NCBI RefSeq assembly: GCF_001194135.2
Contig: NC_069003.1
Coordinates: 4,574,529 to 4,617,757 of the forward strand
Reading direction: 5' to 3'
Length of the DNA: 43,229 nt
Source: Octopus bimaculoides
Lineage: Eukaryota
Numbering within the stretch: the first letter of the stretch is position 1; each line of letters begins with the position of its first letter. This document shows positions 1 to 43,229 of this stretch, piece by piece. Made by a program: the position numbers and the translations under genes. The notes below the pieces were generated by a model. The model did no database searches. It worked only from the letters and a program-made list of their open reading frames with translations, and was not told the origin of the DNA.

Positions 1-32
<32 letters not shown>

Positions 33-205
33 CCATCGCTTGACAGCTGATGGTGTGTTTACGTCCCCGTAACCTAGCGGTTCGGTGAAATTGACCGATA
101 GAATAAGTGCTAGGCTTACAAAGAATAAGTCCTGCAGTCGATTTGTTCGACTAAAGGTTGTGCTCCAGCATGAATGCAGTCAAATGACTGAAACAAGTAA
201 AAAAA
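1..205 (+). mobile_element. SINE family B, 3' half
   Basis: TTTACGTCCCCGTAACCTAGCGGTTCGG...GTGCTCCAGCATG...AATGACTGAAACAAGTAAAA. Confidence 0.8.
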
Positions 206-380
206 TAGAAGAATGTATAAAACGGTCTTATAAACATATTTCTTAATACTAAAACTCTAGAAATAGTATATCTCAGAATCAGTATATTTTATCTTGATCT
301 TTTTTTTTTTTTGCCTATTTATTTTCATTATTTACCTTTGGCAGTGCAGTAAAAATTTGTGATATTTGGACCTCTATTTA

Positions 381-538
381 TTAAGGAAGGCGATTAAACA
401 CAATTTTTGTTTGTTATTTCTTCCCGGAAAAAGAACATGGCTTCGGCGACGTTAACACACATACACACAGAATACACATACATATAATTAATGTCATGTC
501 TTGTCAACACACACACGCGCAGTCGTCGCCTTCCCTAA
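381..538. mobile_element. Small MITE-like element with 13-bp terminal inverted repeats
   Basis: TTAAGGAAGGCGA (381-393) versus TCGCCTTCCCTAA (526-538), 12/13 complementary. Confidence 0.4.
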
Positions 539-1131
539 GAAAAAAAAAACGATTTTTTTGACGTACACAATATTTTAATCGTGACTATTTTTAACTGGTG
601 TGATTTCAAAAATAAAAGTTGTTTGTACAGTAAGGATTTATGTGCTAGCTTTCTTTAAACAGACAATATTTTTTTATTATTTTCAAGTTGCTAATTTCTG
701 TTTAAAAAATTATTTATCTACTTTTGTTTTAAAGTAAAAGAAAGTGAAAGATGTACGTGCATATGAAATGGACGTGTGTGTGAAAGAGAAAGAAAGAGGG
801 AAAGAAGGGGTGTGATATATACGTACATACATCAATACATGTGTACATCTTTTTTGTATGTACGTGTGCATGTCTGCGAGAACGAGTGGTATCGAACCCG
901 GGACCATGTGGTTGGTAAGCAAGCTTCTTACCATACAGCCATTCCATGTCTATATCATTCTGCATGTCTAGCAATATTAATCTATCTAACCAACAGTAAC
1001 AGTTTCTTGAAAGAGTTCAAGAATTTGTAAAATAGAATAAGAAATTGTTGGGATCAACAAACGAATTAAAAACTAAAATGGGTGGGGAGGCTGTGATTCT
1101 TTGTTTCATTTTGTTTATTTGTATCTTAGTC

Positions 1132-1163
<32 letters not shown>

Positions 1164-1283
1164 TCCTTATAAATCAAGGCACGGTTTTCTTTACGAGATA
1201 TTTCTCCGCAATACGTGTAAGTCTTTAATTCTTAACAGCTATAGCAGTTAAATTAACCTGAAATACGAATCAATCTGACAAAT

Positions 1284-1319
<36 letters not shown>

Positions 1320-1569
1320 TATAAAAGCAACACAGATAAAAGCCTTTAGAAAAAAAAATAATAAACGAGGTGAGGTTTTGAATCTATTAAACGCGTTTCA
1401 AACCTCTAATTAAATAAATAACGAACAGCACGTTCAGAATGCGTAAGAAGCCATTTTCTTTTAACAGACAAAATATTGCTAAATAATTCTTAGTTTGTTT
1501 TTTGTTTTGTTTTTTTCTAACATATGTATTAACCATTATTATTCGACTTCACTTTTCATCATTTCGGAG

Positions 1570-2385
1570 GCAATGTAATTAGTACCAGTTGCGTACTGGG
1601 GTCGATGTAATCAATCAGTCCCCTCCCTCCACCCCGCCAAATTTCAAGCTTTGCGCTTATAAAAATTATCATCATCATAATTATTATTATTATTATTATT
1701 ATTAAGGTGGCGAGCTGGCAGAATCGTTAGTACTAGGACAAAATGCTTAGCAAAATTTCGCCCGTTGCTACGTTCCGAGTTCAAATTCCACCGAGGTCGA
1801 CTTTGCCTTTCATCCTTCCGGAGTTGATAAGTACCAGTGCAATACTGGGTCGATATAATCGACTAGTCCCCTCCCCCGAAATTCTAGGCCTTGTGCCTAT
1901 AGTAGAATGGGTGATTATTATTATTATTATCATTATTTTTAAGGCGGTGAACAATCAGAATCGTTACCTCACTAGAACAATGCTTAGTGAGATTTCGTTC
2001 CGAGTTCAAATTCTGCCGAAGTCGACTTTGCCTTTCATCCTTTCGGGGTCCAATAAATAAGTACCAGTTGTATACTAAGGCTGATGTAATCGACTAGTCC
2101 ATTCGCCACAAAATTTCAGGTTTCAGGCCTCTAGTACAAAGGATTATTATTATGAAAGCGGCGATCTGGCAGAATCGTTAGCACGCCGGGCAAAATGCTT
2201 CGCAGCACTTCGTCTGTCTTGACGTTCTGAGTTCAAATTCCGCCGAGGTCGACTTTGCCTTTCTTCCTTTCGAGGTCGATTAAATAAGTACCAGTTACGC
2301 ACTGGTGGTCGATGTAATTGACATAATCCCTTTGTCTGTCCTTGTTTGTCCCCTCTATGTTTAGCCCCCTGTGGGCAATAAATAA
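1570..2385 (+). mobile_element. Head-to-tail array of tRNA-derived SINE family A (Meta/MESC-like core, (ATT)n tail)
   Basis: One 3' half plus three copies (about 1703-1915, 1940-2143, 2152-2385) of AAGGCGGCGAGCTGGCAGAATCGTTAG..GAGTTCAAATTCCGCCGAGGTCGACTTTGCCTTTCATCC..TAAGTACCAGT, separated by (ATT)n. Confidence 0.8.
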
Positions 2386-2399
2386 TACATTGGTACCGG

Positions 2400-2720
2400 C
2401 ATGTTGCTTCCCATCCACATATTGTCGGGTTCAGTCCCATTGTTTGAAACCTTGGGCCAATGTCATCTACTATTACACCGTGCCGACCAAGCCTTATGAG
2501 CACATTTGGGAGACTAAAAGAAGCCTGTATGCGTACGTGAGTATCCCGCTAAACTGCTTGACAACCCCTGTTGGTGTGTCGAGGCCCCTGTAACCTAGCG
2601 GTTCGGCGAAAGAAGACCGATAGATTAAATACCCGGCCTTAACAAAAATACTTTCGCCAAGGTAGTACTCCAGCATGGCCGCGATCTAATGAATGAAACA
2701 TGTGAGAGATAAAAGATAAA
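2400..2720 (+). mobile_element. SINE family B, diverged copy
   Basis: Same head, CORE-like segment and 3' motifs as 29835-30213. Confidence 0.7.
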
Positions 2721-3619
2721 CAAGAAATGACCCAAGAACATGACGGGTTCTATGTTTATTGACTCGAAAGAACTAAAGGCAGAGTTGACCTCAGCAGGTT
2801 TTGAACTCGGGGCACTACGACAAGAAACAATTAGCCCGAGGACAAGGCATTTGGCCGACACTATAAAGATTCCGTCTTTTATAATAAGAAATCATAATTA
2901 TCAAATTGTTGAGTAATTGAATTCTTTGTAGCCCGATCGATCGAACAATCAATCATTCAATTACCAAAAAAAGAAAAAAGATGGTGCCGAGCCAACGAGA
3001 GAGCCTGGACTTGTTTACTCGACCGACTAGAAACAGCAGCCAAACTTCCATAAAATAGCAATAATACTTTAATGTATTTTAAAGAAAAACATTGGTTCAA
3101 ATAGTCTTAATTCTCCATTTTTTTTATAATGTCATGATTATAGAATTCGGCGTAGCGAACTTAGGATCTCGTTATCGAAAGGACGTACAGTTGAATTGTT
3201 CACCTGAGACGATTCTGAATATTGCCTTTCATTCGGTGTGGTTAGCCAAATCTGAATTATGTCAGAGTGAGGATAAGGTACCTGCCAGGGTTCCAAATAC
3301 CTATCTCTGTGCGTTATATATGACTGAGGGTGTTATAAGCACTTACATTGCTAGAAATAAGAGCTAAACGCTCTAATGCTGCAGTCAATGCACGTAATTG
3401 TGTACATACATGCCGACAGGAACCGTAATCGCCCGAAAAGCAGCGGTCGGGATATGCCCAAACTGATCGGTCAGTTTCGGCTTTCGCCTCTTCAGTGGGA
3501 TCGGCTCGATTCGACAGATTCCGGACGACGATCACTCTCATCATAAATGTCAACGCCCTTTAATGACGGTTTCAGTTCTCCTTGCTGGTATACATTTGCT
3601 TGCTGCTGCCTAAATAAAT

Positions 3620-3653
<34 letters not shown>

Positions 3654-4200
3654 GCACTCCATCTGTTATGATGACAAGGGTTCCAGTTGATNNNNNNNNN
3701 NNNNNNNNNNNNNNNNNNNNNNNNNNNNNNNNNNNNNNNNNNNNNNNNNNNNNNNNNNNNNNNNNNNNNNNNNNNNNNNNNNNNNNNNNNNNNNNNNNNN
3801 NNNNNNNNNNNNNNNNNNNNNNNNNNNNNNNNNNNNNNNNNNNNNNNNNNNNNNNNNNNNNNNNNNNNNNNNNNNNNNNNNNNNNNNNNNNNNNNNNNNN
3901 NNNNNNNNNNNNNNNNNNNNNNNNNNNNNNNNNNNNNNNNNNNNNNNNNNNNNNNNNNNNNNNNNNNNNNNNNNNNNNNNNNNNNNNNNNNNNNNNNNNN
4001 NNNNNNNNNNNNNNNNNNNNNNNNNNNNNNNNNNNNNNNNNNNNNNNNNNNNNNNNNNNNNNNNNNNNNNNNNNNNNNNNNNNNNNNNNNNNNNNNNNNN
4101 NNNNNNNNNNNNNNNNNNNNNNNNNNNNNNNNNNNNNNNNNNNNNNNNNNNNNNNNNNNNNNNNNNNNNNNNNNNNNNNNNNNNNNNNNNNNNNNNNNNN

Positions 4201-4242
<42 letters not shown>

Positions 4243-4506
4243 AAATTAGGGAAAGGAGTAGATAAAATTCAGGCTACATAGGTTTCATCGTTAGCAGAAC
4301 CTCGGAAGTAGTAACGAGAGTCAAAGACATTCTAATCAAATGAAGTTTACATTGTCAAGAGATCCCATTTTAACTCACAGGAGATATTCGATATCGGAAA
4401 TGTGTGGAAAGCAGACAGAGAAGAAAAGAGAAAGCATATTTGTGAAGGCAACTCTACAGAAAGCAAGTGATCTCACCAGTCTGTTCTTAAAACTATAGAA
4501 CCTTAC

Positions 4507-4717
4507 CTTAGTGACGCTGTGAGCAAATATCTTGTTGCACTTGGCCAGTTTCCTGATATCCCAGATGTTCACTACACCATCGTCGCCACCACTAGCGAGG
4601 TAGTGTTCGCTCGGTGAGAATTTCAAGTTGAGGACAGATCTGTGTCGCCCTACGTAGGTGACCACCTCCGTTGGTTGTCGTTCATCGTGCAAACAAATGT
4701 TGCCAGCCATCGAACCA
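4507..4717 (-). CDS. cdc20-like: Cdc20-like WD40 exon (probably exon 5): GSMAGNICLHDERQ...LKFSPSEHYLASGGDDGVVNIWD...HSVTK
   Basis: Acceptor TTTTTACTCTCAG (4720-4718) and donor AAG|GTAAGG (4506-4501). 211 nt, phase 2 to 0. Matches Cdc20 GSRSGHIHHHDVR...LRWAPDGRHLASGGNDNLVNVW...HQGAVK. Confidence 0.92.
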
Positions 4718-4759
4718 CTGAGAGTAAAAACAAAAAGCAAATATTTCATCGTTCAATAT

Positions 4760-4950
4760 TTTCGGTTATTGGACTGCGGCCGGCCATGCTGGGGCACCTC
4801 CTTGAAGGGTTTAATCGAACAAATTGGCCCCAATACATATTTCCATTTTAAGCCAGATACTTACACTGTATGGCTCTTTTGATGAACCACTAAGGTATGG
4901 GACGTGAAAAACCTAACACCAATTGTCATGTAGGGTTGGGGTGTAAACAC
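4760..4950 (-). mobile_element. SINE family B, 3' half, next to the cdc20-like exon acceptor
   Basis: GACTGCGGCCGGCCATGCTGGGGCACC is the reverse complement of the family 3' end. Confidence 0.7.
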
Positions 4951-5371
4951 ACACACACGCGCGTGCGTGCGTGCGTGCGTGAACGTGTGTGAACGTGTGT
5001 GAACGTGTGTGAGCGTGTGTGAACGTGTGTGCGCGTGGGTGCGCGCGCGAGTTCATATGCATATGCTTGATTATCTCCGGAGCAGCATATCAGCTCTGTC
5101 ATCTTTTTTAATAGATGAAATGTTATTGGTAATTTCTTTTTTTTTTTCTTAGTCTTATGTCAGATTTGATCCAGCAGACCTACTATTCGAACCCCCGCCA
5201 CAGCATTTTATATATCAATGATTACACTACTCGAAGTAGTTATATCTTTAGAATAGGTCGGGTGTAAAGTGAAGGAAATTTTCCCGCTATTTCTGAGTTG
5301 TTGGGTGATCAAAAAGATTCGTTTTTTTAATAATTTTAGACATTATCATTACTATTATCGTCATTATTATT

Positions 5372-5575
5372 TAAGGCGGCGCGCTGACAGAATCGTTAGC
5401 ACGCTGGACAAAATGCTTAGCGGTATTTCGTCCATCTTTACGTTCTGAATTCAAATTCCCCCGCGGTCGACTTAGCTTTCATCCTTTCGGGGTCGATAAA
5501 TTAAGTACCAATGAAACAGAGGGGTCAATGTAATTGCCTAGTTCCCTCCCCATGAATTTCAGGCCTTGTTATCTT
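5372..5575 (+). mobile_element. SINE family A copy
   Basis: AAGGCGGCGCGCTGACAGAATCGTTAGC..TTCAAATTCC..TTTCATCCTTTCGGGGTCGATAAATTAAGTACC. Confidence 0.8.
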
Positions 5576-6931
5576 TACTTTATTTTAATTAATACGGATC
5601 AGTGGTAGAGAATCAACACAGATGCCGATGAAATTAGTTCTGCGGTCGATGAATTTACTACCAGTGTTATACTGAGGTGGATTAAACCAACTAAATTTCC
5701 TCCTCATCTAAACGTGCGTGACCTTGTACTCCCTTACTAGAAATCATTATTGGTTGTTTCGCTTATCTTTTTCTTTTTTTATATATATATATATATAATT
5801 ACCACTTAAATTGTTCTCTCTGATTAAGTTAAACACTTGTCCTATTGCCCTCGAGGTATTCCCGCTAAGAAGTTAAACCGAAAAGCACGCAGAACCTTGA
5901 AATTTAAACTTCGACAATTAACAAATTAAGTGTAAAATTAAAAAAAGAAATCATATACATACATACTATATATATATATATATATATAGGTAAAATGCGT
6001 GCATCGAATTTAAAAGCGCGATTTGTTTATTAAAGTGTGTAGCGAAAGCAGCTAGCTAGAAGTTAATCGATTAAAAGAACGACGCATGGCAACTAACCAT
6101 TCATTCGTAGCTCTTGTGTTATTTTGTAGAAGGAATTAAACCTTGCCAAAGCCAGATAGATGCATATATACATAGATGGAGGTTTTACTGCATGTTGTTA
6201 TTGTAATTAAATTTATATGTATTGTAGTTCTTAGAGTTGAAATTGTTCGTGTTGTTACATTTTGATTTCGTAAATTTGCAAAAGAAACCGCTGTACTTGA
6301 ACTCAACGACAAAGCAATTTAAATTTAATTAAATTGATATTGTTTTAAAGGCTGTACGAAGTATGTGTGGTGTAAGGCAGAGTAATTTATACAAACAGCA
6401 GTGCTAGCACTGTTTGTTCCTTACCGAAGACGCAGTCTTTGAATTAACTTCTGGAAAATATATATTTTAACTCCCTCAAGGCTTTCCATTTTCATTTTTA
6501 ATTTCTTTTGTCGCTCCTCCTTCGTGAAATTAACTACAAATGATGATCATTAGAATGGATGAATTAAACTATCACTTTGTTTAACACCATCTTATTCTTA
6601 AGTGCCTGGCGTATTCCACTCTACTACAAACATTGTGCAGAACGAGAAGTAGAACGAGTCAGCCATTTTGAAAAACAAACTAGACACGGTGGATAGTGTG
6701 ATCTTGGGTTTGCAGTTCAATTGAAAGGGGATGGTCACGGATGAAATGCCCTTTATCAGTTTTGTGCTTAGTCAGGACTGATATGATGCTAACCAACGAC
6801 AACAAAGGGGAGCTTGACAGGAATCGAACTCAAAGGAGCAGTTACTAAATGCTGTAAGCCTCCTTGTTCGACACACCGTTAATTAGTTCTTACGTTAGTG
6901 TGTTTCTGTGTGAGAGAGAGATGGGGGGAAT

Positions 6932-7039
6932 AGGCGCAGGTGTAGGTAAGGGGTAAGGAACTTGCTTCCCAGCCAAATGGTTCGGGGTTCAGTCCCACAG
7001 CGTGGCTCGTTGGACAAGTGTCTTCTTCTATAGCCTTGG
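6932..7039 (+). mobile_element. SINE family B, 5' part running into a gap
   Basis: GGCGCAGGTGT..GGTTCGGGGTTCAGTCCCAC..TTGGACAAGTGTCTTCTTCTATAGCC. Confidence 0.75.
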
Positions 7040-7623
7040 NNNNNNNNNNNNNNNNNNNNNNNNNNNNNNNNNNNNNNNNNNNNNNNNNNNNNNNNNNNNN
7101 NNNNNNNNNNNNNNNNNNNNNNNNNNNNNNNNNNNNNNNNNNNNNNNNNNNNNNNNNNNNNNNNNNNNNNNNNNNNNNNNNNNNNNNNNNNNNNNNNNNN
7201 NNNNNNNNNNNNNNNNNNNNNNNNNNNNNNNNNNNNNNNNNNNNNNNNNNNNNNNNNNNNNNNNNNNNNNNNNNNNNNNNNNNNNNNNNNNNNNNNNNNN
7301 NNNNNNNNNNNNNNNNNNNNNNNNNNNNNNNNNNNNNNNNNNNNNNNNNNNNNNNNNNNNNNNNNNNNNNNNNNNNNNNNNNNNNNNNNNNNNNNNNNNN
7401 NNNNNNNNNNNNNNNNNNNNNNNNNNNNNNNNNNNNNNNNNNNNNNNNNNNNNNNNNNNNNNNNNNNNNNNNNNNNNNNNNNNNNNNNNNNNNNNNNNNN
7501 NNNNNNNNNNNNNNNNNNNNNNNNNNNNNNNNNNNNNNNNNNNNNNNNNNNNNNNNNNNNNNNNNNNNNNNNNNNNNNNNNNNNNNNNNNNNNNNNNNNN
7601 NNNNNNNNNNNNNNNNNNNNNNN

Positions 7624-7935
7624 GGAGATGGCCGCACAGAGAGAGAGGGGGAGATAGCGACAGGAGGGGATAGCCACAGAGAGAGAGAGGGGGGCGGGAG
7701 ATGGCCGCACAGAGAGAGAGGGGGAGATAGCGACAGGAGGGGATAGCCATAGAGAGAGGGCGGGAGGGAGATAGTGACATAGTGAGAGACAAGGGAGGGA
7801 AATAGCAACGGAGAGAGGGGAAGGGAAATAGCAACAGAGAGAGAAGGGAGGGAAATAGAGACATAGAGAGAGAGGGGGGAAGGAAATAGCAAAAGAGAGA
7901 GAGTGAGAGAGCGACAGAGAGAGAGAGAGAGAGAG
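7624..7935 (+). repeat. Purine-rich (GA) compound minisatellite
   Basis: GGAGATGGCCGCACAGAGAGAGAGGGGGAGATAGCGACAGGAGGGGATAGCCA occurs twice, then degenerate subunits. Confidence 0.85.
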
Positions 7936-8369
7936 GGCGATGGTGGGAGAGATAAGTAGAAATGTGAAACGTCTCTTTCTCTGGCTTCAAGTCAGAAACT
8001 GTGAGATTATTTCAGTTAATCCAAGAAGCTCAGCAACAGATTTATTGTGCAACAATCGATTATTTACCGTTTTGCCTGTACGCAGCATTAGAATAACAAG
8101 ATTGCTTTAAAACAAGAGGCTTTTATTTAACCATAGAAAAACATCGTCAACAACAGAGTAAACATCAGCCGCTGAGTTAATACGGCACCGGTTACACGTG
8201 GTCGCTGGATCAACTTGCTAGAAATAGCAGAGAAAACGCCATCAAAATAACGCACGGTTATCGTGACTGGCAAAGGTTGAAGTAGGTTATATAGACGAAA
8301 CACCGAAATTAATATAGGATAGTCATGGTTGGAAGGTTATGATGAATCCATAACAGTGACATCTCAAGA

Positions 8370-9260
8370 GTCTCGAACCGCTACGTTGTGGGATCGTTCA
8401 GAAACCGACACCGGTTGTCAAACGAGGAGGATAAATACATTTTATACGACCGATAGAATAAGTACTAGGCATCGAAAGAATAAGTCCTGGGGTCGATTTA
8501 CTCGACTAAAGGCGGTGCTCCAGCATGACCACAGTCAAATGACTGAAATAAGTAAAAGAGTATACACATGACGGGCTTCCGCACAGTTTCCGAGCAACCA
8601 AATTTACTCAAGGCATCGGTTAGCCCAGAGATATAGCAGAATTTTTCCCAACGTGCTGCGCTCTGCTGCCAAGTGGGGCTGAAACCGTAACTGCTTGGTT
8701 GCATAGTGTGTTTCTTAATTGTAGCAAAGGCGCAGGCGTGGCTGTGTGGTAAGAAGCTTGCTCCACAACCACATGGTTCCGGGTTCAGTTCCGCTACGTG
8801 GCACCCTTGGCACAAAGCCTTGTGAGTGGATTTGGTAGACGGAAACTGAAAGAAGTTTGTCGAGCGTGTGCGTATATATGCACGTACATACATACATACA
8901 TACAGGCGTGGCTGTGTAGTAAGAAGCTTGCTTCCCAACCACGTTTCCGGGTTCAATCCCACTGCGTGGCACCTTGCTCAGGTGTCTTCTACTATAGCCT
9001 CAGGTCCACCAAAGCCTTGTGAGTGGATTTGATAGAGGGAAACTAAAAGAAGCCCATTGTATATGTCTATGTATCATCATCGCTTGACATCAGGTGTTGG
9101 TATGTTTACATCCCTGTAACCTCGCGCTTCGGCAAAAGAGATCGAAAGAAAGTACTAGGCTTAAGAATAAGCCCTGGGGTCGAATTGTTCAACAAAAACA
9201 CTTCAAAGTTGTGCTCCAGCATGGCCGCAGTCACATGACTGAAGCAGGTAAAAAAAAAAG
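8370..9260. mobile_element. Cluster of four family-B SINE pieces (+,-,+,+)
   Basis: 3' half 8370-8560, inverted 5' half 8565-8715, 5' half 8730-8870, full copy 8903-9260. Confidence 0.75.
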
Positions 9261-9282
9261 GACTATTGAACTGTTCACTTAC

Positions 9283-9485
9283 CAGTACTTCGCCGCCATT
9301 CGTACCAACGGCTAAAGATTTCCCGCTCAGGTTCCAAGACAAAGCTGTTAGAAACGCGCGCTCGTATTCGGAGAAATTGACGCGAATCCGCCGACAGGTG
9401 CCCTTCTCAGCACACCACACGTATACCGTTTGTTTCAGAGTTACAGCCAGGTAATTACTGCAGTTCCAATCCAATATATTGGTAT
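9283..9485 (-). CDS. cdc20-like: Cdc20-like coding exon 3 (WD40 blades 1-2): TNILDWNCSNYLAVTLKQTVYVW...FLTALSWNLSGKSLAVGTNGGEVL
   Basis: Acceptor ATATTTTTTTATAG and donor GTAAGT (9282-9277). 203 nt, phase 1 to 0. Aligns by eye to Cdc20 [23 protein letters not shown]...ISSVAWIKEGNYLAVGTSSAEVQ. Confidence 0.92.
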
Positions 9486-9574
9486 CTATAAAAAAATATA
9501 AAATATATATAATGAGCAGGAGTGATTGTGTGGTAAGAAGTTTGCTTCCCAACCACATGGTTCGGAACCATGTA

Positions 9575-9672
9575 GTTGGTTTACGTTACTCGAGACGCTA
9601 AATGTTCTAAAAACTGTTCGTAAACCAATTTGTTCGTTAAGAGAGGCGTTCATAAACCAAGGTTCCACTGTA
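9575..9672. mobile_element. Tigger/pogo-like MITE end
   Basis: GTTCATAAACCAAGGTTCCACTG|TA, the reverse complement of a CAGTGGAACC-type TIR with TA. Single end only. Confidence 0.45.
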
Positions 9673-10149
9673 GCAAAATTCTACTTTTGTTTTTGACCTT
9701 TTAGTATTTTTAATCCGTTAATCTTATATTCCAAAACACGTTTCGTCAATTCTTGCTAGAAATATTAAATTTTTCTAAGTTAAAAGTTATTTAGCGCCTT
9801 TATTTTTCAGTTTGTTCTGTTTTTTGTTTTTTTTTCATGAGAATTGTGGCTGTAGAGTGTGATGCAGAATAGAAGCATGGACATTTTCATTTATTAGAAA
9901 TAGTGAAAGCAAAACAAACAAATAACCATAATTGTAAGACACCATACTTGTTGATTAGCAAAGAACTGAAAGCTGAGAGACGGGAAGCTTCCTGACAGGG
10001 ACATAGGGATCAAAGCCTTTCTCACAGAACCCACCAAAAGCATGGAAGGAAGCAGCATTCGCTAATTGCAGAATGTGTGGGAGATTCGCAAATAATTAAC
10101 CGCATTGTCTCTGGCTACTTTTTTTTTTTTTTTTTTTTTTTGCTGTTTG

Positions 10150-10470
10150 CCATTAGAATGCGGCCATGCTGGGGCACCGCCTTGAAGAATTTTTAGTCAA
10201 ATGATCCAAATGTTTTTTTGTTTTGTTTTAGTCTTTGTTTTATTTTCTTCAAGCCCGGTACATTTTCTATCGATCCTTTTGCTGAACCGCTAAGTTACGT
10301 GGACGTAAGCACACCAACACTGGGCGTCAAGCGGTGGTGAGGGACAAAGACACACAAGCAGAGAGAGAGAGAGAGAGAGAGAAGACAGGCAGAGACAAGA
10401 CGGGCTTCTTTCAGTTTCCGTCTTCCAAATCCACTCACAAGGCTTTGGTCGGCCCGAGGGTATAGTAGGA
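10150..10470 (-). mobile_element. SINE family B copy with internal (GA)n
   Basis: TGCGGCCATGCTGGGGCACCGCC...CAAATCCACTCACAAGGCTTTGGTCGGCCCGAGG. Confidence 0.75.
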
Positions 10471-10769
10471 GACGCTAGAATTCTTATCCCACTGATCACG
10501 CTCTTCTTACGGCCATCATCTTGAAGGTGTTCGAACTGAGCAACCACCACATCGATTTCTCTGGTCTCGAAGGGTACGAGCACAACACCTCTCGCCAGGC
10601 CATATATGCACACGTGCAATATTATCATCTGTGACAATAAATCTATCCTGTATAAGTGGAAGTTGACATAAATATATACACGATTTATCATCAGCCACCG
10701 AACTCATCTAGAATAAGCTTAAGTAACACTTGTATACTAACAGACTCTTTTAGAAAAAAAACCCCTGCT

Positions 10770-11420
10770 TTTGTATACCATCATAGATTAAGGAAGCTAT
10801 AAGCAACGTACAAAGGAGAATTCAACATAAATAAACTATCAATACCTAGTGTTGTGAGCGAGTTAAACGATTTCCTATACGCATGCATAGTCACAATAAT
10901 AGAAAAATGCAGAGCTAAATAAACAATGTATTATTGCTAAACACAGGAGTCACTAAGATAAAATAGACAAGTGGAAGAGTAAATTAAAGTGCAGAATATG
11001 CATTCGAGGTTACGGCGCAAGTAAAACAATACAGATGGCAGTTAATAAGCTTTCCAGGAGAATAAAGAACGTATACATATACACCGCGTATGGAAAGTAA
11101 AAAGAAAGATAATAAAGAAGCAAAATGGCTGCAAACAACACCCGAATATTAAAAGACAAAAACAAAAGAAAGAAAATCCGCGTTAAATAATAGATTAAAA
11201 AGGTAAAGTGTTAGGGAAAATTGGCTCACAAAAACAACAAAAATAGAGAAATATTGCCTTTGATAATAACCGCCAAAAAGATCTATACGACAATACGCGG
11301 TAGCAACATAAATGATAAGAACCCTCGATAAACAAAATTTGGGAATATTTGGGAAAGGTATATTTTTTTATTTTGAAAATGAAGTATACGGGAAAACGAT
11401 ATTGGCCAGAAAACTATACG
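10770..11420 (+). mobile_element. Heavily decayed R4/Dong-like LINE ORF fragment (N-terminal, pre-RT region)
   Basis: A-rich stretch with broken peptides ELNDFLYACIVTIIEKC, KWKSKL and FGNIWE, resembling R4/Dong NELIYA..., PPWKRRLE and FWENIW motifs. Many stops and frameshifts. Confidence 0.45.
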
Positions 11421-11509
11421 GCACGTTGTGCGGCTGCTCTACGTTAGCCGCCCCAACCATCGCCACAGTACAGCAATGGTCCCCGAATTGATCCAGCTTT
11501 ACGTTAATG

Positions 11510-11930
11510 TATCCAGTTTCGGTCACTGGGATGCGGCCATGCTAGGGCACTATTTTGAAGGGGTTTTTGTTTCTTTTTTGAAGTCGATCAGATCTACACC
11601 TGTACATGTCTTTACAATTCTGATACTTATTCTATCGGACTATGTTGCCGGTCCGCTAAGTTACGGGCATGTAAACAAACCAACACCGGCGGCCAAATGC
11701 CGGCGTGTGACATACAGGCGCAAAGGCACACATACGTATATAAACATATACTCACACACACACATTCAAACGAACAGGCTTCCACACAGTGTTTACCAAA
11801 CACGCTCACAAAGCATTGGTTCGCATGGAACTATAGTAGAATGCACTTGCTCAAGTTGCCGTGCAGTGGGATTGAACCCGAAACTGCGTGGTTGCAAAAC
11901 GTGCGTCTTAACTACACAGCCACACCCGAA
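11510..11930 (-). mobile_element. SINE family B, full-length diverged copy
   Basis: Both the 3' (GCGGCCATGCTAGGGCAC) and 5' (GGGATTGAACCCG..ACACAGCCAC) ends are present. Confidence 0.75.
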
Positions 11931-12244
11931 CCTATTAGACCATGCCTGCGCCGCGCCTGTGTGAGAAAATCTGAAACTAAGAAATAGTTTCCGATTTAGA
12001 ATGCCCAAACTTATTTCTACAAATGTGCTAAGCATTGATGCTGACCTTAGTTTAATCAATAAGCGAGGTAAATGCAGTAAAAATAAGGGGTTCACTATAC
12101 CTTCACGTGTATTAAAATCGAGACTAAGAGTTATAACAGGTACGTTTCAACTGTGGTAGCGTTGATATCCATATTTTGTAGTTTATGAAACTTATGTCTA
12201 ATATATACTCGCCATGACTGAAACAAGTAAACGTCAATATATTA

Positions 12245-12600
12245 TTGGTTTAAAATTTTTGCACAAGTTCGGGGGAAAGGGTTAGACAATTATATCGACC
12301 CCAGTAGTTAAATGGTACTTATTTTATCGACTTCGATAGGACGAACGACTAAGTCGACCTCGGCGGAATTTGAACTTCGAACGTGAGACGGATGAAATCC
12401 AGCCAAATAAAACAGAACGTAGTATTATTGGTTCCAAATTTCAGAACAAGGCCAGCGATTTCGAGGAGGTGGGTAAGTCAATTACATCGGCCCCGGTAAG
12501 CAACTGGTACTTATTTTATCGATCTCGAAAGGACGAAAGGCAAAGTCGACCTCGTCGGAATTTGAGCTCGGAACGTCAAGACCGATGAAATGCTGCCATG
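12245..12600 (-). mobile_element. Two tandem family-A SINE copies
   Basis: AACTGGTACTTATTTTATCGA..AAGTCGACCTCGGCGGAATTTGA occurs twice. Confidence 0.7.
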
Positions 12601-13239
12601 TAAATCAGACTGTAGAAATATTGAGTGCATCGTGCCTAGAAACAATATGTATGGTCATGGGTGGAACGTCTTTGATCCTAAGATCTGACAGTTCAATGCT
12701 GACCTGGAGCTAAGCAACAACAAGTGTTCGGCTATTTAACGTCTATATCTATATATGTGAAACCCATTAAGACACCAACAAACAACACTGCCGAATCTAT
12801 AACAGCTAATTCCAAGCCATTGCTGCTGCTGCTGCTATGGCATGTTTCAGTTATTGATCAATCTATGTAGACACCAGATCGAACAAAAATCAATTTTTTC
12901 TATGGACAGTAAACCTGCTATCGGCATTCATGCTCATCTTCTATGCCTTTATGTAAACTTCATTATTTACCAAAGTACCAATACACAACGTGGGTTCTGA
13001 ATAAATAAATATACCATCAACATATGGATTTGGTCTCGCTGAAAACACCTTTTGTTTGTTTTTTTCTCTCTCTATCTCTCTCCATGAAGTCCTTTACTAA
13101 AATTAGTTTACCAAAGACAAAAAAAAACTAGCACCAATTTTGTGCTGATAGTACACAAATTAAGGCAAGACATCTGTTATTATTTTCAATATTGTTTTCC
13201 CATCCTAAACTGTTTTTTTTTTTTCATTCTTGTGATTAT

Positions 13240-13870
13240 GTTTATTATTTTTATACTATTTTTATAGATGTTATAATTTTTTTTATAAGATTTTCTTTAT
13301 AATTTTATATTTTTAAACATGATATCGTTATAATATTTTTGTGTACGCTATTGTTATTTATATAAGACTGTATTTTCATATTTTTATACTTTTATGTTAT
13401 ATTTATGTATTCGGTATTTTTTATAATTGCAATTTTTATATAAATTTATATTTACTATTTTACCTCTGTTTATATTAGATGCTATTTTTATACTTTTATA
13501 TGCAGTATATTTTCTATATATTTTTATATAGCATTTTATATTTGTACATGTTACTTTTATAATTTTTTACATATATAGATATATATATATATATATACAT
13601 ATAGTATTTCCTATTTGTACATGTTACTTTATTTTTTTTACATATATATATATATATATATCCTATATTTGTAAATGTGCTATTTTTATTTATAAGATTT
13701 TTATGGTATTTTTACATTTTTATTTCGTAAGATTTTTATATATGGTATTTACGTTTTTATAAACGCTATTTGTATTTTATAAGTATTTTATAAGATTTTT
13801 ATATATTTTTTATATAAGACATTTATAAGAATATGGCTTTCTTATATTTTATACAATTGTTTTATATTTC
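13240..13870. repeat. Extremely AT-rich low-complexity tract
   Basis: Recurring TTTTTATA-like motifs with almost no G/C. Confidence 0.85.
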
Positions 13871-14144
13871 TATCAATAGAATACGATCGAACTGTACAAG
13901 ACAAAAAAAAAAAAAACTTACTATGCATTTTCTGTCTTTTTTTTCCTTTTTTCATCCGATACCAATTGTTTTGTTTGTTAGCTTTTTATTGTTGCTTAAT
14001 GTTTTAAACATTTCCCAGTTATACAGCAACATATATCTTTTTAAGAAAGACCTGCACTTAATCCATCTGTAATTTTATTCAGCTATGGTCCATATACGTA
14101 ACGATTTCAACAAACCCTGACGATAAAAGAAACTGAAGCCTATT

Positions 14145-14146
<2 letters not shown>

Positions 14147-14200
<54 letters not shown>

Positions 14201-14277
14201 ACGCACACGCACACGCGCACGCGCACGCGCACGCGCACGCGCACGCGCACACGCACACGCACGCACACACACACACT
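14147..14277. repeat. Compound (CA)n/(CGCA)n microsatellite
   Basis: Direct inspection. Confidence 0.95.
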
Positions 14278-14359
14278 ACTCTCAAAGTGATTGACTGATA
14301 AAGTATCGAACTAAATCGAAAACTATAATCCTCGATATTTTTTATCTTCCCTTTTGTTT

Positions 14360-15062
14360 CATTCATTAGACTGCGACCATGCTGGGGTATCACCTTGAAT
14401 TTTTATCGAAGGGTTTGATTGACCCGAGACTATAACAGAAAACACTTGTCTAAGGTGCCGAACAATGGGACTGAAACCGAAACTACACGATTGGAAAGCG
14501 AACTTCTTAACCACACGGCTATGCTTTTTCTTCTTAGATAAGGTTTCCCTTTTCAGTCACTAATAAAGATCATCAAAAACTTTCCCCAATATACAGAGCG
14601 TCTCATTATGAGCTGCGGAGATATTATTTCTACCTTTATTATATATTATACACTTTCATTAATACACACGCTTGTCTCAATCTTAATTACTTTTGCATAA
14701 AAAAATGTGTCCCACCATTAAGTGGCACCATATTGTTCTTGGTAATCCTCTATGCAAATCTCGGTCATACTAAGGCACCGCCTTGAAGAATATTAGTCGA
14801 ATAAATCGAACCCAGCCTGGTACGTATTCTATTGGTGTCTATTGCCGCACCGCTACGTTATGGGGACGTAAACACACGAACACCGGTTGTCAAGCTGTGA
14901 TGGAAGACAGACACACAGACGACGGGCTTTCTACTAGTTTCTGTCAACCGAAGCCTCGTGAAAGGACATAGAAAACATTTTCCCAAGGTTCTACGTGGTG
15001 GGACTGAGCCCAGAACCATGTGCTTGGGAAACAAACTTCTTACCACAGTCACACCTACGCCT
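14360..15062 (-). mobile_element. Two internally deleted family-B SINE copies
   Basis: Family motifs at 14360-14520 and 14775-15062. Confidence 0.65.
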
Positions 15063-15109
15063 TAAAAAATAAATGTGTATAAATGTGTGTGTCTGTATTT
15101 TCATCATGC

Positions 15110-15280
15110 TGAACAGTTAACCTACACATTTTTCTTCCTGTTTTTTTTAATCCTTTCTGTAGTAGAGCGTAGGCTCGAAACGTAAAAGACTTTTCCATAC
15201 TCCTTGAGCGTTAAACTAATACACCTGCTTGTTGTTCCTACACCTTTATCTTTTGTTTTCTATAAATTTGAACTAACATA
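15110..15280 (+). mobile_element. Possible Penelope-like terminal fragment
   Basis: GTAGAGCGTAGGCTCGAAACGTAAAAGAC resembles the GAAGA..GC.CGAAACG motif of Penelope pLTRs. Confidence 0.35.
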
Positions 15281-15409
15281 TATATATATGTATAAGTAAA
15301 AGAGAGTATATATATAATTGTGTATATTTTTATATTTATATATATACATACACGCCTATAAACACGCATATATATACACACATATATAACGACGTACTAT
15401 AATACTTAC

Positions 15410-15547
15410 AAATGTCATCTCGTAGGCCAGGCATATCTAAGACCCGTGACGGACTTGTAATTAACTTTCGCTTCTTTCGTTTTGGTGATGAGAAGAAAAC
15501 ATCATCGACATCGACCTGCCATGGCGGGGAACTGACGGAGCTTCTTC
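15410..15547 (-). CDS. cdc20-like: Cdc20-like coding exon 2 (missed by the ORF track): RRSSVSSPPWQVDVDDVFFSSPKRKKRKLITSPSRVLDMPGLRDDI(Y)
   Basis: Acceptor TTTTTGTTTCTTTATAG (AG ends 15548) and donor GTAAGT (15409-15404). 138 nt, phase 1 to 1. RVLDMPGLRDDIY matches the family motif RILDAPEIRNDYY, and the split codon T+AT gives Tyr when joined to exon 3. Confidence 0.9.
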
Positions 15548-17621
15548 CTATAAAGAAACAAAAAATATAATAAATGCAGATTTATTCAATCGAGAGTTAT
15601 ATTGTTTAACAAACGGAAAGCGGTAGGGTGGTGGTTGTTTTGTCACACAAGTCACTCCTATTCGAGGAAACCCTTCAAAGACAAGCGTTCTAATAATGAA
15701 ACTCCAAACATGAACCCTAAAACTCAACAACAAATTATGACTACGGCATCCGCGCTATCCAACGTGCTTGCTCTTCCAATGGGGCATTGGACAAATTTGT
15801 GAGCTGGACTTCTGGGCCGCAGGCAGGAACATTACTTTGCCTGCTGGAACGTCAAAGCGACCGATGTATGTGGTCTGCATTCGGGAAAGAAGTGGTGAAC
15901 TCGTTGGTAGGAGCCGGCTCAACACATTCCGAGTAAATGCCGCTGCAAGGACGAGTATTTTACCCATGACCATCCGATCTCCTCAGACATCTACCCACCC
16001 AGCCATCCCCGCAGCCTAAATTATGTCTTTTCTTTTTTTAATTTTCGAAACATTTTGCACTTAAAAATAATTTTATAAAAATCAAAATATTGTCTGTTTA
16101 AAGAAAGCTAAAATTCAAACATTTCCTGTACAAACAGCTTGTATTTTTTGAAATCACGTTCACTTAATATTTCACAATGATTAAAATATTGTATTTAACA
16201 AAAGCGAAAAGAGAAACATTTACTGTAAAACCAACTCGTATTTTTTCCTTCGCAAGCTGAAGTCACTAAGACTTTCACCCAGATCGTGAAGTTTGTCTTC
16301 AAAATACAGACATTGAACATAATGTCTAATCGAAATGTTTGAGTTTCTTCTCTTTCAAGGTTGTTATTTTCAGAGTATTTTCCCCCCATTATACACCGTT
16401 TTGGGGTATTTATGAACACCCCCCACCACCAAATCTCAGGAATCCCTGGACCGATTTACGCGAAATATGTTCGGCTGCATTAAATGACAAACCAGCAAGC
16501 AATAAGAGCTTTGGTAGACACACAGATTTCTATTTCACTGACTATTGCAGCCTGCAGGGTGTTTTTGCATTATGTTTCATATGTGGTATATATATATATA
16601 TATATATATATACATACACACACACACACATACATACAGGGTGCGTAAGGTATTTGAGGACATTCCTTGTTACGTCCTTGTAACGTATCGGTTCGGCAAG
16701 AGACCGATATAATAAGTACCAGACTTTAAAATTGAAGGACTGAGGGTGATTTGTTCGACTAAATCTTTTCAAAGCGGTGCTCCAGCATGGCCGCAGTCCA
16801 ATGACTAAAACAAGAGATAGCAATGTTCAATTACTGGGCTTGTATAATTAAGTAACTCGGCTAATATTTCTTCTGCTAGCCAAATGGTAAAAGCATCAGC
16901 CATTATGATTTGAAACAATACACACAGTGACGTTTTGAGTTCAAATACCGCCAAGACCAACGCTGCTTTACTTTTTTCCGTGTTTTTTTTTTTTTTAACA
17001 ATGTACCAGTCAAGTGGGGATGTTTTAACTAATAATTCTTAGTTGGTCGAACAGCGGCATAGATATTTTCTTCGATGGGGTAAGATTTAGCTGCTATTTC
17101 TAGATGAGTTGTACAACCATGTAGAGACACCCTCGTTGCAAAGGGAGAGAGACGTGTGTTATTTCTACATAAGGTGAATAATTACGTATGGACTTCTTCG
17201 CTGGCTCTGTTAGCTTATCCTTTAAGGTTATTCCAGATTATACACGTGTATTTCTTTTATTATCATTTTTTATTTATAATTGAGCACAAATGACAAAATT
17301 AGGAAATCACTATTTAATTCATATCTGTAACAGGTGTTGTTAGGTTTCGAATCTTTCAACGCGAAGACGTGAACGTCACATTTTCCCCTTTCAACTGTGT
17401 GTGTAAGTGTGTAAGCGAGAAAAAAAAAAACAAATATTCGATTTTCTTCGTGTTTTAGAACACGTGTACTAGATTAAATATGTCAGATTAAAACCCTTTA
17501 AGTCGGTGCTTCTGCAGGGCGCCCTTCAATGACTAAAACAACCACAAAATATTTTGTGTGTGTATAGAGAGAGATTTAATGTCTCGTCAAAGAAAACTAA
17601 TATTCTAAAATTCAGACTTAC

Positions 17622-17940
17622 GGTTTTTAATTCCGTTTTTCGTCGTTAATGGAAGCACGTTTTCATTGTTGTTTTCTAAAGCGGCATTCAAGTAAATCTG
17701 GTAATTTTCGGCATCGCTATGTCCCAGACAAGGTGTACTAAGACGGCGCACTCCATTGCCATTTTGGTTCTCTTTGTTGGTTGAAATTACTTTCAAATGA
17801 GCATGGTCTACGTTTAAATTCGGTCGGAAAGGAATATAGCGATCAAATGAAAACGTGTGAAATGACCTCTCTAACAAAGTTGGACTGCATTGCAATGAAT
17901 CTTCGAAACTTTCGTATATTGCTATTGCTCTGTCGGCCAT
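17622..17940 (-). CDS. cdc20-like: Cdc20/Fizzy-family APC/C coactivator, divergent; coding exon 1 (N-terminal C-box and KEN box)
   Basis: ATG at 17940 in ACAATGG context with an in-frame TAA three codons upstream. Translation contains DRYIPFR (C-box, 17844-17824) followed by TNKENQ, the same order and spacing as Cdc20 DRYIPHR..SKENQ. Ends at a GTAAGT donor (17621-17616). 319 nt, phase 1. Confidence 0.9.
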
Positions 17941-18132
17941 TGTCTCTTATTTCTAAGAATTCTACAACAAATTGTCAGAAGGATTTCGGTCGCAGAGTAT
18001 TATTTTTCACTGTATTTTTTTAAAGTTCAATTTATAAGTCAATCAATAACGATAATCTAACGAGGGTGGTGTAACGTTAAATTATATTATTGATAAACCT
18101 CACTCGTTGTTGTTGCCTCCGCTATTGTTTGA

Positions 18133-18142
18133 CGCATGCGCA
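18133..18142. promoter_or_regulatory. Possible NRF1-type motif in the putative cdc20-like promoter
   Basis: CGCATGCGCA about 200 nt upstream of the ATG in a non-repetitive stretch. Motif match only. Confidence 0.3.
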
Positions 18143-18224
18143 TCACAAGAAGTGAGCTAGCAATGGTATTTTGCATTTGGTAGAGAGAATAAGTAATTAG
18201 CATATTTCATATTCTAATAATTAT

Positions 18225-19110
18225 TTCAAATTTTTGCCACAAGGACAGCTTGTGGGAGGGGATGAGTCGATTACATCGATCTCCAGTGTTCAACTGGTAC
18301 ATATTTTATCGACCCTGAAAGGATGAAAGGCCAAATCAACCGCGGTGGAATTTGAACTCAAAACGTAGCGACAAGCGAAATGCCGCATTTCGTCCAGCGT
18401 GCTAACGATTCCTTTCTACTATAGGCACAAGGCCTGAAATTTAGTGGGGAGGGTGCCAGTCGATTAGATCGACCCCAGTATGCAACTGGTACTTAATTTA
18501 TCGACCCTGAAAGGATGAAAGGCGAAGTCGACCAAAATCGGAATTTGAACTCAGAACGTAGCGACGGGTGAAACACACCATCAAACATCTCGTCCAGCGC
18601 GCTAACGATTCTGCCAGCTCACCGCCTTCAGAACACGATATAATGTATTCCTAGGTGAACAATTCCAGTCAGGTCTCTAATTCGTGTATAACTTTCTCCA
18701 CCGCCAGTTTCGAGAGCCCTGTTAAGATTCATGGGGACTCGNNNNNNNNNNNNNNNNNNNNNNNNNNNNNNNNNNNNNNNNNNNNNNNNNNNNTTTACGT
18801 TCTGGGTTCAAATGCAACCGAGGTGAACTTTGCCTTTCATCATTTCAGGGTCGATAAAGTTAAATACCAGTCAAGTACTGGGGTCGATGTAATTGATTAG
18901 CCGCTCCCCTTATAATTACTGAAACCAAAAGGCAGCGAGCTGGCAGAAACGTTAGCGCGTCGAACAAAATGCTTCGATGCTTTTCTTCCGGTTCTTTATG
19001 TTGTGAGTTCAAAATCCGCTGCGGTCATCTTTGCCTTTCATCCTTCCGAGATCGATATGGGATCTATGTAATCGACTTGACCCCACCCCCCATTCAAAAT
19101 TCCTGGACGT
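18225..19110. mobile_element. Family-A SINE cluster: two minus copies (18225-18630), then two plus copies (18794-19110)
   Basis: Repeated family core on both strands, immediately upstream of the cdc20-like promoter. Confidence 0.75.
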
Positions 19111-19568
19111 TAACCCTGTAACGGATTGGCGTCGCATTCAGTGAGAATCTTGTGATCTCGGTTGCTTATACGCCATAGGAACTCGATAACTGGCCTCATA
19201 GGTCTTAGAGCTCAAGAAAATATAATGAACAAGTAATTTCTATTTGCCTGTCGTGGTACTTAAATGAGAATGAGATGTAAGGTGACAATGTTTTTGAGAT
19301 TCCGGTTCGAATGACATGAGTGTTTTTGTTTCACGTTTGACACGTAATACTTAAATAGTGGAGGAGATATGATGTTGCTGTGGGCTGGAAGTATGCAAGA
19401 AGTAAATTTTTCTTTTTTTAACTAAAACACAACCGGGACCCTAAGTAAGGCATGTGTAAAATTTGAATGAAATTGGTTGTGTAGTTCTGGAGTTTTAGGG
19501 ATTCACACAGACACACACACTGACACACAGTCATACATTCTCAATTTTATATATATATATAGAAGATA
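19110..19568 (+). mobile_element. Non-autonomous Helitron/Helentron-like (HINE/Lep1-like) element
   Basis: 3' end ATGTGTAAAATTTGAATGAAATTGGTTGTGTAGTTCTGGAGTT + (CA/CAGA)n + TTTTATATATATATAGAAGAT is the typical HINE architecture. Classification is by resemblance only. Confidence 0.5.
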
Positions 19569-20007
19569 AAATGTCGCAGTTTCGGTTCATCTGGAACATA
19601 TTTCCATTCAATTCTTCCAATATCAATGAATATATATGCACGACAGGCTTCTTTTAGTTTCCGTCTACCACGCACAAGGTAGTGGTCAGCCCGGGGCTAT
19701 AGTAGATGACACTTGCCCAAGGTCATTGTTTTCAACAAGCTTTCTATGTCTATATAATTAGTAGAGTAGGAGATAATATTCGTAACGAAGCCAGAAAGAT
19801 ATCATTAATTAATGAAGACTAATGACTCTATCAAAATGAGCTGTGCATTTGTGAACGCTGCTGAAAAAAGAAAAAGAAGGAGAAAAAGAACAACGAAGAG
19901 TGCAAACACTAAAAGAAGGGAGATAATTCAAAATAAAAATAAACTATTTGTTAATTAACTGATAGTTAATTAAAATTGGACAGACAATTAATTAAGCTGT
20001 TAATGTT

Positions 20008-20820
20008 TAGCTTCAGGTCAGCCAAGACTGAACTAACACATGATCAAAAGCATTCCAGGCCCTTTTCAAGACTGTCAGATGTTAATTTTAGCGAGAGTTG
20101 AGAGTTGGCTGTTATTTCTAGCAGTTTGAATGACTACTCGGAAGCTTTCTCTTCATGAAGTGGAAACACTGCGTATGTTGTTGTTGTAGTTGCTGCTGCA
20201 GTTTAGCTCGATGCCCGCTTTGATTGAGAAGACCTTTGATCAAGGGCGCTCCATCCGTGACCATTCTGTCGTATTAAGGGTATTTTTGACTTATTAGTGG
20301 CATTTGGGGTTATTACGAGAATTTGGGGCTTATTACGAGTATTTGGGACTTATTAAGGGTATTTCGGATTACATTATCCAGTACGACTTTTTCGTAAAGT
20401 ATGACTTAAAGGAAGATTTGACTGCTGTTTCTAGCAGTTCCATCGACCACATAGAGTCTTGTGAAATCGCATGTGCAGATTCTCCATGTTGTTGCTGCTA
20501 ATGTTCTTCGATCTTGTTCGAGCAAACCTATAAACAAAAGCGTTCCAGTCGTGACCATCCCATATTGTATTCAAGCACTGTATATCTAAGACTACATTAT
20601 CGGATGTGTTCTTCTTTCTTTCAAACGGTAAACGGTTGGGTATGATTTGCAAAAGGTTTGACTGCTCTTTCTAGCAGGTCAAGCAACGACACAGTGGCTC
20701 GTTATCGTTGTTGCTGTTGTTGTTGTAGCTGCTGCGGATGCTATTGTTTAACCTCGGGTCAGCCTTTCTCGCGTTAACTTATGACCAAAGGCGTTCCAGC
20801 TGTGACCATCCCGTATTTTG
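20008..20820 (-). repeat. Four head-to-tail copies of unclassified dispersed repeat family C
   Basis: Recurring GATCAAA(A/G)GC(A/G)TTCCA(G)..GTGACCATCC..GCTGTTTCTAGCAG units preceded by (GTT/GCT)n. Other copies are near 3030, 5160, 6730, 8210, 12650, 17090, 22200, 22930, 28920, 35640. Confidence 0.6.
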
Positions 20821-21295
20821 TTTTTTCGCTGTGCAGAGCACTGCCTTTGGTCGAGCAAATCGATCCCAGTACTTATTCTTTGTAAACGTAGTACTTATTC
20901 TATCGATCTCTCTTGCCGAACCGCTAAGTTACGCGGACGTAAACACACCAACATCGGTTGTCAAGCGATGGCGAGGGGACAAACAGACATCAGACACACA
21001 AGGATGTGTATATATATATATATNNNNNNNNNNNNNNNNNNNNNNNNNNNNNNNNNNNNNNNNNNNNNNNNNNNNNNNNNNNNNNNNNNNNNNNNNNNNN
21101 NNNNNNNNNNNNNNNNNNNNNNNNNNNNNNNNNNNNNNNNNNNNNNNNNNNNNNNNNNNNNNNNNNNNNNNNNNNNNNNNNNNNNNNNNNNNNNNNNNNN
21201 NNNNNNNNNNNNNNNNNNNNNNNNNNNNNNNNNNNNNNNNNNNNNNNNNAATGACATACACACACACACAAACACACACACACACACACTCACAG

Positions 21296-21622
21296 GCGTG
21301 TGGCATAATGGTTAGGGTGTCCGCCGCACGATCATAAGGTCGTGTGCTCATTTACCGGCGGCACGTTGAGTGCTTGAGCAAGACACTTCATTCCACGTTG
21401 CTCCAGTCCACTCAGCTGACAAAAATGAGTAGTACCTGTAATTCAAAGGGGCCAGCCTTGTCACCACTTTGTGTCGTGCTGAATCTCCCCCGAGAACTAC
21501 GTTAAGGGTACGCATGTCTGTGGAGTGCTCAGCCACTTGCACGTTAATTTCACGAACAAGCGCTGTTCCGTTGATCGAATCAACTGGAACCCTCGTCGCC
21601 GTAGTCGACGGAGTGCCACGAT
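21296..21622 (+). mobile_element. tRNA-derived SINE family D (Deu/Nin-like central domain), full copy
   Basis: GGCGTGTGGCATAATGGTTAG head, TTGAGCAAGACACTTCATTCCACGTTGCTCCAGTCCACTCAGCTG core, and 3' ATCAACTGGAACCCTCGTCG..CGGAGTGCCAC. The reverse-complement 3' end is also at 3651-3691, and a related core is at 42265-42435. Confidence 0.7.
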
Positions 21623-21642
21623 TATTATTATTGTTGTTCTTA

Positions 21643-21860
21643 ACGTGGCGAGCTGGCTGAATCGTTAGCGCATCGGGCGAAATACTTAGCGATATTTCGT
21701 CTGTCTTTATGTTCTGAGTTCAAATTCCGCCGAGGTCGACTCTGTCTTTCATCCTTTCGGGAGTCGATAAATTAAGTACCAGTTGCGTACTGGGTTGATT
21801 TAATCAACTGGCCCCCTCCCCAACAAATTTCGGACCTTGTGCCTAGAGCAGAAAACAACA
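21643..21860 (+). mobile_element. SINE family A copy inserted after an (ATT)n run
   Basis: Near-consensus family-A sequence. Confidence 0.8.
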
Positions 21861-22838
21861 TTTCAGTCAGTACAAATCAGGCAGGGGAGACAACTCCAAA
21901 TTCCAGCGGCTGATAAAAAAAAAATAAAATAAAATCACACCACGGAAATTTCTCATAATTAACTCTGGAAATAAACATATGGTAAAGAAGTAATTAATGT
22001 CTTAACGATCTGTTTCTATGATTACATATAAAATATAATAACCTGTTTTGTCTCTTGTGCTACCGTTGTGTCGTTACTGTGATGTAGTAATACTACGGGG
22101 ACAAATCTCTCGTACTTAGCCATGATACAACGGATCCAGTTTTTACTGTCTACATGTTATGTAACAAGACAATGAGAGAGTAAGAATAGCACCGCTCCAA
22201 AAGCTAGAAATAATAGTGAAATTTCCATCGAATCACAACCTGCTATACTTAAAAACCAGATGGATGGTCGCGGCTGGAATGCGTCTGATTATAATAGGTC
22301 TACTGGACCTGAACTGTTTCGGAGTTAAGAAAGAATATATAGATACATGAGACATTGTGAGAGCCACTAAACGCTAGAAATAGCAAACAATTTCCCTCAA
22401 CTTCAGACTGTGTATTTTATTTATTTTTATTTATTTAGTTTTGGGTTGTTTTTGTTTGTTTGTTTTTTGTTTTTGCGTCGCTATGCGGTTAGAAGATCGC
22501 CTCACAACTAACCACATGGTTCCGGGTTCAGTCCTACTTGGTTGTACCTTTGGCAAGTCTCTCCTACTATAGTAATAGGCTGACCAAAGCCCTGTGAGTG
22601 GATTTGGTATAAGGAAAATGACAGAATTCTATCGAGTATATACGTTAACACACACTCATACATACATACATACATACATACATACATACATACATAAAAA
22701 CATACATACTGGATCTCGGCGGACTTGGAAACTAGACATCATACACGTGAGGGTGTCGGTGCCTCTTCATAGTTGATCGGTCTGCTAGAAAAAATAGTCA
22801 GATTTCCCTCAAAATATATATCACTTGAGTTTAGAGTA

Positions 22839-22879
<41 letters not shown>

Positions 22880-23969
22880 TAATAATAATGATAAAAAGGC
22901 GGAGTAGTCACAGTTGGATCGCCTCTAGCACAGGTCTGCTCGATCTGGACTGACCTGGAGTTAAAGAAAAACATAAATACATTAAAACATTGAAGGGAAA
23001 CCTCTATATGATCACTCGATCTGTTAGAAATGGCAGCCAAACTTCTATCAGATCCAACGCCATCATATAAAAAATAAATAAACCAAACACTGGATTATAG
23101 AATTTAACGTACATTAGGCCAGACAACTTTTGGAATGGTCATGGTTAGAGTGCCTTCCATCAACTATTAGATACATGTCCATCAAGGCTGACATGGATCC
23201 AATAGCGAAAAATTCAATCGATTAATCGAACTCCAATGTTTTATGTAACTAATTAGTTCGTGAGTTACATATATGTCGCATATGGTGAAGAATAACGTCG
23301 TTAGTCGTATTTTGGCAATGAGATTTTCTTATATCTGTTGCATTTACGACGGCGACATTAACAAGGGAGAAGTCTATGCCATTCAGGCGGAAGAAATATC
23401 ACGAGGGATTTTTAATTCGAAGGAACCGGTTCTTTTTATTACAACGATTTGTAGATCTTTCTCTCACAAACACACACACAATTATATGTCCATATATAAA
23501 TGTATTGTGGGCTTCTGCACAATTTCTATCGACTAAGGCCACGCACAAAGCATTAAGCAACCCGTGAGGCTACATTCGAAGGTGATTTGCCCAACGTACA
23601 CGCAAAGCCTGCCTTCCAAAATATTCCTCACGCTTAGGAAGCGAACATTTTAACCACACAACTATTCCTTCATTATTTGTGTGTTTATGTTATCGACCCA
23701 GGAGAGATAAAAGACGAAATCTATCTTGGCAGGCTTTGAGCTTACATACCACTAGGCACTAAATCTATCGCACAAACCATTCTACCGAACATTTTGGGAG
23801 TGTAATAAAGGTTTTTAAAAAAATGTAATATAAAGGGAGGAAACCTACAAAAAGGTTACTTCCCTTAGCAAAAAGCAAAACCGCATCACAAATATAATGT
23901 AATGCAAATAATATATGAGTATATGCATATATATGTACATGTATGTATATACCTTCATCTACATGTTTA

Positions 23970-24081
23970 GTTCTAGAATGACATTGTCGGGCAAGTGTGA
24001 GAGGCTGGATCTTGCCAGTATGAACTTAAACAAGTAGACTATTTCGGCCAGATATGGTTGGTTTAAATTCTAAAGGGTTAA
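23970..24081. mobile_element. piggyBac-like MITE end
   Basis: Ends AAATTCTAAAGGG|TTAA (a CCCTTT-type TIR with TTAA). The partner TIR was not found. Confidence 0.45.
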
Positions 24082-24396
24082 CAACCCTTTGAACACAAAA
24101 CAAGCCTGAGGCTGTCATGTTTACAGGAGGCAAGGGTCACAGTCCCATCAGCAGCCTTCAACTTCACCCTGCAACCCAATATTTGCACACTATTCGTAAT
24201 AGCCTTATTTGCTTCAAGATTAACCACTCCAAAAAAAAGAATTATATCTAATAGCTGTATTTGTCATGACATAAATACTATCAAGGTTGTTTTGCCCTTG
24301 ACAAAACTATCTACCTATATATATATATATATCATCAATGTATCATTTATCAGGAAAAGAAGCAGATTCTAAAGCATAGAGCAGTAATGTATTTAG

Positions 24397-24482
24397 ATGT
24401 AGTTAAGTCTATGTCCAGTCATAGAGTGTCCAATGGTTTTGCATCCATTGGTTACTCTGATTGGACATAGGCTTAACTGCAT
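24397..24482 (+). ncRNA. Candidate pre-miRNA-like hairpin
   Basis: Manual pairing gives about 37 bp of stem including 4 G-U pairs, one 2-nt bulge, one U-U mismatch and an 8-nt loop. No expression evidence. Confidence 0.35.
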
Positions 24483-24747
24483 GAGATGTGTGTGTGTATG
24501 AATCTATATATGTGTGTGTGTGCGTCTGTATGTCTATGTATTTATATGTGTGTGTGTGTATGTGTGTCTGTATCTATGTGTGTGTATCTATATATTCATA
24601 TATGTATGTGTGTGTGTGTGTGTGTTTGTAAAGAATAAAATATTTTAAATGACTCAACGCACTATAATACAAACAACGGACTATAATAACTGTTGTAACT
24701 TAATCATCCATAGTCTGATTTGATATATATATATATATATATATACA

Positions 24748-24960
24748 TGGTAGTTAGTCTAGATGAGATGCCATTTGGCTTTGTGCCAAGGAAGAGCACC
24801 ACTGATACTATATTTCTGGTAAGGCAACTGCTGGAGAAATGCATAGCCAAAAATAAACCTCTGTACTTGACTTTTGCTGCCTTGGAGAAAGCCGTTGACA
24901 GGATCCTCTGATCCCTTATCTGGTAGCCAATGTGGAGATTAGGGATAGACAAGTGGTTCA
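24748..24960 (+). mobile_element. RTE-clade LINE reverse-transcriptase fragment (decayed)
   Basis: LDEMPFGFVPRKSTTDTIFLVRQLLEKCIAKNKPLYLTFAALEKAVDRIL matches the RT QFGF..STTDAIF..RQL.EK...FVDLEKAFDRV region. Stops follow. Confidence 0.85.
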
Positions 24961-24964
24961 GACA

Positions 24965-25080
<116 letters not shown>

Positions 25081-25530
25081 ACAGGCTTCTTTCAGTTTCT
25101 GTCTATCAGATCCACTCATAAGGCTTTGATAAACCCGAAGCTATAGTAGAAAAGACACTTGCCCAAAGTGTCATGCAGTGGGACTGAACCAGGAATTATG
25201 TGGTCAGAAAGCAAGCTTCTTAGCACACAGCCACACTCGCACCTATGTATATTTTCCTCTGTTTTTAATTATTTCCATTTTCCCTCAGAGGAAAGATTTG
25301 TTTTTTTTTAATAAAGATACAAAACTTCACCATTGGAATGTAATTAACTAAAACAAATTCACATTTTAAACTTGAGAAAAACTTTACACCTACGTGTGTA
25401 TCAATGCCTGTCCCTCTGTCTATCTCTATGCATGTATGTATGTATGTATGTGTACTTATGTTAATGCATTATTTATATATGCATGCATGTATATAATAAG
25501 CATTTATGCATAAATGTAGAAGCATATGCA

Positions 25531-25573
<43 letters not shown>

Positions 25574-25647
25574 TACACATTTGAGGGTATTGGTTACCCC
25601 AACACAGCCATGGCCATAATGTCTGAAACAAACTAAAGAGTTATGTA

Positions 25648-25725
<78 letters not shown>

Positions 25726-26574
25726 CATATATGTGTGTGTATTATATATATATGCATGAATGTATACACACACACACATACATACATGCATACATACACA
25801 CATACATTTGTATATACATTGAAAATGTATTATCTATGCATATGTATATATATGTATATATATATATATATATATACCATTTAAGAGGCATCAAAATAGA
25901 TATTCCCAGACTTTCTGCTCTTTCTTTAAACATTTTTTATTTACTTACATGTATGTCCATCCACATGCATGTGTGAGCGAGCGTATGTTTGTATGCCTCT
26001 CTGTGCATGCATGTGTGTATGCGTGTATGCATGTGTTAGAATTTCCTTGATGGTTTAATACCAACCTAATAATAACTAACAGAACCCATGGAAGAAATAT
26101 ATAATTCACTCGAACTTCAATGCATAAATTCATATATCTTCATAACAACTGTTTCGTTATGTTAACAATTTTTATGATAATGAAGCTTCAAAGGAACAGT
26201 AGTCATTGAAAAATTAGAATTTAGATAACTAATAATATAATAGATTCTGAACTCCTTTTGCTGCCAGGCATTCCATCACTCCATCCATTGTAGTGTTTAA
26301 CTACAAGTTGAGTTCACTGGCATCCTTCAACTCTCAATATATGTATAAGTGCTAAGATAGTTTTCAAAAAGACTTTTTTGATCTGTAAATGAAACGAAAA
26401 CTATATTTGCATGTGAGACAAATAAATGCTAGAACTGTAGCATAGTCACCGTATTTCAAATGTGAGTTCATTGTTCTTTAAACAACGTTGCTTGTCATCG
26501 TTATCTCTTAATCTCAGCATCATCATCATTCAACACCTGTTTTCCATGTTGACATGGGTTGGATGGTTTGACAA

Positions 26575-26681
26575 GAGCAACAAGGCCAGGAGGAGCAAGG
26601 CCCGGAAGAGCAAGGCCAGGAAGAGCAAGGCCAGGAAGAGCAAGGCCAGGAAGAGCAAGGCCAGGAAGAGCAAGGCCAGGA
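26575..26681 (+). repeat. 15-nt minisatellite (GAGCAAGGCCAGGAA)n running into a gap
   Basis: About 7 units visible, five perfect. It follows an RTE 3'-end remnant at 26520-26575. Confidence 0.9.
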
Positions 26682-27464
26682 NNNNNNNNNNNNNNNNNNN
26701 NNNNNNNNNNNNNNNNNNNNNNNNNNNNNNNNNNNNNNNNNNNNNNNNNNNNNNNNNNNNNNNNNNNNNNNNNNNNNNNNNNNNNNNNNNNNNNNNNNNN
26801 NNNNNNNNNNNNNNNNNNNNNNNNNNNNNNNNNNNNNNNNNNNNNNNNNNNNNNNNNNNNNNNNNNNNNNNNNNNNNNNNNNNNNNNNNNNNNNNNNNNN
26901 NNNNNNNNNNNNNNNNNNNNNNNNNNNNNNNNNNNNNNNNNNNNNNNNNNNNNNNNNNNNNNNNNNNNNNNNNNNNNNNNNNNNNNNNNNNNNNNNNNNN
27001 NNNNNNNNNNNNNNNNNNNNNNNNNNNNNNNNNNNNNNNNNNNNNNNNNNNNNNNNNNNNNNNNNNNNNNNNNNNNNNNNNNNNNNNNNNNNNNNNNNNN
27101 NNNNNNNNNNNNNNNNNNNNNNNNNNNNNNNNNNNNNNNNNNNNNNNNNNNNNNNNNNNNNNNNNNNNNNNNNNNNNNNNNNNNNNNNNNNNNNNNNNNN
27201 NNNNNNNNNNNNNNNNNNNNNNNNNNNNNNNNNNNNNNNNNNNNNNNNNNNNNNNNNNNNNNNNNNNNNNNNNNNNNNNNNNNNNNNNNNNNNNNNNNNN
27301 NNNNNNNNNNNNNNNNNNNNNNNNNNNNNNNNNNNNNNNNNNNNNNNNNNNNNNNNNNNNNNNNNNNNNNNNNNNNNNNNNNNNNNNNNNNNNNNNNNNN
27401 NNNNNNNNNNNNNNNNNNNNNNNNNNNNNNNNNNNNNNNNNNNNNNNNNNNNNNNNNNNNNNNN

Positions 27465-27910
27465 CTTACCACACAACTACTCCTGCGCCTATATATATAT
27501 ATTACTCTTTACTCTTTTATTTGTTTCAGTCATTTGACTGTGGCCATGCTGGACCACTGCTTTTAGTCGAGCAAATCGACCCCAGGACTTATTCTTTGGA
27601 AGCCCAGTACTTATTCTATCAGTGTCTTTTGCCGAACCTCTAAGTTACGGGGGCGTAAACACACCAGCATCGGTTGTCAAGNNNNNNNNNNCCGGAACCA
27701 TGTGGTTGGTAAGCAAGCTACTTACCACACAACCACTATTCTTTTATTCTTTTACTTCTTTTCGTCATTTGACTGTGGCCATGTTGGAGCACAAGCTTTA
27801 GTTGAACAAATCGACACCAGGACTTATTCATTGTAAGCTTAATACTTATTCTATCTGTCTGTTTTGCAGAACCGCTAAGTTACAAGGATGTAAGCACATC
27901 AACATCGGTT
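27465..27910 (-). mobile_element. Stacked family-B SINE fragments
   Basis: CATTTGACTGTGGCCATGCTGGA... occurs twice, with 5'-end remnants CTTACCACACAAC. Confidence 0.75.
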
Positions 27911-28870
27911 TTTCCTGGCGAAAAATATAGTCTCATGATATTAACACAAAAATTTCTAAGGCTAATCATGTGATCTTCCTCTATCAGGCTTGACAGGTTA
28001 AATTCAAGCAGCTTTGATTGTTTGGGATTGTTGATAGACATGTGCACTCAACCATGACAGCTTTGAATTACAGAGCCAAACATATTGTCACATATAATTG
28101 TAGAAGAAACAAAGAACAGACATAAGCAAGCAGGAACTCCTAAAAATTTCTAAACCTAGTCACCCTCAGCCAATCAAATTGTATCCAAAATGGATACTAA
28201 TTTGAGCCTTGTTTTCTCTATAAAAACAAATTTTGAATGCCTAACAGTTGCAGCATGGCTCCATGTCTTCCTGTCTCAGCCTTTGAAAACCAGGGAAATC
28301 TGTGGAATTGGTTAAATCTTTTAACATTTCAAAACAAAACACTAATTATAAACAAAAATTTTACACTCTGTTGCTGCCAGGTGAACTTTAATCTAGCAGA
28401 ACTAGGTCAAAGCTGCTTCATATTTGACCACCTTGTCTATATATTCAAAACACTACGACTATATACTCCTGAATATCCCTTCCATTTTAAAGAAGACTGT
28501 AGGGTATAACACACCATGATGGGGCTAGTTCAGTACTTCTCCATATGGCCCTGGAGTTGGGGGAGATCCATAAAATTTGAAACCAATATTGAAAAACTAC
28601 AATTCTTTCAACCTATCTACCATCAATCCCTCATGGGTGTGATACTGAACAACTGGGTTAGGTGCATCTGTCAGTGTAGATGTGTCTCTTCAGGTGTTTA
28701 GAGGATGTATCTCATTAAAATCAATATATATATATATATATATATACATATATGACAGGCTTCTTTCAGTTTCCATTTATGAAACCCGCTCACAAGGCTT
28801 TGATTGGCCTGAAGCTGTAGTAGAAGACACTTGCCCAAGTTGCCATGCAGTGGGACTGAACCTGGAACAT

Positions 28871-29053
28871 TGTGGTTGGGAAGCAGACTTCTTAGCACAC
28901 AGCCATGAGTGTATCTGATCAACAAAGCATTCGAATACTATATGTGTGAAGAGTAAATCCACTGAATGACAGCTCGGAAGTTAGTCGTCTCAACAAGGTG
29001 ACCTAGAAGACTTGCAATGCAGAGCTAGGTCAATGAGTGAAGCCATCAAGGTT
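28871..29053 (+). repeat. 183-bp direct repeat, copy 1 (copy 2 at 43047-43229)
   Basis: Manual alignment: 7 substitutions in 183 nt, no indels. Confidence 0.95.
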
Positions 29054-29834
29054 TGTTGTAAAACTACAAACTTTTCTAAAGAACCAAAGAATTCAGAAAA
29101 TGTGCATTCGGGAATGGTCTGCTGGCATTGAGGACTTACTTCTCTCTGGTGGCCCAGAAACAGCAAGCAGCATTGGTGGTCCTATAGATATCAGTAATGA
29201 CTCATGTGTTAATAGTCGTTATATCTAAAGACTTTATGAGGTCATTAGCTGTCTGGGACACATCTTTTAAAAAATGTATTTCACCTTAAAGATTTTCTCT
29301 CTCACACACACACACACTCTACATCCATCCATATATCTATCTCTTTATCTCTCTGTCCATCTATCTCTCTATCTGTCTATCCATCCATCCATCCATCCTT
29401 TCTATCTCTCTATCTGTCTGTCTGTCTGTCTATCTGTCTGTCCTTCCATCTGTTGGTCCATCCATCCATCCATGAACAAATCTGTCTATTCATTTGTTTG
29501 CCTGTCTATCCATCTGTCCACTTGTGTGTCTCTGTCTATCAATCGATCGATCTATCTACCTATCATCTATCTATTTATCTATCCACCCCTCCACCCCTCC
29601 ATCCATTCATTAATTTCCTTCCTTCTTTCCTTGTCTCTCTCTTTCCTTCTTCCTTCCTTCCTTCCTTCTCTTCTTTCTTTCTTTCTTGGTGGTGGTGGTG
29701 GTGGTGCTTGTTGGATGACGATGGGGGGAGGGAAAGGTAGTGACGTGGTGAGGGTGGTGATGGTGATGGCGTATATGATAACGACTTGAGATATTTGTTT
29801 CATTACTTTATTATTATTTAAGAGTGTTTAAAGA

Positions 29835-30213
29835 TGTGTGGTAAGTAGCTTACTTCCCACTCACATGGTTCCAGGTTCAATCCCACTGCGCGGCACCTTG
29901 GGCAAGTGTCTTCTACTATAGCCTCGGGCCGACCAAAGCCTTATGAGTGGATTTGGTAGACAGAAACTGAAAGAAGCCCATTGTATATATGTATATATAT
30001 GTGTATGTGTGTGTATATGTTTGTGTGTCTGCGTTTGTCCCCCCAACATCGCTTGCCAACCGATGCTGGTGTGTTTACGTCCCTGTAATTTAGCGGTTCG
30101 GCAAAAGAGACTGATAGAATAAGTACTAGGCTTCCAAAAGAATAAGTCCTGGGGGTCGATTTGCTCGACTAAAGGCGGTGCTCCAGCATGGCCACAGTCA
30201 AAATGACTGAAAC
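29835..30213 (+). mobile_element. tRNA-derived SINE family B (CORE/OR2-like), near full-length young copy
   Basis: Head TGTGGTAAG..GGTTCAATCCC (A/B-box-like), CORE-like GCACCTTGGGCAAGTGTCTTCTACTATAGCC, internal (TG/TA)n, and 3' GGCGGTGCTCCAGCATGGCC. Family naming is from memory of octopus OR2. Confidence 0.8.
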
Positions 30214-30627
30214 NNNNNNNNNNNNNNNNNNNNNNNNNNNNNNNNNNNNNNNNNNNNNNNNNNNNNNNNNNNNNNNNNNNNNNNNNNNNNNNNNNNNNNN
30301 NNNNNNNNNNNNNNNNNNNNNNNNNNNNNNNNNNNNNNNNNNNNNNNNNNNNNNNNNNNNNNNNNNNNNNNNNNNNNNNNNNNNNNNNNNNNNNNNNNNN
30401 NNNNNNNNNNNNNNNNNNNNNNNNNNNNNNNNNNNNNNNNNNNNNNNNNNNNNNNNNNNNNNNNNNNNNNNNNNNNNNNNNNNNNNNNNNNNNNNNNNNN
30501 NNNNNNNNNNNNNNNNNNNNNNNNNNNNNNNNNNNNNNNNNNNNNNNNNNNNNNNNNNNNNNNNNNNNNNNNNNNNNNNNNNNNNNNNNNNNNNNCAAGC
30601 TACTTACCACACAGCCATTCCTACGCC

Positions 30628-30668
<41 letters not shown>

Positions 30669-31659
30669 TCTTATTACAGCTACATACACACATACACCTC
30701 TACTACGTTAGCACACATATATACTCATACTAAGGCGGCGGTGCTACAGCATGGCCGCAGTCAAATGACGGAAACACGTAAAAGAATAAAGGAAATACTA
30801 TTATATGTGTGAGTCACCGATTTACAATCGGTGTTGGTGTGTTTAGGTCCCCGTCTTGAAGCGGTTCGGCAAAAGAACCCAGAGAATAAGTACTCGGCTT
30901 AAAAAAAAAATAAAAAAATAATAAATAATAAAATAAAGAAGTCCTGGGGGTTGAGGTGGGTCCATTTGTTCGAGTAAAACACTTCAAGGCGGTGCTCCAG
31001 CATGGCCGCAGTCAACTGACAGCAATAGACAATAGAATTACGTGTCCACGCAGAAAATATATGAGTGAGTGCTTATACTGGTATGTCTATTTATATAAAG
31101 ACTACAGTTGTGCGTATGTGTGTGTGTGTGTGTGTGCGTGCGTGTGTGTGACTGTCAGATGCTTAGAAACCAAAAGTGAAACAATTTCTGCCGGCAAACC
31201 TGGAATTCACGTGTAAAATTCTTGGAAATAACTCCTACTTCACTTTCTCTTTGCATTCTCTGTCCCTCCCCTTCACTCACTCTACTCCCTCTCTCTCATT
31301 CTTTATTCACTCTCTTTTCCCCTCCTTTCCAATATAACTATTTCTGCTTTTTATCATCCTCTACTCTTTCTCTCTGTCTCTCTCTTTCCCTCTCCTACTT
31401 TTATTCCTTCCTTTCAAACTTTTTCACTTGTCCTACAATATATTCTCTTCCTTTCACCCGTTCACCCTCTTACCCTGTCCCTCTCTTTCCTTAACAAATC
31501 CCTTCTCTCTCTTCTTTTCTCCTTCTTTACAACTTTTCCTCTCACTTCTCTCTCCACTCTTTTCTTCTTTACAACTCTCGCCTTGTCACTTTCTCTCCCC
31601 TTCCCTCTCTCTTACTTACATTTTCCCCATAACTCCTTCAACATATCTTTCTATCTCTC

Positions 31660-32110
31660 CATCTTTCTCTCACTTTCACCCTCTCTTTTCTTAACGCACC
31701 CGTCCCCTTTTCTCTACCCATTTTCCTTCTTCACACCTCTCTAACTTTCTATTCGTCCCCTCTCCTCATATAACCCCCTCCTTCTATATATCTTTCTATC
31801 TATCCATCTTTCTCTCACTTTCACCCTCTCTTTTCTTAACGCACCCCTCCCCTTTTCTCTACCCATTTTCCTTCTTCACACCTCTCTAANNNNNNNNNNT
31901 CTCTAACTTTCTATTCGTCCCCTCTCCTCATATAACCCCCTCCTTCTATATATCTTTCTATCTATCCATCTTTCTCTCACTTTCACCCTCTCTTTTCTTA
32001 ACGCACCCCTCCCCTTTTCTCTACCCATTTTCCTTCTTCACACCTCTCTAACTTTCTATTCGTCCCCTCTCCTCATATAACCCCTCCTTCTATATATCTT
32101 TCTATCTATC
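31660..32110 (+). repeat. Pyrimidine-rich tandem repeat, about 145-nt unit x3, within a CT-rich tract from about 31230
   Basis: CTTTCTCTCACTTTCACCCTCTCTTTTCTTAACGCACCC recurs at about 31663, 31808 and 31969. The third copy straddles a 10-N gap. Confidence 0.8.
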
Positions 32111-32271
32111 TATCCGTCTCTCTGTCTCTCTCAACACCCTCTCTATATACCTTACTCACTCCGCTTCCTGCAATTTCATCATTGACCGTAGCTCTTTAAA
32201 AAAAGAAGACAGATACAGTATAACAGTTAATTTACTTTCACATCGTTAAACACGTAATACGCGCACGATCA

Positions 32272-32328
<57 letters not shown>

Positions 32329-33346
32329 CTCTATATATACCTATATATATTACATGTATATACAAACATATGATACATATAAACTGTCGCTGGAAAAAAC
32401 AAAGTTTTTAAAAGCTGCCGGGTTTGTCCTGTTGAACGTTAGTCTGTCTTTCTTTATATTTCTCGGCCAAACCGTTAATTACCTCAAAGTTACTTCTCTC
32501 CTACGTTGATCCACACCTAAATATACACGTGCGCACACGCTGTCACACATCTCAGGCCTTATATAGTATATATATATACGCACATACACACATATATAAA
32601 GCAAAGCGTGTGTATGCGCACACACGTTTTGTCTTAATCTTTGATCTGTTCTGTTGTTGTCGCAAACTGTTATCATAACTCGCGTATGCGCGTACTCACA
32701 CGCACTCTCATGTTATATCCTTCCCTCGTATGATCTATTTCTTTGTGACACAGTCGCATCTTAAAGGCACATTATAAACACACACACACACGTTACACAC
32801 ACCCACACACACACGTTACACACACACACACATGCTCACGCGTGTATATACGCTCGCACATTCATAGAAACGCATCTTTTCTCTTTATCTCTCACTGCTA
32901 CACACACACACGCAACACACACACACATCACAGCAGACGCAGAGATACTGATGCAAACATCACAAGACACACACACAAACATACATACACACACACACAC
33001 TTATACATACACACACACACACTTATACATACACACAATCGCAGACACATACACCAACGGACGCTGTTAACATACAACATATTATCTTTCTTTCTCTCTT
33101 TCTCCCCCCTCACACATAGACACATACATATACATGTACCATTAGCAATCTATTACATACACACTCACACACAATACGATAAGGTGGACGCAGACAAGGA
33201 CGCTCTAAAACAAATATACACACTGTGAAGAAAAGAATATATATACACACACACACACACGTGCGGTAGAAAAGCTCACAACTATATACACACGTAGATA
33301 CACACACACATATATATACACACACGTATACATAGATACATACACA

Positions 33347-34138
33347 ATGAATCGTTTAGGAAGAAGATTGTGGCGGTTTAGTGTGGTCTACAGTAGAGAC
33401 TATCGTGGTAGTAGTAGAGGTGGTGGCGGCGGCGGTGGTGGTAGTAGTAGTAATAGTAGCAGTGGAGGTGGTGGCCGTGGAAGTCGAGGTGGTGTAGTGC
33501 TCACTGGTGTGTCGTTAGTGATGCTTGGTGGTACTAGTATGACACTGATGGCATCAAATAAACAAAAGGAACCATTCTTAACCTCCGTAGAACCAAAGTT
33601 ATCCTCCGTAGAACCAAAGTTATCCTCCACAGAACAAAAGCCATCCTCCCCAGAACCAAACTTATCCTCTACAGAAGAAAACTCACCCGACACAAAATCA
33701 TATTTACCCTTCACAGAACCAAACTTACTCTTCAAAGAACCAAACTTACTCTTCAAAGAACCAAACGTACCCTCCGCAGAACCAGATTTATGCTCAGAAC
33801 CAGACTACTCCGAAGAGAACCTACCCCGACGCAAGGAGAACCCTCTGGTTGCCTGCATCTCCCGCTTGCTGTGTAGGTTCAAAGCGGACTCGAGCAGCCG
33901 AATCAGTGAGGACCAAAAGCCGTTGAATAAAACAAAGTTACCTGGAAAGTTACCTACCTGTTGCGAGACTGATGTTAGTAAAACGACCAAAGAAGGCCCC
34001 ACCAAACACTGCACCACCCCTTGTGCTGATGAATCGGCGCAACCGTGCACCCCTCCAGGACTTGTCCTCAAGAAGGCCCTTGTTATTTTCCGACACGGAG
34101 CGCGAACCCCCATTCTGACTATTCCCAACATTGAACAG
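33347..34138 (+). CDS. ACP6: Histidine acid phosphatase, lysophosphatidic acid phosphatase type 6-like; coding exon 1 (264 codons)
   Basis: Long ORF from ATG 33347. Catalytic RHGARTP at 34091-34111 within LVLKKALVIFRHGARTPILTIPNIEQ, compared with ACP6 [24 protein letters not shown]. Donor CAG|GTTTGT at 34138/34139, phase 0. The Arg-rich, acid-poor N-terminus resembles a mitochondrial presequence. Confidence 0.88.
33569..33814 (+). repeat. Coding minisatellite, 21-nt / 7-aa unit (EP[K/N]LxSx), about 11 degenerate units
   Basis: TCCGTAGAACCAAAGTTATCC occurs twice in tandem, as does GAACCAAACTTACTCTTCAAA. Protein reads EPFLTSV EPKLSSV EPKLSST EQKPSSP EPNLSST ... EPNLLFK EPNLLFK EPNVPSA EPDLCS EPDYS. 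Confidence 0.9.
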
Positions 34139-34149
34139 GTTTGTCCTCT

Positions 34150-34245
34150 TATTATTATTATTATTATTATTACACATTCTTTATTTTATCCTGTATTACC
34201 CATAATGTTTTTCTTAATGTACCCTTGTGATTAACAAAGAAATCA

Positions 34246-34310
<65 letters not shown>
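34150..34310. repeat. (ATT)n microsatellites just inside ACP6 intron 1
   Basis: Direct inspection. They generate the poly-Ile ORF tails. Confidence 0.95.
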
Positions 34311-36074
34311 GTGTACTCCTACTTATATTTCGTGTTCTACATCATCAATGGATTGGGAAGGATCATTGGATTGGCAGAAGCGACAGAGCGTCGGACTCGT
34401 AGCTCGATGCTATGTAGTTACGTCCCCTTACGTTTCGAGTTCGAATCACGCCGTGGTCGGCTTGGCTTTGCTATTCTTTTTCTGTCCGTAAGGTGAGCGT
34501 AGTGTTGGTGGTAACAGCCGTAGTGATCGATAAAATGATAAATTTCTATAAAGATATACCGGGTCTTGGTTTATTGTTTCTATAAAGTATTTCGAAGATT
34601 TGAAATGAGTTGTAATATAACATCAGACACGTCTGTTGATATTACGAGATTCATTGGCGTTAATAATTTAATTTTTATTATTATTATTATTTATTTTCCC
34701 CCTAAACTGGAATTGAAAAATTAGAAGGTGGAGTAGAGAGAAGGGGGGTCTTAACCCATGTCCCTTAGAAGGCCAACAATTACCACGACGACAAAAACAA
34801 CGATATCTGTAAACAAACGATTGTCACTTTCATGGACAACATGACAACGAACTAACGACGAAGAAAGATGTCTCGACGTATTAGATATAGCAGCCGAACC
34901 TCCTTCAAATCACAAAACCTACTGACCTTACTACATCCAGTCTTAAATATATAAATAAATAAAGATTCCAAGTTTTGGCACAAAGCCAGCAATTTCGAGT
35001 GAGGGGTGAGTAGTAGTAGTAGTAGTAGTAGCAGCAACAGCAGCAGTAGTAGTAGTAGTAGTAGTAATTCATAATGGTTAATGTTTATAATCGTTTCTAC
35101 TAAAAGCACAAGGCTTGCCAGAAATTTGGTTTGAGGGGGATTGGTCGATTATATCGATCTCCAGTGTATCACTGGTACTTAATTTTATCGACCCCCCGAA
35201 AGGATGACCTGGCAAAGTCGACCTCGGCGGATTTCGAAATCGGGACGAGGAATAATAATGATAATAATGGTTTCGAATTTTTGGATCAAGGCCAGCAATT
35301 TCGGAGGAGGAAGTAAGTAGTAATAGTAGTAGTAGACAGCTGGCATATTGGAAAATTTACAAAAGACTGGATGGCTACCACTGAAACGGACAGCCTTTTT
35401 TTAAGCAGCATGAGAAGCTGTGGGGGTGGGATTCGACTAGAGCAGGGATGACTGAAGGCTAATCACCATGATCATTATCATCATCATCATCAACAACAAT
35501 GGCATAAGCTTAATTCCACCCCACCCCCCTCTTCACTCTTTTATCATCATCATCATCATCGTATTCCTGTGTTTATAACTACTTTTATTGGACTATATAG
35601 TCATTAGTGTAATGGTGTACTAATGCAGATCCTATGATCAAAGCCTTCCACTCGTGACCACCACGTATTCTGTTCAGTCATAGTATATCTAGGACTACAT
35701 TGTCTGATGTGTCAATTCCCACCTCTCTCAATACAAGATGGTGTGCTGTGATATATGATTTGGGGGAGGTTAGGCTGCTGTTTCTAGCAGTTTGATTGAC
35801 CGCCTTGATGATTATCTCATTGGCTAGTGTTTATGTTGTGGGCATGTGTGTGTGTGTGTGTGTGTTGTATATGTTGTGTGTGGGTGTGAGAGGGAGAGAG
35901 AGAGAGAGAGAGAGAGGCTGAAGTAGAGAGAGTTGTGTCTTATGTTGTGTGTGTGTTACCACGTTCATAGCGGCATGATAACAACAGATAGGAGTTAATC
36001 CACAATAACGCAAAAAAAAAAAGAAAAAAAAGCTCTCATCAATATCTATGTCATGTCCATACACTCAACCCCAC

Positions 36075-36480
36075 CATCAACAACAATACGGTCGTCGACA
36101 ACAACAATATCATTATCAGCAACACCACCACCACCACCACCACCAAACAGCTACATCACCACCAGCCTCACCAACACTCCTAGCATTAACGCCACTGGCA
36201 CCACCACTACCTCCCCATAATCCCGCTCGCTGTCATCAAGAATAATACCATCACCACCACCACCACCACCACAATCAGCAGCACCATCACCACCATCATC
36301 AACATTCGACATCAACACCACCATCATCACCACCACCACCACCACCNNNNNNNNNNNNNNNNNNNNNCCACCACCACCACCACCACAATCAGCAGCACCA
36401 TCACCACCATCATCAACATTCGACATCAACACCACCATCATCACCACCACCACCACCACCACCATTAACATCGCTACTAT
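36075..36480. repeat. (CAC/CAT/CAA)n low-complexity tract
   Basis: Direct inspection. About 95 nt is repeated either side of the gap at 36347-36367. Confidence 0.9.
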
Positions 36481-36618
36481 CACCAAAATCTGCCCCTCCC
36501 CCACCTTCACTCCATGATATCCTCATTAACCAAGGTGGTGAGCCGGCAGAATCGTTAGTACACCAGGTAAAAATGCTTCGTGTATATATGTTTATATATA
36601 TAAATTGATATGTGCCAT

Positions 36619-37630
36619 CATGATCATCATCATCATCAACATTTAACATCCATTTTCCATGCTGGCACGGTTTGGATGGTTTGACTGGGGACTGGCAAAC
36701 CAGGAGGCTGCACCAGGATCCAATCTGATCTGGCAAGGTTTCTACAGCTGGATGACCTTCCTGACGCCAACCATTCCAAGAGTGTAGTGGGTGCTTTTTA
36801 TATGTCACTGGCATGGGTTCCATTGAACTGGCACCGATATCAGCCACGACTACAGTCTCAGTTGGCATCACAGGTTTTCTCAAGCACAGTTTATCTTCAA
36901 AGGTCTCAGTCACCTTTCACTGTCACCATGTGACCAATGCTCAAATGGTGCTTTTCACATTTCACCGGCCTGGGTGCCAGTCAGATGGCACTGCCATCAA
37001 CCATAACTATGATTTCACTCGACTTGACAGGTCTTCACAAGCACAGCATATCACGCAATGTTTGAAAGGGGTTTAAACGGGCGAGTTACACGACACTGGC
37101 ATCGGCCACTATTTTGATTTCACTTGGCTTGACGGGTCTTCTCAAGCATATCGCCAAAGGTCTCGGTCACTTGTCATTGCCTCTGTGAGGTCCAACATTT
37201 TGAGACTGCGTTTCACCACCTCGTCCCATGTTTCGCTGTGTCTGGCTCTTCCACAGGTTCCTTCCACCATCAGATTGCGACACTTCTTCACACAGCTCTC
37301 CTCGTCCGTACACATCACATGACCATACCAGCACAGTCGTCTCCCTTGCACACCACATCTGATGCTGATTATGCCTGACTTTTCTCTCCGGATGCTTATA
37401 CTCTGTCAGGCATGCTAGCTTCCTTTCTTACAAGCCTACGCATGTCCTCAGCACTGCCGTGCAGCATGGCTGTTCGCACATAGGCATCATACAGTCTGCC
37501 TTACACTCTGAGTGAGAGGCCCTTTGTTACCAGTCAAGGTGGGAGCTCTCTGAAGTTTGCCCAGCCAATTCATATTCTAGCAGCTACTCTCTTGGAGCAT
37601 CCCCCTCTGCTACTGACCTGGTCAACTAGG
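36619..37630 (-). mobile_element. 5'-truncated RTE-clade LINE, 3' end with (GAT)n tail
   Basis: Minus-strand peptide RRLCWYGHVM...VEGTCGRARHSETWDEVV...MTSDRDLWRYA is typical of the RTE/BovB ORF C-terminus. It is followed by a 3' UTR ending ATGGAAAATGGATGTTAAATG(TTGATGATGAT). Confidence 0.85.
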
Positions 37631-37644
37631 TACCAAAAGCTATT

Positions 37645-37860
37645 TATTTCTTTATTGCCCACAGGGGGCTACATACAGAGGGAACAAACAAGGACAGACA
37701 AAGGGATTAAGTCGATTATATCGACCCCAGTGTGTAACTGGTACTTATTTAATTGACCCTGAAAGGATGAAAGGCGGAATTTGAGCTCAGAACGTAATGG
37801 CAGACAAAATACCACTAAACATTTCACCCGGTGTGCTAACGTTTCTGCCAGTTCGCCGCT
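37645..37860 (-). mobile_element. SINE family A copy at the 5' end of the RTE fragment
   Basis: Same 3'-tail subfamily as 2152-2385 (ATTGCCCACAGGGGGCT..GGACAGACAAAGGGATTA). Confidence 0.8.
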
Positions 37861-38899
37861 ATTGACTTCTTCTAGTTACCTCCCCCCCCCGTAACTTAGC
37901 GGTTTGGCAAAAGAGACTGATAGAATAAGTACTAGGCTTGCCAAAATATGAAATTAATATATGTGAATGTATGTATCTTCCAAGTTTTGCATAGGGGCCA
38001 GACATTTTGAAGATAAAGACCATGAGCTCTGTGATTTTTAGGCTCTGTATTAATTTATTTTGTTGTAGATTTTTCTAAAACTTGACTTCGATAATTATCC
38101 TCTCATCTGTTTGAATGCAAGAATTCAGTTGAACAGACCAGAAATTCCTGGACCTTTTGAAGAACATCATTATCTTTCTAAAACATTTTATCTAAAACAT
38201 AATGAAATTCCATGTGGCTGCATTTATCTGAGGCACTCACGAAGCTAGACAAGAACAGGCATTGATGCTTATGTACGCATGCACACACACAAACACAAAC
38301 ACATGCGAATGTATATATGTAGATGTATGTGCGTTAATGGAAAATTTGGTGGGTTTCTTTTTTATAGTTATTGCTTTCACTTTCATTTTCTCTTTGCAAT
38401 GGTGGTTGGGAAGATCTGTGTCATTGAGCAAACTGTAGTATTAGCTGTGTAACATATACATATATATAGATAGATAGATACATACACATACACACATATA
38501 TATTCATACATACATACATATATATATACACACACATATACACATTCATACATGCACATTATATATATGTATATATATATATGTATTAGTACATATATTA
38601 GGTTTTGAGTGAATGAATGAAACAGTGGATAAATAAACAACATTACCTGCTATTGAAGAATGTATGTCTTGCATGGAGATAGTCAAACAACCCTTTGTGT
38701 GTATAGTGGTTTAGTAATGAAAATATGACAGCTATATAAACCCATTATGCTCACCTATCTGCCCCCTGCTCAAACAACAACAACCAGCGAAGGACATTAA
38801 GCTGTTCAAAGATCTATCTTTTGTATCTGCAGGAAATTGTCAGCGAGCTAATGTTAGCAGGACCTGGTTTGTGGTGACAAACTAGCNNNNNNNNNNCAT

Positions 38900-39667
38900 T
38901 TTGTGAGAAGAGATGAATCGATTAGTTTGACCCAGTGTTTCATTGGTGCTTAAATTATAGACCCCGAAAGGAGTTCATAGGATGAAAGGAAAAATCGATC
39001 TCGAAAGGATGTAAGGAAAAGTCAGCTTCGGCGGAATTTGAACTCAGAATGCAATGACGGACGAAATACCGTTGAGCATTTCGCCCGGCATGCTAACAAT
39101 TCTGCCAGCTCGCTACCTTAAATAATAATAATAATAATAATAATAATAANNNNNNNNNNAATAATAATAATAATAATAATAACAATAATAAAAATTTCTG
39201 CAATAATAATAGAGAAAGGGAGGTTTATGTAGAAACATGAAGAGTATGACGAAACAGGCATCATAAGTAATGACGACAACAATGAATCAATAATAATAAT
39301 AATAATAATGATAATAATGATAACGGTTTCAAATTTTGCCACTAGGGCAGCAATCTTGGGGGAGGCGATGAATCCCTTCCCCCAAATTTGGGTTGTTGTG
39401 CTTCCAGTTGAAAGGATTATTATGACTGTCTGGAGTGGTGAAACTGGCAGAATCATTAACACATTGGAGAAAATTGCCATTAAGCATTTTGCCTGTGTTT
39501 CACATTCTGAGTTCAAATTCTGCTGAGGTTGGCTGTGCCACTTGTCTTTTCAGGGTCGATGAGTTAAGTACCAGTTGAGCACTGGGGTCAATGTAAGTGA
39601 CTAGTGTCCGCCCACCCACTGCAAAATTTCAGATCTTGTACCTGTAGTAGATAGAAAGAATTTGTCG

Positions 39668-39701
<34 letters not shown>

Positions 39702-39943
39702 GATTGTTAAGGCTGCAAGCTGACAGATCGTTAGCGCGTTGGCAGAATCGTTAGTGCGCCGGACGAAATGCTTAGCAGCATTTCGTATGACTTTACATTC
39801 TGAGTTCAGATTCTATCGATGTCAACTTTGCCTTTCATCCTTCCGGGGGTCAATAAATTAAGTACCAGCTATGCACTGAGATCGATGTGATCAACTAGTC
39901 CCCACCCCAACAAATTTGAGACTTTGTACCTCCAGTAGAAAGG

Positions 39944-39999
<56 letters not shown>
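38900..39999. mobile_element. Family-A SINE cluster with (TAA)n/(CAT)n/(TTA)n spacers
   Basis: Minus copy 38900-39120; plus copies about 39425-39660 and 39708-39945, the last with an (ATT)n tail to 39999. Confidence 0.75.
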
Positions 40000-40000
<1 letters not shown>

Positions 40001-40677
40001 CGTTTGACTTTTGCTTTACATTTGTACAAGTTGGCTCCAAGTCTCACCCAGAGACCTCAAGAGACAACAAGTTAGAAGTTCATGTTGGTGTTATGCTTAG
40101 GGTGCCATATATTTGGTTTTGTACATAGTATTGTTCTAAGGAATGCTTAAGAAACCATAAGGAAATTATGAGTTTGTTCTAAAATTTGAGATTACATAGA
40201 CAGTATTTTGTCTAGGATATGGGCAGTTCCCATGAGCACTATCTTTAGAATTTCTATCATTTTGGTATTTCCTGGTATCTGAGCTAGATAACAATCAGCC
40301 CCTTTTGCTGTCATTCCCAGGGCACCTATGACAATAGGTATTGTTTTCGTCTTCAGATTCCACATTTTGCTAATTTCTATTTCAAGATCTTTATATTTGC
40401 TCAGTTTTTGGTAGGTCTTGACAGATACGTTTATATCAATTGGGACAGTCATATCAATGAGGAGGCATGATTTTTGTCTGCAGTCTNNNNNNNNNNTTGG
40501 TAGGTCTTGACAGATACGTTTATATCAATTGGGACAGTCATATCAATGAGGAGGCATGATTTTTGTCTGCAGTCTTTCAATATAATGTCTGGCCTATTTG
40601 CATCTGTCTTTCTGTCAGTTTGAATGGTGAAGTTCCAGAGGAGTGAGATGTGATCATTTTCAAGCACTGGAGGTGGT
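40000..40677 (-). mobile_element. 5'-truncated R4/Dong-type non-LTR retrotransposon with restriction-like endonuclease (RLE) domain
   Basis: LLWNFTIQTDRKTDANRPDIILKD...LLIDMTVPIDINV..K..KYKDLEIEISKMW...IPIVIGALG shows the PD..D/E..K RLE signature. Flanked on both sides by (TTA/TAA)n. About 80 bp is duplicated across the 10-N gap at 40487-40496. Confidence 0.85.
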
Positions 40678-41389
40678 TTATTATTATTATTATTATCTAT
40701 TTATTAAAACAATAGTACCTTCTTGACTACGTTTAGTGTCATATTTGAAATTATGGAAGAAAATTTATGATATAATCAAATGGATGGAACATTTAGTCTT
40801 TTTGACTGAAATAATTCCAAACAAGGCAAATAAATCAAAGACTGTATTTCAAGCAGGAAGAAAAAAACACGGAAAATGTAAATAAAAAAATTAAAAAATG
40901 GATGTTAAGCGTAGACGAATGAAGAAGAAGAACCAGAAAGGACAAAGCTGGCTCTGGTTGCTAGGGACGTCACCAGGGAAGAAGAAGGAAGGAAAGATGT
41001 ATGCGAATGTGAGTAGGAAGAATGTTAGGGTGGTGGGAAAGGAGGAGGAGAGCGAGGAAATGATAGAGAGAGAGAGAGAGAGAGAGAGTGTGTGTGTGTG
41101 ATGTCACAGTAAATTATCAAGATAATGACAGCAGGTGTGGTGTGTGTGAAAGGTGGTGTGTGTGTGTGTGTGCAAATAGAGAAATAAAGATACTAAATGA
41201 GTCAATAAGAGCAGGAGGAGGAGGAAGAGGAGGAGGGGCAAGTGACAGTCTTCCCTGTTTGTTCCTGGTTCTAATTGATATCTCCTCTGTTCTTTTCCTG
41301 CCTGTTTACATAGCAGTGCTGACCAAGGGGCAAGGGGAGAGGTGGCTTGTTTCCACTGTGTGGGTGTGGGTGTTGGTGTGTGGTACTTG

Positions 41390-41565
41390 CTTGTGTGCTG
41401 GTGTGTTTACGTCCCCGTGACTTAGCGGTTCGGCAAAAGAGACCAATAGAATAAGTACTAGGCTTCCAAAGAATAAGTCCTGGGCTCGATTTGCTCGACT
41501 AAAGGCGGTGCTCCAGCATGGCTGCAGTCAAATGACTGAAACAAGTAAAAGAGTAAAAGAGAGTA
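41390..41565 (+). mobile_element. SINE family B, 3' half
   Basis: Near-consensus GCTGGTGTGTTTACGTCCCCGTGACTTAGCGG...AAGTAAAAGAGTAAAAGA. Confidence 0.8.
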
Positions 41566-42002
41566 TATNNNNNNNNNNNNNNNNNNNNNNNNNNNNNNNN
41601 NNNNNNNNNNNNNNNNNNNNNNNNNNNNNNNNNNNNNNNNNNNNNNNNNNNNNNNNNNNNNNNNNNNNNNNNNNNNNNNNNNNNNNNNNNNNNNNNNNNN
41701 NNNNNNNNNNNNNNNNNNNNNNNNNNNNNNNNTATATATATATATATATATATATATTGAATTTCATATAATTATATACATACTTATATGTATGTATGTG
41801 TGTGTGTGTATATATGTATGTAGCATCATCAAAGTCCATTTTCTATGCTGGCATGGGTTAGACAATTATGTATATATGTGAATGTGTGTATATCTATGTA
41901 TGTATGTGTACATGAATATGTCTATGTCTGTGTGTGTGTATACGTATGTATATACATGCACTTTTATATGTATATATATATATCTAAATTTATTTTATGC
42001 AG

Positions 42003-42137
42003 GCCTCTTACACAGCCAACTTATTCATGACCGGAATGCCATTTGCCGAGTTCGACTACGATGTGGTGAACGAGGAGAATGGTGGTCCACAGCCTTATTC
42101 TGCTACCGAAGCCTCTTACAGACCAGTTATACTGAAG
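42003..42137 (+). CDS. ACP6: ACP6-like coding exon 2 (missed by the ORF track): ASYTANLFMTGMPFAEFDYDVVNEENGGPQPYSATEASYRPVILK
   Basis: Acceptor TTTATTTTATGCAG and donor AAG|GTGAGT. 135 nt, phase 0 to 0. Resembles ACP6 VEWNPQLL...[29 protein letters not shown]. Confidence 0.88.
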
Positions 42138-42685
42138 GTGAGTACTGTGTAAATATACGCATTGAATGGCAGGGGTTGCGGGTTTGGTACAACGACAAGC
42201 ACCCCCCCTCCCCCGCATCTTTCATCGTCTTCCTGAAGTGCATTATGAGTAAGTGTCTTCTAGGTGGAGGCACGTTGCTTAGTGATGTGTTATTTTCCTT
42301 GAGCAAAACTCTCTCCATTTCATGTTGCTCCTGATCGTTCAGCTGACAAAAGTGAGTAATCCTGTGATGGGCTGGCGTCCCATCCAGGGGTGAATATCTC
42401 CACCGTGGAAACCAGGAAACCGGGCCCCTAAGAGTTTATGACGCGGGAAGGATCTATATCTCGTCTATCAAAGTGCCTTCTGCTATAACCTCAGGTCAAA
42501 CGAAGCTTTGTGAATGAAGCAAATTGCCTGGAAGCTTGTTAGAAAGATTGTATTTGTAATTAGTAGCGACAGCTTCATCATGCACTGTGTAATTAACAGT
42601 GCAGGTGTCTGGAATAATGCGGTTGCTAATTGTGTTAGAGGAAGTAGGTAATTGCACTTGTGCAGAATGCAAGTGCGACTTAGTG

Positions 42686-42850
42686 TAGGCGCAGGTATAG
42701 CTGCGTGGTAAGAAGCTTGTTTTCCGACTACATAGTTCCGGGTTCAGTTCCAGTGCATGGCATCTTGGGCAAGTGTTTTCTGCTTTAGCCTCAAGCCGAC
42801 CAAAATTTGTGAGTGGATTTAGTAGATGGAAACCGAAAGAAGACCATCAT
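42686..42850 (+). mobile_element. SINE family B, 5' half
   Basis: GGCGCAGGTATAGCTGCGTGGTAAG..GGGTTCAGTTCC..CTTGGGCAAGTG. Confidence 0.75.
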
Positions 42851-42859
42851 ATGTATATT

Positions 42860-42963
42860 TATATCTCTATCTATCTATCTATCTACTTATATATTTCTGT
42901 CTGTCTATCTATCTGTCCATCTGTCTGTCTATCTATCTGTCCATCTGTCTGTCTGTCTGTTTG

Positions 42964-43018
<55 letters not shown>

Positions 43019-43024
43019 GTCTAT
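42860..43024. repeat. (TATC/TGTC)n tetranucleotide microsatellite
   Basis: Direct inspection. A similar tract is at 29320-29620. Confidence 0.95.
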
Positions 43025-43046
43025 CTATCTATCTATCTGTCTGCCA

Positions 43047-43229
43047 TGTGGTTGAGAAGCAAACTTCTTAGCACACAGCCATGAGTGTATCTGATCAACA
43101 AAGCATTCAAATAATTTATGTGTGAAGAGTAAATCCACTGAATGACAGCTCGGAAGTTAGTCGTCTCGACAAGGTGACCGAGAAGACTTGCAATGCAGAG
43201 CTAGGTCAATGAGTGAAGCCATCAAGGTT
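43047..43229 (+). repeat. 183-bp direct repeat, copy 2 (runs to the window edge)
   Basis: About 96% identical to 28871-29053. Confidence 0.95.

Follow-up and report, generated by a model that had tools for sequence, protein, structure and literature searches.

Canonical Cdc20 (Fizzy, Slp1) is the mitotic APC/C co-activator targeted by the spindle checkpoint, with a C-box, a linker bearing KILR and CRY elements, a seven-blade WD40 propeller and an IR tail; Cdh1/Fizzy-related (FZR1) shares the family, fold, C-box and IR tail. No eukaryote investigated so far is known to do without Cdc20, which is an essential protein. An extra, fast-evolving paralog, specific to meiosis or the germline, stands beside the mitotic one in the case of Drosophila Cortex and Fzr2, Saccharomyces cerevisiae Ama1 and Schizosaccharomyces pombe Mfr1/Fzr1. 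Vertebrate CDC20B, a divergent paralog of multiciliated cells whose gene hosts miR-449, has a non-mitotic specialisation and is reported to be mostly limited to vertebrates (PMC8470418). Arabidopsis encodes the additional copies CDC20.3–CDC20.5; the usual degrons are missing from AtCDC20.3 and AtCDC20.4 (PMC9357983).

The DNA analysed here (the window, 43,229 nucleotides of Octopus bimaculoides) was 100% identical to CM046623.1 and contained part of LOC106884004 (protein match XP_052832101.1), which is named "uncharacterized protein" in RefSeq. This divergent Cdc20-like gene is already annotated but unstudied, and its current model is partly wrong. We think it probable that its eight exons encode a specialised Cdc20-paralog co-activator that is D-box-only and weakly checkpoint-coupled. 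The window carried exons 1, 2, 3 and 5 on the minus strand (Table 1), which together encode 290 of the 464 residues (the front 60%); exons 6–8 lay 11.5–16.4 kb past window position 1. All internal boundaries of the four window exons were AG/GT, with end phases of 1, 1, 0 and 0, and the ATG of exon 1 at 17,940 was preceded by in-frame stops. A tblastn search of the window with the Argonauta orthologue returned E=1e-32 to 1e-15 per exon, and Pfam PF24807 matched the two WD40 pieces with E=1.9e-18 and 1.8e-12, so that the exon match was far beyond chance. Exon 1 alone matched the Argonauta orthologue with E=1.7e-26 and XP_052832101.1 at 100%.

Table 1. Features of LOC106884004 and its surroundings in the window.
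Feature	Position	Strand	Remarks
Coding exon 1, 319 nt, ends in phase 1	17622..17940	-	residues 1-106, disordered N-terminal region
C-box DRYIPFR, residues 33-39, Apc8-docking	17824..17844	-	32 residues from N-terminus
KEN tripeptide, residues 56-58	17767..17775	-	not conserved
NVLPL in place of KILRL, residues 94-98	17647..17661	-	homologous by position to the KILR motif (Mad2 interaction, Apc8)
Coding exon 2, 138 nt, phase 1 to phase 1	15410..15547	-	SP-rich and basic linker, start of propeller
CRY-box homologue KRKLIT (KRKL for CRYI)	15473-15456	-	exon 2
D-box-receptor strand RVLDMP	15446-15429	-	exon 2; contains VLDMP
Coding exon 3, 203 nt, phase 1 to phase 0	9283..9485	-	first part of WD40 propeller; PF24807 positions 1-75
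Filler exon, 86 nt, QVDPATTCNRCRINSAADVYSVVDDVFLC	8132..8217	-	used by RefSeq and metaclust gene models to bridge the gap
Assembly gap, 584 N	7040..7623	.	present in chromosome-level assembly too
True coding exon 5 ('exon 4' of the original prediction), 211 nt, ends in phase 0	4507..4717	-	first base finishes a codon; middle propeller blades, PF24807 positions 109-177
ASGGDDG in place of invariant ASGGNDN KEN-receptor loop	exon 5 (GGDDG = 4590-4576)	-

The original prediction had joined these four exons into one continuous protein. Their positions, strand, splice sites and phases were exact, but the continuity was not: exons 1–3 joined in frame over 660 nt, whereas exon 5 required 2 nt supplied by the preceding exon, and splicing exon 3 directly onto it produced a frameshift and a stop after 11 codons. 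This out-of-frame join, together with the fragmentary or patched state of the public Octopus models, is what a decaying duplicate with a real frame break would look like. Comparison with the sister species Octopus sinensis makes that reading barely credible. Contig L001 of O. sinensis was colinear with the window at approximately 90% identity (window position 7039 aligned to L001:600) and contained, at L001:215–312, a conserved 98 nt exon bounded by AG/GT, starting in phase 0, ending in phase 2 and encoding LLDAERTKLIISFRSSERSHIASLAWNNTSFC. Projected onto the window, this exon fell at approximately 7327–7424, within the run of Ns, and PF24807 positions 76–108 were the part of the profile missing between the two WD40 pieces. 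Judged by this colinearity, the true coding exon 4 (98 nt, phase 0 to 2) is concealed in the assembly gap, and this single hidden exon accounts exactly for the frame break. No trace of the 98 nt exon or of the final three exons was found within the window by tblastn with the Argonauta orthologue. Additionally, full-length intact orthologues were present in Argonauta and other molluscs, and O. bimaculoides and O. sinensis differed by 59 synonymous and 13 non-synonymous changes over 431 codons with no stops (dN/dS 0.056; 0.045 in the N-terminal region), which indicates an intact gene under strong purifying selection.

The filler exon used in the public models restored the frame. The most likely explanation for this non-homologous exon, whose donor (GTTAAA) is weak and whose sequence does not resemble the exon conserved in the orthologues, is a mis-annotation resulting from the gap. 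A GA-rich tandem repeat (7627–7937) adjoined the gap. The composite protein of 464 residues analysed below borrows exon 4 from O. sinensis.

The composite protein scored 279.7 bits against PF24807 (cut-off 200), covering profile positions 1–292 of 292. A phmmer search of the PDB gave 217 bits for human CDC20, 190 for Slp1, 166 for FZR1 and 159 for Cdh1, the Cdh1-type proteins lying approximately 50 bits below the Cdc20 type. On these scores the LOC106884004 product belongs to the Cdc20/Fizzy family of APC/C co-activators and is nearer to Cdc20 than to Cdh1, as the original prediction had proposed. It has the family plan of a disordered N-terminal region with the C-box, KILR-like and CRY-like elements in the linker, a WD40 propeller of seven blades and an IR tail at the C-terminus. 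For the Argonauta orthologue, AlphaFold modelled the propeller with a pLDDT of approximately 85–90; the 28 best PDB matches of this model were Cdc20 or Cdh1 without exception, with human Cdc20 at the top (TM 0.91, rmsd 2.1 Å). In contrast to the 59–71% identity among canonical Cdc20 proteins across animals, the paralog shared only approximately 34% with them, and it was approximately 60–70 residues shorter and lacked the alpha1/Box1/Box2 N-terminus.

Related proteins formed a clade with members in cephalopods, bivalves and gastropods, so the paralog is not confined to cephalopods. A profile of the clade scored its members at 340–790 bits and canonical Cdc20 at no more than 345. The clade was separate from canonical Cdc20 in 100% of 200 bootstraps of a tree made by neighbour-joining only, in which long-branch attraction is possible; the clade lay outside every named canonical Cdc20 sequence, and the tree contained no named Cdh1/Fzr sequence, nor Cortex, Fzr2, Ama1 or Mfr1. 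BLAST agreed with this grouping apart from canonical Cdc20: the octopus protein scored 330 bits with an abalone paralog and 317 bits with a clam paralog, compared to 223 bits with any canonical protein, and the best matches of clade members fell inside the clade. An oyster member was recovered as a spliced transcript contig of 1490 nt. The 8-exon structure was identical in the octopus and clam paralogs, and five intron positions were common to the paralog and the canonical cdc20 of clam. Between abalone and clam the paralog was 44% identical and canonical Cdc20 71%. From these comparisons the clade is a fast-evolving Cdc20 paralog. Annelid and brachiopod sequences joined the clade with 97% bootstrap support, yet had better BLAST matches to canonical Cdc20.

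Both the paralog and a canonical Cdc20 were found in the same species in at least seven cases (Mercenaria, Ruditapes, Mactra, Pinctada, Tegillarca, Physella and Aplysia), and in Mercenaria the two genes lay 44 Mb apart in one assembly. The separate canonical cdc20 expected by the original prediction was therefore confirmed for bivalves and gastropods, while no canonical cephalopod Cdc20 occurred among the best 120 of 6417 matches to a canonical mollusc query, itself a divergent 'a'-type Cdc20. That result would fit LOC106884004 being the sole cephalopod cdc20 orthologue, with substitutions common in molluscs. We regard this as very unlikely: the octopus protein nested among bivalve and gastropod proteins whose own species each have one or two canonical Cdc20 genes as well, and canonical mollusc Cdc20 proteins retained every receptor residue that the octopus paralog has lost.

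The motifs named in the original prediction (DRYIPFR, KEN, VLDMP, NVLPL, KRKL and GGDDG) were all present, and residue alignment bore out its claim that the C-box and D-box receptor are kept. DR[FY]IP occurred in 12 of 15 clade sequences, at residues 6–33 (two of the remaining three are N-terminally truncated models), compared to residues 74–144 for the canonical C-box. Of the 15 members, 12 ended in IR; the tail of the other three (Argonauta, Sepia and Mactra) was LR or VR. Equivalents of the D-box receptor residues D177, P179, V200, Y207 and E465 were retained in the octopus protein, exon 3 encoding the pocket residues V (in LAVTL) and Y (in VYVW). By alignment, then, the octopus paralog has kept its C-box and IR tail, its D-box receptor and the CRY-core arginine. 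Such a protein would dock on the APC/C through its C-box and KILR-like motif (Apc8) and its IR tail (Apc3), and together with Apc10 would present D-box substrates through the retained inter-blade receptor. Alternatively, it could be a WD40 scaffold that is no longer an APC/C co-activator, as proposed for CDC20B in centriole amplification. Compatible with this are the fast evolution of the clade (44% against 71% identity) and the degeneration of two out of three receptors for degrons or regulators, and family paralogs with non-mitotic roles are known (CDC20B in multiciliated cells; PMC8470418). It is nevertheless distinctly improbable, as the C-box, IR tail and D-box receptor have no known role beyond APC/C docking and degron binding and are conserved over three mollusc classes, and the N-terminal region is constrained (dN/dS as given above).

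Receptor residue roles were taken from PMC3690534, PMC9357983 and PMC10858191. None of the nine KEN-receptor residues varied among 38 canonical Cdc20 proteins, whereas the octopus paralog differed at seven of them. The altered GGNDN loop noticed in the original prediction proved to be real and clade-wide: its N329 and N331 are KEN-box-receptor residues (PMC9357983), and N331 was replaced by G, and N329 was also replaced, throughout the clade. As Q401 and R445 were kept in bivalves and gastropods and replaced in octopus, loss of the KEN receptor is graded and most complete in cephalopods. The ABBA-site positions Y240, K259, Y279 and V295 were not conserved in the clade. Box1 (RWQRK), which acts in N-terminal Mad1 binding (PMC9605988), was found in none of the 15 clade members and strictly matched in 27 of 38 canonical proteins; the entire alpha1/Box1 Mad1-binding N-terminus was missing. 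These three differences, which the original prediction had not noticed, provide what appears to be the stronger evidence for checkpoint uncoupling. The paralog has lost residues of the top-face KEN receptor and the blade 2/3 ABBA groove that are invariant in canonical Cdc20, as well as the segment that binds phospho-Mad1, and would be expected to act on D-box substrates only and to be a poor target for BubR1- and Mad1-driven incorporation into the mitotic checkpoint complex. Several surfaces by which normal Cdc20 is restrained are thus lost, and weak coupling of this specialised co-activator to the spindle checkpoint is a plausible deduction from its residues.

The KILR and CRY elements bear on the alternative that the specialised paralog is still under ordinary checkpoint control, with Mad2 on the KILR-like motif, contacts through the CRY-core arginine, and receptors that alter substrate choice only. 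Loss of the KILR element, as originally predicted, was true only in part. Octopus NVLPL retained the [IV]L core without the basic residue and downstream proline and is degenerate as a Mad2 motif, but the [IV]LP[LI] core was conserved across the clade, and Mercenaria KILPICSTP and Argopecten RIMAITQRP fitted the Mad2-motif pattern [KR][IV][LM]x5P. Mad2 control may persist on account of this conserved core and these exact bivalve fits; however, the motif is also required for Apc8 binding (PMC10858191), so its retention alone is no argument for Mad2 binding. The supposed loss of the CRY box was not borne out: the functionally important residues are R166 and I168, of which R166 is critical and needed for checkpoint-complex function (PMC10858191), and these were R and L in octopus, with R166 and a hydrophobic residue at 168 retained clade-wide; a literal CRY was confined to vertebrates. 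The retained Q401 and R445 of bivalves and gastropods also favour ordinary control. We consider it unlikely on balance, since mutating the KEN receptor in human cells abolishes the checkpoint just as strongly as losing Mad2 binding does (PMC10858191), while the clade has replaced N329 and N331 and wholly lacks Box1 and alpha1, and octopus has also replaced Q401 and R445 and has neither the basic residue nor the proline of the Mad2 motif.

The KEN tripeptide was KGN in O. sinensis and absent in Argonauta and all other clade members, including those of bivalves and gastropods. Canonical invertebrate Cdc20 likewise lacked KEN at this position, and the order of C-box then KEN, previously taken as a Cdc20 marker, is therefore characteristic of vertebrates and does not discriminate between branches of the family.

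The octopus gene is like Cortex, Fzr2, Ama1 and Mfr1/Fzr1 in concept; none of these was near the clade among the best 150 of 1.84 billion representatives. The germline or meiotic role suggested in the original prediction is one candidate for its use, as are cleavage divisions and other cell types. The automatic NCBI name of the Pomacea member, 'meiotic fizzy-related protein 1-like', is similarity-based only. Like CDC20B the mollusc proteins are divergent Cdc20 paralogs; they are set apart from it, by description, in retaining the C-box and IR tail. Automatic annotation has given the proteins of Octopus sinensis, Argonauta and Aplysia the names 'cell division cycle 20.5/20.2, cofactor of APC complex', borrowed from Arabidopsis. 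The Arabidopsis copies, although also additional CDC20 genes, arose by independent plant duplications, and the name they share comes from naming by best hit and does not imply orthology.

Analysis of the minus strand of the window revealed four coding segments, each with the limits, splice sites and phases of the original prediction. That prediction had spliced all four into one protein. The first three could be joined, with end phases of 1, 1 and 0, into an open frame of 660 nt whose start ATG at 17940 was preceded by in-frame stops, but the join between the third and the last was out of frame, giving a frameshift and a stop after 11 codons. Exons 1–3 encoded, in order, DRYIPFR (residues 33–39), KEN (56–58), NVLPL (94–98), a basic SP-rich linker, RVLDMP and the first propeller blades. 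The first base of the last segment completed a codon, and the segment encoded GSMAGNICLHDERQ...ASGGDDGVVNIWD...HSVTK. The two pieces matched positions 1–75 (E = 1.9e-18, 67 bits) and 109–177 (E = 1.8e-12, 48 bits) of the CDC20/Fizzy WD40 profile PF24807, with positions 76–108 skipped between them, and both also matched human CDC20 in the PDB. The Cdc20-like sequence is real and far beyond chance.

An alignment of the window with VCDQ01004494.1, an unplaced contig of Octopus sinensis, showed the two to be colinear at ~90% identity; contig position 600 aligned to window position 7039, the first base past the gap on the minus strand. The contig carried a 98-nt exon (215–312) with AG and GT sites, a phase 0 start and a phase 2 end, which encoded LLDAERTKLIISFRSSERSHIASLAWNNTSFC and whose product shared 75–78% identity with the corresponding part of the Argonauta and Sepia proteins. 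As this colinear exon fell within the run of Ns in the window and supplied the exact phase needed, one coding exon (exon 4) is hidden in the gap, and the last segment of the window is exon 5. The upper gap edge was directly adjoined by a GA-rich imperfect tandem repeat, which is the likely cause of the assembly break over the hidden exon. A tblastn search of the rest of the window with four orthologues found no match to exon 4 or to exons 6–8. The latter (ALAWCPWRSNV... to ...FLKTIR) were located 11.5–16.4 kb beyond window position 1. With exon 4 in the gap and exons 6–8 outside, the window encodes 290 of the 464 residues of a composite protein in which exon 4 was borrowed from the sister species O. 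sinensis.

Positions of the features in the window
Feature	Position	Strand	Details
Coding segments of the Cdc20-like gene (exons 1, 2, 3 and 5)	17940-17622, 15547-15410, 9485-9283, 4717-4507	minus	open, with AG acceptors and GT donors
C-box	17844-17824	minus	DRYIPFR
Run of Ns	7040-7623
Projection of the O. sinensis 98-nt exon	~7327-7424		within the run of Ns
GA-rich imperfect tandem repeat	7627-7937		periods 26-84
Apparent filler exon, 86 nt	8217-8132	minus	encodes QVDPATTCNRCRINSAADVYSVVDDVFLC; present in XP_052832101.1 and in older 319-residue and 115-residue (UniProt A0A0L8I5T5) models
GT-rich 10-mer array	4973-5045		intron of the Cdc20-like gene
Microsatellite (CACACG)n, ~20 copies	14156-14276		intron of the Cdc20-like gene
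Long ORF, 341 codons	33209-34231	plus	internal Met at ~33560; ends ...LVLKKALVIFRHGARTPILTIPNIEQ, followed by a likely donor site
ORF, 110 codons, interrupted by a 10-N gap	40195-40524	minus	...TIPIVIGALGMTAKGADCYLAQIPGNTKMIEILKIVLMGTAHILDKILSM; no Pfam match
Interspersed repeat fragments (examples)	6953-7036, 8480-9052, 9167-9253, 9516-9563, 11831-11926, 25039-25250, 27510-27827, 42687-42842

When reversed, the window matched chromosome CM046623.1 of O. bimaculoides (GCA_001194135.2) with 100% identity, and the same gaps were present there. The gene is already in RefSeq as LOC106884004, with a flawed model: its product, XP_052832101.1, is a 460-residue "uncharacterized protein" that bridges the frame across the gap with an 86-nt exon whose donor is weak and which does not resemble the conserved exon 4. 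This exon looks like an annotation artefact of the gap that puts unrelated sequence in place of a conserved propeller segment. In O. sinensis the gene was also broken. Scaffold CM016881.1 has a 100-N join (25496–25595) ~800 nt after exon 3, and exons 4–8 lie on the 48.9-kb contig VCDQ01004494.1, which begins 214 nt before exon 4. The gene was consequently annotated as two partial proteins, treated as unrelated and under differing names, the scaffold part (exons 1–3) as "cell division cycle 20.5, cofactor of APC complex-like" and the contig part as "cell division cycle protein 20 homolog". The practical value of the comparison is that it exposes the error in the RefSeq model of LOC106884004 and shows the split of the O. 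sinensis gene.

The composite octopus protein matched PF24807 along its whole length (positions 1–292 of 292) with 279.7 bits, against a curated cut-off of 200. In the structure database it scored 217 bits with human CDC20 and 190 with Schizosaccharomyces pombe Slp1, and lower with the Cdh1/Fizzy-related proteins, at 166 for human FZR1 and 159 for yeast Cdh1, which bears out the original assignment to the Cdc20 type rather than the Cdh1 type. In the AlphaFold model of the Argonauta orthologue (458 residues), residues 1–125 at the N-terminus are disordered and the propeller is confident, with pLDDT of ~85–90. The 28 best PDB matches of this model in Foldseek were all Cdc20 or Cdh1, the top one being human Cdc20 (TM 0.91, rmsd 2.1 Å, 34% identity). 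By profile, score and predicted fold, the octopus protein is a Cdc20-type member of the Cdc20/Fizzy family; by sequence comparison it is neither a canonical Cdc20 orthologue nor Cdh1. We hold these statements on its identity with high confidence.

The nearest relatives of the octopus protein were those of O. sinensis, Sepia (76% identity) and Argonauta (68%). The next group, at 38–44% identity, comprised proteins of 435–476 residues (530 in the Pomacea model) from the bivalves Ruditapes, Mercenaria, Mactra, Crassostrea, Pinctada, Argopecten, Sinanodonta and Tegillarca and the gastropods Haliotis, Physella, Aplysia and Pomacea. These members were found by an exhaustive representative search; a word-index profile search gave mostly bacterial WD40 noise. 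Their automatic names are inconsistent, ranging over "cell division cycle protein 20 homolog", "cdc20.2/20.4", "meiotic fizzy-related protein 1-like" and "uncharacterized". A profile of the clade scored its members at 340–790 bits and canonical Cdc20 at no more than 345. A distance-based (neighbour-joining) tree of 123 sequences also included 38 named canonical Cdc20 proteins; all 200 bootstraps set the clade apart from them, and cephalopod monophyly had 100% support. The best BLAST matches of the octopus protein were likewise all clade members (330 bits to abalone and 317 to clam, against at most 223 to any canonical Cdc20), so that, as had been predicted, it falls outside canonical Cdc20. 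Annelid (Lamellibrachia/Ridgeia) and third Lingula copies joined the clade with 97% neighbour-joining bootstrap, yet their BLAST scores favoured canonical Cdc20 and they were therefore not counted as members. Among ten more divergent representatives, those that could be named came from plants, fungi, a hagfish and an amphipod, with no Cortex-like, CDC20B-like or cephalopod sequence among the named ones. CDC20B is reported as essentially vertebrate (PMC8470418).

Canonical Cdc20 was also found in Mercenaria, Ruditapes, Mactra, Pinctada, Tegillarca, Physella and Aplysia. In Mercenaria, the paralog and canonical cdc20 lie in one assembly on the same chromosome, 44 Mb apart, a distance that rules out a tandem origin at least in this genus. 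All seven intron positions were common to the octopus and clam paralogs and five of them were also present in clam canonical cdc20, which indicates that the duplication was DNA-based and old. Abalone and clam shared 44% identity between their clade members compared to 71% between their canonical Cdc20 proteins; on these sequences the clade's rate of evolution is roughly double that of canonical Cdc20. A search for canonical cephalopod Cdc20 with Biomphalaria Cdc20, of a divergent 'a' subtype, returned no cephalopod among the best 120 of 6417 matches. For this reason we infer paralogy in Octopus itself from the clade, the octopus gene being a putative paralog of canonical Cdc20. A literature search for a mollusc or cephalopod Cdc20 paralog, part of which was poorly framed and gave generic papers only, found nothing relevant.

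Two canonical-type Cdc20 genes were observed in many lophotrochozoans (Aplysia, Haliotis, Liolophura, Mya, Dreissena, Potamilus, Lingula, Owenia and Tubulanus). The genes sorted into two groups, 'b' being conservative and 'a' more divergent, and neither had lost any receptor residue; UniProt O61588, a Spisula Cdc20, belongs to 'a'. Taken with the clade gene, the 'a' and 'b' genes mean that molluscs often have three Cdc20-type genes.

The possibility that the octopus gene is a pseudogene was ruled out. Over 431 codons shared by O. bimaculoides and O. sinensis there were 59 synonymous and 13 non-synonymous differences with no stops or indels, and dN/dS was 0.056 overall (0.045 in the N-terminal region and 0.062 in the propeller). 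For the oyster member, assembly of a public sequencing run gave a contig of 1490 nt with an unbroken 435-codon ORF, which represents a spliced transcript.

Residue roles were transferred to the octopus protein by alignment from human and yeast structures. The C-box, DR[FY]IPxR, preceded the propeller and was conserved across the clade, where it begins at residues 6–33 (33 in octopus) compared to 74–144 in canonical Cdc20; it is closer to the N-terminus because an N-terminal extension is missing. The C-terminal IR tail (...FLKTIR in octopus) was encoded by exon 8, outside the window (positions 44221–44333 of L002, the sequence carrying that exon), and was present in 12 of the 15 clade members, the other three ending in LR or VR. 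The D-box co-receptor residues D177, P179, V200, Y207 and E465 (human numbering; roles from PMC3690534) were identical in octopus at all five positions. These alignments showed that every element known for co-activator docking on the APC/C and for D-box binding is retained in the octopus protein.

The sites for other partners were changed. The KEN-box receptor residues (PMC9357983, PMC3690534) D184, Y185, Y186, Q310, N329, N331, T377, Q401 and R445 were invariant in all 38 canonical proteins, from sea anemone to vertebrate. In octopus these positions read D, I, Y, R, D, G, E, K and K, seven of the nine being changed. N331G was found in the whole clade and N329D nearly so, and Q401 and R445 were lost only in cephalopods, in which receptor loss is most complete. 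Since N329 and N331 are receptor residues, the GGNDN loop, correctly picked out as altered in the original prediction, is part of the KEN receptor. In the ABBA groove (residues from PMC9357983), K259 and V295 were invariant in canonical Cdc20 and variable in the clade, and Y240 and Y279 were replaced; octopus has S, K, T and E at positions 240, 259, 279 and 295. The missing N-terminal extension is the region that holds alpha1 and Box1 (human 27-RWQRKAKE-34), two elements that contact phospho-Mad1 and that catalytic checkpoint-complex assembly requires (PMC9605988). The strict RW[QE][RK]K motif was present in 27 of 38 canonical proteins and in none of the 15 clade members. The comparison thus showed, at the residue level, a loss of conservation at the KEN and ABBA sites and no Mad1-binding N-terminus. 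It is by the clade to which it belongs, the KEN receptor, the ABBA groove and alpha1/Box1 that the octopus protein differs from canonical Cdc20.

Three further motifs had been put forward as evidence, and none of these arguments held in full. The KEN tripeptide of octopus is positionally equivalent to the vertebrate KEN box, but it reads KGN in O. sinensis, is absent in Argonauta and all other members and is also lacking in canonical invertebrate Cdc20; judged across these sequences it carries no weight. The CRY box was said to differ and octopus does read KRKL, but literal CRY is vertebrate-specific, and the critical R166 (PMC10858191) and a hydrophobic residue at 168 are conserved in canonical and clade proteins alike. 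The KILR/Mad2 motif, [KR]I[LI]S[FY]KxKAP in canonical proteins, was also said to differ. Octopus indeed lacks the K and P of [KR][IV]L..(5-6)..P, but an [IV]LP[LI] core persists in the clade, as NVLPLTTKNG of octopus and KILPICSTP of Mercenaria show, and some bivalve members match fully. As this motif also contacts Apc8 and is needed for APC/C activation (PMC10858191), its partial retention is uninformative about Mad2.

With these interfaces, the octopus protein would activate the APC/C towards D-box substrates but would bind BubR1 KEN1/ABBA poorly and be poorly suited to Mad1-catalysed Mad2 loading, which in turn would weaken its coupling to the spindle checkpoint. Uncoupling is a reasonable proposal because human cells with a KEN-receptor mutant lack the checkpoint no less completely than those with a mutant unable to bind Mad2 (PMC10858191). 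Some checkpoint control could persist through the KILR-like core and the CRY arginine, and we put the chance that the octopus protein is uncoupled at a little under even. A broader reading is distinctly speculative and probably too strong: that the clade is a third, ancient mollusc Cdc20-family co-activator, blind to KEN and ABBA and without a Mad1 dock, which would act as a D-box-only activator, not sequestrable by the checkpoint, where anaphase must escape it, oocyte meiosis and rapid cleavage divisions being two examples.

The specialised paralogs Cortex, Ama1 and CDC20B have taught how the APC/C is re-targeted outside ordinary mitosis. By analogy, the octopus protein may be likened to these and to Mfr1 only as another specialised paralog. 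Across three mollusc classes the clade keeps the D-box receptor and APC/C docking and has lost the KEN, ABBA and Mad1 interfaces, and this division makes it a natural separation-of-function allele that bears on which contacts serve checkpoint inhibition and which serve activation. Meiotic arrests are typical of mollusc oocytes, and the clade is a candidate for their control. The variant is tidy and merits a specialist's look, and is not surprising in kind.

Elsewhere in the window, the 341-codon ORF on the plus strand had an RHGxRxP signature and no Pfam match. Its best PDB match, a weak one, was lysophosphatidic acid phosphatase type 6 (4job, E = 0.23), with a phytase next. Signature and matches suggest that the coding sequence of an ACP6-like histidine acid phosphatase gene may begin with this exon, in which case the gene would be transcribed divergently from the Cdc20-like gene. 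The 110-codon ORF on the minus strand may be similar to the C-terminal tail of retrotransposon ORF2 proteins. Searches of the window for tRNA genes and for Rfam families found none. Short interspersed repeats were present as more than 25 fragments with 65–98% mutual identity, and their translated frames account for many spurious long ORFs. Copies of these repeats flanked exon 3 immediately on both sides and also the lower gap edge.
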